Shown: in pieces, positions 1-64,000 of the stretch
Position numbering within the stretch: position 1 is the stretch's first letter
Layout of the letters: the number at the start of each line of letters is the position of its first letter
DNA from: Vicugna vicugna
Taxonomy: Eukaryota
Assembly (NCBI GenBank): GCA_013265495.1
Contig: MU057398.1
Span: 62,001-126,000, forward strand
Reading direction: 5' to 3'
Length of the DNA: 64,000 nt
Notes under the pieces: generated by a model
The model's input: the letters and a program-made list of their open reading frames with translations, nothing else
Told to the model about the DNA's origin: nothing
The model's database searches: none
Translations under genes and position numbers: made by a program

Positions 1-1250
1 AACTCTTCTGCATACCTCCCTCCTTTTTGGACCTCTGCTCTACAACCTCTAGCTGCTTCAGCTTCCCTGAGCACTGGTCTGTATTAATGATGAAACCACC
101 AAGCTCTGTTTCGGGCCCCCTTCCCTACACTCTTAATCTGGAAATTGCCTCCAGGAAGATATCTGGGCCAATGATCAAACTCACCTCATTTGTTTCTGTT
201 TTCTCACAAATCTGATCCAGTGCTGCCTACTGTCCGATATCTAAAAACTATTGTTTCACATCTGTTTTGTCCAGTTTCCTACTTACTTATGGCAGGAGAT
301 TAAATCTGTTCCTTTTACTCCATCATGGCCAAAAGTGGGCGTCTCTGTCTATCCCTTTTAATATAACATCTTACTTTATGTAAAAGTCTTTCTGGAGTAT
401 CTGGGTTTTATACTCCTTGAGCTGGTGTAAAAATGCTTCCTTTTCGTTTAACTGTGAAACAATTTGACCTGACATCATAACAGAAACGGTATTCCTGTGT
501 CTGTGAACTTACTGAGTGGGAGGCTTGTGATGCATGCACACCAGTGGTGGGATCTGACAGAAGAAGTTCACTTGCATGTGTGGTTCTTTTATTTCACAAC
601 TTACTGTTTGAAGATCTTTTTTTTTTTTGAGGCTTCTTTTTCCAGCAATTTTGTTCAACTTTTCATTTTGTTAGCTATGTTACAGAAATGTTCTTGCCTG
701 CAGCCGTCTTGTTGTCACCTGGCGAGTTGTTTCAGTGGGGTGGGGAGGGGCTCCTGCTCTTTCTTACCTCTCTCCTCTCCAGTGGCCCAATCCAGTTTTT
801 TATGGTCCCTACAAAGTTGAAAAGGCTCTCTCACTTCCTAGTTATTTATTCCAATGTTCTTTTGGGGGATGCTTCCTTTCTGTGCAGTATGAGCATTGAT
901 GTATTGGAGGCCTACTGCTTGGAGGCCTGTGGCCGACCTGCCTCTGGGAGCCAGTCCCCCTGCTATTGGCTCTAGGTCTATGTTTGTCCTCAGTGTGTGC
1001 CTGGGCTAACATTCATTTGTCCTGTCCAGGTTCTTTCTGGCCTGCCTGTATTAGTTCTTTGCCAGCCCACTTTCCCCACTGTTTAGGATCTGTTTTTTCA
1101 GGCATACCCGTGCTCTGGCTTGTCACTCAGCCTATGTGCAAGGGAAGGTGCTACAAGATCTAAAACCAGGGAAAGGGAAATTGCCAGTTTCACCCCAGGG
1201 GACCCAGAGGCAGGGCTGCTAGCACTCACAGCTCTTTTCACTTTCCTTAG

Positions 1251-1342
1251 CTCTGCCTGTCCCCCAGGGTCTTGCCCTTTCCTGAGATGGGTTCCCAGGA
1301 ACCCAAGTCCTGGCAGGCCCTCTTGAGATGCTGGAAGCCCAG
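1251..1342 (+). other. ZNF275: ZNF275 upstream exon (vestigial KRAB-ZFP initiator exon, probably 5' UTR)
   Basis: Polypyrimidine tract and AG (ttttcactttccttag, ending 1250); donor CAG|gtgagc at 1343. The last 33 nt (1310-1342, CTG GCA...GCC CAG) parallel the 33-nt ATG GCA...CCC AAG| initiator segment of ZFP92 in this window. Confidence 0.55.
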
Positions 1343-1805
1343 GTGAGCTGTGCTTCCCTCTGCCTGGCTTGGGAATCTGTCACTGCTCCCTGATTCTGGC
1401 CTCAGCCTCTGACTCTTGCCCCAGCATGACATACAACAGGGCCTGAACCCCAGCTGCTGCCTGCCCTCTCTCTCTCTGCTTTTGTCCCCAGAGTCTGCCA
1501 AGGAAGGGATGCCTGCTGGCTTGTAATTCCCATTGTAGTGATGGGGGAGCTGAGTGTCAATCCAGGAAAGTGATTGAACTGAGGTCCCTTGGGAGGACAG
1601 TGGGATCCAGGGCCACAGCCCAGGTCTCCTGGCACACGGTCAGGTTCTCTTTCCAGGACTTCTTGAGGCTTGCAGTGATACGTCCATGTTAGCAATGCAC
1701 ACCCACTCTCCAGACTCTCACCTCTTGTCCCTGGGGTTACTGGCACTACCCTTGCCTCATTCTCAAATGGATGGAAGGACAGATTATCCATGGGAATTCT
1801 TTCAG

Positions 1806-1914
1806 GATTCGGTGACATTTGGTGACGTGGCCTAATACCTCACAAAAAGGGAGTGGTTGAGATTGGACCCTGAGCAGAGGGTGCCGGCATATTGAAGATA
1901 CATGACCTCCTTGG
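1806..1914 (+). pseudogene. ZNF275: Decayed KRAB-A exon of ZNF275
   Basis: ttcag| acceptor and G|gtaagg donor. Translates DSVTFGDVA*YLTKREWLRLDPEQRVPAY*RYMTSL(G), matching the KRAB-A consensus VTFEDVAVYFT.EEW..LDP.QR...L.SLG. Stops at 1833 and 1893; 109 nt versus 127 nt for the intact ZFP92 KRAB-A exon. Confidence 0.85.
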
Positions 1915-2633
1915 GTAAGGATGCCCCTAGCCCTTTCACCAGCCTGGCCAGCTGCTTCCTGCTCCTATGAAGCAGAGAGTGAGATGAGGGGCACCAGGCA
2001 CAGCTGTACACCTTCCAGGGGCTTGTGCTTGCTGGGGACGGGCTGTGAGGAAATACAAAGGGTCTGTGACACCCAGTGTCTCAAAGTAACAGGTCTCTCT
2101 CCCAACTCCTGATGGCTTGGAAAGAAGCCTCGCCAGTCTTTTATTGGGAAGTAAATTAGAACAAACGGGCCACTATAATTTAGAATACTTTTTTTAAGTG
2201 ACAGATTATACAAGTTGCCTGGCAACTTTTTGGTGGTTTCCTGTTGAGAGGGGTTGACATAGCAAGAGCCTTTGCACCATCAGGGGCTGCGTGTGTGAGG
2301 TGGGAGGCTTCTTAGGAGGAAAGATGACCAGGCGGCAGCCTTGACAGTTGTGGAAGAACCCCGAGGAGGGGGGAGGGGGGAAAGGAAGAATTAGCTCCTC
2401 AGGAAGACCCCTGGCACCCCACCCGGTTGGTGGGGCCCAGAGCCTGCTTTATCCAGCCCCTGGAGGGAGCTGCCCCTTGGGAAAGGCCTTTGACATGGAT
2501 GAATGACTTGCCTGAGGATGTGGTCAGCCCAGCCTTTGGGGACTGAAAGGAAGGTTTTCCCCTTCAGAGGGCCTGCCCCATTCTGATGTCAGCTCTGGCT
2601 GCCGCCAAAATGTCTTTCCTTTTCCCCAAGCAG

Positions 2634-2735
2634 GAGTTTTGGTTTTGAACCCTGCATTGGTCTCTTACCTGATATGAGGACATGGGCTGTTGGTGTCAGA
2701 CCCCTCCCATAACGTGGATTGAGCTAAGCCTTCTG
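2634..2735 (+). pseudogene. ZNF275: Decayed KRAB-B-position exon of ZNF275
   Basis: Acceptor ttcctttttccccaagcag|. Translates (G)VLVLNPALVSYLI*GHGLLVSDPSHNVD*AKPS, matching the human ZNF275 N-terminus as recalled (VPVLNPALVPHLAQGQVLLVSDPSPNTDPAKYS). TGA at 2675 and 2720; the donor position reads GAGAGT instead of GTGAGT. Confidence 0.75.
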
Positions 2736-3030
2736 GAGAGTGAAAAAGAAAACTGAAGAAAGGTGAGGATGTGGTGGGGGAGGCCCAACTGAGGCTTTGG
2801 GGAGGGGGTGTGGGGGCTCCTCAGTCACCTGGATTCAGGCCCCTCTGTCCCTTCCATCTATGCTCTGTGCTTCTGGTCAGGTGGGTACCAGCTACTGTGC
2901 ACCCTGGCCTCCAGGCACGGGCTCAGCAGCTGTCTCAGGAAGAGAGTGATCCTTGACCAAGGAGAATAACCTTTCTTCCTCCTCTGTGGTTTTCATTTCA
3001 GAAAGCATCTGGGTGACCCAACAGCAGGCG

Positions 3031-4158
3031 ATGGGTGAAGACGCCCAGTCACAGGAGATGGCATCCACGAGCTCCCTGAGGGCCACTGAGCCCAGCCCTG
3101 AGGTCAGGCAGAATGGGGACTCAGAGGGGAGGGAAGGGAGACCCCAGAATATGCCTGTAGAACATCACTTTGCGTGTAAAGAGTGTGGGGATGCCTTTCG
3201 GCTTAAGGTTCTCCTCGTGCAGCACCAGAGAATTCACAGTGAGGAGAAGGGCTGGGAGTGTGGCGATTGCGGGAAGGTCTTCAAGGGGGTCTCTGAATTC
3301 AACGAGCACCGGAAGACCCACGTGGCAGCGGAGCCCCGGCCCGGCCCCAGCCGCACCCTTGACGATGCGGTGGAGAAGAGGGAGCAAATGGAGAGGGAGG
3401 CGAAGCCCTTTGAGTGTGAAGAATGTGGGAAAAGGTTTAAGAAGAATGCCGGCCTCAGTCAGCATCTGCGCGTCCACAGCAGGGAGAAGCCCTATGACTG
3501 TGAGGAATGTGGGCGGTCCTTCAAAGTGAACACCCACCTCTTCCGACATCAGAAGCTTCACACGTCGGAAAAGCCCTTTGCCTGCAAAACGTGTAGCAGG
3601 GATTTCCTGGATCGCCAGGAACTTCTCAAGCACCAGCGAATGCACACTGGCCACCTGCCCTTTGACTGTGATGACTGCGGCAAGTCCTTCCGAGGGGTCA
3701 ACGGCCTGGCCGAGCACCAGCGCATCCACAGCGGGGCCAAGCCCTACGGGTGTCCCCACTGCGGCAAGCTCTTCCGGAGGAGCTCGGAGCTCACCAAGCA
3801 CCGGCGGATCCACACGGGCGAGAAGCCATACGAGTGCGGCCAGTGCGGGAAGGCCTTCCGACAGAGCTCCAGCCTCCTGGAGCACCAGCGCATCCACACA
3901 GGGGAGCGGCCCTATGCGTGCGGCGACTGCGGCAAGGCCTTCCGGGGGCCCTCCGACCTGATCAAACACCGGCGGATCCACAGCGGACTGAAGCCCTACG
4001 AGTGCGACAAGTGCGGAAAGGCCTTCCGGAGGAGCTCCGGCCTGAGTCGCCATCGGAGGACCCACAGCGGAGCAAGGCGCTGCGAGTGCAGCGAGTGCGG
4101 CCGCGTGTTCAAGAGGCGCTCGGCGCTGCAGAAGCACCAGCCAACCCACCGCGAGTAG
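3031..4158 (+). CDS. ZNF275: Zinc finger protein 275, 11 C2H2 fingers (2+9), 375 aa from the first ATG of the terminal exon
   Basis: Terminal-exon acceptor tttcatttcag| ends at 3001; ATG 3031 is in strong context (gcgATGG). Eleven CxxC-x12-HxxxH motifs with TGEKPY-like linkers; GEDAQSQEMASTS...EHHFACKECGD...ALQKHQPTH is recognisable as ZNF275. Confidence 0.92.
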   Translation: MGEDAQSQEMASTSSLRATEPSPEVRQNGDSEGREGRPQNMPVEHHFACKECGDAFRLKVLLVQHQRIHSEEKGWECGDCGKVFKGVSEFNEHRKTHVAAEPRPGPSRTLDDAVEKREQMEREAKPFECEECGKRFKKNAGLSQHLRVHSREKPYDCEECGRSFKVNTHLFRHQKLHTSEKPFACKTCSRDFLDRQELLKHQRMHTGHLPFDCDDCGKSFRGVNGLAEHQRIHSGAKPYGCPHCGKLFRRSSELTKHRRIHTGEKPYECGQCGKAFRQSSSLLEHQRIHTGERPYACGDCGKAFRGPSDLIKHRRIHSGLKPYECDKCGKAFRRSSGLSRHRRTHSGARRCECSECGRVFKRRSALQKHQPTHRE

Positions 4159-5329
4159 AGGAGGCCGGGTGCCCCACGGCCCGCAGCGGGGTCCTGCCGG
4201 GGCTTCGGCCCCCGGGTGTGGAGGGCAGAGTCAAAGGAGATGAACAGTTTTGTAGCGCTTCTATATTTGATCGTCAGAAAGGTTGAAACCAATTTCTACT
4301 GCCACCAGCAATTTATAGGTGTACGTGTTTCCCATTTTGCCTATGGACAGTAGCTTCTACCATTTTGATTTCTTTGGGCTGGTTCAGCTGGCATCAAGTA
4401 CCTTTAAGGTATTTAAATCCACAGGCCTTGAATCTGAGAATGAGAAAAGAGAAACCTGGATGTGGGGGTGGAGACAGGGCTCGTTGTTCCCCCCCACCCC
4501 AAGCTCCCTGCTCAGGGAAACTGAGATGTAGAGCTATTCTGTGATGGCCTTGATGTAATGTGATCCCAACTTTCCCGAAGACAAGATCACCCCAAGGTTT
4601 TTTGGCCTACTTGAATTTATAAATTTTAGGGTTGTAAATAGAATAATCAGATGTCTTATACTACTTAATTTATTAATTTAGTTATACATACATATTGTAA
4701 ATCACATATTATATAGAATAATATATTAATTTAGAAAATGTTCCTCTTTGCCCCAGCTCCACGCCCTGAGATCATTTTATTCTAATTCCTCTCATGTACT
4801 TCTAACCCCACCATTTTCTCCAACCTCAAAGCCCGTTCAGTCATCAGACAGTCGCAAAGCTTCCATCCATCCAAGCTGTGTGCCACATAGTGCTGTGACA
4901 ATCCGTGCACAAGGCTCTCACTAGAAATTGCCTCCCAAGCCATAAGTGCACGTCCACAAAACATTAGTGTGATTGGTGGTGTTTTTCAGTTCGTCCTAGA
5001 GCTCTACAACACAAGCACTTAAAGCTGTTCTGTTTTTAAAGTGACCTTTAAAAGACTTTTTTAAAGCATCAAAAACTTGTCACGGTGAAGTCATACTCTT
5101 CAGATTAAGTACTGAATCTGAGTTAAATTTCTTTTGTGTCCTTTTGTCTTAAACCAATTCAGTCTGGTGACTCCCATGCAGATCCAAAACTAGCATCGAC
5201 TGGGGTTGGTTTCAGGCTAAGGGGTCTGGTCCTCAAGCAGCACCATTTTGTTCAAGATAAAGTAGTGGAGAGAACATCCCCATGATAACAGGGACTCTCA
5301 AGGACTCAAGTGTAAGGGGACCGTAACCT

Positions 5330-5440
5330 CTCCTCCTCTGTAAAACAGGGGCAATCATAGGACTACCTCCTAAGGTTATTGTGAGGACTGCAATGCCACG
5401 CCTGGCACGGAGGTACACACTCAGTGAAGGTCCTTTGCCG
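5330..5440 (+). mobile_element. MIR SINE fragment
   Basis: ctctgtaaaacaggggcaatcata...ctacctcctaaggttattgtgagga...cctggcac resembles the MIR core. Confidence 0.65.
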
Positions 5441-8400
5441 TCATCATTGTAGTTACTGCTGTCGTTCTGTGACTCAGTACCAGAACGTGGGATGGACCCA
5501 GGCCTCCTGACTTCTAGTCTCATCTTTCTCTCCCGCGAGGACTTAAAATACTGTTTCCGTTTTCTTGCATGCAAATCATACATTCATCTCCTTTGACCAG
5601 TTATCAAGTTACCTTTGGATATATTGACTTTATACAGCAGTTCTTTCTATATCAATCACGGTGATCTCTTTTCCAGTTTGATTGCTTTGCTCTTTGTAGC
5701 AGTTTTATTACATGTTTGTTCTGCAAGCTTTTGATTTTTACATATCCAAGCATTCGTTGTTGTCAGTTAAGTCGTAACTTCCATTGCTTCAGTAGTTAGA
5801 GATGATGCTATTTTCTTCTAGAATTTTAATTATAAATGAAAAGTCGAAAGCCCTGCCCCACCGGAAGGTGGATGCGCCAGGTGGGCAGGCTGGATGGAAA
5901 TGGGCCAGAGAAGCAGGCTCACTCCTCATCCAATATGCAGACTCTGCATGTCTGTGGGCAGTACTTGACTATCTAACCTGGCCACTCAGGCACTCAAGAA
6001 GAATTTCCATCTCGGACTGGCCAGAACACTCTGACTGTTCCTCAGTAGAGCCCTAGCCATCACCAGCGGGGCTGGGCCTCACCTAGATCTATGGGGGGTG
6101 AGGGTCCAAGCTTGGTCCTGGTAGCAGCTGGCCGACTTTCCAGCTCCTGGGAGCCTTGGCTATGCTCGGCGTGGATTCAGTGCCTGAGCAGCAGATCCAG
6201 CCAAGAGACATCTCGGACATGGGAAGACTCACCCAACTGATGCTGTCACATGGATGGCACCTCCTCCTAGCAAGTGACTCTGGAATTAGAAAAGTCGGTT
6301 TGGCGCCTTCCACTTTTGGCAACTAGGGGGAACTCACCCATGTGTTCTGACATCACCTCCTGCAGCCACACCAGGCCTGGGCTGTGACTTGCCACAGCCA
6401 TGCCCAGGAAGGCCATAAAACAAGGGTTTGGAGGGCAATGATGCCCTTCTGACGACAGCCCATGTGGCATCAAACTAGAAGTTACTCATCCTGGAGCTGG
6501 GCTGGTACATGCAGCAGGACAGCAGCATGGGCTAGCCAGGAACCTGGCCCCTCTGGTGGCCTGCAGAGGATGCAGGTAGAAGCCGGCCACACTGGGGCTA
6601 TGGCGTGACTTCCCAGCAAGTGTGCCCAAGCTAGAAGGTGCACCAGAGGGCCTGCCAAGGATGGGCCCCCCAAGGCTGGGAAGCAGGGTCCCACGGTGAC
6701 CCTTGTGACCTGAGCCAGAAAGTATTCTGGAATGGTTCCCAGGCCACATCAGGGGCTCTCTGCGATGTCTCCATCCTGCCCCCCGGGCTGGAGAGAAGCC
6801 GATAGCACTTGTTACCTAATGATTCTTTTCGCTCTGGGGGCTTCAGTTCTTGCAGTAGTTGTGAATCTGTGTCCAAAATCACTACTTCCTTCTCTCATGA
6901 GTTTTCTCTTCAAGTTGTTATGATGAATGTGCTACAACTGTCATTTGGTAAGGAATGTTGACATCCATCGGGGGGGGCAAGTCTGGCACCTTGATCTGGA
7001 AGTACTCTGCTAATTCTGGCCTGGGTTTTATGAAGGATCCAGATGCAGTATTATCTCGGAACTTAGCGGCATCATCATCACTGCTCCATTTGTACCCAGC
7101 CAGGACACAGCATCTCTCCTTTCCTTTTCTCCATTCTCAGTTCTGGGATTTCCTCTCGAACAAACCATCCTCTAGCATGAACACGTCTTTTCTGTCACTG
7201 TGTTTGCAGGTGAAGTCTGTGCGCTCTCCAAACGCAAGCAGTCTGTGGCTTTAACGTGTGTCCTGTAGTTGCGCCGAGTTCAGTTTTCGTCTCTGGTCAC
7301 TTGCAGGTGGATTTCCTTGGATTCTTTAGGTGTACTGCTGCGTCAGATGCAAAATGTGATCAAACTTCCTGTCGTGTGTGCTTGTCTGTGTATTCATGTA
7401 TCTACCTCGTTTCATTTTTCTTTCTGATTACATTTATTCCTTTTGCAAGGCAAACAGAGCAGGTGGGTAACAGAATGCCAGCTCTCATTAGAAATATGTC
7501 CTTTTCTTCTATTCTGAGAGAAACCCTTCATTGCTTTTATTAAAGCTTTCAATCCTTGCTGAAATTTCCAAAAGAAAGTGACGGTTTACCACTTCTGCTG
7601 CTTAGTAAGATGGACCGTGCTGATTAGTTGGGTCAGACTCACTCTTGCATTTCCAGAACCAGCCCCAGCCACTGGCAGTGGCATCTTTCTCGCATGGCAT
7701 TGTGTCCCACGTGCCCGAGGCTTTGGCCCAGTCGTGTGCCATCTGACCCCTACCCCGCACAGGCCACGTTAATTCAACCAGAACTGAGCACCTGACTCAT
7801 GGGCAGCAACCACTCGACAGAGCTGGAGACGATTGGGCCAGGCCTTCCGGGTTCTCCGTCTGTGAAGGGCAAAGAAGGAAACAGAGAGACATTTATAGTT
7901 GGTGCTGGAAGAAAGAGGGAGCCACCTGGGGTTTAGAGGAGCTGCCCCCATAGGCAGCACTGGCTTGAGGGCCTCCTGGCCCTATCATGTTCTGGGATTT
8001 CTGGCGATTGCCCTCCTTGGTCCACTTGTGTCCCCAGCATAGACTCCCTTGACTTGAACCAGCTTTAGGGGTCTGCATCTTGCCATTTGGCTGCTTTTTG
8101 AGAAGAGTCACATGGCTGGCTTTCCTCATGGTCTGTGTGGCCCTCGTGCCTGGCCCAAGTCCCACCTGACTGCCATAAACACCTGTTTTAAATGTGGTAC
8201 TGTATTCGGTTCACTAACATGGGTACACATCTATGCCTTCTAGTCTCCGTGAGTTTGACCAGTGCTTATCTGTCTGGGCATCATTCCCAGACTGACCCTG
8301 TGTTTGCCCCCGGAAATGTGTTAAGTCACCACCCACCTTGTTCCTGACTTTGGAAGTATCCCCCTACTTTTGGCAAATCTGTCAGATGGGGGAATTGATA

Positions 8401-8659
8401 ACTCCTGTATGACTAGTATACTCACATTAGTTCTTATTGCATCTGTTTGGGTGTTTCTCTTCAAAAGTGTAAAGAGTCTCTTTAAACATGGCCTTCGACA
8501 TGACTTGCATATCTGAGAACAACTGTGTCCTACCCCAGTTCGTATTTTGGTTGTTGGCGCTCTTTTCTTGTTCCTCCCCGATCTCCTTAACTTGTCTGTT
8601 TTATGGCACTTACTATAATCAGCCTTGCACTAGAGCTTCGCTCTCCCCGGCCTCCCCAA

Positions 8660-8773
8660 CCTGGTAGATTGTGAGCTCTTAGAAGACAGAGGTGGCCCTT
8701 CACGTCTGATTCCCCTACCAGATCTAGCACAGTGCCTTGCATCAAGTAGATTTCAATAAATATATGTGAAATG
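8660..8773 (+). mobile_element. L2 LINE 3' end carrying a candidate ZNF275 poly(A) signal
   Basis: tagattgtgagctc...tctagcacagtgccttgcatcaagtagatttcAATAAAtatatgtgaa matches the L2 3' terminus. Confidence 0.7.
8755..8760 (+). terminator. Candidate ZNF275 polyadenylation signal
   Basis: AATAAA followed within about 15-60 nt by T-rich sequence; the first canonical AATAAA I found after the stop at 4158. Confidence 0.5.
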
Positions 8774-9524
8774 GCATTGGTCTTCCTTGACTTCCTTTGT
8801 CAAAGCTTACTTGAACATTTCTTCCCTTGCTTTTTTCTCCATGCTCTGGGCTTCAGCTGTCTTGCCCCCAACCCCTTGCTGGATGCCTGGAGGGGAGAAG
8901 GAAGTACCCTGATGAGAGAGGGCTGGTTTTCTTGGAACTTTGAGCTGTCCTTTGCCAGGAGGGGCCAGTCATTCAGCCAGCTGCCTTCCCCCACCCCAGC
9001 AAGGGCTCCCCCCGAGTCTGAATTCCAGGTGGGAGCAGGAGACCGGCTGGACACTGAGCTTCTCCCCTGGGGATCAGAAATGGGGTGACAGAAATGGCTT
9101 CTGGGACTTGAGAATCAGCCAGCCTCTCTGGGCTGTGTAGGGATGGGAGTGGGGAGGTCAGTTGTCTTGGTGGCCAGCGGCTGGTCCTCTCTCTAGTGAC
9201 TATTGCCTCAGAAAAAGGCAGGTAATGAGGACAGGCTGCTGTCTTCCTGAGCTTCCCAAGTGCAAACGAACAGAGCTTAGCCGTGAAGTCAGCTGCCCAG
9301 TCCTAGAAGGCCAAGAGCTAGATGTGTCCCAACAGGAGGGAGCCACATTTTGGAAAGGAGCGTAACTTTCCCCACCAACTTGGTCTCCCTGGAAGCACCC
9401 AGGCGAGGCCTAGTCCTCTTCCCCCAGGGTCCCATCCTCATCAGGCTGTCAGTCATTCTATCCCAAATGCAGCTTGGAGGAGGTGGTGTGATACCATGAT
9501 CTGTGATCCACTAACAATGGCCCA

Positions 9525-9564
9525 GGGGAGCAGGGACGGCCTGGGGAGCAGGGACGGCCTGGGG
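9525..9564. repeat. 18-bp perfect tandem duplication
   Basis: ggggagcagggacggcct twice (9525-9542, 9543-9560) plus gggg. Confidence 0.9.
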
Positions 9565-9831
9565 CATTTCTCTTCAGGCCCTATGGGCCTCCAGCAGGGG
9601 ATGCTATTCCCTTCTGCTCCTCTCCTAGTGCCCCTGCCTTCTGGGGCCCTGGAGCTTCTACCAACACCACCCTCCTCCGAGGCCCCATGTTAGTACTTTG
9701 CTTACCTGAGAGTTAACAGTTCCCAGACCCCCACCCCTGGGCCAGCATCTGGGCCCTGGCTCCCACCCACAGCCCTCTGCTCCAACCCACTTCTGTCCAC
9801 CCCGCAGCCCACCTTGGGGGACCACTGGCAT

Positions 9832-10170
9832 TGTGTTAGTCCACTCAGGCTGCTGTGACAAAAATACCATAATCTAGACATTTATCGCTCAGAGTTCTGG
9901 AGAATGAGAAGCCCAAGATCATGGTCCCGGCAGAGCTGGAATCTGCTGAGGACATGCTTCCTGCTTCCCAGATGACTGTCATTTAGCTGTGTCCTCCCCT
10001 GGTAGGAAGGGTTGGGGAGGTCTCTTGGGCATCTTTTATAAGGGCACTAATGCCATTCATAGGGGCTCCACCCTCAGGACCTAAAAGCCCCACCCACTAA
10101 TCCCATCTCATTAGGGCTTAGGATTTCAATGTATGAGTTTGTGGAGGACACACACATTCAGTCCATAGCG
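9832..10170 (-). mobile_element. MaLR solo LTR (MLT1A-like)
   Basis: tgtgttagtcc...ggctgctgtgacaaaatacca...ttataagggcactaat...acacacattcagtccatagc are the MLT1 termini in reverse orientation. Confidence 0.75.
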
Positions 10171-10724
10171 GGCATTGAGATAGCAAGGGGGTGTGTCTCC
10201 ATTTTACCTTGCCCTTCCCGACAATTTCCTAGCCCACTAGCCTGAAGCTTCCAGAACTGCATCCAGATCCACCCTCACCAGCTCCTCCAAAAGACGCTGA
10301 GCCCCACTGGCCCAGGTCATCATCAGAATACTGGACTAAAATGCATTTCATTCCAAAAACTGACTGCCTGGGCTGCCACAAGCCTCACCTTGAAGTGCCC
10401 CATGATGTGAATCTGAGGTGGCCTGGCAGGACAGGACTGAAATCATCACACTAGTGATGAGAGAGAAGAAAAGAGAAACATGTGGGCAAGAGGGCCCTGC
10501 CCACCATGAATGGAGGTGAGGGGATTTGGGCTTCAATGGATTCATGCATCTGTGAGCCTGACATATACACTGGGGGGCTGTTTGACTTTTTCCCACTGAG
10601 CACATGTTATTGCTTTAATTAAAATATTTGTAGACTATGTAATAAAAAACGTGGTCCCCTGACTTCTTCAGCAAGACAGGTTAGAAAAACCCTTTGCTCC
10701 CTCAGTCCTCACCCCTTCTTTGAA

Positions 10725-10860
10725 CTTCATTCAACATGCATTGATTGAGCACCTGCTGTGTGCCAAGCTCCAAAAGAGAATGACATGATCCCTGCCCTCA
10801 AGGACAGGGCACCAAAGCAAGACAGACCTGTAACCAAAATGTTACCACAAGTGTGACCTA
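10725..10860 (-). mobile_element. L2 fragment
   Basis: ttcattcaacatgcattgattgagcacctgctgtgtgccaag...catgatccctgccctcaagga. Confidence 0.65.
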
Positions 10861-11023
10861 TGTTTACCAAGCTGGACTCCTAGGATTTGTGCACTTTAGT
10901 GGATACCGTTACACTTGAGTTTTTAAAAATACAAACAAAAAACACTACAGAGCCAAACACACATGCGCAACATTAGCAAATAAATCCCCCTCCCTCCATC
11001 CTCAGGGCCTTTGATTTTACATC

Positions 11024-11180
11024 CCCAAGAGCTCCCTGGGCCCCGGCCACGGATTCCATGGTGGTGCCCATGATGCTGCTCAACCTGGTGGACAAGCTTG
11101 GGGAGGAGGACGAGGAGGTGGCGGGCAAATACGCAGAGCTGGGGGACTGGTGAGCTCAGAGGGTCCTGCAGCACGTCCAG
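11024..11180 (+). pseudogene. RENBP: Orphan exon fragment of RENBP (N-acylglucosamine 2-epimerase / renin-binding protein), non-processed
   Basis: 11058-11180 translates [40 protein letters not shown], versus RENBP as recalled [44 protein letters not shown] at 11151 replaces Cys; an apparent 1-nt frameshift lies near 11040; gtgggg follows immediately. Confidence 0.85.
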
Positions 11181-12579
11181 GTGGGGGCTGGAGGCTGATA
11201 CCAACTGCCTGACAGGGCCTGGGGAGCTGGGGGCAGGGCGACCCCTCCTCTGCCCACATCCACCCTGCACTGGGCCCCGATGGGCCCCTTTACAGACAGG
11301 GAAACTTGGGGAGGCTCCGCCAGGGTGAGGTGTGGCCAAGGACCCTCAAGAAGGTGGAGGAGGGCCCCGGGGGAGCCGGGTGCAGTGAGGGCAGGAGGGT
11401 GGGTGCCAGGGCCCCACAGAGCAGGAAATGCGGCCAGACCCAAGTTTGTCCCAGGCCTCTTTGTGTTCCGAGACAGCCACTTCAGTGTCTGGTTGGAGAT
11501 GGCAGGCGGGTGGCAGGTTCCCAGAGGACGAGGGAAAAAGTGCAGCTTCAGCCTTGACTCAAAATTGCCTAATGGTGGGGGGTGGGGACTATTGACTCTG
11601 AACCTCAAGGAGCCTCACAGCACCAAGCTGACCACAGAAGGGCATGGAAGATGCATTTGGTCAGTGTCAGGTGGCCAAGGCCAAATCCCAGATCACACTA
11701 TCAGGGAATGAATTTCTGAGACTCAGTAATTCTGAACTGTATCTCCAAATGTAACTGTTATTGCAATTCTGCTATCCACTTTCATCCTCCAACTTTCAGG
11801 GTTGGACTTCTGGAACGACCCACACTCTCAGCATGACGTTGGATGCTTTCGAGCAGCCTGCTGGATTTCAGAAGAAAGGTTTCAGTAGCATGTTTACCAG
11901 AAGGGCGCTTGTACCGAGGATTAACAGTTTGGTCAAATCTCAAAAACCCTTTGTCTTTAGTTGCTGAGAACCATCGGTGTCTATAGCAGTCTCGTGACGA
12001 GATTGCTTTTAAATTTTTCAGCAATTTAAGCATTTTGTAAAGTCTGGTTTGAAGTTTGTTTAGTGGAGATCAAACTGGGTTTTGAGAACCTCGTTTTTCT
12101 CTGAAACATGATTCTTCTTCTTCATATGTTCACATTCGTTACTATTTCAGGATCAGAGATGACTTACCAAAGACACGATTGTATACAACTTTGGAGATAT
12201 TCTTTCTGAAGGTTCTGCTTTATTTTATTCTTGCAAACTGAGAATTCTCCATAGGATTTTTTCTGAAAACATAACCTAACTGGAATCAACAACTGAATAC
12301 TAAATTCCATTCTTAAAGATCCAGGTGCTATGAATGCCGTGCTGGTATACCAAACCACTGAGTGAGATTATTATCCTATGTTGTATTATAATTTTAAATG
12401 TATAAACATTCTCTATTTTATATTCTTTGAAATTTAATTTTAATTACACAAGTGAAATATGGATATAATCTCATTTTAAAATAGTAAACAAATAGGGATG
12501 AAATAAAGGCCCTTTTACCCACTTTCTAGGCCCCTCCTAATCCCCCCTCAAAAGGATCCTTATCTAATCGGTTTTTCTT

Positions 12580-13900
12580 TTAAATTTTAAGCCAATCTTG
12601 TGCATTTCTCTTCAGAATGGATTTAAGAATCAGCTCATCAGTTTCCAAGAAAATTCTCTTGGGATTTCTTTTTTAGTAGGGTTGCAATTGATGTTATAGA
12701 TTAATTTCAAGGGAACTTTCATCTTCCAAAGTTGAGCATTTCTCTCCAAGAACATGATCCAGCTCACCATCTGCTCAGGCCTGCTTTTATGTCCTATAGT
12801 AAGTTTTTATATTTTTCTTCACATCAGTCTTTCATGTTTTAGTACATTTTAGTCAAAAGCATTTTACAGTTTGTGTTGCTCTTGGGCTCAGGGTTTTTTA
12901 AAATACTACATTTGTTCATTGCTAATGACTGGGAAGATAGAGCTTGTGAAAAGCTCTCATATGAGCTCTAATGACTTTCCGGGTACTTCTTTTAGATTCT
13001 TTAGACATATGAGTATAACATCTCTGAATAATTTGGGTTTTTCTCTTCCAATATTTATATGCCATATTTCTTTTTCATCTCACATTGATCAAGATGAGTC
13101 CTGTACAGAAGTGTGGCAAGAATGGCATAAACAGGTGTTGAATTTTATCAAATGCTTTTCCTACATCAATTGAGATAAAATATTTATGCTTCCCCTTTAA
13201 CCAGCAATGAAGTGAATTACATTAATAACTCTGTCAATAGGAATTTATCATTGCATGATAAAGGATATGATTTAGTATCTTTGTGTTTGGATTCATAAGA
13301 AAGACTGGTCTACACAGAGCTTTCGTTCCACTGTCTTAGTCCAGTTTCTTCTGTGGATAATGGTTGATTTTGATTTTATACTTCTTGACCATTTTTTAAA
13401 TTCATATTTTATAGACAATAACCTATTTCATCTAGATTTTCCAATGCATTCATATTAAGCTGCATGTAATAATCTCTTACAATTTTTAGAAAAATTGTCT
13501 CTGCACCTGAAGTTTCAACCCACCCTGTTTCTTATGATATTTATTTATTTCTTCACACTCTTTTCTCCCAATCAAAACTGCCATGAGTTTGTGCATTTTT
13601 TGTTTTGATCTTTCAACTATTCTGAGCTTTGGTTTTTTATTTCTTTCATTAATCATTAATTTCAATATCAAGGGTTTCCTTTGGTTGGTAATTTCTAGTT
13701 TTAATGCTTTGGAATCAATGACTATGATTTTTTTTCTGCTTTTGGACTTGTTGGAATTTTGTTTCTGACCAAACACATAGTCAGTTTTGGATAATGCTTC
13801 ATATTCCTCTGAGAGGAATCTGTGTTATCTGATTGTCGGGTGCAGTTGTATATACACTGTATATCTGTTAGGTGAAGTTCGTGACTTGTGTTATTTAAAG
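12580..13900 (-). mobile_element. Old fragmented L1 (L1M-type)
   Basis: T-rich sequence with typical antisense L1 motifs (tttaagaatcagctcatcagtttcc, gttgaattttatcaaatgcttttcctacatcaattgagat). Boundaries approximate. Confidence 0.65.
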
Positions 13901-13913
13901 CCTCTATATTCTT

Positions 13914-14106
13914 TTTTTTTTATTGAAGTATAGTCAGTTTACAATGTTGTATTAATTTCCAGTGTGCAGCATAGTGATTCAGTTATACACATATATATTC
14001 TTTTTGATATTCTTTTTTATTATAGGATTTGCAGATACTAACTACTATACATAAACTAGATAAACAACAAGGTCCAAATACATAGCACAGAGAACTGAAT
14101 TCAAAT
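13914..14106 (-). mobile_element. Young 5'-inverted (twin-primed) L1 3' fragment with TSD
   Basis: Poly(T) and antisense L1 3' end up to about 14026, then a sense L1 3' UTR segment. Flanked by the direct repeat cctctatattctt (13901-13913 and 14107-14119). Confidence 0.85.
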
Positions 14107-14439
14107 CCTCTATATTCTTACTTATTTTTTTGTTTCCTTGGTCTGTCAGTTCCTGACAGAAGTACAGCAAGCCTCTTCCACTCTGATTATGTCAATTTCT
14201 TTTTGAACTTTTAGCAGTTTTTAGCATCATATATTAGCTATGTTGAACACAAAGTTTTATGCCCATCATAACTTCTCTGGACTTGTGTCTTTTATTTATA
14301 GGAATATTTGTATTTGTCCCTTTGGAAGCCTTTTGCTTTGGGTTCTATTTCACATGGTAATAGTATTGCTCTTCCTGCTTTTTTTCTGTTAGTATTTTCC
14401 TGGCATATTTTCTTATCCATTCATTTTGACCCTTCCCAG

Positions 14440-14870
14440 GATGTGTTTTGTAACAAGACCCTGAGTTTCTTAGGGATAGCAATGGGTCAAGTTTCAAAAC
14501 TACATTTCTCAGCCTCCCTTGCAGATGGGAGTGGCCAATGAAATGAGAGTGGAAGTCATTGGGTGGAGCTTCCAGAAAGTTCTTTACAGTGAGCTGAATT
14601 AGTGGGAGCTTCTTCCTTTTGGTCATCTTCTGCCTCTTTCTCTTTCTCCAAACCTGGAACATATATTTGATGGCTGGAGCTTCAGCAGTTATCTTGGTAC
14701 AATAAGGAAAATGCCAAGAGAATCATAAAGACCTTTCTTTCAACCTCCTTCAGTAACTAACCAAAGCCAGTTACTTCTCACTTTCAAACATCTCAATACA
14801 TGAGAAAAATAAACTTGTTGTTTTCAAACAACCCTTGTTAAAGGTCTCTTACTCCATTCAAACACAGTTA
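14440..14870 (+). mobile_element. ERVL LTR (LTR16-like)
   Basis: actacatttctcagcctcccttgcagatggg...ggccaatgaaatgagagtggaagt...gatggctggagct...gagaaaaataaac. Confidence 0.55.
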
Positions 14871-15776
14871 CTATGTTCCAGGGCCTGTAGAGGCAACCAT
14901 TGTTGTTTCTTGTGTATCCTTCTAGACATATTCTTTTTATTTCCATTATTCTATTTTTGACTTCTTATTATGGAAATTTTCTGACATACACAAAACCGCA
15001 AATAGTATGATCAACCTCATGTACCCATCACCCAGCTTCAACAACTATCCATTGATATTCTACACATGTACATGTACGTGTGCACACACACAGAGTCTTG
15101 TATTACACGAATGCCAGCAGACTGTTCACACTTTCCTTTGCCTTCCCTTTAAAAGTTAACACAGTGTACCAGAGATGGCTCCACATCAGTACATACTTTC
15201 TTCATTCTCTTTAATGTCTATGTAGTATTCCCTTATCATTTCACACATACACAAATATATGTGTAGAATCAATTCTTAGATGTGGAATCTCTGGGGAAAA
15301 TGTATATGCATTTGTAATTTTGATAGATTTTGCCAAAGTACCTTCATAGACATTATGCCAGCTCTGACTCCCATCAGCAATGCAAGAGAGTGCCAAAATT
15401 TCCTACTGTTCCCAAACTGATAATTGGAAAAAAGGTATCTCACCGTATTTCTTTCCTGTGAGCTGCATTCATACCTTTTGCCCATTTTTCTATTGAATTG
15501 TTGGCATTTTTCTTACAATTTTGTGGGAGCTATTTAATAGAAAATCTAGTCCACTTGTCTCTGATCCGTGTGATTTATCTATTCTTCTGGGCCTTGCTTA
15601 TTTTTCTCAGCACTATGTCTTTAAAATTCATCCATGCTGTAGTATAATATAGAGTTTATTCGCTTTTATCTTGCTAGAGTATTCCACTATATAACTTTAC
15701 CTTAGTGTATAGATCCATTCTACCTCTGCTGGATATTTGGTTTGTTCTCAGCACCCAAACGCTGTGATGAACCATC

Positions 15777-16160
15777 GTCTTAGTTTCTTGTGACTGCCTT
15801 AACAAAGTGCCACAAACTTGGTGGTTGACTACAACAGAAATCTATTGTGTCACAGTTCTGGAGTCAGAGGTCTAAGATCAAGGTGTCAGCAGGGCCCTGC
15901 TCCCTCTGAAGGTCCTAGGAGAGAATCACTCCCTTCAATGTCTGCCTCTCTGGTCACATGACCTTCTCCTCCTTTATCTCAAATCTCCCTCTGCCTTGCT
16001 CTTACAAGGTCACTTGTCATTGGATTTAGGACCCACCCTAATGGTGGACCCACCCCACCCTGTGATGATCCTTAATCACATCTGCAAAGACCCTTTTTCC
16101 AAATAAGGTCATATTCACAGGGTCTGGGGTTTAGGATGTCTGCGTATCTCACAGGGGCTG
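15777..16160 (-). mobile_element. MaLR LTR (MLT1B/C-like) inserted in old L1
   Basis: aacaaagtgccacaaacttggtgg...acaacagaaatctatt...aaggtgtcagcagggcc...ctgcaaagaccctttttccaaataaggtc. Confidence 0.75.
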
Positions 16161-16574
16161 TTGATCCCATGATGATTTACACTTGTTTCCTGGTACCAAC
16201 GTCCAAAGTTTCCCAAGTTTGTATACTTGGCAGTGAAATGTTGGGTCATAGGAGATATATGCCTTCAATCTTCTTACAAAACACCAACCTGTTTTCCAAC
16301 ACACACTCCCATCAGCAGTATGTGAAAGTTTCCATTGTTCCACAAGTTTGCCAACTTTTAGAATCATCAGACTTTTTGGTTCCCAGCAATCTGGTGGGAG
16401 TGTAATGACAAATGAAGTTCATATGCTTGTGAACCATTTGGTTTTCTTATCTTATGAAAAAAAAGTCTGTTCGGAACTTTGGCCCATTTTTCTGTTGTGT
16501 TATTTGTCTTTTTCTTGTTATTTTGTCCCTTCCATCTTCTAGTTAGGAAAACGTTGTCAGCGATATGTGTTTTT

Positions 16575-16675
16575 TCCCAAATCTCCCATCAGCCTCTCTT
16601 ATGTAACATATAGGAAAAGGAATTCTGGGGAATGTAGTTCTGGCTACCCAAGATGACACATTACAAAGGCACCCC
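16575..16675 (+). mobile_element. LTR33-like 3' end fragment
   Basis: aggaaaaggaattctggggaatgtagttc...gatgacacattacaaag; a similar motif occurs at about 32160-32210. Confidence 0.5.
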
Positions 16676-17970
16676 AATCCTTTTATAGAACTATGCTCAA
16701 ATGACTCTGTTTGCTTGTGCCTCTGTTTCCTGACAGGCCACTGACTGATTCAGAGGTGTAGTAATTTTTTAATCACTCAATAAAATATTTTCTAATTTCC
16801 ATCATGATGTTGTCTTTGAACCCTGGATTATTTAAATGTGTATTTCTTCATTTTTAAACATGTGGGGATTTTCCTAGTTACCTCTTCGTTGTGAGTGTCA
16901 GTGTGCCCAGGAACACAGCTGTAGGCGAACAAGTTGGGCTTGTTCCTCTCTGCAGGGAGGGAGAGGCACATCATGGGGAGCTGTGGGGTGTCTCAGAAAC
17001 AGTATTAGAAAGAACCTATTGGGTTTTAGTGGAGCGATTTTAGGGAGAATCCAAAGAATCGAGAGTTTGCTTTAAATGCTGTCAGAAAGCAAAGGTAGTT
17101 CTGTGACTGAAGATGTCAATAAATCTTCTCTACAATAAATCTCTACAATAAATCTTTCTGTCGACTACAGCAAGGCTAAAGCTGTGATTGGGAAAGTCAA
17201 GGAAGTGGGGGATGTTTGGTATCTGCAGGTTGCACATTGACCTTGGTTTTATCTGGGCTTAGAAGCAATCCTGAAATGGCCTTGCTTCATCTAACTTTAT
17301 CAGGGTCTCAGAGTAACCTTGTCTGAGCTTGGTGTTCCATGAAATGGCTTCCATCCAGTGAGAGAACAGCCTGGTCTGGCTGTGAGGGCCAGGCAGCTTA
17401 CAAATGCCAGGGGGCTGCTGTTTTGTTCTTTTTTTCCTTTCTCATGGGTTTCTAGCTTAATTATACCATGGTTAGAGATCATGCCATGAATAATTTTGAT
17501 CCTTTACAACATGTTAAGACTTGCTTTAGTCCCAGTATGTGGTCAGTTTTTGTAAAGTTCCCATGTGTGCACAGAAGAATGTGTAGTCTGCTGTTGGATG
17601 CAGTGTTGTGTCCGTGTTCATTAGATAAAACTGCCAATGTTTCAAATCCAGATCCTTTTTGATAGTTTGTCTGCTTGATCTGCCAATTACTGGGAGAGGT
17701 GTCTTAAACTCTCCCAACTCCACATATGAGGTACTTCTGCAAAATAAAAAAATTTGAACCCAAATCTAGTCAGCCCTCTAGATCCAACTAACAATTTACA
17801 GGAAATATGAAGCTCAGAGGAACTTAAACTACCCACAGGGATGCAGTCATCAACACAGACTGTGGGAACTCTTCAGTACAAACAACAATTTTCTCAACAA
17901 ATAAATTGCAAGGAAAAAAAGAGACAGAAGAAGAACCTGCAGATTAAAAAACACTTAAAAACATATTCCC

Positions 17971-18128
17971 AATAAAAGAATATGAAAACAAATATATGTA
18001 TGTATATGCATGACTGGGACATTGTGCTGTACACCAGAAATTGACACATTGTAAGTGACAGTACTTCAATTTTTAAATTTTTTAATTTAAATAAATAAAT
18101 AAAAATTTAAAATAAATAAACAAGAAAA
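17971..18128 (+). mobile_element. Camelid-type L1 extreme 3' end with A-rich tail
   Basis: aagaatatgaaaacaaatatatgtatgtatatgcatgactgggacattgtgctgtacaccagaaattgacacattgtaa...ttcaa, closely similar to 22400-22510. Confidence 0.8.
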
Positions 18129-18564
18129 TATATCATTCCCATATGGACCTCAACTGGTTCCTGATTCAAGCAAACAAATAACGTATAAAAAAAAAACTGA
18201 TGGGGGAGAATTTGAACAGAGACTGGATATTTGACAATAGTGAAAAACTGTTGTTCATTTTCAGTGTGATAATAGTATTGTAGTTATATTAATAAAGAGT
18301 CCATCTTTTAGAGGTACATAGTTAAAATTTATGCAAGTGACAATCTGTCACCTTTGCTACATCAAAATATTTTATAATCTTGATGTTATAAATTAAATGT
18401 TTTATATTTTTATTTGGAAATAATTTCAAACTTACAGAAAAGGATCAAGACTAGAATAAAAACAATTCAAATACACCTATTATTAGCATTTTTCCTCATG
18501 TACTGTATCATTCTCATCCTCTCTTTCTATTTTTGGTACTAAAAGCCTCTCTCCTCCCCCATTT

Positions 18565-18794
18565 ATTTTTTTTAACATTTTTTATTGATTTATAATCATT
18601 TTACAATGTTGCGTCAAATTCCAGTGTTCAGCACAATTTTTCAGTCATTCATGGACATATACACACTCATTGTCACACTTTTTTCTCTGTGAGTTATCGT
18701 AACATTTTGTGTATATTTCCCTGTGCTATACAGTGTAATCTTGTTTATCTATTCTACAATTTTGAAATCCCAGTCTATCCCTTCCCACCCTCCA
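18565..18794 (-). mobile_element. Young 5'-truncated L1 3' end
   Basis: Poly(T)-like tract, then ttattgatttataatcattttacaatgttg...ttccctgtgctatacag...cccttcccaccc. Short direct repeat ccccattt at 18557 and 18795. Confidence 0.75.
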
Positions 18795-19178
18795 CCCCAT
18801 TTGTTTATTCATCTATTTATCTCTTTATTATTGGTCTGGACTCAAGGTTTCCATCTTTTGGTGGCTTATAATTCATTACTGTCCTTACTCATTTGGTGCT
18901 CAAATTTGGCCTAAGGCATGGTTGAGTTTTCTAAATATTCTCTGTGTGCCTGAAAAGACTTCTCTGTGGGGCACAAGCTTTGGTATGAATGTCTGTGTGC
19001 ACATTTACATGTGTCTAATATATATTTTTATGTTAGCTTATTCTTATCTTTAAATCTTCTATAGTGTTGCTTCTATTTTGTCCGTTTAGTCTCTAAATTG
19101 CTGGGACAGTTGTATTTAAATCTCCTACTATGTTTGTAGATTTGGCCATTTCTTCCAATGATTGCTTTTGTCAGTTTC

Positions 19179-19216
19179 AGAGATAGATAGATAGAGAGAC
19201 AGACAGACAGACAGAC
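19179..19216. repeat. Compound (GATA)n/(GACA)n microsatellite
   Basis: agagatagatagatagagagacagacagacagacagaca. Confidence 0.9.
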
Positions 19217-19234
19217 AACACTGTTAGAAAAGGA

Positions 19235-19445
19235 AGGATAGCATAGCAGTTAAAAGCATAAAATCTGTATTGAACTGCAAGTATCAAATCCAGGATCCTT
19301 TATGAATGACTTAATTTGTTTGTGCCTCTGTTTCTTCATCTGTAAAATGAGCATCACAAAAGTACCTTCCTCACAGAATTTTTGTAAGTACTGAGTGATT
19401 TCATCGCATAGGGTACTTTGAACGGTAAGTGTCTGCTATTATTAC
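19235..19445 (+). mobile_element. MIR SINE
   Basis: agcatagcagttaaaagcat...tgtgcctctgtttcttcatctgtaaaatgag...gtaccttcctcacag...ctattattac. Confidence 0.7.
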
Positions 19446-20904
19446 TTACACACAGGTTAATAAATTTTGTAATGTTCAAAGTAGATTGTTTTGTTTATCA
19501 ATATAAAATGCTTCTTCTAACTCTGTTTGTCTTAAATTCTATTTTGTAGGATAATTAACATGATAATATTTCTTTTCCTTTGGTTAGTATTGAGTTGGTT
19601 TAGCTTTTATTTTTCCTTTATTCTCAGCCTTTCTTAATTACCTTATGTTAAGTGTATCTCTTATTTGTTTCATCCATCCAATCTGAGAATCTATTTTAAT
19701 CAATGATTTAACCTACTTACCCTTATTTTGATTCTTGAAATATTTGGGCTTTCTGTCTTATTTTATATGTTCTTTCTATTTTTTCTTTCTTGCTGTGAAT
19801 TGGATTATTTATTTAACTTTTTGACTTAATTTTCCTTTACTAACATGGAATTTATACATTTTGTGTCTATTCATTTAGTGATTATTCTCACATTTTAATG
19901 GGCATGTCAATTTATACCGTTTTAAGAAAGATTAAGGTCAATCACCATCTCCAGCCTCCTTCCAAGCAAGATAAGAGCTTCCATGCATTTTAATATCCCT
20001 GCCTGCCCCCACTTCATCCTTAGTGTTGTGTGAATTTTCAACACCCCTCCCCAATACTAATTTAGATTTTTCAACATCCTTTGCCAATTTATTTGCTCAC
20101 TATTGCTTCTCCATACAATTTCTTTCTTCCAGGATGTTTTATTCCTGCAAGAGTATACCCTTTAGTTATTGTATAAGTAAAGATTATGTTTGGATGCTTG
20201 TAATAAGGAGTCTCAAGTCAGCAGTCCAAGATTGGCCATGCCACTCAACAACTTTTCAAGAACCCAGTTTCCTTTTGAACCTCATGAATGGTATGAAAAT
20301 TCCTGGCATAAGGAAAGGAGACAGTTAAAGAGCCAAATGTGCATGTTAGCTCAGTCTAACCGTTTCCAACAGAAGGTTGCTGAGTAAGCAAACAGTAGCT
20401 GCACAGTCGTTTTTTCAGATTTGTGTGTAGGTAGCACAATCCCTTCAACTTGGTACATCTGGCCCTTCCTTTGAATGAGAGTAGACCTGGGTGTAGAATG
20501 CCAGGTAGACAGCTTTCCTCCGTCAGGACCTGGAGTCTCTTTGTTGTCATATCATGCATAGCTTACCATCAATCTGTCTTTCCTCTTGAGTGAATGTTAA
20601 GATTTTTATCTTTGTCTTTGATGTTCTATGCTTTCACCACAATGAATTTGAGGATATGTTTTCTTTTTTGGGAAAAAAAAAACCTTACTTGGCTCATGGT
20701 GAGCTCTTGAAATTTGAGAACTCATATCTTGAGTCCAATCCAGAAATTTTTCAACTGTTAACTCCTAGAATATTTGATCTCTCATGCTTACTGTTCTTTC
20801 CAATTGGATATCCTATTCAGTCTTGGAGGGTCTTGACTGATCATCACCCATGTCTCTTTGTCTCCCTGTGCTATGCTTTAGGGGCAGTTTCTTGTTCTAT
20901 CTCT

Positions 20905-21725
20905 TTGTTAGAGATTGAAGTGTCCCCCCTACACACACACAAAATTCATATGTTGAAGGCCTAATCCTCAATACTTCAGCATGTGACTGTATGTGGAGAT
21001 GGGGTCTTCACAGAAGTGATCAAGTTTCAAGTGAGGTCATTAGGGTGGGCCCCACTCTCACATGACTGGTGTCCATATTAAAAAGGGAAATTTGGAGACA
21101 TAGCCAGGCATGGAAGGAAGATGATGAGAAGACACAGGGAGAAGATGGTGTCTACAAGCCGAGGAGAGAGAACTGCATGCACACTCCACTCGGGCCTCAT
21201 TGGCCTCCTTGCTGTTCTTACCACAGGGCCTTTGTACTGTTTCCCTGGCCTGGAACACTCTTCTCCCAGACAGCCACATGGCTTATATCTTAGATTGAAT
21301 TTCCCAGAGCAGACCCTGAAATGAAGAGTTAAGTGAAAGTACTTTATTTGAGAAGTGAACCCAGGAAGACCAGTAGGAGAATGGGGAAGTGAAGCAGGGA
21401 AGGAAGGCTATCAGCACTAGGTGTATTAAAGCAAGTCACCACTGGGGGCAAGTGGATCTCAAGCCTGAGATGCAAGGGAGCTGAGGTATTTATCCTCCAA
21501 CTCCCATCCATCATTGCCTGAGGGCTCTTTAAAGAAGCATTGATCCTCACCGATCCATATGAGAATGCAGCCAACCAACACCTTAATTACAGCCTGGTGG
21601 GATCTTGAGCAGAGGACCAGCTAAGCCCAGGTACCTAACCCAGGGACTGGGAGTTAATAAATGTATACTGTTTTAAGCTACTAAGTTTTTGGTCACTTGT
21701 TATGCAACAATAGAAAACATATACC
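20905..21725. mobile_element. Cluster of MaLR (MLT1-family) LTR fragments
   Basis: gtgtcccccta...aaaattcatatgttgaaggcctaatcc (MLT1A/B start) and ttttaagctactaagtttttgg...ttgttatgcaacaatagaaaac (MLT1 end). Confidence 0.65.
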
Positions 21726-21726
21726 T

Positions 21727-22835
21727 GTTGTAGAGAGTTGAAAGGTAACCCTCTAAAAGACATGTAGACATGGAACCTGTGAATGTAAGTTTATTTAGAA
21801 AAAGGGTCTTTACAGATATGATTAAGTGAAGGGTTTCCATGTCTTGGCTATTGCATATAGTGCTGCTATGAAGACTGGGGTGCATGTATCTTTTTTAATT
21901 AGAATTCCCTCTGGATATATGCCCAAGAGTGGGATTGCTAGATCATATGGTAAGTCTATTTTTAGTTTTTTGCAACCTAAATGTCCATCGACAGATGACT
22001 GGATAAAGAAGTTGTGGTATATTTATACAATGGAATACTACTCAGCCATAAAAAAGAATAAAACAATGCCATTTGCAGCAACATGGATGGACCTGGAGAT
22101 CATCATTCTAAGTGAAGTAAGTCGGAAAGAGAAAGACAAATATCATATGATATCACTTAATATGTGGAATCTAAAAAAAGAAAAACAAAGACAATAATGA
22201 ACTCATCTACAAAACAGAAACAGACTCACAGACATGGTAAAAAATCTTACGATTATTGGGGGAAAGAGGGTGGGAAGGGATAAATTTGGAAGTTTGAGAT
22301 TTGCAAATATTAACTACTACATACGAAAATAGATTTTAAAATTTTCATCTGTATAGCACAGGGAACTACATGCAACATCTTGTAATAACCTTCAATGGAA
22401 AAGAATATGAAAATGAAATGAATATATGTATGCATATGCATGACTGGGACATTGTGCTATACATCAGAAATTAACGCATTGTAACTGACTATACTTCAAC
22501 TTAAAAAAAAGTGAAGTATCTCAGTATGTGATCATTCTGGATTAGGGTGGACACTAAATCCAATGACTAGGGTCCATCTATGAGACAGAAGAGAAGACAC
22601 AGACACAGAGGAGAAGCCACATGAAGGTAAGAGCAGAAATTGAAAGGGTGCAGCCACAAGCCAAGAACACCAGGGGTTACTGGCCACTGCTGGAAACTGG
22701 AAGAGAGGCCTGGAACAGAGGAGACCAACCTTGCCCACACCTGGATCCCAGACTTCTACCTCCAAAATTGTGAGAGAATCTGTTTCCATTGCTTGAAGCC
22801 CCCCAGTTTGTGGCACTTTGTTATGGCAGCCCCAT
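21727..22835 (+). mobile_element. MLT1C-like LTR split by a younger L1 insertion
   Basis: 5' part gaacctgtgaatgtaagtttatt...agggtctttacagatatgattaagtgaag resumes after the L1 at about 22517 and ends gcccccagtttgtggcactttgttatggcagccc. Confidence 0.75.
21832..22508 (+). mobile_element. 5'-inverted (twin-primed) L1: ORF2 C-terminus, 3' UTR and poly(A)
   Basis: 21832-21972 is antisense L1. From 21973 it reads sense QPKCPSTDDWIKKLWYIYTMEYYSAIKKN (L1 ORF2 end). TSD aagtgaag at 21824-21831 and 22509-22516. Confidence 0.9.
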
Positions 22836-23954
22836 GAAATTCATAGCCCTGTGAGTGCGCAAAGCAGTAGCACACAGGGCAGAGCGCAATGTGCTTTTTA
22901 GAGCTACGGAGTCCAGTAGGGGTAGAGTAGGGAGGAAAGATGATGTCCAGCCTGGGGCCCAGGGGACACCTATGGGCAGGTTGCAGAGAAGAAGTAGAAT
23001 TGGGCTTGATCCTGAGGAAAAGGAAGTCCGTGAACAGACAAAAGAGACATACGAGAGAGTTAAGCAGAGCAGGGTGTGTCTGTCCAAGGTGTAGTGTTTC
23101 CTCTGGTGTCTTAAGTGTGCAAGAAGGACGGGGGGATCATTGAGGAGCTGGGGCTGGTTCTGCTGCCAGCCTTGGCCTCTCTGCTATGGGCTGCAAGGGG
23201 CTGTTGAGCGGCTTTAAGCAAGTGTGGGCAAGATGTGATTGGCACATTTCAAGGATCTCTCTGCTGCTGGATGGAAGAGGGTTTGGAGAAGACTGACCTG
23301 GAGACTGACCTGGAGGCTGGGCGAGCCAGAGGAGGACATCACCGTGGTCCAGAGGAAAGAGGGGACCTGTGAACACAGTGAGAATGAAGAGGGTGACACG
23401 TGGTAAAGTCGAACCAGCCGAATGACAAGAGAGACAGAGGTGGGAAAGAAGACCAGCAAACCTCGAGCCAGTGAAAGCTTCCACAGCAAAGTAGACATTG
23501 CTTGATGCTCAAAAACCCAGAGGAAGCCAGAAAGGCAACTACAGCAGGAAACAAGGCAGTTATGGGAAGGCCCCTGCCCCTGCATGTCTGAACCATCGAG
23601 TGGTTCCTGATGGACCCATCAATCTATCAAGTGAGTCCCTTTTAGGTGACTACAGTGGCCTTTCCCTCCACAGGCGGTGATTCTGAGCCCTCTGGATCCC
23701 AGCAGGGCCAGGACCTTTCCAGCCCTTCCCTGTTCTCAGATGGGAATAATTAAATTCTAGGTACAAGGGACTCAGCTGTTACAAGGATTAAATCTTCTAG
23801 GCCTGCTTCCCGATTTTTACATTCCATTCAGATTGAGCTGTAAATCTCAGCAGAGAGCAGAAGTTTCCAGAGGGGGCAGGGTCTCCCCTGCCTGTGCTCC
23901 TAAGGCTTCTCTGCCTCCTGTAGTGGTCAGGGCCCCTGTGGCCAAGGCCAGTGG

Positions 23955-24925
23955 ATCTGTGGCAGCCCCACTCCTTGCAAAAGATGTCCATGTTCTCATG
24001 TCTGGAACCTGTGAATGTGACTTTATATGGCAAAAGGCACTTTGCAATGTGCCTGAGTTCAGGACTTTGTGTCGCCTTGGAAGAGGGTGGGCTGAATGAC
24101 ACAAGTGACGGAAGCCCAGAGGAAGAGCCACAGGCCAAGGAATGCTCTAGAAGCTGGACAAGGTCGGAAAAGTGGATTTTCCCCTGGAGCCTCCTGAGGG
24201 AGCACGGCCTTCCTGACACCCAGAGTTGGACCCAACAAAACTGATTTTGGACCTCTGGCTCCCCCGATGTTATCACCTTCTCAACACAGGCTCCTTCTCA
24301 GGTCCCAGGGTAGGGTTAAGGGTGCCTAGCAGGACTGTATTTGTAATTTTATATTCTTTTCCTTAGAGAGGGCCCTCCAGATTGCATAAGCTGTGTCCTG
24401 CCCCAGCCAGCATATGTGATGGGCCATCACGCCCATGACTGGGTTATGTTCTACAACATGGGTGACTTTAAGAAAGAGCAATTATCCCCAGTGGACCTGA
24501 CTTAATCCCAGGAGCCCTTTAAATCTGGATCTAACTGCCAGAGGCAAAGAAGTCAGCAATTCAAAGCATGAAAGGGAGTCAATGAAAAGGAAATGCTCCT
24601 GCTGGCCTTGAAGGTGGAGGCCACATGGCATGAATGCAGGCAGCCTCTGGCAGCTGAGAACAGAATCCCTGCTGACAGCCAGCAAGCAAGCAGGGACCTC
24701 GTTCCTATAGCCTCAAGGAGCTGAACATGGCTAATGACCTTAATGAGCCTCCAGACTAGAAGGCAGCCTGGTGATATCTTGATTGCAGCCTGTGAGACCC
24801 TGAACAGAGGACCCAGGCCTGTCATGCCTTCTGACTCATAGGACTGTGAGCTAATAAATGGGTGTTGATAAAAAGCCACTAAGTTTGTGGTAATTTGTTA
24901 TGCAGCCATAGCTGACTAATACACT
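23955..24925 (+). mobile_element. MLT1D/E-like LTR fragments
   Basis: aaagatgtccatgttc...tggaacctgtgaatgtgac...tatggcaaaagg; 3' end ctaataaatgggtgttg...aagccactaagtttgtggtaatttgttatgcagc. Confidence 0.65.
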
Positions 24926-27900
24926 TGCCAATCATGATTTGGTCCCTAGCTGAATATGAGGGCCAGGAGCTGGCTGACTTGGGCTTCTGGATGTGTCTCA
25001 GTTCCTAGCAGAGTGCCTGAGACACAGCTGGTGCTCAATACATGGGATGAACGAGCAGCCACGTGGGAGGCAGTGGTGCCAAAGAGGTGGGAGGGGCAAA
25101 GCCCTGGAATCCCAAGTGGTGAAGAAAGGGAGCCTGGAAGGGACTGGGCAAAAGTGGGTGGGGACAGTGACGCACTTTCTGCCATCAGGGCAGGAGGATT
25201 GTGAGGTGGTGGCCCCTGGAGACACTCACGCTGCAATTGAAGCAGGAGGTAGAGACGAAGTGTGAGAGTCACAGTAGCACGCACAGTGGGAGGGCTGGGG
25301 AGGAGACTGAAAGAGAGGGTGGAAGGCAGTGACAGGAGGGAGTAGGGAGAGGCTCAGGGGGCTGGCAAGAGTCAGGAGGCAAGGCTGGTGGGATCAACTG
25401 CAGCCAAGATTTCCAAATGGACCTCTGGAGCCCTGGTGGCCCACTCATGGGGCTCCAGGTGGGAGGATGGTGTGGCAGGGGCTCGCCTTCTCCCTCACTG
25501 AACTCTGAGGTCCATGTCTGTGCCCAGAACTCCTGGCTTGGGCTGGCCAAGGCAGGTGGGTTCTCCACAAAGGTCAGTGTTCAAGAACAACCCATGCTGT
25601 ATGCAGGGAAAGGGCTAGGAGCTGGGGGCCACGTGTTCCCCACCCTCATGGAGCTCGTGGTCATGAAAGGGAAATGGGTATCCAGCCAGGAAAGAAGTGG
25701 GGTCATGAAGTGATGGTTCTGATGAAGGGAGCCTCAGTTTCCTGTCATATTCAACAGTTCTGGTCACATGTGCTGCACGAGGCCTTGGCACATGTGTCCC
25801 ACTCCCATGGACCACCCTCCTGCACCCTGCTGCTTGCCCTTCAGGTCTTAGATTCAAGGTCACCTGCTCAGATCTCCTTCCCTGAGCCCCACTCCCATTA
25901 ATCTCTATCCTGTTTGTTCACTTTGGAGCACTTCTCCCAGTTCATTCTTTTCTAACATGGGGGTGGGATCTTCCATCAATGTCCACTGCCGTGACTCTGT
26001 CCACTGCCATGACTCCATCCCCTGGGCTGTCACATGCCCAGGACCCAACCTGCTGCGAGCCAGGCCTCAACACCCATTGGCTAAATACGTAAAGGGAGGG
26101 TTTGTAAAGATGAAATGAGGTGAAGTGTGGAAAAGAGCCTGGCACGGCATCTGCTGCAAAGTGCTTCTGGCATTTCCTTGAACCGTGAGATCCGTGGAAT
26201 GTAAGTTTTGGAAAGTTGGTAACCAAAGCGGTAGAGTTGAGAGCATTGCCCATCAAGCTGGCTTTAATCACTGGACCATGTGGCTCTGGTCCTTTCCTTC
26301 CTGGGCGCCCCTGACCGGAGTCATGAGACTCTAAGTTAGAACACATGTTTCCATCAGCTGAGTCACTGCTCGAGGACAGATCTTGTCACCACTGGCCCCC
26401 CTCCCAGCCCCTGCCCTTGGAGCTGTGCTCACTAACTGAGGGCCAGGTCTCATCCTCGAGGCCTCAGGGCTCTGAAATAGACGTCACAGGCAGAGCTTGT
26501 GGAAATGGTGCCTTCAGGGAGAAGAAGGGTTAATTGGGCTTTGAGAGGTGCCAAGGGAGAATCTTGAGCCAGTGGATGAGATGAAGTGGCCTGTGAGGTC
26601 ACAGGCTGTAACTGAGGCCAGCAGGAGACCCCTGGGGAGGGTGCCTGTGGCAGGACGGGCGCAGTCTGGGGTCCGAAATGCAGGAAGACAACCCTGTCTG
26701 GGAAAGCAAGGGCCCCAGTGGCCAGTGGCGGATGCAGGCTTGCCAGGTCGGGGGTGGGGAGGGTGGCTGATTCCTTTAGCAAAATGTGTCTGCTGGCTCT
26801 TTTATCACCTTCTTTCTGGCTGGGGCACTCAGAAACACGTCTAGAAGGCAGCAGTGCCTTTTTCTCATGATGTCACTGTCCCCCAGGGCCCCTCAGAGAC
26901 CCCATTACCTGCCCTTGCCTGGAAAGGGGACTTGAAACTGGCCTTCAAGGCCTCAGGCAGGACCCAGGGGCCCAGGAGCCTCAAGGAGGCCCCTGTCATG
27001 GGCCCTCTTCAGGATTCTGAATTTCAGAAACGTCTCCTGCTTTAGGCACCAGAGAAATGGCTGCCCTCCCCCTCAACCCACGCATCCTAACTTGAATCAG
27101 GGCTGAGGGATGCCTGCTTTGACATTTGTGGGGTATCACAGACGTATATTTTTGAGGACTCACTGACCCAACAGGGTTAACTGAGCATTCTCACTGGCCA
27201 CGATGGATGGGAGAGCCGCCCGGGACCCTGGTGGTACACCTCATGTTTCCTTTTGTCCTGGTAGCTTTTAAAAACAAAATGTTGCTGCTGTGGGACTCCA
27301 TTACCCAACAATGACAGTAACAGTGCATGATGTCTGCCCTTCCCCCCACCAGCCCCCCAACATGGACCACACATGAGCATCCACCCCAGACCCCAAGTCG
27401 TCCCTCACGGTGGCCAGGCTCATGCCAATGCAGTCAGCTTGCCCTCCTTCCTGCTCATGTTCTCTTTCCACCCTTTGCTCCCAGAGGCCAACAGCCATCT
27501 CCTCACTGGAGCCAGGGATGGGGTGGGGAGGCATATCCAGACAGAGCTAGGTGATGTTCACCTTCACAAAGGCCTTGGCCCACAGGCCTGCAGGGCTCTG
27601 TGGCTCCAGAGCCATGCTCAGACCCCCAGACTGCATGATGGCCCAAGACCCATGCTTAGCAAAACAGTGGGGGCACTGCCACCTCTCTCTGATTTCAGAG
27701 AGCCAGAGATGAAAGGCTGAGCTAGGAGGTGACTGACCATTGGCCTTGGGCCTAGAAATTAGAAACACGATCAAATCTTAAGCCACATAATTTTGTTCTA
27801 GAACCTTCGTTCATCAGAGCTCTTTGGTCTGAGACCCATGAAGGGCGGACGACCGCCTCAGTCCCACAATGAGTTTGACTTTGAGCAGCATGGAGCTTGT

Positions 27901-30900
27901 CTAAAAAGGCCAGGGTGACTGTGTGTGGATTTGCAGGCTGTTGTCTTTCATGAACCTTACAAGGGACTCTGCTCCTTTTAGAAACATGGGTTCCAGATTG
28001 CATCGGGGTAAAGCCTATTTCATGGCGCAGGATCACCTTGCCCCTCCGTCAAGGAAGATTAGCTCAGCAGGCTGGGAACCAGCACCCTGCATGTGATTTT
28101 CCTTGCAAATCCCATCTCCCGTGTCAGATGAGTAGCCTGCTGTTGCCGTGGTGAATCGGTATTATACTGTGACCTTGATTCTGAGCAGAAACGTACGTTG
28201 CCTTGACCATGATTACACAAAACTCGTTGCCCAGGAAACAGCACATTTCCGAGAACAGGAAGAGCTAGATCATTCTTGGCTTTGACTGGAAGGCACACAG
28301 GGTTACCTTGTACCCAGTGGGGTCTCAGCTCTCCTCAGGGACTTCTCGGCTTCATGTTTGTGTGTGTGACACGGGGAGTGGGGAGAGACAGAGGCAGACA
28401 GAGAGGGAAAGAGCACTAGCATCCCTCTGCACACGTCGGGAAGTTTCCATTCAAGACAAGCTTCTGCAGTTGTTGTTTGGAAGAGGAGGGGGCTTGCAGC
28501 ACCCTCTCCCATCTCTTACTGGGAGGCTCTAAAGAGGGGAGCAATACTTCTCGATGCTTCTGGCCTCCTGCCCAGTCCCTATCGCCCAATGCAGCCCCAG
28601 AGCTGGGGAGGCATGGTGCCAGGGGAGGCCCCCACTGGGCTCTGGGACATGCTCATTTCCCATCCAGGGTGCCTGACTCCATCTATAGGAAGCTTCCTCA
28701 CATATTCAAACTCACACTCACACACACACACACCCTGCACCAAGGGCAGACAGATACAAGAGTAGCTCTTTGGGTCTCGAGTCTGTTTCTTTCCCCACAT
28801 GAACCATGCATGCTCTCAGAGCTGGCTTCCCAGGCCAGCCATGAAAGTCACCTTGACCCAGAAAGAAGCCTTGGAAGAGGGTTCTTACCAGCCTGTGGCC
28901 ACAGATGCCAGCATGGTGGGGGAGGCAGTTTCCAGCAGGGAACCCTGAGTGAGGACCCCACAGAGGCTGCCCATGGGGGTTGGGGGTGGCCTGTGCCTGT
29001 ATAGTTTGACTTCCAGCTCAATGGCTTCTTCATCCTCCTCTGCCAGGGCCCTTCCCCCTCATGGCTGAGAACTGCCTAGGTTATGAGCACAACCCCCGCC
29101 CCTGGATGGACACACCTGCTGATAAGTAACCCCACCCAGGTGCCTGGGCTGAAAACCTCCACATCATCCTTGACTCTTCCATCTTCTCCACCACGAGTGC
29201 ACACCCATCTCCAGTCTATCAGGCTCCACCAAGGGAGAGCCATCCTCACTCGACTGACTACTGCACATGAGAGGGGTACAATAACTACTGTTCAAATAAC
29301 TGAGCAGACTCACTTTATCAAGATATTCACTTTACCCGGAACTGAACCCGAGATAACTCTGAGGTGTGCTTGTATTATACTCATTTTATTTATGAACAAA
29401 GAAAAAGAAATTGCAAGAAAATGAAAAGATTTGGTGAACTTATAATAAATGTTTCTTTATAAGGATTATTAGTTCCTAAATGCATCCCACAAATTTAAGG
29501 AATGAAACTCTGAAAAAATATTTGAAATATTATGTTGAATTACATAGTCCAACGCAGTATCCAGTGACTCTCTGCTCTACCAGATGAAGACATCATTCCA
29601 CACTCTTCCTCCCACCCCTTCAGTCGTCCACCTCTGGTTTGATTAGATGATTACTTTTACATTGTCAAGGTTTCTAAGATCTGCATTTGGTCCTGTAGCA
29701 GGACATGTCTGAATGCACAGTTCCAACAGTAATGGAATATGAGATGAGTTCTTCATGGAAACCGATTCAGTGCTCAGGACTGTTCTTCCATTTCCAAGTT
29801 CTTTATTTCAGTTCATCTTTCAGTTGGCTAGCCTTGACTGTCCACTGGGAATTTTTACTTTCTGCTTTTAGACTTGAAGGGCAAGTTGGACAGATGGAAT
29901 ATTCTCAGAGTAAATTGTCTTTTCCTCAGAAGTTTGGAAAACTTTCCCCCACTGGCTTCTGGCACTGAGAACTGACTCGGAGAAGTCTAAGGGCAACGTG
30001 ACATTTACCAGAAAGATTTTCTTCTCTTGATTGTTTGCTTTTTCAGGAAACCAATTATATATGTGTTGCATCTCCTTTTCCATCTCCCAGATTGTTATCT
30101 GCTTTGTGTTGTGTGACTTCTTCAAACCTTGCTTCTGTGTACCCAAATGGCCATTATGTACGTGGTCTCCTTGGTCCCATTTACTCAAATTGTTATTGCT
30201 CTGTGTAGATTTCATCTCAGTACTATTTTTATTTTTCTCTTCCCATCCTCTGATTTCTGCTACCTTCCTTTCATTTCCTTCTGCTTTCTTCTAATGTCTT
30301 CTTTAAACTCTAGATCTCTTCTTCAGATTTTCTTGTTTTGAGAAATCATATTTTCTGAAACTTCTTGGCATCTATGGAGATTTGTGTGTGTGTCTAGTCT
30401 TCCTGTATTTCTTGTGTAATTCCCCCTTGTGATGTGCTTTTCATCTCCTATTTGCTTCTCTTCCTTTCCTCCCCTTTTATTTTTGTAATTGTTGCTGTTT
30501 CTAATTTCTATATAGAACCCACACTGGGCTGTGGGTGCCCTTGGCTTCGCCAATATGTCCACACTATCTCCTATTTGCATATCATCTGACTGCTCCAGTG
30601 GCCTGTGTCCTGAAGTTTCATTAATCTAAGCAGAACTTCTGGCCTGTGACCGTTGACTTTGGAGCAGTCTGGTTCCTGCTCCAGCTCTGAGGAGGCATTG
30701 CCGGCCCAGCTGGCTTCCTATCCCTGTCCAGACATAGCTGCATTTGGCTGGAGAGATTCCTAATTTGTGGTCTGGGGTTGTAGCCTTTTTCAATGCTGTT
30801 TTTCTCTTTGAAGCCAGGCCAGCCCATCATTTTTCTATACAACTGGTAAAGGAAAGAGTCCAAGGCCTTGAAGGAATTTCCTTTCTTAAGTCAGTATCTT

Positions 30901-31888
30901 TCACAGGCAGCTAAATTTCAGACAAGCACACAGAGCACCCAGCTCTACCAGCTCCCAGGCTGAGCCAGTCAGAGGGGTCTGGACCTGGAAGAGGCCCAGG
31001 CTAGGAGAGAATTTCTGTCACCAAGTACTGCTCGCTGCCAGCCATCATACTTGTGAGGTCACATCCAATGTGTACATTAAATGTCACAGTAGGGATTTTG
31101 GAGATGTGTCATGGCTGAGCACCAGCCCTCAGCTGGCTGGCTCTCAGGGGCCTTGGGAGGAGCTGAAGATGGAGCATGGAAGGAGATGTCCCATCTCCCA
31201 ACGTGGCTGGATGTGGCTAATGAGCTCCAGCCCCTTTGATGAACAAGTTGAGTCTCTTGGGCAGTCCCAAGTCCGAGGTTTTCCTTAAACCATGACCCAG
31301 GGCATTTAAATTGCAGACCTTCTCAGCTGCCTGGGATGACATTAGCGAGAAAGTGACCTGAAGTAACCCCTGAAGGGCAAAGGCAAGGAGGGCAGAGCAG
31401 ACAAGGGACAGCAAGCAGCCAGCAGCCCCATGCTGGGAGCAGCCAGGGCAGGGTGGCCTCAGGTGGAGAGGTCCCTTCAGGTGGAGTGGCAGGAGCCTGA
31501 TGCAAGGAAGGCACTCTGGGATCCGGATCTGCTCTCCAGGCCGCCCCAGTGCCTTGTCAGTTAAGGTTCCTTCAAAAGCAGAACTGACTCCCTGAGGGAT
31601 ACAGATGATGTGTCATGGGGGTTACCCTACTCGCAGTCGGGGGAACTGCTGCTTCTGTGCATAAAGTCGGCAGGGCTGGCTCAAGGGAAGGAGAGACAGC
31701 CAGGAAGTGGAGGGGTGGGGTCAGGATGAGTGAGAAGCAACATGTGTCCCAGCACCTCAGACCTGGTCGATGCAGGTGACCTGCCAGAGGCGGGCACTGT
31801 CCACACAGAGCCACACTCGCAGCCAGCCCAGCACTTGAAGTGAAAGGAGGCGACTTGGTGGTGGCAGCAGGTCAGTCAAGACAGCAGA

Positions 31889-32004
31889 GTGGGGAGGGTG
31901 TGTAGCTCAGTGGTAGAGCACGTGCTTAGCATGCACCAGGTCCTGGGTTCAATCCCCAGTACCTCCATTAAAAATAATAACAATAATAGTAATATTAATA
32001 ATAA
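31889..32004 (+). mobile_element. tRNA-Ala(AGC)-derived SINE (camelid vic-1 type)
   Basis: A box tagctcagtggtaga, anticodon-like gcttagcatgc, B box ggttcaatccc, an AAT-rich tail, and an 11-bp TSD aagacagcaga (31878-31888 and 32005-32015). Confidence 0.9.
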
Positions 32005-33420
32005 AAGACAGCAGATCAATGAAGCTGTGCTACAGCGAACTTCTGAGCCAGCAAATTTCTGAGCATTAAAAACAAAAACAAAACATGACCCCTGCTTCAT
32101 TTCTCCCTTCCAAATCCCACACAAATTTCTCCTGTGGTTAACCTTCACCTGGGACCATAAAAAGCAAGGGATTCTGGGAGAACTAGCTGCAGCTTAGCCC
32201 AGTGGACACAGTACACTTGACAAGGGCTGTCTCCCACCTGGGGATGCCTCACTGCTTCCTCCGCTCCTCCCAACTGCCCCTTTATGTGCGCCTGGAATCA
32301 TGCTCCCCATGCTTCAGAGGTGCAGATGTGCCCTTGGGTCCCTGAGCCTTCCCCACACCCACCCCAGCCCTGAAGGTACCCGTCTCCATTGGGCACTGGA
32401 GGGCAGGGCTGGGTGAGAGGATTACTAGGGGAAACCACTGGGGCCCAGCCGCTTGGATAGCACAGCAGGGAGGCACCACCCCTGCAGCAGTGCTGAAGCC
32501 AGCTTGAGCACAAGATCCTGATGCAGTCCCCCTGGCAAGGCTCCCAAGTCCCCCAGGATCTTGGAATGCACCAGATGGAAAGACTCGCAACTTACACAAT
32601 GATGATAGAAGCTGCCTCTCCAGCTCCAAACCTTCAGAAAGACTGGAATTTGGGGCCTGCAAGATAGCTATGAGAGCACAGGCTCACCAAACTCCCTCCA
32701 GGCGGCCCCCAGAGCCCAGATCCCTGTTCACCCAGAAGTCACTGGCTCCCTGGGGATCTGGCTACTAGCAGAGTCCCTGGAGCCCTGATTGTCCCCCAAA
32801 TCCCAGCCTGGCCACTGAAATGTGTCCACAGAGCAAGGCTGAGGCTCCCAAGCAAGCCCCTGTGGGTAAGCGGCTCAAGGCGACTTCCCCAGTGCCCCCC
32901 AACCACCGCTGCCGGCAGCCACTCCACAGGGTGGTCTCAGTGGCCATTTCCTGAATAGTCTGCCTCTGTGCAGACAGAGATTGGGCTGGGACCAAGACGG
33001 GCACTGACAGAGATGGGGCCCCAGCAGTACCTGCCCGAGGGCCATCCATTCAGCGAGCTGCCACCCCTTGGCCCACATGAGCCCCGCCCACTGGATCTGG
33101 CCCCACCCACTGTAAAGGGCTGGGGAGTGGAGGGCAGGGCTCTGTAGTCTACAGGACTCTGCTCAGTGCCCCAGACGACACGAAGGGCCAGGACAGGGCT
33201 AGGCCAATGTGGCCTGGGACTGTGGGCCAGACGGAGGGCACAGGAGGGAGACTAAAAAGGAAATGTGAAAGGCACTGTCAAGGCCTGTGGAAAAATCTCT
33301 GGCCACCACATCTGGGACACAAATAAAGTACCAGAAGCTTTGGGGAATAAAGACAGAGCAGGACACTGGGGACAGCCAGTCTGCATGGCCCCCTCAGTTG
33401 GCTGGAGTCAGCTGATGTGT

Positions 33421-33480
33421 TCTTCTAATTCATAGAGAAGAGGGAAGCCCTCTTCTAATTCATAGAAAAGAGGGAAGCCC
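33421..33480. repeat. 30-bp tandem duplication
   Basis: tcttctaattcatagaRaagagggaagccc twice, 29/30 identical. Confidence 0.95.
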
Positions 33481-33599
33481 CTGGAAGTATCAGGCCCCCG
33501 TCCGAGAAGGCGATGTGGGCTGGGACAAGCCACTCTGCACCCTATACTCACTTTCACATTCACAGATACCACACACACCTACATACACGCCACACGTGT

Positions 33600-33632
33600 A
33601 CACACCACACACACACACACACACACACACTC
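33600..33632. repeat. (CA)n microsatellite
   Basis: cacaccacacacacacacacacacacacac. Confidence 0.9.
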
Positions 33633-35092
33633 ACCAAAGCTTTCTCCTGAAACTTCCCACACCTTAAGCTTCCCTGCCTACTTTCCCCCAGATCCGGCCT
33701 GGAAGTGTTAGCCTTGGCCTTCCAACTCCCGACCACCTGGCAGAAGTGCAGTACAGGGCTCTGCTCCTGTGGTGCTAGGGGCCCTTTCAGTGGATTCCAT
33801 GGGAGACCCCTGTACCACTTGGAGTCTTTAGCAATCACATCTCACTGTGGCCAATGGAATAAAAACGGAAATTAACGGAAGGGTGACGGGTGTCCCATAG
33901 GCATTTGGGGAAGGCTGGAGAGCCAGGCTCTGCAGAGAGGAACAAGGGTCTGAATCACATCACAAGGCACCCGTGTGGCTCCTTCCCTCCCTCCCATGGC
34001 TGAGCACAGACACTGAGGCTTGCACCAGCCATATGGGACTCAAATGCTGCCGTGAGAACCAAGGCTGCCAATGCTCCTGGAGAAACAGGTCTCATGGCCC
34101 CTGTCACCTGCCCATCCGAGTGGGATCTGTGTGGCCCCTGCTTCTCCCCAGCTCTGGCAGCAGGTGCATCTGATCGCCAGGCCCGGGTCCTATGCCCCTA
34201 CCTGGCTACAAGAGAAGTTGGGAGTCTGGCATTTTCTGCTCCTCTTGTAGGAAGTGGGTTCAGCCTCATAAAGTGGTAACTTTCTGGGACAGAAGGAGTG
34301 AGAAGTGTCCACTGGGCTTACTGAAATGGTCCAACATTGTCCCACTGCCTGTAGCCTGAAACCTGATTTCCCCATCCCTGAACAGCACCCCTTCAGAGAG
34401 CACCCTTCCCCTCCCCCAAGACTGGGGCTTCTGCTCCAGTGCATCTTGCTAGCCTGGTCTTTTTTTCTTCTCGAGAGCAGATCTATTAGCAGGTGAAGGT
34501 GGTGTGGATATGTTTGGGCCCATTCTCCCAGGAACCCAAATGTCTAGGCTAGATTTTCAGTTGCTCCATAAGTGCTATCACTGTTCTGTGGTGAGATTTT
34601 CACATTTTAAGATTCCTCAAATTAAAATACATTTGGGGTTTTTCAAAAATCTATCAGTCTAATGCTGACTTTCTCACCAAGGAGGCTAGAGACCTCCTGG
34701 GCATGACAGGTCCTTGTTTCACGGCCCCAAGCCATGGGGCCCTCACACACATTTAGCAGTCCTGAGCCCAGGGACTAGATGCCAGTAGCATCTTCCCCAC
34801 TGTGAAGGAGAAAACCAGAATCACCCCACCCACCCTCAAAAGACCCAGGACACAAAGCATCCCAACAGAACAGGTGAACCCCGAACTTTATAATTGACCT
34901 ATAAAATGGAAAAAAATACCCTCAACACATTCTGGTCGGCCAGTCAAAGTGCCCACCCCACCCCCTCATTGGAGAACTCTCCCAAGGGCGTGGAGCAGGA
35001 ATCATATTCCGGCCCTCGACCTCCATCCCCAGCAAACCCTTCCCTCAAATGCCCACAGCAGAGGCCAGACTCAGCTGAAACTTTCAACGAAA

Positions 35093-35098
35093 TTTATT
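35093..35098 (-). terminator. Candidate poly(A) signal of the PNMA6E-like gene
   Basis: tttatt on + (AATAAA on -), about 1.3 kb downstream of the stop; further downstream on the minus strand the sequence is G/T-rich. Confidence 0.6.
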
Positions 35099-36372
35099 AA
35101 AGAGAAACATTGACTGAAACTACTGAAAAGAGGGAATGACCACACAGGCAGGAACTTCTAACGGCCACTAAAGCCCACAGATCTCAGCCCCCTCCTCCTC
35201 CCAGGGTCCCTCACCAGGTGTCTCAGCTGCCCCCCACCGTGCTGCGGCCCTCCCCACATAGTCTCCCTTCCTGAGGGCCCCACGGTCAGCCTCTGGCCAG
35301 GACGGTGGACCCCAGCAATGACCGCTGCCCCCAGGGCACCCCTCCCCCTCTGGCCCACATGCTGGGGCCTGGCCCTGCCCTCTGGCCCCCACAGGACAGT
35401 CCAGGACACTGCAGAACACGGCGGGGAACGCTCCCCCAAGCCCAGGACAAGGGGTCACGAGGAACAGCGATGGCAGATCACAGCACGGTCCCCGAGGACC
35501 CTCCGCAGCCCCCAACCTTCCCCGGCCCAGTTCTTCCTTCCCGAGGCCACCAGGTGGGCGTCGTCCATCTGTCCATCCCGCCGTCTCCTGGGACCGGGCT
35601 GGGGTCTCCGGGCTGGGCTGGGGGTACTGCTCAGAGAAGAACACACACACATCTCCACAAGAACAAGCAGCGTTTGGCCTAAATCTACTCCGACAAAGCG
35701 GACGTGGCGCTCACGACACTGGGCCAGAGCGAGCAGAGCCTTGGTGCCCTGAGCTCAGGGCACGTGGCCGGGCCCAGAGGTGGCGGCCCGGGTAGGAGGG
35801 ACACCCGGCCTGGGTCCACGGGCACCTCAGGGCTCTGCACGTAAACGGGCGCTGGTGTGGGGGGTGGTGAGGAGATCACTATGGGGCCACAGAGACACAG
35901 GCTTCCTATGGGCTTCCTAGTACAGGGAGCAGCCTGCCCCAGGGGACGGTGACTAGGGGCCCCTCTCGGAGGCCCAGGCACCTTGACATGGCCCCTGACA
36001 TCTCCCAGGGCAGTGTGGGGGCAGACGTCTTCAGGTGGCCCTCACCGAGGCCGGGGCTGGGCACTCAGGGATCCTCCCGGGCCGGCTGCCCCAGTTGGCA
36101 GGGCTTGGGGCTGAGGCTGGTGTGGTGTTGCCATGGTGGGGGAGGCGCACCTCTCCCCGCCCCATTTGGTGTCTAACATGGTCATCGTGGTCACTTGGAA
36201 GGACTCATGGTGGTGGGTGGGGTCTCTTGCAGGTAATAGGGGGTCCAGGGAGTTGGTTTGGGCTGGGCTGGGCTGGCCCTTCCCTCCACCCTGCTCCCCA
36301 CCTGGGGTGAGGTGGCTGCCTGGCCTGGCCTCTACCTGCCTCCAGGCCAGGGGGGCCCTGGGCCTGCTGAGC

Positions 36373-38391
<2,019 letters not shown>

Positions 38392-38499
38392 TCAGCCTGT
38401 GGGTACAAAGGGGAGAGAAGCATGTTTGTGCCACACAGCCCACCCCACCGCCCACCAAGAGTCCCATGCCCTTCACAGCAGCAGATTGGAGCACCACCC

Positions 38500-39290
38500 C
38501 AACCCTGTTTTGTTTGTTGGATTTCAAGAAACTTTTTCGATAAATTTATTTACAAGACAGAAGGCTAGTCATGTTTTCTACTTTTCTGGCATTGATTTTA
38601 GGAAGCTGCATGTTTTGCAATGAATTTTCAAGTTTTCAAATTTTTAGCATACATTTTTTGATAATATCCCTATATTCTCCTTTTAATATCAGTCTGATCT
38701 GCAGCATTAGCCCTCCTTCATTCCTCATATTGGTGATTAGCGGTCTTTCTCTTTTTCCTTGATTCTTTAGGGCTTTCTCATTTTTTTGTTGTTGCTATTT
38801 AAAAACAAGAACCACCACATGCGGCCTTGTTCACAGTGTCCACAATTTGCTTTCTATCCCCGATTTCTTCTCTTAGCTGTACTATTTCTGCCAACAATTC
38901 ATTTTGTTTCCTTCATACTTCTTTCTCTAGCTCCTCTAAATAGACTGTTAGGTCCCTGATTTTACGCCCTTTCTTTTCTAACATAAGCACTTCGAGCAAT
39001 ACATTTTCTTTCTGTCGCTCTTTAGCTGCCTCCCACTAATTTTGGTAAGTTGTGCTTTTTATTATTCAATTTGAAATATGTTCTAAGTCCCTTTGTGATT
39101 TCTTCTTTGATACACGGTTTCCAAATATTTAAAGATATATTATCATTATTAATGTCAAGTAAAATTCCCCTATGATGGGAGAACTTACCTTGTAAAATTC
39201 CAATCCTTTTAAGTTGATGGATTTTTACAACCCCAGGTACGGTCAATCTGGAGGAATGTAGAAAGCCGACTTCGTAAGAAATCTGTATTT
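38500..39290 (-). mobile_element. Old L1 fragment (in the presumed PNMA intron)
   Basis: AT-rich antisense L1 motifs (ctttagctgcctcccac, ttattattcaatttgaaatatgttctaa, gtgatttcttctttga). Confidence 0.65.
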
Positions 39291-40318
39291 TGTACACGGA
39301 GGCCAAGGCCTTGCCCCTACCATCACTGCAACCCCTATGCCACCCCAGACGGAGGCGCCCTGGAGCCTCTCAGATACCTAATGCGCAGGCCCAGGGCTCC
39401 TTTCTGAGCCACTCCCCCAATCCAAGTGCCATGGCCAACAGCCTACACCAGATCAGAGCCGCCCCAGCACCTCCCCCTCACCATCATCCACACCCCATGC
39501 AGCCAGGCGGCTCCTCTCCTGCCCCTTCCCCACAGCGGGTAGCACTCCACTCTTGGCCCTTGTAGCAGGGCGCCTCCAGATGCTGAGAGACCAGTCTTCC
39601 TCTCTCACCTCCTCACACCCAGGAATCCTCCCAGGAGCACCCTCTGCCAGCTCTCCCCTCTTCCGGCCCCAGATACATACTGGGAGCCCGCCCCTCTTGC
39701 CTCCCCTTCACCCAGACCCGGGAACTGGAGCCCTGCTTCTTGCCACGGGCGTCCTCCCCATCCCCCCCCCACCCCCCACTACGCACAGCAGGAGCGCCCC
39801 CTACGCTTCCGCCTCCACACCCGGGAGTCCTCCCGGTCTCTGCCCTCCAGCCAGTAGGACCCCCCCCGCCCCCACACACGCGGCAGAGGTTCGCCCTCCT
39901 CTCCTATCCCGGCATGGGGAGCCCGCCTCTTCCATCTTCCCCACCCCCACAGCCAGGAGTCCTCTGCTCCAGCCCCCAAAGCCCGTGCACCTGTTCAGCA
40001 GGGAGCCCTCCCCTCCGAGCCCCCACACGCCTAGCCATTAACCCCACCGTCTGCTCCCCCACAGAACACTCCTCACCAGCCACCCTCCTAGCCAGCAGCC
40101 TGCCCCTCAGACCCCCACACTGGAGAACCCTTCCCTCAGCCCCACTTCGGGCAGTAGCCCTCCCTTTAGGTGGGGGCCCTCCGCCTCTGCATCCCCACTT
40201 GAGACATTAGCCCTCCCCACACTTCCACTCCCTGCCAGGGCAGCTAATGGGCCCCCGCCGAGGGCCCCTGGTAAATGCAGAGTCCAGGCCCAGGTCAAGA
40301 CCCTGCCGGTCCGCTTAC

Positions 40319-40540
40319 TTTCTCTGACTCTGTGGACAACTCCGGGGTCCCACTCAGAAGGGTCTGAAGAGGTAGTCTCAGCACCGTGGCCAGGAACTGA
40401 GCAGCGGACTCTCCCAGGCACTCTGTGCTGCAACCTCGTGGGTTTCCCCAGTACTCCCGGAAGTCCCAGGAAGATGAGTGAGAAAATTCTAGACGTCTCT
40501 TGGCAAGGAAGATGATTGGATCAGAAGAGCACGTGAGCAG
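40319..40540 (-). promoter_or_regulatory. Candidate non-coding exon 1 and promoter of the PNMA6E-like gene
   Basis: Minus-strand donor AAA|GTAAGC at 40318 pairs with the acceptor cttctctcccctttgtacccacag| at 38397. Upstream lie an ETS site ccggaagt (40457-40464), a CCAAT box (attgg 40515-40519) and an E-box cacgtg (40530-40535). Confidence 0.45.
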
Positions 40541-40699
40541 GTGCTTTGTTACTGTAACAATAGGCCCTGAGCAGTAAGGACTTGAGGTCCTAAGGCTTGG
40601 CGCCTCCAAAGCAAAAGACACGCCCACTGGCCTCCTACCGGTAAAGTGGCTTCCGTACAAGGCAACGGGGTTGGAGGGGTTGCAGATGGAGAACCCACT

Positions 40700-41835
40700 G
40701 TAGCTAATTGGTCCAGTTTTTTTATACTTTGTTTTCTACTGTGATGGATAATGTCGTAAAGCTATTCCGTATATTTACTGATTTCTTGTCTAGTATCAAT
40801 TGTTGAGGCAGAAGTGTTAAAATCAACTATACTTGTGGAAACATCTATCTATTTTTATTTCATATATTTTAAGGTCTGTTAGGTGCAAGTAGACCTGAAT
40901 TGGATGCATTCCTAGTTAATTAACCTTTTATCATTATTACCTTTTATCTTCACATAAATGTAAGAACCTCTCTGCCACATAGATTCATTTCCCCTCTACC
41001 CCATCCTTTATGCTGTAGTTGCCACATGTCTAAATATATTATAAAACCTACAATATACTATTATAACTTTTACTTTAAATAGTCATCTGTATTATAAAAA
41101 AATTAAGAGCAAATACCTCTTCTTTAATGTTTACCCACACATTTACCATTTCTGGTGTTCTTCATCTCTACCAAAGGTCAAAGTTTCTCTCTTGTGTTTC
41201 TTCAGATTGAAAGACCTCCTTTAGCATTTCTTTTAGTGCAGGTCTCTTGGTGAATTGTCTTAGCTTTCATCTATCCCAAAAGGTTCTTATTTTACCTTCA
41301 TTCTGGGAGGATCTTTTCCCTGACTACAGAGTTCTGAGTTGAAAGTTATTTTCCTGTTGTTCTTCAGCACTTTAAAATGTTGTTCCACTGTCTCCTGGTT
41401 TCCATTGTTTCTGAGGAGAACTCAGTGGATTTTCTTATTAATGTTCTCCCATATGTAGTGCTTCATCTAACTCTGACTGCTCTCAAGACTTTCTCTCTAT
41501 CCTGTGTTTTCAGTAGTTTGATGGTAATGGGTCTACATGTGCTTTTTCTTTGTATTTATCCTCCTTGGGGTTCACAGAGCTTGTGAAATTTGTAAATTAT
41601 GTCTTATGTCTACCGCCAGATTTTAAAGATGTCAGTCATTATTTCTTCAAGTAGTTTTTTTTCCCTGTTCTCTCTCCACCTTCCTGGGATCCCAAACACA
41701 TATGCATTAGACCTTTTTATATTGTCTCACAGCTCACTGAGGTTCTGTTTTTTTTTTTTTTTGGTTTGGTTTGGTTTTGAAAAGGTTTTTTTCCTGTCAT
41801 TTTCTCAGAATGGATCATTTCTATCTTTCAACGAG
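40700..41835 (-). mobile_element. Old L1 (L1MC/ME-type 3' region)
   Basis: ccttttagcatttcttttagtgcaggtct...cagcactttaaaatgttgttccactgtctcctgg. Confidence 0.65.
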
Positions 41836-43834
41836 TAACATGAAGCCTCTAAATATTCATGACTATTAAACACTAACATTAAAAGAAGGATAGAGTAAGA
41901 GGAACCAATAAAGGACTGTGTAAAGAGCTGCACTGAAGTTACTGAACAGACACACTTCACTGGCCACTCCCCCTCCCAAGTGTAGACCCAGGATGGGGGG
42001 TGGAGGGAGCACAGCCACTAGTGGAGGTGGGTATTGGTGGGTGAGGTGCAGCCTGGCTGGAGGTTGGCCTCAGGCTGCTGGAAGGTGAGCCTTCCCTTCC
42101 ACCAGGCCATCCTGGCTGCATAGCTCTTTCAGACCACTGCTGGCTGCCCTCCCCACAGCCATTCTCCTTCTTCCATTTCATTCAGATGTCCATCCCCCCC
42201 CAGTGTGGCTTGAGGTATGGCAACCCCCATCCCCAAATCCAGAGGCAGATCTGATGGGTCCCAGTCCCCCAGCCCCAACACACATGACATCCCTAGGGCA
42301 GCTGTTAGAGATCTGGGCAGCGCCTGGACCAAATGGCCCAGTCAGGCACCAGGGAAGGAGTCACTTTCTGTCTGAGTGGCAGGGCTCCTCTTTCCCTGAA
42401 GAGGTTCAAGGAGGCAAGTGGTCCTCATTGCCGATGACAGACTTTTCCCAGCCCCCAAGGGGCAGGCTGACACCAGAGCCAAGACTTGAGGGTAGAAAGA
42501 GGCTGGGTCCTGGGTGCAGTCTGGGGCTTTGTAGCACTTTGGGGTACATGGCGGGGCAGTAAAGGGACAGTTGTGGTCATACTGGGAGAGTCAATTTTTG
42601 GGACAGTGGTGGCCACACTGAGGAGGGACAGCAGAGGGACAGTGGTGGCTTCTGTCTGGGAAATACAGGTGTCAGAGTGGCAGCTGCAGCCGTCAGAGAA
42701 GCTCCAGTTCCAGCCGAGCTCCAGGCCCACAAACATCAAAATGGCCTGCTCTGAGGGGAGGGTCTTGCTCCCTACTGGCACCGAAGCCCTGTTTTGTTGC
42801 CCCCACTAGCCTCACCACGAGACCCCCATCCAGCCTCCGGGGCCCCAGGGGTCTGAGGACTGGTCCCACGTGTGACATGACACCTTGCATCCTGTGAGCC
42901 ACTCAAGGCTCTGACCCTTGCACAGGGTCAAGGAGCAGCCCTGGTGACCTAGAGCGCTGATTGCCTCACGCGTGCCCAGCCCCTACACACCCCAGGGCCG
43001 CTGTCTCCCAGGACCACAGCTTGGACTACCCCCTCCTCCACCCATCAGCTCCACTCCATCCACACCACCTTCCCGGCAGAGAACCAGCTCACCTCACACA
43101 CTGTCAGGCCTGGTCTCTGTCTGTCACCCAATTAGTGACAGGGGCTGAGAGGACCCCACCCTAGACCACCTTCCTCCCTGGATGGGCTGCCAGAGCCAGT
43201 CAGCCACAGCGTAGCCACTGCTGGCTTGGACTCCCTCCTTGGGCCCCTTCTCCGGGCCCCTTCTCCAGGCCCCTTCCCCATGGGAGTCTGAGGGACTTGC
43301 TGCAGGGTGGCCGAATCGGGGCTTGTTGCCCTTGGGGCACAATCCTCACCGCAGCAGGTGAGGCCACCTCTTTCGGAGAAGGTTCCAGCCCCCTGGTCAC
43401 AATAAGGGGATGCAGACAGAGGAGAGGGAGAGGGCTGGACCTGCATGGACCGCTGTGGGAGCTGCCTGGTGCATGCACAGATTTTCGTTCTATTACTCTC
43501 CCTCGGCTGGGCATGTGTTCGAAATCTTCATAATAAAAAAACCGAAAATCTTCTAGAAGGGAAATTTATCTCCTGCTACCTGCTGAGAGCACGCAGCCAT
43601 TCCACACTGCACTGGATGCCGGGATGTACTCCCTGAGCCCCTGTCTCAGCCTCAGGCTCTCATTTCCCTCTTTCCATGAAGTTTGGATGCCAAGGCTCTC
43701 TGAGAACTGACCAACTGACCAAGGCCGAAGGAGCCGCCTTATCCAAAGTTGCCCCCTGCCCACCTCCAATTACTAATTGTGAAGGTGGGTGCGAAGGCCC
43801 AGCCCTCTTTTGGCTCAGGCTGTTCCCTCTGGAG

Positions 43835-44450
43835 TAGATGCAATAAGTTACCACAAACCAGGCAGCTTAAAACAATAGGAACTGGGGGAGGGTACAGCTC
43901 AAGTGGTAGAGCACATGCTTAGCATGCATGAGGCCCTGGGTTCAATCCCCGCTACCTCCTCTAAAAATAAATAAGCCTAATTACTTCCTCCCCCAAGAAA
44001 AATTTCTTAAAAATCAAAATAACAGAAATTTATTCTCTCATGGTTCTGGAGGCCAGAAGCCCAAAGTCAAGGTATCAGCAGGGCTGTGCTCCCTCCAAAT
44101 GCCCTCTAGGGAAGGGCCCCTCCTTGCCTCTATGATTTCGTGGGGCTCCAGGCACTCCTGGGCTTGTGGCCATATCCTTCCCATCATCCCTCCCGTCTCT
44201 CCTGTCTCTTGCCTTTATCTTCCTGTGGCCTCTTTCCCCTCTATGTCTGCGTCTCTCCTCTTCTGCCTCTTAGAAGGACACTTATTACTGGATTTAGGGC
44301 TCACCTGGATAATTCAGAAGGACCTCATGTTAGGATTCTTAATTTCATCACATCTGCAAATATCCTTTGGCCAAGAAAGTTCCCATGCACAGGTTCTGGG
44401 AGTTACGGGTGCACATATCTTTTGAGGGGCCACCATTCACCCCACTACAT
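43835..44450 (-). mobile_element. MLT1C-like LTR interrupted by a SINE
   Basis: taccacaaaccaggcagcttaaaacaa [SINE] aacagaaatttattctctcatggttctggaggccagaag...caccattcaccccactaca. Confidence 0.75.
43884..44015 (+). mobile_element. tRNA-Ala-derived SINE (vic-1 type, longer-tail variant)
   Basis: gggggagggtacagctcaagtggtagagcacatgcttagcatgcatgaggccctgggttcaatcccc; degenerate TSD aaaacaataggaact / aaaataacagaaatt. Confidence 0.85.
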
Positions 44451-45379
44451 CTGTTAAGCACAGGCCCAGGCGTGTCTAGCCATACTTCTGGTTAGAGACA
44501 AGATTGGTCATCAGGGCCTTCACAACCAAAGGCCACAGGGCACCTCTCTGCCTCTGCTCCAGGGAAGGACACCGGAAGCTGTGCTGCACTTGCCCCCCCC
44601 GGAGATCCCTGCTCCCTGAGGCCAGAAGCACCCTGAGCTGGTGTCCCAGCTTTCCCCTGAAGCCAGGGGTGGGCAGCTGCTGCCCTGGGAGCATGGGCAT
44701 GGGGAGGGCTTCTCACTGCAGGCCTGCGCTCTCCTGGCCGGGGCCTGGAGCCGTTTGAAGAGAAGATGCCAGAGATCTGGTTGTGTCAGGAAAGGTACAG
44801 CTCAGGGGCAGAGGAGGTGCCCACCTCAAGCACAGTTCCCGACAGCAGGGACCGGGAGGGGTGGGACAGGCGGTCCCGCGGGTTTTTTCCTTGCTGTTTT
44901 TCCTCCACGGCCTTTTTAACTTAACTTTGGGAGGAACTCATCATTGTCAATGGTGCATTTGTGCAGAGTCGGCCCTGGATTTCAACCCCAGTCCTGCCAT
45001 GTGGACGGTGACCTGTGGGAAAATGGAGACCCCAATGCCCACCTTGAAGACCAGTTTGATGGTCACATGGGGCGGGGTCCCAATGCACCGGGTATCTCTT
45101 CTCTTTCTACATCTGTCTGCACACGGCCCTCCTCCAAATCCCCCTTCACTGCTCCCTACTTTCTCATCTTTGCCCTCCTGGCTCCAGCTGGCTGGTCCCT
45201 TACGGGAGGGGGGGGGACAGGGCTGGGTGCTGGCTGCCCCGTAGGGATCCGGTGGGTCCCAGATGGATGGTCGGATGAATGGATGGACATAAAGTAAAGC
45301 CCCAGTGGAAGTGCTCTGCCAACGTTGTCCCTCTTCTGTCCCCTTGGGGCACTGCGGTGAACTGGCTCCTGCGACCCCA

Positions 45380-46330
45380 GCCCTCGAGGCAGCCCAGATG
45401 GAGAGCGGAAGTGCCTCGGGGTACGCAGGGAGCTAGGCCAGAACCCCCGTTGGGCGCGCCGGGGCGGGCACCAGGCCGGGCCTCCGTACCGCCGCGCCGC
45501 GCATGCTCCGTGCCCCCCCTCACCGCGCCCCGTTCCCACGCCGCCGCCGCCCCAGCCCCGCCCTCGCCCCGGCCCGGCTCGTCGGCGCTGGACAGACAGA
45601 CGGCCGTGCAGAAAGCGTCTCCGGAGCGGCGCCCGGGGACGAGGTCGAGACTCAGCCGGGAGCCCCACCGCCTTCCGGGAGCCGCTGCCCTGGAAGGCTT
45701 CTCGGAGGCGGCGGCCTTGACCTCGGGCCTGCCGGGGAGTGGGTTGGGGAGGAGGGAAGGACAGCCCCGAGGCCCGCGAGCCCCATCTCCGCAGGTGGCG
45801 AGAGGGTGAGGGAGCTGCGGGGGCCTGGACGCCCTGGGAGGTGGCGAGCCCGAGAGCTGCCGACCGGCCCTCGGGGCTGCCCCTCCCTGGGCGCCGGGGA
45901 AAGGCAGCCCATATTTCCCAGTTTCTCTCCTCCGAGTGAGGTTCGCCGCAGACTCTGGGGTAGGCGAGAGAGCATCCCGTCGCCCAGCCACTTGGTAAGT
46001 TTGGGGTTTGCGGCTCTGCATGAGGTCACGGCACTCCTGCCCAGGGGCACCTGGCGAAGCGTCCGCGGGCGTGGGCCCTGAGGGTCCCAGGACGAGACCT
46101 TGCGGCTGTCAGGGGTGGGGATTTGGGCCCCTTGGGGGTGCGGGATGCTGGCGGGACGAGCACGCCAGAAGGCACCAAAAGGGTTAGATGGAAAGACCCC
46201 AGGAGCAAGAGAGGGAGTGAGCTGGGCTGAGCGGGAAAGTGTGCGGGACGGCCATGCAGGGCCAGTTCTGACAGCCCTCCGATTCAACAGATAGCTGCCA
46301 AGCACCTCTGTGGGCCAGGCCGCCGCGGGC
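45380..46330 (+). promoter_or_regulatory. ZFP92: CpG island, probable ZFP92 promoter and non-coding first exon
   Basis: Very CpG-dense, with GC boxes (ggggcggg about 45461, ccccgccc about 45556), an NRF1-like cgcgcatgct, and a strong donor TTG|gtaagt at 45995. Confidence 0.75.
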
Positions 46331-49300
46331 ATCGGAGATTTATTAGGGAACAAAACAGCCAAACCCCGCTCCCGGGTCCAATTCTAGTGGCAGAGCACAG
46401 GTAATAAACAGTAAGTGCTTTCAATTAAGAATTATCCTGTATGGTAAACAGTGGTAAATGCCATGGGGAAAACAGAACAGAAGGGAGTGGAGGGGTTAGA
46501 CTGCAGGTTTAAGAACTGAGGTTAGAAGGCGACATTTCTCAAAAACTTGAAGGAGGTGAGAGAGCCTTCCTGGAGAGGGAATGGCCAGCACCAAGGCCAG
46601 TGTGGCCGGAGGAGAGGGAGGAGGTGAGATGGGCACCCCAGGAAGGGCTGTGAGCGGGAGAGAACCCCGGTAGGAGGTGGCCTCTTTCTGTCCAGGTTAG
46701 CCTCCATCCCCGCCCGAGAGCAGGGCCTGGAGACGCCAGTGGCAGGGTGGCTCCTTGGAGGGTTTTGCTGGGCCAGACAGCACGGAGGGCCCTGGGATGA
46801 CCTGTGACAGCACCCAGAGCAGACCTCGGCTCTGAGCTGAGGCTGGACTCCCTGGGTGCTGGGTCCTTGGGCCTTTCCAGAAGGTGACAGGTGACACAGG
46901 GAAGCCTGTGGCAGCTGAGAGGAGGCAGCTGGGGATTTGAGTTGCCAAACCCCAGAGGAAGTTCCACCAGGAAGGGAGAAGCTCGACCCTGGTGGTTCTG
47001 CGTGTCCCTCTTGGTGGGCGAGAGAGCCCCAGTTCCTGATCCAGCTTGAGTGGGCTGGCTAAATGCCTTCCCTGTTGTTGTTTATTTGTTTGTTTTCCGT
47101 TTTCTTTTTCTGGGGAAATAGCCCCATCTCGTGGTCTTCCGAGGACATCAGCACTGAAGCCCACTGGAGGCTTCTCCCTTTGTGGGGGCCACGCTGCTCT
47201 CCCCAGGCTGCTCCCCACCTCCTCCTGGTGCCTCGGCACAGACGCAGCCGCACCTCGGCCAGGCTCAGCGAGCGGGATGGGAGTCTGCTCCCTTCCCTGA
47301 GGTGGACCAGCCCAGGGGTAGGCACCCGGTTCCCCAGGGTGAAGGAGGCTCCTCAGGCTCTTGCCCCAAGTGCGGCAATCTGATGGACTCTTGTCTGCCC
47401 TGTGTGCCCAGTGTCCTGTTTCGGGGAAACCTGAGCTTCGGGGCCTGGAATCATCCTGCAACCTCTCCTCTGCTCTGGAGGCCCACCGAGGTCAAAGGGG
47501 TCTTAGGAGAAGCCACTCTCCAATTCTGCAGGCTCCTTCCATAGTCTTCCTTGCATTCCTGCTTGGGAGTGTCGCCCTATTTCCACCTGGGGGCTGCCTG
47601 GCATTAGGGTTTGTGCGGGCTTGTCATGTGTCATTCCAGGATTTGAAATTATGCTGACGTCGGGCACTAGGTCTGAAGGATGGACACTGCTGTGTGTGAC
47701 CATTCACGTGGCTGGTACCTCCAATGTGCCTTATGGTTTGAACTTCAACGTTGGTCTCTGTCTGCGGGTGAAAACTGTCCGTGATGTTTCTCTCAGGCGG
47801 TCACCACTCAACAGTGTCTTCTCTCTTGAGGGCTTGCTCCCCAGCATGTCTTGGTGTGGGGGATTAGACAGAACGCCTTTTCCTTTCAGCTTTTCTGTGT
47901 TGTCCAAAATGGATGGTGACCTGGCAGTACAGTCATGATAGGAAAAAAATAAGCTTGTGATGTGTTTCCAAACAATTTGCTGCTCGTCTGAAAACCCTTG
48001 CTATTAACAGTATTCTCAGCGCTCCCTATACCTTTAACTTGTGCAGGTCTCCCAGTGACTGACGGTGTGTCCCAGTGAAACCTAGGTGCCCTGTGGACAT
48101 CAGAACGATTACTTGACAGCAATATTAAGTATATTTGCAAAGTTGTGCGACCATCACCACGATCTATTTCCAAAACATTTTTATCGCCCAGAAAAGAAAC
48201 CCCATCCTCATGAAGCCCCAACTCAACCCAACTCCAACCCCTGGCACCCACCAATCTGCTCTCTGAATCTCTGGGGCTGTCCCTAGTTGTCTGGAACCTG
48301 GACCTAGACTGGGAGACCCCGATAAGAGGGGAATGGGGGTAATGGCCCCAGAGGGAGGGGCCCTCATAAGGGAGATGGGTGGGGTGGGGACTTAGCAAAC
48401 TGCCTTAGAAGGGCCAAAAGAAGAGTTTTTAATAATAACTTCAAAACCAGGTCAAGAAAGCTCTTGTGAAATATTATATTACATCATGTAAATAGAATCA
48501 TACAGTATGTAGCCTTTCATGTCTGTACCTGGGTTTTTTCCCTTAGCATCCGGTCCCCAGGTTCATCCACATGGTAGCGTAGACCAGTATTTCATTCCTC
48601 TTTGTGGCCAAATGATACTCTGTCATGTGTCTAGACTGTGGCTTGTTATCCATTCTTCAGTTGATGGACATGTGGGTTGTTTCCACCTTTTGGCAACTGT
48701 GAATTGTGCTGCAATTGATTAACACGGGTGGACACGTTTTTGCCAGAACACCTGTTTTCAGTGCATATACCCAGGGGTGAAACTGCTGGGTCATAGAAAA
48801 ACTATGTTTCCTGACTAAGGAACCACCAGACTATTTTAAACCCTTCTCACTCTGAACACTGTCAAGCAGACAGACAGGTGCAGAGAATAGTCCAGCCACG
48901 CCCAGGGGCCCTCCTGCCCGGGTTCGCAGTGGCCTCCTGCTCCCGCTTGCTTTATTTTCTTGTTTCTCTCTCTCTCCCTCTCTCTCCTTCTCGCTTTCTT
49001 TTGTTTTGTTGAAATATTTTAAAGTAACTTCAGGCACCATTTTCTCTGCAAAGAGTTCAAAGCGTGTCTCTTGAGAAGGACACTGTTTCCCTGACCCGGC
49101 GCCACTACCCATTCCACACATGGGCAGCAGTGGCCCTGCTGTCACCCCTCTACCACTCCCCAATGCCTTTGACCCCTCGTTTGTTCACAAAAGCATCTCA
49201 CCAAGGATTCCCCTTCCACTTGGCTGTTGGCCCCTTAAATCTCTTTTTATCTGGAACAGTCTCCCTCCTCAGCCTCCTCTTTTCCCCGTGACACTGATTT

Positions 49301-50291
49301 ACAGAGGAGACCAGGGAACAGCCGACCTTCAGGATAAGGCTTCCTTGTCGTGTCTTTAGCTGGTCCCTCTGTCCACCAGGTCCTCTATAAACTGGAAGTT
49401 GGGTCCCAAGGCTGTAGTAGAGACAGGTCAGGCTCTGGCAAGAGCCCCCCTGGGCATCATCACAGTGGGGACACCCCACGTCTGCCTCACCATCAGGCCC
49501 GCTTCCTCTCGTGGCCAGCAGTAAGCCAAGAAGGCGTTTTGACATCACGTAGATGGTCTTTCTCCCTCGGCCTTTCACCTAATGGCTTTAGCATCCATTT
49601 GGCCTTAAGGGACTCTTTCTCTCTGATGAGTATAAACTTCTTCACCAGACATGCATTTGTCTGTTTATTCTGCTAAGGCACTGGCAGGGGAGTGGAGGGG
49701 AAACAGCAGAGCCGCTGCTGCCCATGTGTTGAATGGAGCTGTTAAGTGACAGCTCATAATGGTGACAAGGGAATTTCTGGATATGTAAATTGCTCCGGGA
49801 CCTCACCCCTTCACCCCCTCTCCTGCTGTGGTGCCCACGTGTCAGAAGCACCCCCACTCCCATGTCATGGTCTCCAGTGGGCGGAGATAACATCCTTGGA
49901 GCAAGTTCCCTTTTTGCAGCCCTGTCTTCTGGCATCAAGAACGGATGCAGAGAAATCTGATTCTGTCCACTTTGTCAGTGACGTGCTCTTCCTGCTTGAG
50001 AGAGCAGAAGGAAATGAGAAACAGAGCCCGTCGAGAGCCTGGCTTGGCGGGCCTAGCACGGGGAGAGGGTGTATATTTGTCCAGTGGGCCTTGCGTGGCA
50101 AGGAGAGGGGACAGAAGCTCAGCTAGGCAGAGTGTTATGGGCTGCATTGCATCCCCCCCTCAAAAGATAAGCTAAAGTCCTGTCCCCCAACATCTGGGAA
50201 TGGGACCTTATCTGGGTGATGTCACACTTAGCGGGTGGACTCAGCTCACCCCTGGCTCTTCCCACCCCCTTAGCATCTCCGTGGCCCTGCG

Positions 50292-50324
50292 ATGGCAGCC
50301 GTGCTCCTGAAGGCCAGACCCAAG
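50292..50324 (+). CDS. ZFP92: ZFP92 coding exon 1 (MAAVLLKARPK)
   Basis: Acceptor ...cccccttag| ends at 50273; gcgATGG start; AAG|gtgagt donor, phase 0. Confidence 0.85.
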
Positions 50325-50491
50325 GTGAGTGGGGCTTCCTGATGGCGGGCATGCCCTCCCAGCAGCCGACCCGCCTACCGCCTCCTCTGGCCCCAGCCGA
50401 GCTGTCTGGGCACCCCCTGATCCATGTGTCAGCACCGCCAGCTCACCCTGGGGCCCGCAGGGGTGAACGCCACAGGAATGGCTCGTTTTAG

Positions 50492-50698
<207 letters not shown>

Positions 50699-51702
50699 TG
50701 AGTCCATGGGACCCGTAATCCGTTGTAGCCCTGCCTTCACCTCAGTAGCACAGTTTTGAGCTACATGGTCTGGGCCTGTGGGTGTGTTAGGAAAATGTGT
50801 GGGCCCCCGTCACACTTATTTTGCATATAAAATCACGGGTAAACTAAACCTCTTCCACTCGAAAGATAGATGCAAGTTATCCTCGAGTATTTATATGCAC
50901 TCATTTATACTTAATTCATTTTTGCCAAGGCTGCCTATTCCATTCATCTCACGGTATAGAGTTCAGCAGCATTTTCCCTTGCATCAAGTCACAAAGGGCC
51001 CAGAACACAGAGGCCCAGGACTTGGTTTTCCAATCTGCAGAAGTGGGAATGAGCTAGAGTCAGCTGCCCCACTGCACCCTGCCACCTTTGGGCTTGGAGG
51101 GGACCCATTCTCTCCAATTCTTCTTTTCGACTCTGCAGATCTCACCTGCAGTCATCTAGTCATCTAGTGTTTTAGGTAAATGCGTGGGCTCCTTCCCCTA
51201 GGTTCTTTCTGACCCTCACCAGATAGATCTGGGGTTCCCAGGGGAGTTCTAGAAACCTCCACGGAGTTTGGTGTAAGGAACAGAGACACCTGTTCTGTTG
51301 GATGGTGAGACAAGTGTTGTGGCTTTCAGGGCATAGGCAGCCCTTCAGCTCTGTGGCTTCTGATGCTCCCTGGGGCCTTGTACCCTGTGGGCACCTGCTC
51401 CAGCCCTTCCTCTGTCCTTTAGGGTTTCCCCACAAATCCCCCTCTTCCCCCCAGCCTGCTGCCCTTCCTTCAGGCCAAATAATAACATCCTTTATCCTCT
51501 TGGGTCAAACCACCACATACTTAATACTTGCCATGCACACCTGGCCCCTGTACACTCAGAGCCCCTTGCTTCCTTAGAGGGACTCTGAACTTCTGGACTT
51601 TCCCAGTGGCACTTTCTAGAGAGTTCTTCATTCTCTGTTCCTGAAGAGACTAAGGCTGGGCTGAGTTCAGGAGTGACTCATCTGCTTCATTTTCTTGGAC
51701 AG

Positions 51703-51807
51703 GGTTTTCATCCTCCAAGCCTCACCTGGTCTCCCTGCTAGAGCGAGGGGAGGAGCCCTGGGTAGCGGACATCCACAGGATGGGGGCCGTCACAGGGATG
51801 CAGACAG
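51703..51807 (+). CDS. ZFP92: ZFP92 KRAB-B exon
   Basis: 105 nt, (G)FSSSKPHLVSLLERGEEPWVADIHRMGAVTGMQT(G); acag| and G|gtgagt, phase 1/1. Confidence 0.92.
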
Positions 51808-52142
51808 GTGAGTGAGGGGCGCTCTGCCGGCTTGCCTGAGTCATTTGCAAAGAGCAGCGGCCAGTGGAGGGTGGCATGGCCAATTTGGGTGGGACATTCT
51901 CTCTCATGGTAGATTGAAATCTCCCAGGGGGTCCTGTGTCGAGGTGCCAGATGAAGGGAGCATGTGCTGCTATCTCACACCAGCTCTGCTATTTCCAGCA
52001 CATTCCCACCTCTTCCCCTCCTGCCCTCCTGTCTGCTGACGATGATACTCAACTCCTGATGCATCTCTTTCCATCCTTGGAATGAGAGAGCTGGGGTTGG
52101 GGGGCAGGCAGTGACACTGGTTGGTGCTCCCTGTCTTTACAG

Positions 52143-53395
52143 GTGACAGGATAAAGAACAAGACGTCGATGTCAAAGCAGAAAGATTGTCCAAAAGAACT
52201 CACAGGGGCCTGTCTCCAGGGTGGCAACAAGGGCCAAGTAGCTGGGCCGTCAGAGGAAACACTTGATCACAGACGGAAACACGCTTGTGGTTCAGAGACA
52301 GGTTCTGGCAGGGGTGACCATCCCCAGGAGAAAGGCCAAGGCAGCTCCTGGGGTGATGGAAGAGAGACACCAAGAAGCAGCTGTGGTGGCAGGCAGGATT
52401 CCGTTCTAAGGCAGCAGGGCTCCAAAGGCGCTGACAAGCGGTTCCTGTGTCAGCAGTGTGGGAAATCCTTCAGCCGGAGCTCCAACCTCATCAAGCACCG
52501 GATCATCCACAGCGGTGAGAAGCCCTACGAGTGTGGCGAGTGTGGGAAACTCTTCCGGCGCAGCTTCGCGCTCCTCGAGCATCAGCGCATCCACAGCGGT
52601 GAGAAGCCCTATGCGTGCGGCGAGTGCGGGAAGACCTTCACGCGCAGCTCCAACCTCATCAAGCACCAAATCATCCACAGCGGCGAGAAGCCCTACGAGT
52701 GTGGCGAGTGCGGGAAACTCTTCCGGCGCAGCTTCGCGCTCCTGGAGCACCAGCGCATCCACAGCGGTGAGCGGCCCTACGCGTGCGGCGAGTGCGGGAA
52801 GGCCTTCAGCAGGAGCTCCAACCTTATCGAGCACCAGCGCACCCACAGCGGCGAGAAGCCCTACACATGCAGCCAGTGTCCGAAAGCCTTCAAGGGCATC
52901 TCCCAGCTCATTCACCACCAGCGCATCCACAGCGGGGAGAAGCCGTTTGAGTGCAAGGAGTGCGGGAAGACCTTCCGGGGGCGCTCGGGCCTCAGCCAGC
53001 ACCGGCGGGTGCACAGCGGGGAGAAGCCCTACGAGTGCAGCGAGTGCGGGAAGACCTTCAGCAGGCGATCCAACCTCTTCAAGCACCAGGCTGTGCACAG
53101 TGAGGAGAGGCCCTACGAATGTCTAGAGTGCGGGAAGATGTTCCGCAACAGCTCGGTCCTCCAGGAGCATCGGAGCACCCACAGTGGCCAGGGGCCGCGC
53201 GCGGGCGGCGACTGCAGCAAGGCCTTCAAGGGGAAGTTGCTGAAAACTCGCAGTGGAAGAAAGCTCTCGGAGGGGAGTGGCTTGGAAAAGGTGCCAGCCT
53301 CCTTGGGCCTCGGAAGACCTGCTGCAGAGCCCCGCCCCGAGGACGAGAAACACCGGTCACACTCCGAGGGCATGGCAGTCCCCAGTGCAGACTGA
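52143..53395 (+). CDS. ZFP92: ZFP92 zinc-finger exon, 9 C2H2 fingers; spliced CDS 1518 nt, 505 aa
   Basis: ctgtctttacag| acceptor. Fingers with RSSNLIKH / RSFALLEH / GISQLIHH / GRSGLSQH helices are recognisable as ZFP92. Exon lengths 33+127+105+1253 keep the frame to TGA. Confidence 0.92.
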
Positions 53396-55713
53396 TGGGC
53401 TGCTCCGCAGGAGGGCCAGGTTCAAAACGAGGGGCCTCCCGCCCCCTTCCATTGGCTAGTTGGTGATGCAATTGAGGCACAGGGACTGGTCCTGGTGTGC
53501 GCGCTTGTGCGTGTATTCCACATGGGAGCTGCTGAAAGTGCTCTTGCCCCATGCAAGTGGGGACCGCCTGCTGGGGGTGGGAGGGAGCCCAGCCTGGGAG
53601 CGTGCCTTGACTTGGGGAAGTGTGGTCCATCTCCTCTCGTGGGGTTGTTCGCTTCACCCCAAGATTTGTGAGTGTTTCCAGGTAGAAGACACTGAAAGCA
53701 CTTTAATTCTTTAAGAGCCTATAAATGGAAGAGACCAGAGGGACTTCAGAATTGAGGGCTGTACAATTCGACTGTGACTTGACTGTGACATCATCACCTA
53801 AAATTCATCAAGAAATGATCTGGAGAAGGACTCGGGCAGCTGTGCTCACTAGTGGACTGCTTGCTTACACTGGTCAGCCTGCAGGGAGTGGTGTCTCCCT
53901 GGAAGGAGGGCACGTGACCCCCTACTGTTGCGTGGAGCAGTGGTCCATTCGTTTTCCAGGCCATTCATCCTTGTGCCTGAAAGTCTCCACCTTCCTTGGG
54001 TGTCCCCAGCTGCTGCTTGGAGGAGCAGCACCTGGGCCCCATCTTCTCAGAGCTCTAGGAAGTTCTAGGGGATGGTTAGCCTGGGCCCTGATGAGAGAAT
54101 GAGGCCTGGGGACTCTTGCCTTCTCCTCCCCAAGAGGAACCCATTGGCTCTGGACCCGCACAGGAGTGGGCTCCAGGCCAGACGTGGAAGCCTGGCAACA
54201 CCTGCCTCCAGCTGCCCTGCTGCCTTTGGTCCCCTCCATGCCCACCGGGCTGGGGGCTCTCTGCTGCCTTCAGACCCTGTCTGCAGAGGCCACGCCCCTC
54301 TCTGCCTGTCCCCACCACCCTCAGTGCCTCCAGCTTCAAACTTAGCTGCTCCCCCTCTGGCAGCCACCCCTTGTGGCTGGTGCCTTCAGGAGGGAAGCAG
54401 GACCCATTCGAAATTTGCACAGAGCGGAGGCACAGTGGTTTTCGTGCCTCAGCTCTGTCTGTCATGTGACATTTCTGAACCCATCGGAGGTTCTGTCGCT
54501 TCGAATGTTTTTGCGTGCAGGGATAATACAAGTCGAAGATAGAGATGTTTGCCATATGAGAGTGTCAGGGAACCACTCCTGAAATGAGAGTCCCCCAACC
54601 CTCCGAGAAGGCCTCAGGAAGGAGAAGGGAGGCCTTTCCAGGTCCAACACCCTGCAGCGGGCTGCAGGCAGCCCCTCTTCTCACGCCTCCCCTCACCCCC
54701 GAGCCCCAGGTAGACAGCGTGGGCCCTTACAAACTTCACTGTAAGCAAAGGGAGACTCGCCAGCAGAGAGCTGATGCTGGGGGTGGGGCGTGCAGGCTGG
54801 CAATGTCTGGCAAGCTCCGTCCTGCTCCACCCACGCTGTCCGCAGAGCTGGGACCAAGGGTTTTGCCCCTTGCTGTTCTCAGTCCAGCGTCCTGATTGGC
54901 TCTCCAGCTCCTCCGAGCCCTCCTCACTGCCTGGGACTCTGGCTCTGTCGTCCGGACAGCCCCCGGGCAGCCAGGTGGCAGGTGTGCTGCAGGCCTCCTG
55001 CTGGGCACAGACAGGGTGGGTCAGAGACCATCTAGAGAGGGTGGAAGACTCCGAAATACAGGGTTCCTCCTGCGCCTGCTGCTTGGAGCTCCAGCTGCTT
55101 GGATAACTCCAAAAGAGAGATAGAGATTAGATATAGTTATAGAAGTTATATATAGAGGTGGGGGGAGAGAAATGATTTTATGCACCTGTGACTCATGGGA
55201 AATTCTAGAGTTGTTGCAACTCGCTCTTATTTTATAGCTTCCTTCTGCTCTGTGTGACCCGTGCGTCTTTGAGCCCAGTCCTCTGCGCTTAATGAATACT
55301 TGGGAAGTCACTACTGCCCCCGAGCACATTGCACTCAGGTCTAGGCCATAGTCAGCTCCAGCCTTACCTGAATATCTGCAACTTTGCGTTTTCCAGTAGA
55401 AGGGGAAGAGTTAGGAACAGTGCCTTTGGAATCCATGGCGAGGTCCCTGGGAAGCGCATGCTTACTGAAGCACAGACACTCTTTGCTAAGGCAGCAGGAG
55501 ACAGCCCCATGCAGGGCAGGGGACAGTGGCCAGAGCCATGCACTTGGGCTGCTGTCTCATTTTTGCTCAGCCGTGGCCTGCCGGGGGTTTGGGCAGCAGT
55601 TGGTGCACAATGGGACCTGGGAAGAGCGCAGATCTGTGGACTCCGATGTCTGTTTCCATTGCTCTAGTAAGTGAAACACTTCACTCCTGCAGGCTAGTCA
55701 GTAACCAACTTTT

Positions 55714-55719
55714 AATAAA
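55714..55719 (+). terminator. Candidate ZFP92 poly(A) signal
   Basis: AATAAA about 2.3 kb after the stop codon. Confidence 0.35.
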
Positions 55720-57699
55720 GAGTGGTATCTCCCCAGTATAACGTCATCCCATTGGTTCTACTGGATAAGCTAACTTGATTCTTTACCGCGAGCTCCTTTT
55801 TTTCACCTTAGGACCCACACCCAAAGATGACCAGATGGGGGAGGGGAGGGGTAATGTCCAGATGTTTTCAGAAGAAAGTGCATGTGCCGGAGAGATGTCT
55901 GGCACTTGTGCTCTGGTTTTGGGGTGTCCTGAAAAGATCCGGAATCCCCCAGTGCTCACCTAGATAAGTGACTTTTCTAATAGTAATGTATCTTTTGTTT
56001 GTCGATTCTTGGTCTAATTTCACTCTTCTTTGTTAGATTTTCACTCTAAAGCAATTTTGAGTGTCATTTTCTTCTAGATCATGTGTGCAACAGGAACTGA
56101 ATGGGTATGGCGTGAAATACAAGTCAAGAGAGTGTCCGGAAGAATGCTTGTGTGGTTCCTTCCCCAGTGCCTTGAAATCGGGCTCCACCACTGGCTTTTC
56201 TGATGGACTGCTGGAGTGTAAAAGCTGAAACTACTGGGGGACATCCTGCCTGCTTTCCAGGCTCCATTCTGCCCAGCAACTTCCCTGGATGTCAGCCCCT
56301 TCACACCGCTGGACTGGCCTCCTGCCCCAGAGACAATCCTGCAAGAGACTGGATCAGCCCATATGTAGCACCTTATTTGCCGTTTGAAACTTTGGCCATT
56401 TTTCTAAAGCTGTTTACATGCCATGACAGTATCTCCATGTAACGAGTAAACGTCCTGACCCAATTCATCTACTTTGCATGCAAACAAATAAGGAAGGTCT
56501 GAGTGTTGACCTTGGAATGAGCCTTCTGGTGGAGACGGCCTCTCCTGATGGTTTGAAGTAACCAGCCAGCAGTTGGGTGGAAAGTGTCAGGGAAGGCTGC
56601 ACACCCAGATGGTGAGGGCACGCCAAGAGGGTTATGTCTGGGTGCACTGTGGCCCCTGCGAAGGTGAGGTGGGAACTTGGGAGTCGAGCTGCACAGGGAT
56701 CGAGCCACCCAAGGCTGCTGGGACACCATGACTCCGAGACCTGGCAGGGCAGAACGCCACATCAGCCCTCTGAAAACCACAGTCTGGATGGCGTCTTAGA
56801 ACCTTTGCTTAGATGCCTGCAAGACTTGTTTTGTTTTGTGAAGCTGCCACGTGCCTTAAACAAAGAAATACGTAAGGGCTGTGCTTTCCAGGGAAGGAAA
56901 AAGCAGGCCTGTGAAGGGGGCTCTTGGAGGATTCTGTTACCATCGTCCCTGAACATCCTTAGCTTCTAAGGATGCCCCAGACAGAGGCAACTCTTCGTGA
57001 ACCATTCAGGAAGGGCCAGGACCCCACATCTTCACTCCCTTCCTCAGCAGGGAAGTGGGTGGACTACATGGCCGGCTTTCAGTTAGAGATGCTAAGTCTA
57101 CATCTTGTTAGGTAGCAAAGTGTGACAAGCAGCGCCTCAAGGCCAGGGAAGGAGTAAGGACTGGGTGAACTCTCAAGACAGGAAGTAGAGGTCAAGGGGC
57201 TTCTGGTGGGGTGGAAGGAAGAACAGGGGGCATGTGGTGCATTGAGGAATCTGAGAACGACAGAGGACTGTCTGTAGGGAAGTCGTGGGGTAAAAAGCCA
57301 TTAGAACCAGGGTGCAGAAAGCCAGGGATGCCAGACAAAGACGTTTGGTCTCTAGCTGGTTCCTGAAGAGGAGCATTTTTTAAAACATAGAAATATTGTA
57401 AGATCAAGGAAGAGAAGTCGATGCAAATGATAACTGTTGGAGTGTGTGAATTTACACATAGATGGCCACCAAGTTTTCACACCATAGCCATCTAGAGCGT
57501 TCTGATGCTTGTGGGTGTTGACCTGTGGGAATGGGTGACAGCAGTCCGCCACCCAGGATACTTTCACATGAGCAGCCTTAACTGACATTCTTGGGAACCC
57601 CCACTCACCCTGGTACTTATCTAAACCATCTGGTTTCCTCTTATGCTACCACCAGTGTGTCTGTGACTTCAGTCCTTTTGAAGACTGCTGATTCTTCAT

Positions 57700-59380
57700 C
57701 TTCCTTGACAGCCTTATAGAGGTATAATTTTCACACAAGAAACTGCACATACTTAAAGTGTACAACTGGATGAGTTTTGACGGGCATCCACCTCTAAAAC
57801 CATCACAGCAATGGACATGGTGAACATACATCCATCGCCCCCGGAAGTTACCTTGTCCTGCCAGCGGTCCCTCCTCCCTGCCCCCTCCTCCCCCACACCC
57901 CAACAGCCACTGCTGACTGTAAGTGAGTCTGTGTTCCCTAGAACTCTGTGTAAATGGAGTCCTGCAGTGCGCACTCTTTCCCCGGCCGCACACTCAGTGG
58001 CATGCTTTTGATGTTCACCCAGGTTGTCGTGTGCATCTCGAGCCTTCATTTTCTCTTGCTGAGGACTATTCCATCGTCTGGATGGACCACAATACCTGTT
58101 TAAGACCTGTTTGTGGACATTTGGGTTGTTTCCAGTTGGGGGCCGTGACAAATAAAGCTGCTATGAACATTCGTGTGCAGGTTTTTGTGTGGATAGATGT
58201 TTTCCTTTTTCCTGGGTCTCTGGCTAAGAGTGGGATGGCCAGTTCATGTACTCTATCTTGAACTATTTGAGGACCTGAAAACCTGTTTCCTGAAGCATTT
58301 GCACCATTTTACATTCCCCCCAGCAGGGTAACAGGGGGGGTCCAATTTTCCACATCCTCCCCAACACATGTTCTTGTCCATAGTTTTGACTCCAGCCATC
58401 CTCGTGGGCGTGAAGCAGGATCTCATTGTGGCTGTGATTTGCACTTCCCTGAGGATGAATGATGTTGAGCACCTTTTCATGTCCTTGTCAGCCATTCATA
58501 CATCTTCCACTTTTTAACTGGGTTGTCTTATTGTTTAGTTGTGAGAGTTCTAGATACAAGTCCTTTGTCAGATACATGTTTTGAGAATATTTACTTCCAG
58601 AGTCTGGCTTGCCTGTCCATTTTTACATCTGTTTTTTGATAAGCACAAGTGGTTTTATCTCGATGAAGTCCAATTGATGGATTTTTAAATTTTATACTTT
58701 GAACTCTTCATCTCAGAGTTAAGAAATCTTTGCAAAACTCGAGTCACTAAGATTTCCTTTTCTGTCTTCTCATAAAAGTTGCATAGTCTTAGCTTCTACA
58801 TTTACCTGACATGAGCCGCTGGAGTTAATTTTTGTGTCTGATGTGAGGCGAATTCCAAGTTCATTTTTTTCCTATAGTCATATTCAGCTTTCCCAGAATC
58901 GTCTGTTGACAAGACAATCTTTCCCTCGGCACCTTTGCTGCCCGTCAGTCGGCCACGCAGGTGAGTCTGCTTCTAGGGTCCTGCTGCTTCTCCCCCAGTC
59001 GGCTTGTCCGTCTTTCTGCCAATGTCACACTTGATCTCTGTGACTTTGTAATAAGTCTTGAAATCGGGGAGCCTGAGTTCTCTGGTGTGGTTCTTTTTCA
59101 AAATCATTTTGTCTATCCTAAGTGTGTCACGTTTCCATATGAGTTTTAGAATTCTTTGTCAGTTTCTATGGAGGGAAAAAAAAAAGCCTGCTGGGACTTT
59201 TGATTGGGACCACATTGAATCTATCAATCATTTGGGGGGAGTAGTGACATCTGAACAATATCGAGCCTTTCAGTCCATGAACATAGCTCTTCATTTGGGG
59301 GACCTTCTCTAATTCCTCTCAGTGATGGGTTGTGGATTCAGTGTCCAGACCTGGCACATGTTTTGTCAGATTTATCACTA
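57700..59380 (-). mobile_element. L1 (L1MB/MC-like) 3' end and ORF2 remnant
   Basis: gaggtataattttcacacaagaaactgcacatacttaaagtgtacaac...ataaagctgctatgaacattcgtgtgcaggtttttgtgtgga...tgatgttgagcaccttttcatgt. Confidence 0.8.
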
Positions 59381-60639
59381 CAGGCAATTATTGATCTCAA
59401 GGTTATTGTTTGTTGAAACATCCTTGGTAACCTGGCATTCTTGGGTAGTCACTCCTTCCTTCCACAGACACACATTGGACATACGGCCATGTGTTGGGAT
59501 GTGAGGATGAGGGAGATGCATCCATGATCAGGAGTGAGCATATGATTGTTCCTTTGACGTCTTTGTTTACCCGGCCCACATTTGGTAATGGCCTAAACCA
59601 CAACACAATGCAGAGCACCCATGTTCATGGCTATAAGAACTTAACCACTATTCCAAAAACTTTTTCTGGCAAAATCTTCTAACAGAAAAACAGAATCAAA
59701 CCAAAATGAGTCAGATTTCAATTAATTTTTGGTCTTTTTCCAGTGAACATATTCCTCACTTAATACATAATACACTTTCCTTCCCTAGTCTGGCTAATTA
59801 AGTGGGGACAAGGTGAGAGAAGGGAGAGGAAGCTAGATGGGCAGAGAAGGGATGGGGAGAGAAGGACAAAGCTGGGAAGACGAAAGGACAGTTGAGAGGC
59901 AGAGTAGCCCTGCAGTGATTGAATACTTGAGGAGAAAACGGCTTGGTTATCACCTCAGACTACAGGAGTGGGACGGAGGAACAAATAAACATAGTGTACC
60001 AGGAAAGTGGCCACAAGTAATAGGAAACCTGACTTAGGTGGATAAATAATTAGAGGTTTAATTTTCTCACCTGAGGATTCTTACGGCATCCCTCTAATTA
60101 GCTTAGCATTTCCTCATGATCATGATGATGGCTGCTGAAGTTCCAGCCATCACATATGCATTCGGGAATAGAAGGAGGGAGGGCCAAGGACAACAGCGTC
60201 TCTCCCCTTTTATGAAGAAAGCAACAATTTGCCCAGAAACTTGCCCAGGAGACTTCTATATAGGTCTCAACCAGGAGTGGATCGCATGGGCACTCATAGC
60301 TGGAAGAGAGGCTGAGAAAGTAGGGCACAGGATTGTCATGACTTGTCAACTGAGGCTGAGCCCACTAAAGCCCTGGAAAAAATTGGAGTCTTATCCCCAG
60401 GGGAAAATGTTGGAATGGATACTGTGTGGTGTTATCAATTGAATTGTGTCCCCCACCAAAAGACGTGTTGAAGTCCTAACTCACATTACCTCAGAAGGTG
60501 AGCTTGTTTGAAAGATGTAACTAGTTAAGAGGACTCCACTGGACTGGCAGGGGGTGGAGGCCTTCATCCAGTATAACTGGCCCCTCCCCAGGTGCCCAGG
60601 CTCTGCACCTTCATGTGTACACTCTCACCACTGAGATGG

Positions 60640-60775
60640 GTACCATCCTGACCCCTGTTTATAGAAAGGAAACTGAGGCTGAGAGACAGGAAGGAACTGT
60701 CCAAGGTCTCACTGCTGGACAGTGACAGATTCTTGCCCAGATCCTGAGACCCCAGCATCATAGCTCTTTCTGCTC
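60640..60775 (-). mobile_element. MIR fragment
   Basis: ccctgtttatagaaaggaaactgaggctgagag...tgtccaaggtctcac. Confidence 0.65.
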
Positions 60776-61209
60776 CAGCAACTGTGTCCCCCAAACTAGA
60801 GGGAATTCAGCTGGCTTTCCCACTGGTGCATGGTCCCTTACACTTGCCATAGCTGAAGATAAAATCACATCAAAGTAGACTTAATTTTCTGAAAGGTATT
60901 TTACAAAAGAAAAACACTGTTGAGTCCTGTTTAATGAAATTAAAAAAAAAGTTTGACTTAAAAAAAATAACCACCAAACCTTCGAGTCAGTCCAGGTTCT
61001 CAGCTGGTCAGACTCTCCTGCAAGCTGGGGACTGGGGCCCAGGAGCAGTGCCAGCAGCACTTTCCTCCGTCAGATGCCGAGTGCCTCAGTTCCTTCCTTA
61101 TAATAAAGGTGAGAAAAGCCTTCTTCAGTCCAGTGAACAGACTCACCCTGGGAGAGCTCTCTGGGCCAGGCCCTGGGCTGGGTTCTGGGGCTCAGCAGTG
61201 AGTGAGGAG

Positions 61210-61370
61210 CCTCCTCCTCTGTATGTATCTCTCCTTGTCTGTCCCTTATAAGGACACCTGTCACTGGATTTAGGGCCCATGCAGGTCATCCAGGATGACC
61301 TCATCTCCAGATTTTCAATGTTATTATATCTGCAGAGACCGTTTCTCCAAACAAAGTCACATTCCCTGGG
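61210..61370 (-). mobile_element. MLT1B/C-like LTR fragment
   Basis: cttataaggacacctgtcactggatttagggccc...atccaggatgacctcatctc...ctgcagagacc...ccaaacaaagtcacattc. Confidence 0.7.
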
Positions 61371-63269
61371 CCCAGGGAGGTAACGTGCTGATCACAGAGC
61401 TGAGGAACAGGGTGGGTTGGGGCAGCACCCAGGCTCTCCCACAGCCAAGTCTGTGCGCGTCACCAAGACCCGAGGCTCTTTTCCTCCCAACAGTTGGGTC
61501 CCTCTCCCTTCCTCACCCGCCCCTCTGCCACGGGGCCAGGGCCAGAGGAGCACACGGAGGGGAGAGGGCAGCGATTCCTTGCTCTTTCTCCTTTTTGTCC
61601 ACGAGCAGGATGTCCAGGGGATGTTCAGGTTCTCCACCTGAGGCGCCCTGCTGGGCAGGTGAAATACCCTACTTCTTCGAGCCGCCAGGGTCAGAGTGAG
61701 TGAGTGAGCAGAGGTTTCTAGCCTTCTACTGGCCAGCCTGATCCCAGATTGCTGGACCTCCAGCTTTCCTGCCTCCTCCCACATCCTTCTGCCTGTTCCG
61801 CTGGCCCTCCTTCCCAGCCACCGTCATCAGCCCCCCATCCCATAGCACAGCCGAGGTGGATGGGGTCCACTTACCACTTCGGGTGACAATGCCACGTTAG
61901 ACCTTCCTAAAAAGGTCCCATCCCAGGAAGCCTTACCTGCAGGCTCGCCAAGAACACTTCCCTTCCCAAGAATCCTATTTTTGCTGGGCTTGGTGGTAGT
62001 GCAAAGAGGCGGATAGGTGACAGGGAAGCCGTCTGAAGCAGGGACAATCCACCTGGGGCCTGTGACAGGCCACGTGTTGGGTGTACACAGGACACTGAGC
62101 CCTTTGCCCAGCAGAGAGTTGCCTGAGTGATGGAGAGTCCAGGCAACTCACAGGACATCCGAGTCCTAAAGGGCAGCCTGTGAGAATCCACGGGGACACT
62201 GTGCAGCCTTCAGTGGGAGCTCACCCTTCACTGGCCCAAGAACCTGAGCACCGGCTCAGCGATGCAGGAGCATTTCCGGCAGTGGAGAGACAGTGGGAAA
62301 GCTGCAGCCCAGCTGTTGGAAGGAAACCTTTCTCCCATCCCTTTCTTTAGAGCACTTGGGTGAGAAACTGCCCCTTTGTGAATCCCTGCTCTGGCCCTTT
62401 GAGATGTATGTAAATCTTTGTCAACCTAAATAAGCCTCCTGCCAGACTTACAGCCCAGGAAGGTTCTTTTTAAGGGCCCCAGAGTCAACTTTTTGAAACG
62501 CAAACCTCCAGGAAGGGACCCTAGCTCCCGCTGCAGGCAGAGAGAAAGCTTTCATTGTCTTGAGGATAAAGGCAATTCACAAACACAGATGGCCATCCTG
62601 ATTAGCCGGTGAATTTGCCATGAGCTCAAGTGGGCGATCTTGGGCAGTCCTGCCTTCCCAGCAGGCCAAGGTTTCCTTCTGGCTTCGCAATCTCATGACA
62701 GACGGCCTGAGATGGGCATGAAGGGCAGATGGGTTCACAGCTTATTCAATAGTGAAGCTGTTTGCTTTCTGGCCCACTTTGCGGAGAGAACTCCGGGGTG
62801 GCAGCGTCCAGGGGGAGAGGGAGGTCATGGATCTGTCCTACTTAAGAGACCCCAGCTGCTGGGTTAATTCTGTGCAGGTTTTTGTGTACCAATTATACCT
62901 CGATAAAGTTCAGGAAAATAAAAGTAAATTTGAAAATAAATTTTAAATAAAAGAGAGGTCCTTGGGATGCTAACCAGGAGACAATAAAGAAGGAGTAGGG
63001 TCAGGATAGAAACAAGATAACACGTGATTGAACACCCTCTGAGAGAACAAAGGCTCCCCCATCTACACAGTAGGTTGGCTCACCAAGCTTCAAGACCCAG
63101 GCATGCCCTAATGAACATTCTGGAGATCCCAGGAAGACAAGAACATCTTGGAAGATTCTGAACAAAAGGAACCAGCCATAGCTGAAATGGATCATCAACT
63201 AAAAACAAAGCACAGCGTAAAAGTTGAGAATTGTTTTCTTCGGGGACATTACTATACTTCGGGACACAG

Positions 63270-63440
63270 ACTCTCACATCAAAAGCTTACTGCTAATCAT
63301 GAAAACCAGACCTCTCAAGTTAATGAATTAAGTGCTTCTCTATGTATGGGAAGACACAAGAGCCTGGGCTCATTGAAATCATTCCTTTGATACAAATCTT
63401 AACTCTCTAGGGCCAGTATCCTGTTCTTCTCCATCCTGAA
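63270..63440. mobile_element. ERV1 LTR fragment (MER41-like, artiodactyl type)
   Basis: tctatgtatgggaagacacaagagcctgggctcattgaaatcattcctttgat...ggccagtatcctgttcttctccatcctgaa. Confidence 0.5.
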
Positions 63441-63444
63441 AGTT

Positions 63445-64000
63445 TGGGAATTTTGAGAGTGGGTTGTTAAACACCAGCATTATTAAAAATTAAATTATAT
63501 AAAGTTCCACTTAAATTATGTCTTCTTTCACCACATTTCACGGTTATTTATGTCTTGTATCAGTTTGCTGGGAATCAATGTGACAGTGTGCTGCTCAGAA
63601 TCTCTTCAGTGATGCCACATGAACTTGGCCTGGTGGAAGTATTTGCCCCACAGGAATCAGCACAGCCTAAAAACCAGGGCTTGACCTGTTATTGTTCACT
63701 TGATTGTATAGATTTGAGTCTAGTAATTACAATGTGAATAGCAAAAAACAAAAAAGGAAAAACTTTCCCAACATCAAAAACTATTATCTGATTTGGCAGA
63801 GAATTTGCTCATGCCACCAATGAGCGTGTGAGGCGCCCTTGTCGTTTCACGTCCGTCTTCCTAGGTGAGGTAAGTGAAAACGCCAACCAGTGCTTATGTA
63901 GCGACCACACTCAGTCACAGGGTGCAATTTTGGGTCAGGTACAGATATGAGAGTTTGGCAAAAGTCAACTGAAAGGATTTTGTGAGAATCAACTGGCTGT
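63445..64000. mobile_element. Possible hAT DNA transposon remnant (MER63-like)
   Basis: ttttgagagtgggttgttaaacacc...attattaaaaattaaattatataaa resembles MER63 as recalled. Confidence 0.35.

Follow-up and report, generated by a model that had tools for sequence, protein, structure and literature searches.

A short, intron-bearing and decayed copy of part of RENBP downstream of a ZNF275-type gene in the vicugna genome

The DNA downstream of a ZNF275-type zinc-finger gene in the vicugna genome carries a copy of a small part of RENBP. Throughout this text, the window denotes the whole 64-kb stretch of DNA that was analysed, corresponding to C74:62001-126000, where C74 is our working label for the contig that carries it. 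The copy, located at 11030-11463 of the window, is a real fragment of RENBP, its match being far beyond chance. Moreover, it is non-processed and does not represent a processed retrocopy, because identity to the parent gene crosses an exon-intron boundary and 283 bp of intron are kept. This apparently germline-fixed fragment is probably the outcome of a single insertion, templated in cis at a repaired break and followed by neutral drift for about 7-15 Myr. The copy cannot encode RENBP, and an unchanged 5′ splice site is the only ready-made signal that it brought along.

Extent and source of the copy

To define the source of the fragment, positions 10900-11800 were used as query against the window's own assembly (2.03 Gb). 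The sole non-self match in this genome is C74:609578-610012 on the minus strand, with 97% identity over query positions 131-564 (E 6.6e-205). In the blastn alignment of copy and parent, window positions 11030-11463 (+) show 421/435 identities and one gap. The RENBP donor is found about 536 kb from the copy, on the same contig and in the opposite orientation. With a size of 434 bp, the copy starts in the middle of coding exon 5 and stops in the middle of intron 5. Specifically, the exon-derived part (11030..11180, +) corresponds to the 3′ end of coding exon 5 (151 bases in the copy, 152 in the parent), as delimited by blastn against C74:609861-610012(-), by tblastn and by the parent model, and it spans about 50 of the 418 RENBP codons. 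Eight mammalian proteins, namely seven of the RENBP type and one hamster ZNF275 model, match this part in tblastn with E values from 4e-22 to 1e-13. The intron-derived part (11181..11463, +), delimited by the alignment and the parent model, reproduces the beginning of RENBP intron 5, 283 bases out of 565, and departs from the parent at 5 positions.

These boundaries modify the original prediction in part. The feature had been drawn at 11024-11600, while the homologous block comprises 11030-11463 only. Similarly, the exon piece had been described as being followed by about 400 bp of GC-rich, intron-like DNA: the contrast in G+C content is confirmed (66.8% in the insert, against 43% in the left 500 bp and 48% in the right 500 bp), and 283 bp are indeed RENBP intron, but 11464-11600 is local single-copy sequence. 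The remaining anatomy was recovered as proposed. In particular, the peptide reported for 11058-11180 is identical to our translation, with one TGA inside, and the residues ELPG and PATDS, described as lying across a 1-nt frameshift, are read in two frames one base apart, the parent having one more G at 11037-11040. The end of the piece at CAG|GTGGGG coincides with the boundary found at 11180|11181. The assignment of the peptide to RENBP is upheld by the own-genome DNA match given above (E 6.6e-205) and by pig N-acyl-D-glucosamine 2-epimerase (RENBP, 1fp3_A), residues 179-209 of which match the first 31 residues of the 11058-11180 peptide (E 2.2e-9). Finally, the proposal of a non-processed copy made at the DNA level stands, as identity does not stop at 11180 but runs 283 bp past it into the intron.

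The 31-residue piece of the copy gave no Pfam hit, being too short for Pfam, and a PF07221 profile match was obtained at the parent RENBP locus only, with none at the copy. When the genome was searched with the cheetah RENBP protein, 11 places were found, ten of them in the parent locus and the other one being the copy. The search with parent DNA returned the parent itself, the copy and at least 38 copies of an interspersed repeat located in intron 4. Neither the protein nor the DNA searches detected a further RENBP piece elsewhere in the genome. Three tblastn matches in the window (21892-22029, 27974-28081 and 50483-50647), considered as other RENBP exons, were rejected as chance matches with E values of at least 0.17; such weak matches recur across queries because the query proteins are mutual orthologues.

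As regards the position of the copy, the ZNF275-type C2H2 zinc-finger coding exon is located at 2950..4158 (+), as identified by Pfam C2H2 matches and by 84% identity to hamster zinc finger protein 275. This ORF stops at 4158, and 6.9 kb separate its stop codon from the insert further downstream. The distance of about 2.3 kb given earlier had been reckoned from an AATAAA at 8755, a putative ZNF275 3′ end. Copy and ZNF275-type ORF are both on the plus strand, in agreement with what had been stated.

The parent gene

A model of the parent gene was built from tblastn matches of the cheetah, pig and dromedary RENBP proteins together with a search for splice sites. The model includes ten coding exons at C74:612166-605280(-), begins with an ATG, has GT...AG at all introns and runs for 418 aa to the stop codon. 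Exon 5 occupies 610085-609861 and intron 5 occupies 609860-609296 (565 bp). Identity of the predicted protein reaches 90.8% with cheetah RENBP (413 aa compared) and 90.5% with the pig protein (402 aa compared). The parent RENBP is intact: the gene expected elsewhere in the genome is represented by a complete 10-exon model on the same contig as the copy.

The top protein matches of parent exon 5 are two Camelus dromedarius RENBP entries, at 99%, and the parent model is 98.2% identical to one C. dromedarius RENBP over 275 aa. The C. dromedarius RENBP models P0004 and P0005 (283 and 317 aa, respectively) begin within intron 4 and are devoid of exons 1-4. They look like truncated annotation, not gene loss, because all ten coding exons are present and open in the vicugna genome.

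Two further observations concern the parent locus. At C74:609916, equivalent to window position 11125, the parent encodes Val (GTC) and the copy Gly; Gly is found in 18 of the 22 mammalian rows compared, including dromedary, and Thr in four rodent rows. The Val at this site is a lineage-specific or individual replacement in a working RENBP. In addition, RENBP intron 4 harbours, at about C74:610420-611065, an interspersed repeat of some 600-650 bp, at least 38 other genomic copies of which were scored at 75-80% identity among 2691 first-look candidates.

Decay and age

Copy and parent differ at 14 positions, comprising 13 substitutions (7 transitions and 6 transversions) and one single-base deletion, and the K2P distance between them is 0.031. 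Mammalian substitution rates are assumed here to be 1.0-2.2e-9 per site per year, and at these rates the copy is roughly 7-15 Myr old.

Two of the differences affect the reading frame. A one-base deletion in a G run, revealed by the alignment to the parent (11037..11040, +; GGGG in the parent and GGG in the copy), shifts the RENBP frame. Further downstream, an in-frame TGA stop (11151..11153, +) takes the place of a TGC codon of the parent, whose Cys is found in 22/22 mammalian rows compared. This frameshift and this stop bear out the earlier statement that the piece is dead as protein; the open frame over the epimerase domain that characterizes a functional RENBP, or GlcNAc 2-epimerase (PF07221), is absent from the copy.

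The direction of change was read against 22 mammalian RENBP rows, picked by hand among the 120 matches listed. The copy has D, V, K, V and a stop in place of E, A, Q, L and C. The L is shared by 21/22 rows, and each of the other four replaced residues by 22/22. Five of the six replacement differences with a readable direction, including the stop, arose in the copy, and the sixth arose in the parent.

The differences are not evenly spread, with 9 in the 151 bases of the exon-derived part and 5 in the 283 bases of the intron-derived part (Fisher p 0.024, or 0.071 when substitutions alone are counted). This excess is weak evidence. It may be accounted for by CpG density, as there are 8 CpGs in 152 bases of the exon part and 8 in 283 bases of the intron part, and several changes fall at CpGs, whether present or inferred. 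Alternatively, it could be due to chance, or to synthesis that was error-prone close to one of the junctions. With differences about three times denser in the exon part, the pattern is the reverse of that expected if the parent exon had been under constraint. Nor is it predicted by simple neutral decay, a point against the explanation that we consider the best.

Junctions and flanking DNA

At the left junction, 11029|11030 (11028..11031), the parent has CCCC before AGCTCC and the window has CCCCAAG. A few bases of microhomology (a CCCC/AG overlap) or of filler are possible at this point, to judge from the letters on the two sides. A T/G mismatch at 11461 leaves an uncertainty of 2-4 bases in the position of the right junction, which was placed by alignment at about 11463|11464 (11459..11466).

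Outside these limits, no similarity between window and parent was detected either upstream of 11030 or downstream of 11463, the alignment being at chance level past the latter position. The upstream half of the conserved exon 5 is absent beside the copy. Comparison of the 64-kb window with the 20 kb surrounding the parent, by blastn with a word size of 7, added no RENBP homology, apart from a chance-level tail to 11489. Window positions 22028-22138 resemble C74:603082-603193, 2 kb past the RENBP stop (114 bp, 66%, same strand); as a candidate for RENBP-derived DNA, this match was set aside and taken as a shared old repeat unrelated to the copy.

Both flanks are single-copy apart from a short repeat core. 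In the genome search, the right flank (11464-12300) matches itself alone, and the left flank (10200-11029) matches itself and, near 10717-10775, gives 10 short repeat matches of 38-54 bases. The segment 10717-10775 is the short core of an old interspersed repeat, with 83-92% identity to its 10 genomic matches, and presumably resembles a MIR element. No second templated patch was found in the flanks, which are single-copy and without a match near the donor.

The junctions were also inspected for traces of retrotransposition. No target-site duplication was found: the longest word common to the two junction zones is 5 bases long and does not abut the left junction, and a shared word of this length was attained in 1491 of 2000 shuffles. 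No run of at least six A or T is present within 60 bp of either junction. The insert itself is free of AATAAA and ATTAAA on both strands, and the A and T runs in it are no longer than 3.

Origin of the insertion

The explanation that we hold to be the most probable starts from a chromosome break, or a stalled fork, that would have occurred in non-coding DNA downstream of ZNF275. The break would have been healed by copying a short stretch of RENBP, with the template in cis, and by rejoining. In general terms, the event would be classified as a single templated insertion produced by end-joining or by a template switch (MMBIR/FoSTeS-like), in which the donor is left untouched and the DNA template is reached via strand invasion or template switching during repair of the break or fork. 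From then on, the inserted piece would have decayed neutrally and would encode nothing. The idea of a templated repair insertion, or of the scar of a rearrangement, had already been put forward in the original prediction, and it fits the anatomy described above: the breakpoints are sharp, the flanks are single-copy, and neither a target-site duplication nor poly(A) was found. Microhomology, filler bases and deletion of the target are the signatures that separate repair pathways.

The choice of a nearby DNA template over an RNA patch is based on the position of the donor. For a donor placed at random, a distance of up to 536 kb in either direction would have a probability of about 1.07 Mb/2027 Mb, or 5e-4, and we prefer a DNA template because the donor is in cis, at a distance so rarely expected by chance. 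A template that is near in cis and often inverted is a feature of FoSTeS/MMBIR that the RENBP donor shares, at 536 kb from the copy, on one contig with it and on the opposite strand. In passages of PMC5120786, replication-based and end-joining mechanisms are described as sources of inverted intrachromosomal insertions whose junctions have 0-3 bp of homology. The clinical FoSTeS/MMBIR cases in these passages (PMC5120786) involve far larger segments and frequently include several switches, flanking CNVs or triplications, whereas the present insertion is one 434-bp block with no second templated patch.

It is possible, although we consider it unlikely, that the template was RNA. According to this explanation, unspliced RENBP pre-mRNA would have been reverse-transcribed by an endonuclease-independent cellular reverse transcriptase and captured at a double-strand break, giving rise to a class 2 templated sequence insertion (TSI/TSIP). 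For insertions of this class, passages of Onozawa and Aplan (PMC5110952) favour a patch of reverse-transcribed RNA, with donors scattered over the genome. The same passages depict insertions of a few hundred bases at an unrelated site, templated from a distant locus that belongs to a transcribed gene, introns included; the donor stays intact, and target-site duplication, poly(A) tract and poly(A) signal are lacking (PMC5110952). The copy has much in common with them: its template is distant, with an intact donor, and no target-site duplication of at least 5 bp, poly(A) tract or cryptic poly(A) signal was found. Of the end-joining marks typical of the class (microdeletion, microhomology or non-templated bases at the junctions), the possible CCCC/AG overlap on the left is the only one visible. 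Its 434 bp are to be compared with experimental inserts of 73-414 bp (passages of PMC5110952). Moreover, the whole piece lies within the RENBP transcription unit as a contiguous exon-intron stretch, and nascent RNA is also held near its own gene, which makes an RNA template at such a distance possible.

On the other hand, the donors in passages of PMC5110952 come from 18 of 24 chromosomes without favouring any region, whereas the RENBP donor sits in cis, 536 kb from the copy, a placement with a probability of about 5e-4 by chance, and the sequence requires no RNA step. The cases in these passages (PMC5110952) also differ from ours in being human polymorphisms and cell-line events, while the copy appears fixed or widespread, is millions of years old, and is only possibly of RNA origin. 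Strand and orientation are uninformative on this point, and RNA and DNA templates yield the same sequence. The features of class 1 TSI, L1-mediated retrocopies and processed pseudogenes, represented by a target-site duplication, a 3′ poly(A), insertion at TTTT/A and, in processed copies, the lack of introns, are foreign to the copy, which has no target-site duplication and no poly(A), is bordered on the left by ...CCCCAAG and keeps its intron.

A further explanation, which appears improbable, is that the copy is the remnant of a larger segmental duplication or inversion that brought RENBP beside ZNF275 and was subsequently trimmed by deletions. In a variant of it, an old copy would have been refreshed by gene conversion. 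The two loci do belong to one chromosomal block and have opposite orientation, and 434 bp is a plausible length for a gene-conversion tract. In addition, a hamster model named zinc finger protein 275 ends in the same RENBP exon, and the two genes may thus have joined in another lineage. Nevertheless, a remnant or a conversion is disfavoured because flanking homology is completely lacking: a word size of 7 reveals none to the left or to the right, exon 5, a well-conserved one, is present without its upstream half, the flanks are single-copy, and the window and the genome contain no other RENBP fragment. The variant with gene conversion of an old copy was rejected on the same absence of flanking homology. 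As for the hamster model, its tail has rodent-type residues and the camelid copy has camelid-type residues; since the residues are typical of the lineage in each, the two are not one shared old copy.

Segmental duplications are conventionally defined by a minimum length of 1 kb and a minimum identity of 90%. The copy, with 434 bp at 97% and no extension at lower stringency, is below this length, and it differs from segmental duplications and duplicated pseudogenes in consisting of one partial exon with no duplicated flanks, dispersed and inverted instead of tandem. It shares with non-processed pseudogene fragments the nature of an intron-bearing partial gene copy with an acquired frameshift and stop. 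The kind of event proposed, a cis-templated insertion at a repaired break, is already well known, and the copy is probably an ordinary dead scar of DNA repair that suggests no new biology. In a literature search, judged from titles and abstract openings, no paper on such a duplication involving RENBP and ZNF275 was found. The value of the copy is that of a clean and datable example of a short intron-bearing fragment copied in cis, in which donor, extent, orientation and decay are resolved, and of a data point on the reach and orientation of template choice in break repair. Furthermore, the site is usable as a presence/absence marker for camelid phylogeny. For annotation purposes, 11030-11180 should be masked as a RENBP pseudo-exon and kept out of ZNF275 or RENBP-like models.

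Retained splice donor and coding potential

The copy retains the RENBP 5′ splice site, CAG|GTGGGG (11178..11186, +), which is identical to the parent donor in the alignment and in the parent model; copy and parent show no difference from 11154 to 11283. The DNA next to the insert, local and not derived from RENBP, contains an AATAAA at 10979 and a pyrimidine-rich run that ends with CAG at 11005, 24 bases before the insert (10979..11005, +). On the basis of these motifs, the acceptor-like run and the imported donor could frame a pseudo-exon of 175 bases.

Whether such a pseudo-exon is used is a matter of present function, compatible with every origin proposed. It seems a slim chance that the imported donor and the pyrimidine tract/AG at 10986-11005 have been co-opted, providing extended ZNF275 transcripts with a new 175-base exon or with an alternative 3′ end. 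The arguments in favour are the identity of the donor with that of the working parent, the acceptor-like run with its CAG and the AATAAA just upstream, and a location on the strand of the zinc-finger gene; the arguments against are the stops in both frames that were read through the putative exon, namely that of RENBP and the one with which the exon opens, and the frameshift, stop and unconstrained replacements in the piece. Just as speculative is a broader picture, in which the scrap would not be inert, acting as a lineage-specific ZNF275 exon or 3′ variant, and the independent union of ZNF275 fingers with this RENBP exon in the hamster model would reflect a recurrent choice of template between loci that touch each other in the folded chromosome, rather than coincidence or a misassembly.

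Two frames that overlap the insert, 11199-11711(+) and 11156-11614(-), matched no Pfam family and were rejected as genes, being chance frames in G+C-rich DNA.

Support for the locus in sequencing runs

The 871 31-mers of positions 10800-11700 are divided into 407 flank-only, 165 common to the parent, 239 copy-specific and 60 junction-spanning ones, and the share attainable has a ceiling of 0.66 for a genome without the copy and of 0.93 for one without both junctions. Fourteen DNA runs (12 samples, 9 studies and 4 organism labels) contain 0.95-0.96 of 101 sampled 31-mers of this interval, shares that give indirect support for the junctions, one of the 14 runs being possibly the assembly's own sample. 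On these k-mer shares, an assembly artefact is unlikely. The specific scenario of RENBP-locus reads misjoined into the contig at 11030-11463, suggested by a piece that is short, G+C-rich and sharply bounded, is very unlikely, because the 14 differing positions indicate that the copy is not made of the parent's reads, and the 14 runs from 9 studies lie above both ceilings.

Six runs recorded or guessed as RNA contain 0.13-0.32 of the sampled 31-mers, a result that says nothing either way on transcription. Similarly uninformative was the comparison of the junction-spanning ORF 11280-11708 (143 aa) with a collection of 5.8 billion proteins, in which 0 of 47 candidates scored. Within a camelid lineage, the copy appears to be fixed, or widespread at the very least. 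If the genome is that of a South American camelid, the four organism labels may be very close relatives, and the shared insert would then say little on its age.

Hamster gene models and other genes of the window

The hamster model mentioned above is MEJ1274907.1 (P0093; zinc finger protein 275, Cricetulus griseus), a protein of 532 aa in which ZNF275 fingers are followed, at the end, by the whole RENBP exon-5 peptide. Its zinc fingers are 84% identical to the window ORF, and its counterparts in the window are 2950-4083 and 11046-11186. The last zinc finger is cut short in this model, and the RENBP exon is preceded by 8 residues that seem to be translated intron. It is the sole such fusion among 48 matches, and its own cluster has one member. 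A real rearrangement might underlie MEJ1274907.1, as might a change in a cell line or a misjoin; the latter two come into consideration because the 8 residues look like intron read-through.

The RENBP-type proteins P0095 and P0066 of C. griseus are about 20% different from each other in exon 5. In particular, P0095 is without three middle exons and has its exon-5 peptide in common with the ZNF275 fusion model. This could mean that two RENBP copies exist in the hamster, or that its assemblies disagree.

As a whole, the window is a mammalian X-linked-type block. In addition to the ZNF275-type exon, it includes a second zinc-finger ORF (52115-53395, +) and a PNMA-family ORF of 672 aa (36373-38391, -), in which Pfam recognizes a PNMA N-terminal and a PNMA domain. 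Between these domains the PNMA ORF contains a collagen-like Gly-X-Y stretch (Pfam Collagen, E 2.8e-10), in a region with 66-68% G+C.
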